This document shows, in pieces, positions 1 to 19,911 of a DNA stretch of 19,911 nucleotides. The position numbers and the translations under genes are program-made. The stretch is from NCBI GenBank assembly GCA_041736305.1, contig JBGSTX010000191.1, positions 1 through 19,911 on the forward strand, given 5' to 3'. How positions within the stretch are numbered: position 1 is the first letter of the stretch; each line of letters opens with the position of its first letter. The notes beneath the pieces were generated by a model. The model did no database searches. It saw only the letters and a program-made list of their open reading frames with translations, and was not told where the DNA came from. This stretch comes from Oligoflexus sp. (GTDB lineage: Bacteria; Bdellovibrionota_B; Oligoflexia; Oligoflexales; Oligoflexaceae).

Positions 1-150
1 CTGCTGCTGCTCGGGCCGCATATGCTGGATGAAATGATCGCCGATCAGGAAACCGCCGAGATCAAGTGCGAGTTCTGTGGGAAGGACTATCATATCACGA
101 TCGAAGAGCTGCAGAAGCTGCGGCTTAGCCTCAGCAGCCCTCTTCATTGA
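1..150 (+). CDS. hslO: Hsp33 redox-regulated chaperone, C-terminal fragment (5' truncated by the window edge)
   Basis: Not in the ORF track. Frame 1 reads LLLLGPHMLDEMIADQETAEIKCEFCGKDYHITIEELQKLRLSLSSPLH*, with TGA at 148-150. The 'LG...EMI....AEIxCEFCGxxY' pattern with the second zinc-binding CxxC is the typical Hsp33 C-terminus. Confidence 0.88.
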   Translation: MLLLGPHMLDEMIADQETAEIKCEFCGKDYHITIEELQKLRLSLSSPLH

Positions 151-208
151 TCGGTACTCAAGTATACGCCGAGAGAGTTCTGGGCTAAGGCGTCGGCAAC
201 CGGCCAAG

Positions 209-368
209 ACTTGGCCTTTGCCATTCACTTGGCCTTTGCCATTCACTTGGCCTTTGCCTTGTGCGTGATCATGATCTTAGCCGAGCCCTTTGCCATTCAC
301 TTGGCCTTTGCCATTCACTTGGCCTTTGCCTTGTGCGTGATCATGATCTTAGCCGAGCCCTTTGCCAT
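209..368. repeat. Nested tandem repeat: 18-bp unit ACTTGGCCTTTGCCATTC inside a perfect 72-bp period (about 2.1 copies, 215-368)
   Basis: Full 18-mers at 209-226, 227-244 and 299-316; partial copies at 245-258 and 317-330. Positions 215-296 are identical to 287-368. Confidence 0.95.
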
Positions 369-422
369 AAACCGTTTGCTTTGACGAAGTTTCACGAAGC
401 AAGGACAAAGTTGATCGAACAC

Positions 423-463
423 GATCAAGATCACGCACAAGGCAAAGGCCAAGTGAACGGCAA
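423..463 (-). repeat. Inverted copy of the repeat unit
   Basis: The reverse complement of 423-463 matches 308-348 (and 236-276) at 39/41 nt. Confidence 0.92.
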
Positions 464-502
464 TAGCAAAGTCCTTATTCTTTTGGCGGAGCCTCAGCAA
501 CT

Positions 503-2233
503 TCAGTAGAAACTTCCGAGCGGCTGCAGGCTCCCCTTAGGAATGCCCCGTGGAATCGCATCGAGTAGGCGTCTGGTAAAGGCATGTTGAGGTCGGGCGT
601 AGACCTCATCCGCCGGACCCTGCTCGACGATCTGGCCCATGCTCATGACACAAACTTCTTCGGCAAAGTACTTCACTACCGATAAATCATGCGAAATGAA
701 GATGAAGGTAATGCCTGTGCGTTCCTGAATGTCGAGGAGCAGGTTGAGAATCTGAGCCTGCACCGACACATCGAGGGCGGATACACACTCGTCGCAGATA
801 ATCAGCTCTGGTTCCAACACGAGAACCCGCGCGATGCAGATCCGCTGCCGCTGGCCACCAGAGAATTCGTGGGGGTAGCGATGCAGCATTTCCCGCCGCA
901 ATCCGACTTTTTCCAGAGACTCAGCTGCGAGCTCCAGTCGCGAAGCCGTATCCTGCCCGAGATTATGGATAATCAAGGGCTCGGTGAGAATCTCAGCCAC
1001 AGTGAAGCGAGGATTGAGCGAGGCATAAGGATTCTGGAAGATATACTGCAAACGGCGACGAATCGGAGCCATCTCCTGAGAACTGAGCTGGGTGATGTCT
1101 TGCTGCTTGAAAAGGATTTTTCCCGAGCTAGGCTTAACCAGCTGAATAATGCTGCGCGCTAGAGTGGTCTTGCCGCAGCCCGACTCCCCGACAATACCGA
1201 GGCGCATGCCGCGACGCACCTTTAGATTCACAGTGTCGACCGCTTTAAAAAAAGTGGGCGCACTGAAAATCGAAGCCTTCTGTGAATAAATTTTGCTGAG
1301 ATTTTTCAGCTCGAGAATTATCTCGGGAGACGAAGGGGACGGTTCGAGCTGGGGAGGCTGCACGATGGCAGGCACATGCTCGGCTTCCGACGCAGCTTGC
1401 TTCATGAAGTCAGCCACAGTGAGCAGCCGCCGCGGTCGCTTGTCGAGCGGTGGCCGACAGGCAAGCAAACCTCTCGTGTAGGCATGTCCTGGATGATCGA
1501 AGAGCTGGGCTGTCGGTCTTTTTTCAAGCATCTCACCGCGATACATCACAGCGACTTCGTCGGCTACATCGGCCACCAGAGCGAGATCGTGGGTGATGAA
1601 GAGAAGGCTCATACGGTAGCTCTCTTGGAGCTTCAAGATGAGATCGATCACCTGCCTCTGTATCGTCACGTCGAGTGCGGTCGTCGGCTCATCGGCGATG
1701 AGCAGCTCGGGTTCGCAGGCAATGGCCATCGCGATCATAATCCGCTGCTGCTGGCCACCGGAGAGCTCGTGCGGATAACGCCGGTAGTAGAGATTGGGGG
1801 TTGGCAAGCCGACCTGATCGATCAGATGCAAAGTCTTTTCCCGAGCCGCCTTCTGACGCAAAGGTAGGTGCAGACGCAAAACCTCAACAATCTGCTCACC
1901 AACTGGGACCAGCGGATTGAGGCTACTCATAGGCTCTTGAAAAATCATCGCCATTTTGTGTCCGCGCAGCTTCTGTAGCTCATGATTGCTGAGAGTGCGC
2001 AAATCCTGTCCGCAAAGGCTAAGTTGACTGGCTTTGACCTCCGCATTGGGAGGGAGCAGTCCCATGATAGCCAAAGACGTGACACTCTTGCCGGAGCCAG
2101 ATTCACCGACTATCGCGAGACTCTGCCCGCGACCCAGCTCGAAACTGATATCTTTTACCGCTGAGATACTGCCGAAATGTCTATCTACAAAATTGACGTG
2201 GAGCCCCTTAACCGCAAGCACGGGATCCTGCAT
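503..2233 (-). CDS. ABC transporter ATP-binding protein with two fused NBDs (dipeptide/oligopeptide/nickel family, YejF/GsiA-like)
   Basis: Two Walker A motifs ([16 protein letters not shown]), signatures LSGGQQQR and FSGGQRQR, Walker [10 protein letters not shown] and LIICDECVS, and the HxYT/HxFT oligopeptide-ATPase tails. AGGAGG RBS lies just upstream of the ATG. Confidence 0.95.
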
Positions 2234-2271
2234 CGCTCCTCCTAGTCGCTGAAGAAGTATCTATCGCGCCT

Positions 2272-2300
2272 ATCATAGAAGAAAATCAAAGCCTTGGCGA
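2272..2300 (-). promoter_or_regulatory. Putative sigma-70 promoter for the ABC ATPase gene
   Basis: Minus strand TCGCCA-N17-TATGAT, about 40 nt upstream of the start codon. Confidence 0.45.
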
Positions 2301-2459
2301 CTTCTAGAGCTTAAGGTCTGTCAAGTGGGCCTCGCGCGCTCTCCATTTTCCGTGATTCGAAGGACTAAGTAGGTTATGGTGGCCTGCAGAATGGCCTTGT
2401 TTTGAGCCCCCAAACAAGGCGAAAAGCAAAAAGCGCAGAAGAGAAGGAACGGGTTGCCT

Positions 2460-2948
2460 ATGTCGAAAGCTGAATCTTTCAAAGATTTGTGTCTGAAGAC
2501 GCTCAAAGAATCGGGAGCTCGTCTGACTAAACCTCGGCAGGCTCTGATAGATTGTTTAGCCATCGCGGACGAACCGCTATCTCCCAAAGAAATTTTGCAG
2601 CGCACCGAAGCTATGCTCGAAGAAAGCGAAAGCATCGATACCGTAACCGTCTACCGGATCCTCGATCGCTTCTACGAACTCGGCCTGGTCCATCAGGTAG
2701 CTCCTACCGGTGATTATATTGCCTGCACCCACCTTGCCTGCGCAGCCAGCCCGCATATCATGACCTTCTGCACAGGCTGCCAGAGTGCTAAAGAAATCCA
2801 CGTTCCTGAAGCGGTTATGGCCCCTATGCTTTGGTACCTGAAATCACAAAATGGCTTCGAAGCCAAAGAGCATCTCTTCCAGCTCGATGGACTCTGCGCC
2901 CTATGCCGAACCAAGACTGAAGTCCATCCTAACAAAGGATTTAACTGA
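2460..2948 (+). CDS. Fur-family transcriptional regulator (Fur/Zur/PerR type)
   Basis: LKESGARLTKPRQ, a TVYRILD recognition helix, GLVH, and C-terminal CTGC and CALC zinc motifs. ATG at 2460 is preferred to TTG at 2454. Confidence 0.9.
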   Translation: MSKAESFKDLCLKTLKESGARLTKPRQALIDCLAIADEPLSPKEILQRTEAMLEESESIDTVTVYRILDRFYELGLVHQVAPTGDYIACTHLACAASPHIMTFCTGCQSAKEIHVPEAVMAPMLWYLKSQNGFEAKEHLFQLDGLCALCRTKTEVHPNKGFN

Positions 2949-2959
2949 AGGCTTTTACC

Positions 2960-3922
2960 GTGCAGCAGCCCAGCGATCAGATCAGCCCCGAAGATGTAGC
3001 CTACCGTCGAGCTCGCCGCGTCTGGCTCAGCATTGGTATAGGCACCTCGCTGCTCTTTCACCTCTTGCTCGCGTATCTCATGGTGTTTGCTCCCGCTTGG
3101 AAACGGCCGCGCTTCCCTCAGCAGGTCCCCGTTCGCCTGGAATTCAAACAGAAAGAATCGGAGTCAGCTAAGAAAGATAAAAATAAGCGGCCGCAGAAGC
3201 AGGAACAAACCGAAACGCGGCAGATTATTGAAGCACCCCTGATTCCTACCGCCAAACCCGAGGTTCCCGCCCACCTCGGTGCGCAAGATCATAGGACCGC
3301 TCGCGAGCAGAAAACTCTGCCGAAGCAAGGTCGACCTGCGGCGCCGGCCACCGCTTTGCAAAATGGAGCGCTGCGGCTGCAGCGAGCTCCCGAGGCTGAA
3401 GGTCGCATCGAAATGCCGACTAAGCAAAAGAAGAGCGAACGCTACGCTGCTCTGCTGCCTGAAAAGCTCGAAATCGTCAACGAAGGCCACAACGATTATA
3501 TACCGAATAAGAATATACCTGTAGGGCCGGTCCTAGACGTGAACACCACGGATTTTCGCTTTATCGGCTACTTCACAGCGGTGCGGAAGCTCGTCGACCT
3601 CGCCTACTACGACGTTGGTCCAACTCTGCGCGATTCGCCGCACGTTCGCGAGAAGATCGAGGAAGCTGGGAAAGCCCGCTTTCAAGGTGTGAGCATCGTT
3701 GAACTCAAGGTCATGCGCAGCGGCCTGCTCGTCGATACGCGGCTCGCCAAGTCCTCGGGCGATAAGGATATCGATGAGTTCTGGACCCGCATCCTCAATC
3801 TAGCTGCTCCCTATCCACCGCTCCCTCGCGACTACCCAGGGGACGAGCTGGTGTTCACTTACGCCCTCTACTATGATTTCGCCTACGAAGGCAGTAAGCC
3901 CAGCACACGTTTCATGTTTTAA
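2960..3922 (+). CDS. TonB/TolA-like membrane-anchored protein with a C-terminal TonB_C-type domain
   Basis: N-terminal TM helix with SLLFH (the SxxxH motif of TonB/TolA anchors), a K/E/P-rich spacer, and a C-terminal 'VNTTDFRFIGYF...G.L....L.KSSG.KDID.......LAAPYPPLP' domain. Starts 11 nt after the Fur stop codon. Confidence 0.8.
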   Translation: MQQPSDQISPEDVAYRRARRVWLSIGIGTSLLFHLLLAYLMVFAPAWKRPRFPQQVPVRLEFKQKESESAKKDKNKRPQKQEQTETRQIIEAPLIPTAKPEVPAHLGAQDHRTAREQKTLPKQGRPAAPATALQNGALRLQRAPEAEGRIEMPTKQKKSERYAALLPEKLEIVNEGHNDYIPNKNIPVGPVLDVNTTDFRFIGYFTAVRKLVDLAYYDVGPTLRDSPHVREKIEEAGKARFQGVSIVELKVMRSGLLVDTRLAKSSGDKDIDEFWTRILNLAAPYPPLPRDYPGDELVFTYALYYDFAYEGSKPSTRFMF

Positions 3923-4102
3923 AACCCCTGCGCAAAGTTTGATCGATATTGCCTTCCAGCGTCTAAGATTTAGGCAGCTGCGCGAGCCCTGCACAAGAAA
4001 CTTACACCGCTCCTCAGTCTTCTCCGACACTTAAGAGACGGAAAAAACTTTGCACAGTGGGCTTCGGGCTACTGCTAGTCCCCTCTTTGAAAGGATTGAT
4101 TG

Positions 4103-4591
4103 ATGACGAGAAAAACTGCTGCGATCTTGCTCGCGTTCGGCCTCGCTGGTTTTGCTTGCACCGATGATGCAAAAAAGATCGAAGAACCGATTCAGGCTGA
4201 AGCACAAAAAGCAGGAGCTGATGAATTTACAGTCGACGCTAAGACCGGCAAACTGCAGTTCACTGCTGAAATCGTGTACTTCGGCTACGACGAAACAACT
4301 CTCACCAAAGAGGGAATGGCCCGCCTTGAATCTATCGCTTCACACATGAAAGAAAATGATAAATTGAAACTTCAGATCGAAGGCCACTGCGACGACCGCG
4401 GCTCTACCGAGTATAATCTCGCCTTAGGCCAACGGCGTTCTGATTCCGTCCGGAAGTTCCTCCAGACCATCGGCATCGGTTCTGACCGCCTCGCTTCTAT
4501 AAGTTTTGGCGAAGAAAAACCTGCCGAAGCTGGCCAGGGCGAGCAGTTCTGGGCGAAGAACCGCCGAGCTGAGTTCGCTTTCAATCGTTAA
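4103..4591 (+). CDS. pal: Peptidoglycan-associated lipoprotein (OmpA-like domain)
   Basis: Lipobox GFAC; motifs VYFGYD, IEGHCDDRGSTEYNLALGQRR, SFGEEKP and WAKNRRAEF. ATG at 4103 follows an AAGGA RBS. Confidence 0.93.
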   Translation: MTRKTAAILLAFGLAGFACTDDAKKIEEPIQAEAQKAGADEFTVDAKTGKLQFTAEIVYFGYDETTLTKEGMARLESIASHMKENDKLKLQIEGHCDDRGSTEYNLALGQRRSDSVRKFLQTIGIGSDRLASISFGEEKPAEAGQGEQFWAKNRRAEFAFNR

Positions 4592-4606
4592 TTTCGGGTC
4601 GCCTCC

Positions 4607-4630
4607 GGAGGGCCGCGTGCCCTCCATTTT
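4607..4630 (+). terminator. Probable intrinsic terminator after pal
   Basis: GGAGGGC-cgcgt-GCCCTCC 7-bp stem followed by ATTTT and a pyrimidine-rich tract. Confidence 0.6.
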
Positions 4631-4663
4631 CCCATTCTTCCCCTTATCCTTCTCTTCACTTCT

Positions 4664-4672
4664 TGCTAAGAT
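4664..4672 (+). promoter_or_regulatory. Putative extended -10 promoter for the sigma factor gene
   Basis: TGcTAAGAT about 35 nt upstream of the GTG start. AGGAGA RBS at 4696-4701. Confidence 0.35.
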
Positions 4673-4705
4673 CAGGTTTTTCGTCCTATCCACTAGGAGA
4701 TACCC

Positions 4706-5665
4706 GTGACGGATCATATTCGCAGCTACGTCCGCGAACTCTGGCAGCAATGCCGCGAGGAAATGGATACCTGGGTTCTGATCGATCCGACACAACTCGC
4801 TGATCGCGTCGCCGAACTTTGCCAAAGCGATACCTGGGCGTCTGTTCAAAATGACAGTGAGGCTCTGCTTCGACTGACCCTGCTCACAGCTTGGGAACTC
4901 CATCCCCTTAGACCCCGACTCGATCGCTATCTCAATGAACTGCAGCCGGATAGGGAAGTGCTCATCAAAGTTCAAGAAGCCGCTAAAATACTTCCCCACC
5001 GTCTCGTCGAAGATCACTGGGAGCTCGTAAAAAAAGCCGCTAAGCGCTTCCATATCCCTGGAGCCTTTGAGAATGAGGCCGAGTTTCAAGAACTTCTCAG
5101 CGTCGGTCGAGAAGCCCTTTTTGTAGCCGCACAGAAGTACTTTCGACGGCCAAGGGGAAGCTTTAAGAATTTTGCCTGGACCGCGCTGCGCGAACGCATG
5201 CGCGATGAACAGGGGAAAAAGCACCCCGTGCCGGCACGCATACGGAAGAAGTTGGGAGCCCTCGGCACTCTGCGAGAAGAATATCGGATCAAAGACCTTT
5301 CCCTCGATCGCGAGACTATCAAGGACCGACTTAAACTTGGGCCCGAAGAACTGGCCGAATTACTGCAGATCGAAGGGATCTGGGGCAATGGGCTGGAGTT
5401 TGAGACCGATGTTGTTCTCGAAGATCTCGAAGCGCCGGATCACAGCTTGGATCAGCTGGGACAGCTGCTCGAGATCGAAGACGCTCTGCGCTTGGAAATT
5501 GCCTTGCAGCTCCTGGAAGAGCCAGAACGTAGCTTAATTCGACTGCTTTACTTTGAAGAGAAGACTTTGCGCGAGACTGCCGAGGAGATGGAACTTGGAC
5601 TGCAGGCATTTAAGAAGATGCATAAAAGGGCTTTGGCTGAGATGCGTCGGGTCTTGGTAGGTTGA
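4706..5665 (+). CDS. Sigma-70 family RNA polymerase sigma factor, divergent FliA/WhiG-like, with an N-terminal extension
   Basis: Region 2-like 'LVEDHWELVKKAAKRF...ELLSVGREALFVAAQKY...SFKNFAWTALRERMRDE...VPARIR', a region 3-like segment, and region 4 'LEEPERSLIRLLYFEEKTLRETAEEMEL...HKRAL..MR'. Good RBS. Confidence 0.82.
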   Translation: MTDHIRSYVRELWQQCREEMDTWVLIDPTQLADRVAELCQSDTWASVQNDSEALLRLTLLTAWELHPLRPRLDRYLNELQPDREVLIKVQEAAKILPHRLVEDHWELVKKAAKRFHIPGAFENEAEFQELLSVGREALFVAAQKYFRRPRGSFKNFAWTALRERMRDEQGKKHPVPARIRKKLGALGTLREEYRIKDLSLDRETIKDRLKLGPEELAELLQIEGIWGNGLEFETDVVLEDLEAPDHSLDQLGQLLEIEDALRLEIALQLLEEPERSLIRLLYFEEKTLRETAEEMELGLQAFKKMHKRALAEMRRVLVG

Positions 5666-5703
5666 GTACGGTAGGGCTGCTCGGAGCATTGATTTGCTAG
5701 TGA

Positions 5704-5725
5704 ACCCACCAACATGTTGGTGGGT
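5704..5725. repeat. Perfect 22-bp palindrome in a convergent intergenic region (bidirectional terminator or REP-like core)
   Basis: ACCCACCAACATGTTGGTGGGT equals its own reverse complement. Confidence 0.75.
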
Positions 5726-5876
5726 GCTGATCCTCGGGCTTTAGGCTCCTCTTCAAACGAAAAGGCTAGCACACCACCCGACAACCAAACTCCCTGATCT
5801 GTTTTTGTCGGTTCGCCTGCATCAATCAATGACACGAGTCCGAGCCGCCCCAAAAACATCCTAACTCATACCCAGC

Positions 5877-6707
5877 CTATTGTCCCTTGGCATTTATATA
5901 CGCGGCCAGATCCCCACAAATGCCAGGAGAAATCAACACATGCTCCAGATCTCTCTCCAAACCTTTGCCCATTATACGCAAATTTGGCCCTGTGCAGGTC
6001 GCGCTGATCACGCTTGCTTTGGTTGGCAAAGCGCGCGCCGCAGGATCAGGAAAAACTCGGTTCATGAGCGCTGAACTCAAATTCTCACAACACTCAAATC
6101 GACTCATTTGTGAGAAGGTTGCCATCCCGTATTCGTCTATCAGCATCAGGTCAAAGAAATCCTCACAGCTCGCTGCCACCTTTTGACTTCCCGCAGGAGC
6201 CTTGATCAGCTCACGTCCACTCCCCTTGACTTCCAAACTCACAGGATTGCTCGCCCGGAAAGTCAGTTGTAAGTCGAAGATCGCTGCGTAAACAGCATCC
6301 CGCGTCGGTCCTACCAGGGTCAGATAAATCTGAGCATCGTGCTCTGAACGCGTGACCTTCACCAGCTCCGAGATGCCTTCGAGTTGCCACTGAATGCCTG
6401 ACACTCCCTTGATGGCATTGCCCTGAGCATCGACGACCTGACAACTCAGCTTCGCGCTGCTCGCTGAACTTGTCGGTGACTGCTGCCAGGCACACTCCAA
6501 GCCATGGCTGGAAATTCCACTCGGTTCCTCCGTCCCACTTCCAGCCGAAAATCCAGAAAATAAGGGCCTTTGCGAGCCAGCTTCAGGAACTTCAGTCGCT
6601 GCAGCCGGATCGGATCTTTGCGCCTTATTGTCGAGCTTTTTACAGGCGCTGAACGTAGAAATGACTAGAAAAAAAGTAGCCCAGAGGCGGAGTTTGGTCG
6701 AAACCAA
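5877..6707 (-). CDS. Hypothetical lipoprotein with a Cys-containing C-terminal region
   Basis: Long ORF with a signal peptide and lipobox FSAC followed by KK, and a low-complexity S/G linker. Start placed at TTG 6707 behind AAGGGA; the ORF track extends to 6740. Confidence 0.7.
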   Translation of the reverse strand: MVSTKLRLWATFFLVISTFSACKKLDNKAQRSDPAAATEVPEAGSQRPLFSGFSAGSGTEEPSGISSHGLECAWQQSPTSSASSAKLSCQVVDAQGNAIKGVSGIQWQLEGISELVKVTRSEHDAQIYLTLVGPTRDAVYAAIFDLQLTFRASNPVSLEVKGSGRELIKAPAGSQKVAASCEDFFDLMLIDEYGMATFSQMSRFECCENLSSALMNRVFPDPAARALPTKASVISATCTGPNLRIMGKGLERDLEHVLISPGICGDLAAYINAKGQ

Positions 6708-6741
6708 GGTTTTTCCCTTTATGCACGCAAGATAAGGCAAG

Positions 6742-6765
6742 CGATGGCTTTATCATAAGCCATCG
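6742..6765 (-). terminator. 9-bp stem hairpin between two minus-strand lipoprotein genes (terminator/attenuator or operator)
   Basis: CGATGGCTT-tatcat-AAGCCATCG. The U-tract is weak, and the loop region also reads TATGAT on the minus strand. Confidence 0.4.
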
Positions 6766-6790
6766 AGCCTCGAGAGGAAAAGGATTTGTC

Positions 6791-7756
6791 TTAAGGAAAC
6801 TGGAGTGGATAGACTGGGCTCAATTGCTTCTGGTCCAGAGAATACTGGACAAAGATCTGACGCTGAGCGGCTCCCAGCTTGAAGTCTAAGGAACTCTGGT
6901 AAGGTACCCACGCAGCCGCACTCAAATCCTGGGAAAAGCCCCAGCGCAGCATGTTCATGTTCTGCGGACGCTGCAAAAAGAGGGTCACCAAGGCTTCCGA
7001 TTGAGCTGGTATAGGATCCCCAACATAATGGACACCGACAGGTAGTATCCGAGAGTCGTTAAATATAGTTAAACTCGGCAGGTCCTGACTCGCCGTAAAT
7101 TGGCGTTTCTCAAAAATAGCGGGCGTGAGATTCGCGTATTTAACTTGGATCAAATGATAGCCTTGGGGGACCTTCGATAGCTTGAAATGACCATTCTCGT
7201 CGGTAAGAGCCTTGAGAGTAGTTCCAGGAATACTCACCTCGGCACCAAGCTGCGGTCCCGTACCCAAAACGCGAACTTCACCGCTCAGCTCAAGATAGGG
7301 GCGCAATTCGATATCGCGCAAAAAGATATCGCCCTCACTCTTCATCTCAATTCCGGAAATACGTAGGGCTAGAGGCTGACTGGCCTGGCTAGGTTCCTCG
7401 GCTAGACGCGTCGCCTCAATAACGAAATCATAGATTCCCGTTTTTAAGGGGGCGAACTGAAAACGGCCAGGTTGATCGAGCAGGGGTGTGAGACTCGGCA
7501 TAGGGGCTGTTCCAATGACCGTTCCTTTCACATCGCGAAGACGCTCGGACCACTTGAAGTCGAGCAGGACTCGACTCCGGCCCCGCACTTGCACATCAGC
7601 ATCAGTGCCTACAAAAGGGGTTTCCGGATCATCGGCTAGAACGGCATCATCCCCAGCATTGCCAGGATTTGCACAGCCACTGAGAGAGATAGTGTAGATA
7701 GAAAACGTGAGAACGAGTCCACGTACTGTCTTGTTTTTTGATGTCTTGGCTCTCAT
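6791..7756 (-). CDS. Lipoprotein with carboxypeptidase-regulatory-like (prealbumin/CnaB-type) beta-sandwich domains
   Basis: Lipobox LSGC; 'LSGEV...GAEVSIPGT...ALTDENGHFKLSKVPQGYHLI' motif. AGAGGGGG RBS before the ATG. Confidence 0.78.
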   Translation of the reverse strand: MRAKTSKNKTVRGLVLTFSIYTISLSGCANPGNAGDDAVLADDPETPFVGTDADVQVRGRSRVLLDFKWSERLRDVKGTVIGTAPMPSLTPLLDQPGRFQFAPLKTGIYDFVIEATRLAEEPSQASQPLALRISGIEMKSEGDIFLRDIELRPYLELSGEVRVLGTGPQLGAEVSIPGTTLKALTDENGHFKLSKVPQGYHLIQVKYANLTPAIFEKRQFTASQDLPSLTIFNDSRILPVGVHYVGDPIPAQSEALVTLFLQRPQNMNMLRWGFSQDLSAAAWVPYQSSLDFKLGAAQRQIFVQYSLDQKQLSPVYPLQFP

Positions 7757-7776
7757 AGTGACCCCCTCTATGGGAC

Positions 7777-7803
7777 TTTTCGGTAAGAAGGGAGTTTTTT
7801 TTC
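7777..7803 (-). promoter_or_regulatory. Possible sigma-28-type promoter with an AT-rich upstream tract
   Basis: Minus strand GAAA-N15-ACCGAAAA (consensus TAAA-N15-GCCGATAA), 20 nt before the ATG at 7756. A very AT-rich stretch lies at about 7820-7880. Confidence 0.35.
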
Positions 7804-7904
7804 AGTACTTTTCGCAAGAAATTATGAATAAAATCTATCTAAATGAAATTATTGTGTTTTGTTTATTACTAAAACTATACCGCAAGCCTTATTTGAACGG
7901 CAGC

Positions 7905-10247
7905 TTAGCTTTCAATGCTCACTCTCCAGATTCCACCTGGCTGCCCAGGAATAAAGAAGATTGCTAGTGCTTCGCCCTTCTCAAATTCGAATCCCAACTT
8001 CCATTCGTCAGGGGAAAGGTTTCGATCATTAACGCTTAGCCGGAAGTTTTGACCTTTAGAGATCCGCTTCATCTTCAGAACCACAGGCACGGTATCCCTG
8101 CCCTGGAAGCGCGACTCTAGATCGAAACTACATCTCGACCCCGTCCACTCGAGCTCCAGATGACCCTGCCATGCGTTGTACCAAGGCGCGGAGCAAGATT
8201 GAAGGTTCTTCACTTCAGGTGGATAAGACCAGTCCTGAACCCTGGCACTGATAGCATGCGCATCGGAGTTGATACCCACCAGCGAGACGAAGGCCTTTTC
8301 ACCACTTGTACGTCCACCATTCGTCACCTGCACCGAAACCAAAGCCGAGTGACTCACCTGCGAACTCCAGGTCGTTCGTGTTTGGTCATGGAATTCATAG
8401 GGCTCACGACTCTGGGGCCAATGGGAAAACTGCCACTCGTAGCCGTGCCAGGAGACATCGAAGTTGAGAGCATGCTCGCCTGATACCCGAGGTTCAGCCC
8501 AGGGCTGGGCAAAAGCACTGTATATATAAGGCGCATTTTTCTTACCATCCTTCACTTTCGCTACGGCTATCGTCTTGTCCCACTTGTTGAATGGAGCATC
8601 ACGATAGCCGTACCAGTTGCCCTCTAAATCTTTGCCGTGACTGGGGCGAAAGCGGTAAGCTTCGTTCGACATCGGATTCCAAAGCTCGAGGGAAGCTCCA
8701 TCCTGCGCATGATTCACAGGATCGCTGCGCGCACCTGCAATCACCGAAAGCTCGGCGATCTCATAGCTATCCGCCCCGAAACCCTGCTGATCCGGCGAAT
8801 AAAAAACCTGACGAAATGCTGTGCCGTCCGGATAGACAGTCCAGATTTCATCGCTTCGTGCCAAAGATTCAATGCCGCGCTGCTTTTGCTGCGTTGGAGC
8901 TAGAGTTTGAGCAATAGTCTGATAAGCGGGATTAAAGAGGTAAGCTCGCCAGTGAATAACTTTGCGAGCCGGTGTGTCGGCTAAAATTTTGACTTCGTTG
9001 TTCCAGCGGAGACCATCGGACATCGCTTCAAAACAACCCTTGGAAAAGCGCCTGTTTTCGGGCCAAAGCTCGACGAATGAATTAGTCAGGAGCAATTGGT
9101 CATTGATATGCCAGGCAGGTACGTTGTTCATTTCCGACCAGAAGACGAGACGGTATTTCTTAGAAGCCTTAAAATCCTGACCAAACTGAACTTGCCACGC
9201 GTCGCCATTAAACCCTGACCAGTTGTAGGGACGCTTGATGAGCCGAAAGCTCGTGCTCTCCTCTTCCGGCTCCTCGTGCGCTTGCTGCCGTGAAAGCAAT
9301 TCCGTGAATCGAGCTTCTTCGCCGCCATCGCTCGCATCCATCACTAAACCGACGAAGTAGGAGTCGTGAGCTCCAAGCCAAGAAGCTAGAGGAGCTAAAT
9401 TCATCCAACCTTCTGCAGGAGATACGCCATGCAAAATATCTTTCTTAACCGTGTAACTGAGATAGAAAAAAGGCTGTGACTTCCCATCTAGGAGAGAACT
9501 GCTGTGATGCAGAATCTTCAGGCGACCCGTCGATTCAGTGAAGGGGACGCGATAGTCATTTCTTATCGTATCTCCAGGCGAGAAAGAACCATCGAGCAGC
9601 GCGGTATATCGCTTCTCTTTCTCCCATGAGGTGAGACGGCCGGTCCGATCTAGCACCTGCTTTTCATAAGACTCACCGCTCTGGGAGGGCTGTTGGTCGA
9701 GCGCTTTTACCCGCAAGTAGCCATTATCGTCGCGGTCTATAAGCAGCGCGATATACGCGTTGTAATTCGGCTCTAAACGACCCTTACCTAAATCCTGGGC
9801 TGCGAAGAGGATGAGGCCCTTGGCCTTGCTCAAACCATCGCGGAGGTCGAATCCAACCTCTTCCTCAAAATGCCCTTTGATCGGAGTTTTCATGACGATT
9901 CCCTGCAGACCAGAGCCGGACGATCGTAATTCCCATCCACCGTACTTGCTTGGCCACCATGAAGGCTGCGAACAGGCTTCTTCGAGACAAAAACTTGTCC
10001 AGAGCTCACTTCTTAAGCTCTTCGAAAGATTGAGGGTACATGGATAGCTTGAGTTCTCAAGAGCTGAAGATTTGGCTTCGCAGATATTTCCTTGCTCGTC
10101 ATAGGCGGGAGGTAAGAGTGCAGCGATGGATTCTTTCCAAGGCCCGAGCTCAAGCGGTGGATTAGGATTACAGGCATAGGCTGAGAACAAGATGCATTTC
10201 AGCATGAAGATACGGTAACACTGTCGGGCTCCCAATATCTGAAGCAT
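7905..10247 (-). CDS. Large hypothetical exported protein (possible lipoprotein), beta-rich and Trp-rich
   Basis: 780-aa ORF with a GGAGG RBS 10 nt upstream of the ATG and a possible lipobox AYAC. No catalytic motif recognised. Confidence 0.8.
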   Translation of the reverse strand: MLQILGARQCYRIFMLKCILFSAYACNPNPPLELGPWKESIAALLPPAYDEQGNICEAKSSALENSSYPCTLNLSKSLRSELWTSFCLEEACSQPSWWPSKYGGWELRSSGSGLQGIVMKTPIKGHFEEEVGFDLRDGLSKAKGLILFAAQDLGKGRLEPNYNAYIALLIDRDDNGYLRVKALDQQPSQSGESYEKQVLDRTGRLTSWEKEKRYTALLDGSFSPGDTIRNDYRVPFTESTGRLKILHHSSSLLDGKSQPFFYLSYTVKKDILHGVSPAEGWMNLAPLASWLGAHDSYFVGLVMDASDGGEEARFTELLSRQQAHEEPEEESTSFRLIKRPYNWSGFNGDAWQVQFGQDFKASKKYRLVFWSEMNNVPAWHINDQLLLTNSFVELWPENRRFSKGCFEAMSDGLRWNNEVKILADTPARKVIHWRAYLFNPAYQTIAQTLAPTQQKQRGIESLARSDEIWTVYPDGTAFRQVFYSPDQQGFGADSYEIAELSVIAGARSDPVNHAQDGASLELWNPMSNEAYRFRPSHGKDLEGNWYGYRDAPFNKWDKTIAVAKVKDGKKNAPYIYSAFAQPWAEPRVSGEHALNFDVSWHGYEWQFSHWPQSREPYEFHDQTRTTWSSQVSHSALVSVQVTNGGRTSGEKAFVSLVGINSDAHAISARVQDWSYPPEVKNLQSCSAPWYNAWQGHLELEWTGSRCSFDLESRFQGRDTVPVVLKMKRISKGQNFRLSVNDRNLSPDEWKLGFEFEKGEALAIFFIPGQPGGIWRVSIES

Positions 10248-10506
10248 CGGTCGCAGCCTCCCTTAAGAAAACATAAAGCTTCAGTTAAGAAACTTTAATC
10301 CTACACGAATGTAGATTGCTTAAGCTGGGCGGGCAAGTTGAGAAAAGTAAACTCGCTAGAACTTTTGCCAAAAGATCTAATCACGAGTCGGTAGCATGCC
10401 ACTTGTGCGAAGCCGGAAAATTCTCCAGTTAGTATAGCTGCTTCATGACCTGGCACGGATAGTGTTAGATCGAGAGTTTTGCTTGGCAGGTAGATTCTTG
10501 GGGAAC

Positions 10507-10534
10507 TGATCGTAGCAGTTCTCTGCTACGATCA
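10507..10534 (-). terminator. Hairpin terminator of the cytochrome/YceI/barrel operon
   Basis: Perfect 12-bp stem TGATCGTAGCAG-ttct-CTGCTACGATCA, 13 nt downstream of the stop at 10548. Confidence 0.7.
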
Positions 10535-10547
10535 CTTGCGGACTTAA

Positions 10548-11681
10548 TTAGATAGCGTACTGGAAAATGAACCAGGCGCTGTCGTAGGCTTTAGAGCTTA
10601 CGGTATAACGCGTTACCTTTTCCCACTGAGCCGTGAAAATCCAGTGCGGCCGAGGTGACCACTGCGCTCCCGGACCTATTCGCTGCACATCCAGCTTCGA
10701 AGCATCGGTATCGCTCTTCTTGGCTTGATGGAAGAGATAGAGGTCAATGCCCTTGTAAACCTGATAGCCGACGCGATTGTAGGAGGCGAAACCTTCGGTT
10801 AGCGCCACATTTTTGGGAGCTGTCCGGGTCCAGTCAAACTCGCCGAGCCAGTAGAGATCTTCGTTTAGACCGAGGGCCCAGAAAATACCGTAAAGTTCGC
10901 GTCCGACGTTATCGGTCGTCTCTCCATAAAAGTAGCTGAGTCCAACCTTGTACTTGGAGTTGATAAAGCGGCTCGCGCTGAGAGCCACACCCTTGTCGCT
11001 GACGGCATCCTCATCATCTGGCCTGCCGCCGACGCCTGTCACAGCCACGGCATACTCTTCGGTCTGATAATTGAATTCGAGGTTATAAGTTTCACTGTTC
11101 TGATCCCAGCCGATTCCCCGTCGGATCTCGGAGGTGTGATCGGGAATCATAAGACCGAAGTTCTTGTAGAAACGTCCCGCTCGCACCGAGTAGCCTTTGC
11201 CGATAATACCCAGGGGGACCAGTACGTAGTGGCGGCGACTGCTCCACTTATCGTCATCATTGGTGTTCGGTGAACCCATATCGCGACCTATAGAGGCTAC
11301 GACCGAGTAGCCCTCAGTCACCCATCCAAAGTCGACATCAGCTTGCATGAGAAAATACTTGCCTTGCTTGACCTGAGGCGTATCCGAATAGGTCTGAATC
11401 GAGCGGATATCGCCGCCGATACGAAAGGCTTCGGGTAGAGCTACGGGCGTATAAAAGGGCAGATGCTCGTTTTCCGTGCTCCAAGTCGAAAGAACTTCCT
11501 TACCTAGTTCACGACCGTAGTTCGTCAGGAGGCCTCCACCTGACGGACTTACGTGACAGGAGCTACAGTTCCCATAGCCGTGGCGAACCATTTCCGGAAA
11601 AGCTTGGAGAGACGAGGCGGCTGCATTGAGCAGAGCAAAGGCAGCAATTATCTTCAGTAGAAAATGAGTTAGGATTCTCAC
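10548..11681 (-). CDS. Outer-membrane beta-barrel fused to an N-terminal monoheme c domain (Cyc2-like cytochrome-porin architecture)
   Basis: Signal peptide ending LQA, then FPEMVRHGYGNCSSCHVSPSGGGLLTNYGR. The remainder shows alternating amphipathic beta-strands and ends in an aromatic-rich strand WFIFQYAI. The GTG start overlaps the upstream TGA (GTGA). Confidence 0.78.
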   Translation of the reverse strand: MRILTHFLLKIIAAFALLNAAASSLQAFPEMVRHGYGNCSSCHVSPSGGGLLTNYGRELGKEVLSTWSTENEHLPFYTPVALPEAFRIGGDIRSIQTYSDTPQVKQGKYFLMQADVDFGWVTEGYSVVASIGRDMGSPNTNDDDKWSSRRHYVLVPLGIIGKGYSVRAGRFYKNFGLMIPDHTSEIRRGIGWDQNSETYNLEFNYQTEEYAVAVTGVGGRPDDEDAVSDKGVALSASRFINSKYKVGLSYFYGETTDNVGRELYGIFWALGLNEDLYWLGEFDWTRTAPKNVALTEGFASYNRVGYQVYKGIDLYLFHQAKKSDTDASKLDVQRIGPGAQWSPRPHWIFTAQWEKVTRYTVSSKAYDSAWFIFQYAI

Positions 11682-12271
11682 AGAGGCTTCACCTCAGCCT
11701 GAGATTTGACGATGACATCGACGGTTTCTGCGACAGTGATTTCAGCAAATTTCGGCGTATCGATTTTGTAATCAGCCATCTTAATTTTGAAACTGAATTC
11801 ACAGTCTACTTTGCCGCCAGCAGCTGGCTTGGTCGTCATCGTTCCGCTCACCGGCGCTTCGACTCCATGCAAAGTGAGTTTGCCGGTGAATGGTGCGCTT
11901 GTCACAGCCGTCTGATTCGCTGCCGAAGGATCCTTCCAGGGCACTACAGTTGGGGTGAACTTAGCCACGGGAAACTTTTCGACTTCCAGATACTTGTCGC
12001 GCATGTGGCGGTCGCGAAGTCCAAGTCCGGTTTTGAGCGTTTTTAAATCGAAGTCTAAAGCGCCTTCCACAGATTTTTCGTCGGTGATCTTCAACTGGCC
12101 TTCAGGGCCTGGGCCTTCGCCGGTGATGACGAGCGCGCTAGGGTTGCCGAGAGCCTTGAACTGAACACTGCCCTGCGCAGAGCTAAAGACAAACTGAGCT
12201 GGTTTGGCCCAGGCAATGGTCGATAGAAAGAGGCCCCCAACTATGGTCAGACCTAGGTGCTTGTGCAACAT
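11678..12271 (-). CDS. YceI-family (polyisoprenoid/lipid-binding) periplasmic protein
   Basis: Signal peptide (AWA); 'SVQF', 'LKTGLGLRDRHMRDKYLEVEKFPVAKF', 'GKLTLHGV' and 'ADYKI' motifs. ATG 12271 follows an AAGGAG RBS. Confidence 0.92.
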   Translation of the reverse strand: MLHKHLGLTIVGGLFLSTIAWAKPAQFVFSSAQGSVQFKALGNPSALVITGEGPGPEGQLKITDEKSVEGALDFDLKTLKTGLGLRDRHMRDKYLEVEKFPVAKFTPTVVPWKDPSAANQTAVTSAPFTGKLTLHGVEAPVSGTMTTKPAAGGKVDCEFSFKIKMADYKIDTPKFAEITVAETVDVIVKSQAEVKPL

Positions 12272-12316
12272 GAATATCTCCTTTGATGATGGAATGGCAG
12301 ACAAGAAGGTACACCC

Positions 12317-12730
12317 TCACGGAGTCTCGACAGCGCCCTGCTCGATCCAGGTCTTGAGCAGCTGAAGTTTACTGGCGGAAAGGGATCCGCCTTGAGGCAT
12401 GGTTTTGTCATCAAGCGTAGTTTTCTTCACTTTAGCCAATTGATCTTTGACCTTCGCATAGGTATCGAGCGTTACACCACCTAAAGCCGTGGTCGCGGAG
12501 TGACACACAAGACAGGAAGGTTTAAAAATCTGCGACTCTACTTCGGCGAAGCTGATTTTAGTCGTGGGTGTACCGGGATCGGTGCCCGTTCCCGGATCGG
12601 TCGTGTCGCCGGTCTCCTCATCCTGATTCTTCTCATCTTTGAAGTTACAGGAAACTTGAAAGAGCGAAGCTAAAAGCAAAGAGCAAAGGGTCGATTTTCT
12701 AAGGGCGGCGGCAAAGGTGCAGATGCGCAT
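12317..12730 (-). CDS. Lipoprotein monoheme c-type cytochrome (planctomycete-cytochrome-C-like domain)
   Basis: Lipobox-like QVSC, a T/D/P/G linker, ISFAEVESQIFKPSCLVCH, a distal Met in TMPQGG, and C-terminal LLKTWIEQGA. Confidence 0.85.
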   Translation of the reverse strand: MRICTFAAALRKSTLCSLLLASLFQVSCNFKDEKNQDEETGDTTDPGTGTDPGTPTTKISFAEVESQIFKPSCLVCHSATTALGGVTLDTYAKVKDQLAKVKKTTLDDKTMPQGGSLSASKLQLLKTWIEQGAVETP

Positions 12731-12808
12731 GAAAAAATCTCTTTTTTAATGAAAAAGTTGATCGTCAACCCGATTCGGAGGTGATAGCAGGCGTTAATAT
12801 CTAAATCA

Positions 12809-12870
12809 ACTTTGGAAACAAAAGCGAATCCTGTCAAGAGCGAGGGCGCATTCTCCTGACATGATTCACA
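12809..12870 (-). promoter_or_regulatory. Putative sigma-70 promoter with an upstream CRP/FNR-family-like site
   Basis: Minus strand TTGACA (12837-12832)-N17-CAAAGT. TGTGA-N6-TCAGG at 12870-12855 matches the CRP consensus at 8/10. Confidence 0.35.
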
Positions 12871-12891
12871 TAGACATATGCCCTAGAGTCT

Positions 12892-14634
12892 TTATCGCGC
12901 CTTATACCGAAGACGCTCAGGCAAGGACTGAAAGACTTTTCGGAAATAGTCCTGATTCTCGTGCTTATCGATCCAGCGATAGGGCTTGCCCGTCTGGGGA
13001 TCGGCAGCCTCTCGCACGTGAAAATAAGCCCAACCCCAGACACCGGCATAGCCTTGATCGTGGAGGAATTCATAGTGAGTATTGTCGAGCATCTCATTTT
13101 GAGCGCCAATAATGTTCCAATGTTCACCGACGATCAAAGGCTTGTCCAGCTGCCAGTGGGCTTTTCCTAACTTGAACATGTTCACATCGGCGTCTTTTTC
13201 CGCATCGTTCCATTCGGGATAACCGTGAACCTGATAAAAATCGAGTGTACCCTGGGGGTCACCACCGGCTGCGATCAACTCTTCATCGCTGTAGTAGTTG
13301 CGAGTGCCATGACTCTTCATACTTATGGCGGTGTTGTAGGGAATACTGTGAGCGCCAGCCGAAACTTTGGCCTGGGAATCAAGCCGGTGAATGGCGCCTG
13401 CGATGCGATTGATCGAGCGGAGGACGCGCTCGTAGGAGATTTCCACGGTCGTTAAGGCCTTATCGTCGACTATAGCCTTCTTGAGGAAGTCCCATTCCGA
13501 AGGGTATTCGTCGGTAAAGTCCTTGTAAAGGTAGAGATTGAAACCGCTGTTCTGCGTTCCGACGAAATGCCAGCCTTTGTACTTTATAGGCGTGTAGGAA
13601 CCGTCTCCGGTGTTGATCGCGAACTCGCTGCGGCGTCGATCATCCAGATAGCTCAGTGAATTTTCCCGCCAGCGGTAGTCGCCGTATTCCATTGCATACT
13701 GATAGTTCCAGTAGAGGCGCCAGTGTTTAGCGACTCCTTCCGGTTCATTGAAAACTTCCCAAGAAAGAATCGCATCTTTGTACGTTTCATTCGTGCCAGG
13801 CATCTTCTGATCCATCGCCTTCACCAAGGGGGTCAGCGCTTTATCGATGTACTGCTGCAGGGCTGCATCGTCGTTGAAGATGCGAACGACCCGATCACGC
13901 GACTCAATGGGATGCCCGCTTCTTACGCCCAGGACATCATGCGACCAGAGATTGATGTTGATCAGGAGTCCGTAGTCTTGATAGGCGGTCCGCACGAGCC
14001 ACTGCAAATCTTCGATGGTTCCCGCAGGCAGACCACTAACCGAAGCTTCCGCTGGGGTTCCTTTGCTATCGAAGCTCGGATTCCGGCTGCCGTCGACGTG
14101 CAACCAGAATCGATAGGAATTGACACCCGAGGCGGCGAGGTCCTTGAAAGCATTCCTCAGCAAGTTGCGCATCTCCTCTTCGCTGCTGCCGTAGGGGTTG
14201 TCTTTGAAGGGAATAAATTGAACGTTGCCGATGTTAACGCCGGTCAGAAAGATATGCTTGCCTCGGTGTTCGAAGAGATTCTCAGTGGAAGGTTTAGACG
14301 GCCCGTCGGAGGGTGCATCTGTTAGCTTGCACCAATTTGTCGCTGCTGCATTCGCCCAGTTCGCATCGATTTTTTTGTAGGCAATGCCGTCAAACTTGAA
14401 GGTGTCTCCGTAGCCAAGACCATTGGCTGCGGATTTACAAGCCAATGTGGCGATGCATGGTGCGCCATACTGATCTGGCTTATCTTTTTTATAAGGTAAA
14501 GCATCTTGGTAATAGAGAGTGCCATAGCCTTCTTTATTCGCAGCTTTTTCGCGACAGAAGTCGTAAGCAAATACCTGAGATGCTAGCGTAATAAAATTGA
14601 GTGCGAAAAGTCCTAGAGCCGATTGCCAACGCAT
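12892..14634 (-). CDS. Secreted glycoside hydrolase family 5, resembling GH5_10 endo-beta-1,4-mannanases
   Basis: Signal peptide; GVNSYRFWLHVDGS..PSFD, acid/base WEVFNEPEG (E297), NYYSD..LIAAGG...GTLDFYQVHGY, nucleophile KPLIVGEH (E504), GYAGVWGW. GGAGGT RBS. Confidence 0.85.
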   Translation of the reverse strand: MRWQSALGLFALNFITLASQVFAYDFCREKAANKEGYGTLYYQDALPYKKDKPDQYGAPCIATLACKSAANGLGYGDTFKFDGIAYKKIDANWANAAATNWCKLTDAPSDGPSKPSTENLFEHRGKHIFLTGVNIGNVQFIPFKDNPYGSSEEEMRNLLRNAFKDLAASGVNSYRFWLHVDGSRNPSFDSKGTPAEASVSGLPAGTIEDLQWLVRTAYQDYGLLININLWSHDVLGVRSGHPIESRDRVVRIFNDDAALQQYIDKALTPLVKAMDQKMPGTNETYKDAILSWEVFNEPEGVAKHWRLYWNYQYAMEYGDYRWRENSLSYLDDRRRSEFAINTGDGSYTPIKYKGWHFVGTQNSGFNLYLYKDFTDEYPSEWDFLKKAIVDDKALTTVEISYERVLRSINRIAGAIHRLDSQAKVSAGAHSIPYNTAISMKSHGTRNYYSDEELIAAGGDPQGTLDFYQVHGYPEWNDAEKDADVNMFKLGKAHWQLDKPLIVGEHWNIIGAQNEMLDNTHYEFLHDQGYAGVWGWAYFHVREAADPQTGKPYRWIDKHENQDYFRKVFQSLPERLRYKAR

Positions 14635-14747
14635 GAAGTTTACCTCCCAGGTTGAGCCGATGATGGCATGTGAATGTGGTATACCTGGCGCTCCTTAGCT
14701 TGGAAAGCAAAATCCTCTGCGTGAGCAAGAAAAAATTCTGCGTTTTT

Positions 14748-14774
14748 TTATCGGCATTTCTGATGCTATCTTTG
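14748..14774 (-). promoter_or_regulatory. Sigma-28 (FliA-type) promoter upstream of the GH5 gene
   Basis: Minus strand CAAA-gatagcatcagaaat(15)-GCCGATAA: perfect -10 box, exact spacing, and 3/4 match at -35. Confidence 0.7.
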
Positions 14775-14809
14775 CCTACCATCCATTATCGGAAGTGAGG
14801 AGAGAGCGA

Positions 14810-15094
14810 ATGATCAGATATATCTTCTCTGGGCTTGTTTTGCTGAATCTGCAGACGGTTTATGCGGCTAACTCGGTTCGGGGCGCGTGCAAAGCCGAAA
14901 TCAAGAAATTTACCTGTGACGATAAAAGCGACGCATACGCGTTCGATTGTTTGAAAGAAAATAACGAGGCCAGCATCAAGAATAAGGGCTTCAGTCCTAA
15001 GTGTTTTAAAGCTTATGCCTCTTATGAAAAAGAATCCGGCAAAGGCGAAAAAATCGACAGCCATCAGACTGAACAACTTGAGCACAAACATTGA
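14810..15094 (+). CDS. Small secreted four-Cys protein (cysteine-rich-repeat-like)
   Basis: ATG 14810 after GAGGAG; signal peptide ending VYA; C-x7-C-x10-C-x17-C pattern (GACKAEIKKFTC...DCLKEN...SPKC). Confidence 0.7.
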   Translation: MIRYIFSGLVLLNLQTVYAANSVRGACKAEIKKFTCDDKSDAYAFDCLKENNEASIKNKGFSPKCFKAYASYEKESGKGEKIDSHQTEQLEHKH

Positions 15095-15116
15095 TCATCT
15101 CTTAAGGAATTAAATT

Positions 15117-15860
15117 TTGAAGGCTAGAGTCTCAGAGAAGACCTTGATTGTTATTCCAACCTACAACGAAGCTCAGAATATCGAACCTTTGCTTGAACTG
15201 GTTTGGACTGTTTGCCCTGAGATTCATGTCCTCGTAGTCGATGATAATAGCCAAGATGGAACGCCCGAGATCGTCAAGAAACTGCAGATCAAGCAGCCTG
15301 CGGCGCTGCATCTGAAGCAGCGCGCGGGCAAACTCGGTCTGGGAACAGCCTATCTCGAGGGCTTCGCCTGGGCTCTCCAAGAGGGCTATAAGTCCGTTAT
15401 TGAAATGGACGCCGATTTTTCCCACGACCCGCATACCCTACCGCTTATTCTCGCTAAGCTGGAGCAGTTCAGTGCGGTGGTGGGTAGCCGCTACATAGAA
15501 GGCGGCGATACCAAGAACTGGAACCCTCTGCGCAAGCTGATCAGTCGCTTCGGTAGCTTCTACGCCCGTTCGATTTTGAATGTTCCACTCCGCGACCTGA
15601 CGGGCGGATTCAATGGCTGGCGACGCGAAGCCCTCCAGGCGATTGAACTGGAAACGATTCGCAGCGAGGGTTACTCTTTTCAAATAGAGCTAAAATACCG
15701 CTGCTACAAAGCCGGAATGTCCATAGTCGAGGTCCCCATCCTCTTCTGCGAAAGGCGGGAAGGGCACTCTAAAATGTCCTGGCGTATCATGGCCGAAGCC
15801 CTTTACCGAGTCTGGGCCTTCCGCCATTACAAGGCTATCGCGCCCGTGAGCCGACGATAG
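15117..15860 (+). CDS. Polyprenol monophosphomannose synthase (GT2, Ppm1/DPM1-like)
   Basis: VIPTYNEAQNI, VVDDNSQDGT, GKLGLGTAYLEGF, EMDADFSHDP, GSRY, DLTGGF, GYSFQIE and R..G.SKMS motifs. AAGGA RBS before the TTG start. Confidence 0.92.
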   Translation: MKARVSEKTLIVIPTYNEAQNIEPLLELVWTVCPEIHVLVVDDNSQDGTPEIVKKLQIKQPAALHLKQRAGKLGLGTAYLEGFAWALQEGYKSVIEMDADFSHDPHTLPLILAKLEQFSAVVGSRYIEGGDTKNWNPLRKLISRFGSFYARSILNVPLRDLTGGFNGWRREALQAIELETIRSEGYSFQIELKYRCYKAGMSIVEVPILFCERREGHSKMSWRIMAEALYRVWAFRHYKAIAPVSRR

Positions 15861-17554
15861 AAAGAGGAAAGTTCAGCGAGCTCTTCATGCTGACCACGCG
15901 CTTGCACCTGCCCCTCGTCGAGCACCAGAATCTGATCGCAGTTCACCACCGATGGTGCCCGATGCGAGACGATGAAGGTCGTTCTATCGCGTCTCACCTT
16001 TTGCAAAGTCTCCTGCAAGCGATCCTCCAGCTGAACATCGACCGCGCTCGTCGCTTCATCGAGAAGCAGTATCCGTGGATCTCTAATCAGAGCACGGGCG
16101 AGAGCTAAACGTTGCTTTTGACCACCCGAAAGACGTATGCCTTCATCACCCAGGCTACTGTGCAAGCCACCGGGCAGCGTACGCACAAAGTCCCAGGCCT
16201 CGGCCAGCTGCAGAGCCTGGATCACTCTTTCTTCGCTGGCATCAGCCATACCGTAGGCGACATTTTCATAGATCGAGCCGGCTAGAAGCTTGGTGTCCTG
16301 CGTCACCACCCCGATTGCGCGGCGATACTTTCTCAGATTGAGCTGACTGAGTCTGACGTTGTCGAGCAAAATTTCCCCGCGCGTTGGCTGCAGCAGTCCG
16401 AGTATCAGAGACATGATTGTGCTCTTGCCACAGCCGCTGGGCCCGACGAAGGCCAAAGCGTGGCCAGGGCTGCATTTAAAGCTAAGGTCGTGCACCGCAT
16501 CGCGATCGCTGCCTGGATAACGAAAGGCAACGTTGCGAAACTCCAGAACGCCTTCGATGCGCTGCAGGGAAGTTCCGCTGTCCTCAGCCTCTACCGGCAG
16601 GGCGAGTAGCTCATCGAGAGAGAGAGCCGCTGCCTGCATACGACTCAGGTTAGGAAAAGCATTGACCAGACCCATCAGAGAGCCGCTGATGGAAGCGAAA
16701 AAGGCGTTGAACATGACGATGTCGCCGACCGTGATCTCGCCCTTCATGCAGGCGTATACCGAGATAAAGAGAAACGCGACCTGGACGAGAGTGAAACTGA
16801 TAAAGCTCGCAGCGCCCAGCTTTTCACCCTCCATATCGAAGACGTGACCCTTCTCAAAAACCCCTTTGATTTTCGGTTCTAGCTGCCGAAGGGCGAAGTC
16901 CTCGAGGCCATGGGCCTTGGTGATGAGATTCATACTGAGAAAGTTATGGAGACTGACCGACATCAGTTCGAAAGCCTGCCGGTAGGAAGACGAAGTCTCC
17001 TTGATCCTCTCTAGGAAATGCAGGCGTAAATAGACGCCTATCGGTATCAATACGGCGAAGACCAGAAGGGCCAAGGGCGCTCTGATACAGATTGAAACGA
17101 TGATGATGAGCAGAGATAGGGTAGTCGAAAGAATTTGATTGAGGAAAATGCGGGGAAACTGCTCGATGGTTTCGATGTCGTGAACCGCCTTGGCCTGCAG
17201 TATTCCGGTTCGGAACTTCTCCTGCTGCAGATAGCTGAGGGTATGAATCTTCTCGCAAACTCGGAGGCGGAGATCCTGGCTCAAACCTCGCGATAACTGA
17301 CTGAGGCTCCGCATGGACGCCATAGTCGTCGGAAAATTCAACGCAAGCAGGAAAACCTGTAGACCGGCCCAGAAAAAAACCCAGCGGAGTCGCTGCGGGT
17401 CCTGGCTGCTCGCAAGATCGATCAGCCGGGCCATGATTATGGGGGAGAGCCAAACGCAGGCGGATTTTAGGATGAAATACAGAGTCATTACCGCAAAACT
17501 TTTTTGGTAAGGCCGATAGTAACGCAGGTACCAGTCTCCTACGCGACCCTGCAT
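15827..17554 (-). CDS. ABC exporter, fused permease + ATPase (MsbA/Sav1866 fold)
   Basis: N-terminal multi-TM domain, then GPSGCGKST, VTQD, LSGGQKQR, LLLDEATS and SHR. GGAGG RBS; lies 15 nt downstream of the preceding GH gene. Confidence 0.93.
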   Translation of the reverse strand: MQGRVGDWYLRYYRPYQKSFAVMTLYFILKSACVWLSPIIMARLIDLASSQDPQRLRWVFFWAGLQVFLLALNFPTTMASMRSLSQLSRGLSQDLRLRVCEKIHTLSYLQQEKFRTGILQAKAVHDIETIEQFPRIFLNQILSTTLSLLIIIVSICIRAPLALLVFAVLIPIGVYLRLHFLERIKETSSSYRQAFELMSVSLHNFLSMNLITKAHGLEDFALRQLEPKIKGVFEKGHVFDMEGEKLGAASFISFTLVQVAFLFISVYACMKGEITVGDIVMFNAFFASISGSLMGLVNAFPNLSRMQAAALSLDELLALPVEAEDSGTSLQRIEGVLEFRNVAFRYPGSDRDAVHDLSFKCSPGHALAFVGPSGCGKSTIMSLILGLLQPTRGEILLDNVRLSQLNLRKYRRAIGVVTQDTKLLAGSIYENVAYGMADASEERVIQALQLAEAWDFVRTLPGGLHSSLGDEGIRLSGGQKQRLALARALIRDPRILLLDEATSAVDVQLEDRLQETLQKVRRDRTTFIVSHRAPSVVNCDQILVLDEGQVQARGQHEELAELSSFYRRLTGAIAL

Positions 17555-17569
17555 TTCGCCTCCCTCAAA

Positions 17570-19849
17570 TTAAAGAGCACGCAGCTTGAAAGCCACATCG
17601 TTTTTAAAGGCGGGCAAAGACAGCAGGAGCCGTCCCTTTTTGTTGGTCTCGACCTTTTCAGTGGTAAGCACTTCACCCTTGTAGGTGTCCCACGTCTCAA
17701 ACTGATAGACCCCCTTCTTGAAGCCATCCATGTAGAACTGAATACCGCGGAATTCATAGGGCCCGGGTCTATCCTTCATAGTCATGCCCTTGGTGTCACA
17801 AATCCAACCCATGGCAAAGCTAGAGTTCTTGAGCCCGTAGAAACTCAGCTTCTCTTTGTGGTCTTTACGGATCTTCACCGGCCAGCTCTCCTGCACCGCG
17901 CGCAGATCCATTCCGCGTCGATCGATGCCCGCCAGGAACTTGGCTAGGGCTCCGAAGTGCCTATACAGCTGGTTGGGCTCGATATGCGTATCCCACCACC
18001 AGGGCATTCCATTGCCCGCTACAGGCTGCATGGCCTGAGCCCAGATTCCTGCATGGATGAAAACGCCCTGCTTATCCTGAGCATCGACCCCATCTTTAGA
18101 ATCATAACCGAACTCGCCGAAGAAAAAAGGCTTATTGAAACGTTCGAAGCGAGGAACAACCTGGGCCATCGTCTTCCAGACCCGATGCTGGTAGGCATGA
18201 TATTGGGTGAAATCGATGACAGGCAGCTCGTAAGTCGCCTTGTTATAATAGTCGTAGTAGCTGGTCGTAATCATACGTTTATAGGGATCTTGCTCACGCA
18301 TCCAATTGCCAATATCTTTATGGAACGCGGCATCGTTCTTCGGCGAGAAGCCATCGGCCCAGTTGATCTCATTGAAAATCTCCCAAGCCATGATATGAGG
18401 GCTATAGCCCCAGCGGGCGATGATATAGCGCAGACGCTTCTTGAAATTTTCACGCGCCTTCAGATTGGTGAAAAAATCCTGTGGCTTGGCCAGGGGACCG
18501 CCCTGTTCCTTATTGTAGGGATTGTTCTGCCATTCGGGGTTGACCTTCGTACTCAGTCCGCCGTGAAACTCCATGACGAGCTGGGTGTAGATGCCGTTGA
18601 GGGCGAGGAGATCAATCGTCTCGTCGAGCTTCTTCGCATTTTCTAAATTGTAGTTGCCAAGACCCTGATAGCGACCCATCACCTTCCATTCAATGCCGAA
18701 ATTCCAGGGGGCCATCCAAATGCGCGTCCAGTTTTCGCCGTTTTCCTTCATCGACGCGAACATCTTCTGGTAGTTTTCAATACTATCCCAAGCGGCATTC
18801 TGGCCTATAGGGTAGTAGAACTTGCCACTATCGAAGCTGAAATATTTCTTATCCTTCGGGTCGACCCGTAAAAAGCCGTCGCTAGTAGCGGGCCCGACCT
18901 CGAAGCTCAAGTCTTTACTGAGGGCACTGCCTTTGGGATTCTTGACTTCAATTTGATAAGTCCAGCGACCCGCTTCGGTCGGGGTAAAACGCAAGCGCCA
19001 GTCGGGTTTTTCTACGGGAGCGGCGAGGCTGACTTTGCCATCATAGAGGAAACCGTCCACCTCTTTTACTGCACCAGAGGGGGCTTTGAAGCGAGCCCGC
19101 AGCAGAATCTCCTTCGCTTCGTAGGGATCATGATAGGGAGCCTCGAACTGAACACCTAACTCCATTTTCTCGTAGACCTTAGTCGCGCTCTCGAGAGTCT
19201 TGATCTCTCCGAGCTTAGGCTCGGCATCGATCTTGGCTGCGACGCGTTTTGGTGGCTGGGGCATAGTCGGCTTTCCATTGGAACGCACGTTGTCGAAAAA
19301 GAAGATTCCGGCGTTGGCTTCCCCGGTGTGGACCAGGAAAATCAATGAGCCGAGATCTACCTCTTTAGGCACCGAAGTCTTGTACCCCCAATTGGATGCT
19401 TTAGACTTCAGATCAGCTCCATCAATTTTGAAGCTCAGTCCTTTATTCCAACCAGCCTTCAGCGCCAGCGGCTTCGTTTCGTAGTATTGATCGGCTTCGA
19501 TAGCTAAAGCCAGTTCTACTCCCGAAGTAGGCAGCGGGTTGAATACGTCGACGTAAATCTCGCCGAGATCATGAGCCTTGCCGCCTAGCTCGCGACGGAT
19601 GACAAATTTCTTCTGACCCTTGGAGCCCTCTGGGGTGAAACTGGCCTGCAGAGCCTTCTTCCCCTCAGAGACATTATCGCTGGAGAGTTCGAGCTTGGCG
19701 CTATCACCCCATTCCTTGTTTTCCCAGCGCAGATTCTTTTCAAACCCATCGATCAGGAAGGTAGAAGTAGAAGTAGAAGCTGATTTGTCGGCGGATAGTC
19801 CTCTGGAGCCAATGAGCAGCAAAGCTGCTAAAGCTATGAGTTTGTGCAT
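17570..19849 (-). CDS. Secreted multidomain clan GH-A (GH5-like) glycoside hydrolase: N-terminal CBM-like beta-sandwich, DUF5060-like Ig domain, TIM barrel, C-terminal beta-sandwich
   Basis: Signal peptide; 'LIDGFE...FFDNVR' sandwich; 'PY....I...A.F.APSG....V.GF...WRLRFTPTEAGRWTY'; catalytic-domain motifs 'GENWTRIW', 'RYIIARWGYSPHIMAWEIFNE', 'DFTQYHAY', 'KPFFFGEFG' and 'MPWWWD'. Confidence 0.85.
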   Translation of the reverse strand: MHKLIALAALLLIGSRGLSADKSASTSTSTFLIDGFEKNLRWENKEWGDSAKLELSSDNVSEGKKALQASFTPEGSKGQKKFVIRRELGGKAHDLGEIYVDVFNPLPTSGVELALAIEADQYYETKPLALKAGWNKGLSFKIDGADLKSKASNWGYKTSVPKEVDLGSLIFLVHTGEANAGIFFFDNVRSNGKPTMPQPPKRVAAKIDAEPKLGEIKTLESATKVYEKMELGVQFEAPYHDPYEAKEILLRARFKAPSGAVKEVDGFLYDGKVSLAAPVEKPDWRLRFTPTEAGRWTYQIEVKNPKGSALSKDLSFEVGPATSDGFLRVDPKDKKYFSFDSGKFYYPIGQNAAWDSIENYQKMFASMKENGENWTRIWMAPWNFGIEWKVMGRYQGLGNYNLENAKKLDETIDLLALNGIYTQLVMEFHGGLSTKVNPEWQNNPYNKEQGGPLAKPQDFFTNLKARENFKKRLRYIIARWGYSPHIMAWEIFNEINWADGFSPKNDAAFHKDIGNWMREQDPYKRMITTSYYDYYNKATYELPVIDFTQYHAYQHRVWKTMAQVVPRFERFNKPFFFGEFGYDSKDGVDAQDKQGVFIHAGIWAQAMQPVAGNGMPWWWDTHIEPNQLYRHFGALAKFLAGIDRRGMDLRAVQESWPVKIRKDHKEKLSFYGLKNSSFAMGWICDTKGMTMKDRPGPYEFRGIQFYMDGFKKGVYQFETWDTYKGEVLTTEKVETNKKGRLLLSLPAFKNDVAFKLRAL

Positions 19850-19911
19850 GTGAGCCCCTAGAAATCAATCGAGAGAACCGAGGCCCAGATCGAGTCTGGG
19901 CACTGGCTCGG

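Follow-up and report, generated by a model that had tools for sequence, protein, structure and literature searches.

Based on gene order, conservation, predicted folds, heme motifs, a remote similarity to Cyc2 and the copper neighbourhood of relatives, we propose that three genes of an Oligoflexus species constitute one operon and might build a small outer-membrane redox module, whose task would be to meet metal or oxidative stress in the envelope and not to support iron lithotrophy; to this reading as a whole we give an even chance. The genes lie in what we call the window, the whole stretch of 19,911 nucleotides that was analysed (contig JBGSTX010000191.1). Its open reading frame listing contains three co-oriented minus-strand frames that encode a cytochrome c, then a YceI protein, then a pore protein. 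The features of the locus are as follows:

12317..12730, minus strand: lipoprotein monoheme cytochrome c, 137 aa (open reading frame, family alignment)
12500..12514, minus strand: CLVCH heme-binding motif, residues 73-77 of the cytochrome c (translation; invariant in alignment A5)
12278..12283, minus strand: Shine-Dalgarno sequence AAGGAG, 7 nt before the YceI ATG at 12271 (read from the sequence)
11678..12271, minus strand: YceI-family lipocalin, 197 aa, signal peptide at residues 1-22 (Pfam PF04264)
11678..11681, minus strand: GTGA stop/start overlap of the YceI TGA with the pore-gene GTG (sequence and reading frame coordinates)
10548..11681, minus strand: fused monoheme cytochrome-porin, the pore protein, 377 aa, GTG start (open reading frame, AF2, Foldseek, hhalign)
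11553..11567, minus strand: CSSCH heme-binding motif, residues 39-43 of the pore protein (invariant in alignment A1)
10507..10534, minus strand: perfect 12-bp hairpin with a 4-nt loop, 13 nt past the pore-gene stop

The initial annotation had described a co-oriented trio with a 45-nt gap, a GTGA overlap and a closing 12-bp hairpin, and all of these are confirmed in the sequence. The 45 nt separate the stop of the first gene from the ATG of the second, for which a longer alternative start, TTG at 12304, is open. The GTGA overlap suggests translational coupling of YceI and the pore gene, and in most related loci YceI likewise abuts or overlaps the pore gene. The hairpin has a minimum free energy of -21.8 kcal/mol in a 91-nt context (z = -2.94; 3 of 200 shuffles fold equally well). 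It is absent from the output of the terminator scan and, because it has no U tract, it is rejected as a canonical intrinsic terminator; it may be a transcript end or a stabiliser. The single CxxCH ascribed to two of the products is found as CLVCH in the cytochrome c and CSSCH in the pore protein, and the proposed export of all three agrees with the signal sequences present, which were called by eye.

The synteny of the trio in other genomes, on which the annotation had staked its proposal, is borne out. In 58 of 76 loci the gene immediately upstream of the pore gene, and co-oriented with it, encodes YceI; a homologue of the cytochrome c is upstream in 52 of 70, and both partners are present in 44 of 70; counted by profile, YceI occurs in 63 and the cytochrome c in 64 of 80 loci. 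Since the arrangement recurs in many genomes, of predatory and related bacteria, it is not a matter of chance. YceI is missing in the closest Oligoflexus relatives (L002-L006, L009) and is therefore not obligatory; some clades carry the pore gene and the cytochrome c without it. The annotation knew of no characterised system with this composition, and literature searches agree: those on Cyc2, YceI and cytochrome-porins in connection with Bdellovibrionota, copper or CsoR yielded no description of the family or the trio. The upstream neighbour of the window operon (12892-14634) has no Pfam or NCBIfam match and recurs upstream in L001 and L002, in three loci altogether. Its product resembles a glycoside hydrolase by eye.

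Homologues of the pore protein make up a large Bdellovibrionota family without a name, mostly 355-385 aa long. The protein itself comprises a signal peptide (residues 1-27; candidate cleavage site LQA|FPE by eye, at a position conserved in A1), a heme region of ~50 aa and a predicted 16-strand beta-barrel (residues 86-376). The AF2 model has 16 strands, a pLDDT of 83.6 and a pTM of 0.80, with pLDDT below 50 at residues 22-51, the heme region. Foldseek matched the model to 16-strand porins, including OprP (2o4v, rank 22, E 4.2e-10, TMq 0.62). The loop between strands 5 and 6 is highly conserved, and H182, E197 and E202 within it are invariant. Conservation of CxxCH among barrel homologues, the other point on which the annotation could have failed, is complete: the motif is invariant in the 37 sequences of A1, and each of the 255 full-length homologues examined has exactly one CxxCH, inside its first 110 residues. 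The genome also encodes cytochrome c assembly, with three PF01578 matches above cut-off. Searches by sequence gave the pore protein no name: there is no Pfam or NCBIfam match, a PDB search with profile A1 returned chance-level matches alone (E at least 0.27), and an Atlas search found unnamed clusters only. A search for longer fused forms, which is weak evidence, found no YceI-pore or cytochrome-pore fusion; it returned one 787-aa protein with sigma-54 activator domains.

The identities of the two partners hold up as originally assigned. For YceI, the PF04264 match (E 2.4e-19, 70.6 bits against a cut-off of 23.7) was confirmed by the genome search, and a candidate cleavage site, AWA|KP, is visible by eye. 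Its AF2 model (pLDDT 91.4) has the extended lipocalin-like beta-barrel of TT1927b and E. coli YceI. The top Foldseek matches are the TT1927b polyisoprenoid-binding protein (1wub, E 9.4e-12, TMt 0.78), a Saccharophagus polyisoprenoid-binding domain, E. coli YceI (1y0g, E 3.9e-11) and BcnA (5ixh, E 3.2e-10), so that the predicted fold resembles polyisoprenoid- and quinone-binding structures. The cytochrome c, a c-type cytochrome lipoprotein, has a signal sequence ending in Cys28, the conserved lipobox Cys of its family. Alignment A5 of this family shows no variation at C73, C76, H77, M111, P112 and W128 and next to none at C28, and Met-Pro 111-112 likely provides the distal heme ligand. The window protein itself stays below the Pfam cut-offs (Cytochrome_CBB3 16.2 bits, cut-off 27; PSCyt1 14.4 bits, cut-off 22), whereas longer relatives exceed them, as does the L043 homologue with 34.0 and 34.1 bits for the two families.

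How does the pore family relate to Cyc2? The annotation had called the protein a Cyc2-like cytochrome-porin; the fused monoheme-porin architecture stands, but membership of the Cyc2 family by the published motif does not. Keffer et al. 2021 (PMC8406198) define Cyc2 by the motif P-X-F-A-R-[Q/K]-[T/Y] upstream of CXXCH, a P-X-L four residues after it and a length of at least 365 aa, with most proteins at least 400 aa. Like Cyc2 (A. ferrooxidans Cyc2, Mariprofundus Cyc2PV-1), the pore protein has a signal peptide, a single N-terminal CxxCH ~12 residues after cleavage, a very short cytochrome region and a predicted 16-strand OprO/OprP-like porin, and its 377 aa fall at the low end of the length range. 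The two also share the spacing A-x-P-x-hydrophobic-hydrophobic-R-x5-CxxCH, followed by P...L-x-x-[FY]-G. At the position of the defining motif, with the same spacing, the pore family instead has A-F-P-E-M-V-R-H-G-Y (P-E-x-V-R-H-G-Y), and the strict Cyc2 motif occurs in 0 of 255 full-length homologues. Comparison proteins came from a motif scan of metagenome contigs, and the canonical form is present in 80 of 80 of these, which were selected by that motif. Nor is P-X-L found at the Cyc2 position: the family reads CxxCH-V-S-P-S-G-G-G-x-L, with Pro two residues past the CxxCH His and Leu after a Gly-Gly-Gly insertion, where Cyc2 has P-x-L. Aligned with hhalign against 40 true Cyc2 proteins, the pore family profile scored a probability of 94.5% (E 8.1e-8, 113 columns), and 69.5% (E 4.3e-5, 218 columns) with signal peptides removed; an unrelated family with signal peptide and CxxCH gave 15.6% and 6.7% as controls. 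As part of the reading proposed above, and with the same even chance, we take the pore protein to be a remote relative of Cyc2. Because the published motif is present in none of the 255 homologues, the family is called here, on sequence comparison, a sister family and not a member. The two differ further in length (~370 aa against 400-520 aa), in the placement of the pore family in Bdellovibrionota with YceI and a PSCyt1-like lipoprotein cytochrome as partners, and in having copper genes near some members as against iron-oxidiser genes. Among the 80 canonical Cyc2 genes none has YceI or this cytochrome type beside it; for 63 of the 80 the contig extends at least 700 nt upstream. A tblastn search for Cyc2 in plasmid records gave chance-level matches (E at least 2); the best, in a Ralstonia record, falls within an unrelated GC-rich coding region, searching the record with a profile found nothing, and the match was rejected as Cyc2.

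At least one copper gene, encoding a CsoR-like repressor, a CopA ATPase, a multicopper oxidase or a cupredoxin, is found within 4 kb in 29 of 80 loci, and none in 51. The CsoR-like repressor accounts for 14 of the 29 copper-linked loci, although its gene is present in just 24 of 116 genomes of the phylum sample. The typical order is CsoR-like repressor, DUF6488, diheme cytochrome c, ankyrin-cupredoxin, YceI and pore, then the CopA ATPase or multicopper oxidase; the cassette cupredoxin is fused to ankyrin repeats and its axial position is variable. By placement in a quick IQ-TREE tree, the copper link occurs in several clades and is concentrated in one Pseudobdellovibrionaceae clade (19 rows). 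Around the trio of the window itself the 4-kb range is free of copper genes, and the genome, 92.7% complete, lacks a CsoR-family gene. The initial annotation had not anticipated the copper genes beside relatives, which shift the likely role away from iron lithotrophy.

What might such a module do for the cell? We envisage that one c-type heme is covalently bound within the first ~50 residues of the mature pore protein, probably in or under the pore against the strand 5-6 loop. A redox-active solute entering the pore, putatively Cu(I) or Fe(II), a metal ion in its reduced form, would exchange an electron with this heme, and the electron would pass to the lipoprotein cytochrome c with its predicted His/Met heme and on to the respiratory chain. 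YceI, probably translationally coupled to the pore protein, would be a periplasmic lipocalin holding a polyisoprenoid, most likely a quinone, and could either connect the module to the quinone pool of the inner membrane, as a second electron sink or source, or serve as an antioxidant on the spot. Heme attachment, the direction of electron flow, the substrate, the YceI ligand and protein-protein contact are the steps of this scheme that we infer, as are the electron conduit and the quinone shuttle that the initial annotation proposed. Complex prediction with mature pore protein, mature YceI and heme, run without controls, scored 0.19 and 0.11 against a mark of 0.32 and speaks neither for nor against a contact. 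We favour a physiology in which aerobic heterotrophs and predators would use the module, instead of growing on iron with it, for defence or homeostasis of an envelope stressed by copper, metals or oxidants. A published model likewise couples a YceI protein, BcnA, to a heme protein for redox defence of the envelope (PMC9113575). A bolder and rather unlikely version would make the family the first non-iron branch of a Cyc2 superfamily, a copper-responsive heme porin at the cell surface whose activity would be Cu(I) oxidation or some other redox cycling of copper, and which the lipoprotein cytochrome c and a quinone-ferrying YceI would wire to the respiratory chain. If it were true, a soluble quinone shuttle would run between an outer-membrane heme and the inner-membrane quinone pool.

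The stress-defence reading has to be weighed against others. The trio might be a plain Cyc2-type Fe(II) oxidase: dissolved Fe(II) would give up electrons at the pore heme, and the lipoprotein cytochrome c would hand them on to a terminal oxidase, with YceI as an accessory; the cell would gain some extra energy or prevent Fe(II) from entering the periplasm. The architecture and the remote profile similarity point this way, as does a periplasmic c-type cytochrome partner of the kind that Cyc2 has; in a search of sequencing runs for the stretch, the best DNA match is labelled hot-springs metagenome, which may simply be its source sample, and no RNA run is listed. We nevertheless consider an Fe(II) oxidase unlikely: the defining motif is missing from all 255 homologues, YceI and this cytochrome type accompany none of the 80 canonical Cyc2 genes, and the informative neighbours are copper genes, not oxidase or carbon-fixation genes. 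The family, moreover, sits in Bdellovibrionota, a group not known to oxidise iron. Lipid peroxidation is a recognised consequence of copper stress, and copper-driven peroxidation would fit the copper context if the trio were an outer-membrane counterpart of BcnA-LcoA, in which ubiquinol carried by YceI quenches lipid peroxyl radicals while the heme-porin and the cytochrome c re-reduce or re-oxidise the quinone in place of cytochrome b561. YceI is indeed the neighbour coupled most tightly to the pore gene (58 of 76, often overlapping), and PMC9113575 reports that a YceI gene is as a rule linked with one for a heme protein and that lipid peroxidation rises when the pair is lost. Against this idea, which seems to us quite unlikely, the trio offers YceI no membrane b561 but a porin with a c-type heme, no b-type cytochrome family match was found among the 13 large window reading frames scanned, YceI is absent from some clades that keep the pore and the cytochrome c, and a heme in a pore suggests a soluble, not a lipid-bound, substrate.

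Two further readings are fainter. The conserved H182, E197 and E202 could bind metal and the predicted fold is one shared with diffusion porins, both general and specific, so the protein might have a non-redox function as a specific porin with a structural or sensor heme, or as a channel for heme, porphyrin or metal uptake, with YceI as a lipid chaperone. We regard this as very improbable, since electron transfer is what the strict CxxCH (255 of 255) and the conserved partner, a c-type cytochrome (64 of 80), point to, and neither a TonB-dependent receptor nor an ABC importer is a conserved neighbour of the pore gene. The most improbable of the readings weighed has electrons exported to extracellular enzymes or substrates, for example oxidative polysaccharide-degrading enzymes, as proposed for Cellvibrio Cbp2D/E. 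It could draw on the Saccharophagus YceI domain among the top fold matches, which is implicated in plant cell wall breakdown, and on the glycoside-hydrolase-like appearance of the upstream neighbour shared with L001 and L002; that neighbour is common to three loci only and matches no Pfam or NCBIfam family, most loci have no glycosidase neighbour, and no LPMO or carbohydrate-binding module was seen.

The stress-defence module proposed here shares elements with several known systems. In BcnA-LcoA and other yceI-yceJ type pairs a YceI lipocalin is genetically coupled to an envelope heme protein and a quinone-based redox role is proposed (PMC9113575), and the window YceI model superposes on BcnA (5ixh); there the heme protein is an inner-membrane di-heme b561, whereas the YceI neighbours here are a lipoprotein c-type cytochrome and an outer-membrane c-type heme porin, and linkage to a cytochrome b561 gene is not seen. 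Cellvibrio japonicus Cbp2D and Cbp2E also unite a c-type cytochrome with a YceI-like domain that binds ubiquinone, for extracytoplasmic electron transfer, but they are secreted, have several domains including carbohydrate-binding modules, and lack a porin. MtrCAB, PioAB and MtoAB likewise move electrons across the outer membrane by way of heme housed in a barrel; they thread a separate decaheme cytochrome through a 26-strand porin, while the window pore protein has one heme motif fused to a predicted 16-strand porin. The rus operon of the A. ferrooxidans iron chain contains a porin, a cupredoxin and a diheme cytochrome. Extended cassettes of the relatives resemble this Cyc2-rusticyanin-Cyc1 set in that a diheme cytochrome c and a protein with a cupredoxin domain accompany the heme-porin; unlike it, they lack oxidase genes, have an ankyrin-fused cupredoxin and lie behind a CsoR-like repressor beside CopA or a multicopper oxidase, and the window operon itself has no cupredoxin.

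Cyc2 serves as a marker gene for neutrophilic iron oxidation in metagenomes. A large sister family in non-lithotrophs, alike in architecture but with another motif, a YceI partner and copper-gene surroundings, would be a warning that Cyc2 calls that are loose or based on architecture may not indicate iron oxidation, and would offer a tractable system for other functions of one-heme porins. YceI is a very common protein of uncertain role; it gains a second recurrent heme partner besides cytochrome b561, and the case for YceI proteins in envelope redox chemistry is therefore stronger. Some carriers of the family are named Bdellovibrio strains, such as the one whose complete genome lies behind L080, in which genetics should be feasible.

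The trio is a conserved operon that joins a 16-strand, outer-membrane-type barrel carrying an invariant heme motif to a lipoprotein cytochrome c and a lipocalin of the polyisoprenoid-binding type, and a copper-homeostasis context recurs among its relatives. In the window the locus is made up as follows:

12892-14634, minus strand: 580-aa gene immediately preceding the operon, no Pfam or NCBIfam match
12730..12317, minus strand: ORF, lipoprotein cytochrome c, 137 aa, one CLVCH
12271..11678, minus strand: ORF, YceI, 197 aa
11681..10548, minus strand: ORF, pore protein, 377 aa, GTG start, one CSSCH
10507-10534: hairpin, perfect 12-bp stem, 4-nt loop, 13 nt past the pore-gene stop

As the initial annotation had it, correctly in every detail checked, the three genes are co-oriented, 45 nt separate cytochrome from YceI, the pore start and YceI stop overlap in GTGA, and a 12-bp hairpin follows. 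AAGGAG lies 7 nt ahead of the YceI ATG, and the YceI ORF has an alternative upstream TTG start, open at 12304. The hairpin (fold energy -21.8 kcal/mol, z -2.94) has no U tract and is absent from the terminator-scan output.

What kind of protein is the pore? It matches no Pfam or NCBIfam family. An AF2 model built from 37 of 120 listed homologues (pLDDT 83.6, pTM 0.80) predicts a barrel of 16 strands over residues 86 to 376, leaving residues 22-51 round the heme motif unmodelled, and its Foldseek matches are the 16-strand porins OmpU, OmpC and OmpF, and OprP (2o4v, E 4.2e-10). A word-index search returned 350 homologues at E <= 1e-3, none with a name and all from Oligoflexia or Bdellovibrionota-type assemblies; an exhaustive search gave 1501 representative clusters at that threshold, 274 of them at 1e-30 or better. 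Among sampled genomes of the phylum, 54 of 116 have a match at E <= 1e-3 (44 of these at 2e-36 or better, counted from the table), as does each of the 12 genomes in the window's genus. Exactly one CxxCH occurs within the first 110 residues in 255/255 homologues, kept from 264 proteins returned after nine under 340 aa were excluded. Conservation is strongest at the mature N-terminus, A-F-P-E-M-V-R-H-G-Y-x-N-C-x-x-C-H-V-S-P-S-G-G-G-x-L-T-x-Y-G-R, and next in the long loop that connects strands 5 and 6, with invariant F171, G176 and H182, then E197 and E202. Since the corresponding loop of classical porins folds into the lumen, the pore may plausibly hold a functional site in its interior.

The family has the architecture of Cyc2, the fused cytochrome-porin of iron oxidisers. 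Keffer et al. 2021 (PMC8406198) define Cyc2 as a protein of at least 365 aa that has a signal peptide and a single CXXCH, folds as a 16-strand OprO/P-like porin, and carries A-X-P-X-F-A-R-[Q/K]-[T/Y] ahead of the heme site and P-X-L past it. We assembled a canonical set by scanning the back-translated motif over metagenome contigs; at least 120 stretches matched, and all 80 loci kept have signal peptide, motif and a single CxxCH, the proteins measuring ~395-580 aa where the frame is complete. By hhalign, a profile of 40 Cyc2 sequences aligned with the pore-family profile at Prob 94.5% (E 8.1e-8, 113 columns). When both alignments were rebuilt from 12 residues before the first Cys, which removes the signal peptides, the match was 69.5% (E 4.3e-5, 218 columns), in register over the heme region and roughly half of the barrel; the lipoprotein cytochrome, a control family with signal peptide and CxxCH, scored 15.6% with the Cyc2 profile and 6.7% with that of the pore family. 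From the conserved Ala-x-Pro via Arg to the first Cys the two families have identical spacing, but the strict Cyc2 motif occurs in 0/255 pore homologues and P-X-L is replaced by P-S-G-G-G-x-L. Judged from these alignments, the family is probably a remote relative of Cyc2, a sister family, and is not a Cyc2 member by the published definition. The partners differ as well: neither YceI nor the lipoprotein cytochrome was found beside canonical Cyc2 at any of the 80 loci, 63 of which have at least 700 nt upstream.

The middle protein is a YceI (PF04264, E 2.4e-19) whose AF2 model (pLDDT 91.4) superposes on the Thermus polyisoprenoid-binding protein, a Saccharophagus polyisoprenoid-binding domain, E. 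coli YceI and Burkholderia BcnA (Foldseek, E 1e-11 to 6e-10). The 137-aa protein falls under the Pfam cut-offs when scanned alone; on sequence grounds it is a lipoprotein c-type cytochrome, since an alignment of 20 of the 62 related ORFs adjoining pore genes elsewhere retains the lipobox Cys, CxxCH, a Met-Pro pair and a Trp, and longer relatives exceed the Cytochrome_CBB3 and PSCyt1 cut-offs. Its heme is probably His/Met-ligated. These 62 ORFs carry one (21), two (31), three (8), four (1) or no (1) heme motifs.

A synteny scan with one genome per species yielded 325 pore loci; the analysis uses the best 80. Among the 76 loci with at least 700 nt of upstream sequence, single-sequence searches place a same-strand YceI immediately before the pore gene in 58. 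Among the 70 with at least 1500 nt, a cytochrome c homologue lies upstream of the pore gene, on its strand, in 52, and 44 of the 70 have both partners; the trio is contiguous in 28 loci. Profile searches find YceI in 63/80 and the cytochrome in 64/80. In the nearest Oligoflexus relatives (loci L002-L006 and L009) YceI is missing and the cytochrome gene comes immediately before the pore gene.

All ORFs of the best 80 loci were clustered and cluster representatives scanned for families. Many Pseudobdellovibrionaceae and some other lineages have an extended cassette around the pore:

1: CsoR-like metal-sensing repressor (PF02583)
2: DUF6488 protein
3: diheme cytochrome c lipoprotein
4: 400-aa ankyrin and cupredoxin-like protein
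5: YceI
6: pore
7: CopA-type P1B ATPase with YHS and HMBD domains, or multicopper oxidase; sometimes DUF305 proteins

At least one copper-type cassette gene lies within 4 kb of the pore in 29/80 loci, and the CsoR-like repressor in 14/80. Only 24 of the 116 sampled genomes of the phylum have CsoR-family genes, at one to three copies per genome, and with the family this rare the adjacency is far from chance; the qualification is that the genome sets differ and related genomes are not independent. A quick maximum-likelihood tree built on 78 pore proteins (three of 81, under 330 aa, excluded) shows copper-linked loci concentrated in one 19-row clade and present in several others; the window falls in a 10-row Oligoflexaceae clade with a copper-type (YHS) neighbour at only one locus. 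DUF6488 proteins are exemplified by L060:880-1464:+ and its relatives. L043:2226-3431:+ and 17 related ORFs encode ~400-aa exported proteins that combine ankyrin repeats with a cupredoxin-like domain at the C-terminus, in which C-G-x-H is conserved and the usual axial position variable.

We propose that the operon encodes an outer-membrane redox module in envelope metal stress. A small solute inside the pore would swap electrons with the pore heme, whose partner toward the periplasm would be the lipoprotein cytochrome; a comparable exchange between Cyc2 and periplasmic cytochromes is proposed in a review. The donor might be Cu(I) or Fe(II), and YceI might carry a quinone. According to PMC9113575, a Neisseria YceI homologue binds ubiquinone-8, and BcnA and cytochrome b561 are proposed to quench lipid peroxyl radicals, a precedent for pairing YceI with a heme protein; in the operon that heme partner would reside in the outer membrane. 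An outer-membrane version of the peroxyl-radical system is a rival.

A plain Fe(II) oxidase is another rival. CsoR-type repressors in known cases leave DNA when Cu(I) rises, and it is the copper context with this Cu(I)-responsive type of repressor that leads us to favour envelope metal stress over lithotrophic growth. Electron export to extracellular enzymes, as with Cbp2D/E, and a non-redox pore are the other rivals. We give the metal-stress module about an even chance of being right, chiefly since the genes around the copy in the window are uninformative: no copper gene lies near the operon there, and its 580-aa and 780-aa neighbours have no family. The genome (92.7% complete; 5.0 Mb, 392 contigs) yields no CsoR-family match; it has one pore gene, three YceI genes and cytochrome c assembly genes. 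A full-text literature search, with subscription journals and supplements outside its scope, returned no description of the pore family or the trio. We read the pore protein as a Cyc2-like porin that has a single heme, a motif unlike that of Cyc2 and new partners, likely in a non-iron role.

Elsewhere in the window's genome, another YceI paralogue (L082:1468-2094:-, contig C137) faces, in convergent orientation, the genes of an MbnB/TglH/ChrH-type enzyme (PF05114, E 1.2e-77) and of a DUF2063 protein. This enzyme pair is the one that goes with copper-binding ribosomal peptides, methanobactins and bufferins among them, and the locus is a second, independent hint that YceI is connected with copper. 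The 580-aa gene, which lies 161 nt from the operon, is also present ahead of the cytochrome gene in loci L001 and L002; its product shows by eye a glycoside-hydrolase-like N-E-P motif. Genes for a Fur-family regulator (PF01475), a TonB C-terminal domain protein and an OmpA-family protein stand in a row at 2454-4591 (+), ~6 kb from the operon, and no connection with it was seen. Large exported-looking proteins are encoded at 17570-19849 (-) and 7905-10247 (-), one with only a DUF5060 domain and the other without any family.

The phylum also holds a second, longer family (~460-535 aa; loci L085-L095, e.g. L086:2373-3950:+ and L089:2391-3878:+), recovered as weak N-terminal matches (E 1e-4 to 1e-6) of the profile of 37 pore-family sequences. 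These proteins have two N-terminal CxxCH, the second followed by P-x-G-G-G as in the window's pore protein, and look like diheme cytochrome-porins; the one scanned had no Pfam or NCBIfam match. Their genes stand alone or adjoin small cytochrome c lipoproteins (L094, L095), with a YceI neighbour only in L095. A third variant, ~390 aa and diheme (L096-L099, e.g. L097:1852-3018:+), adjoins a divergent small protein with four CxxCH (e.g. L097:1291-1737:-) and may form another porin-cytochrome pair.
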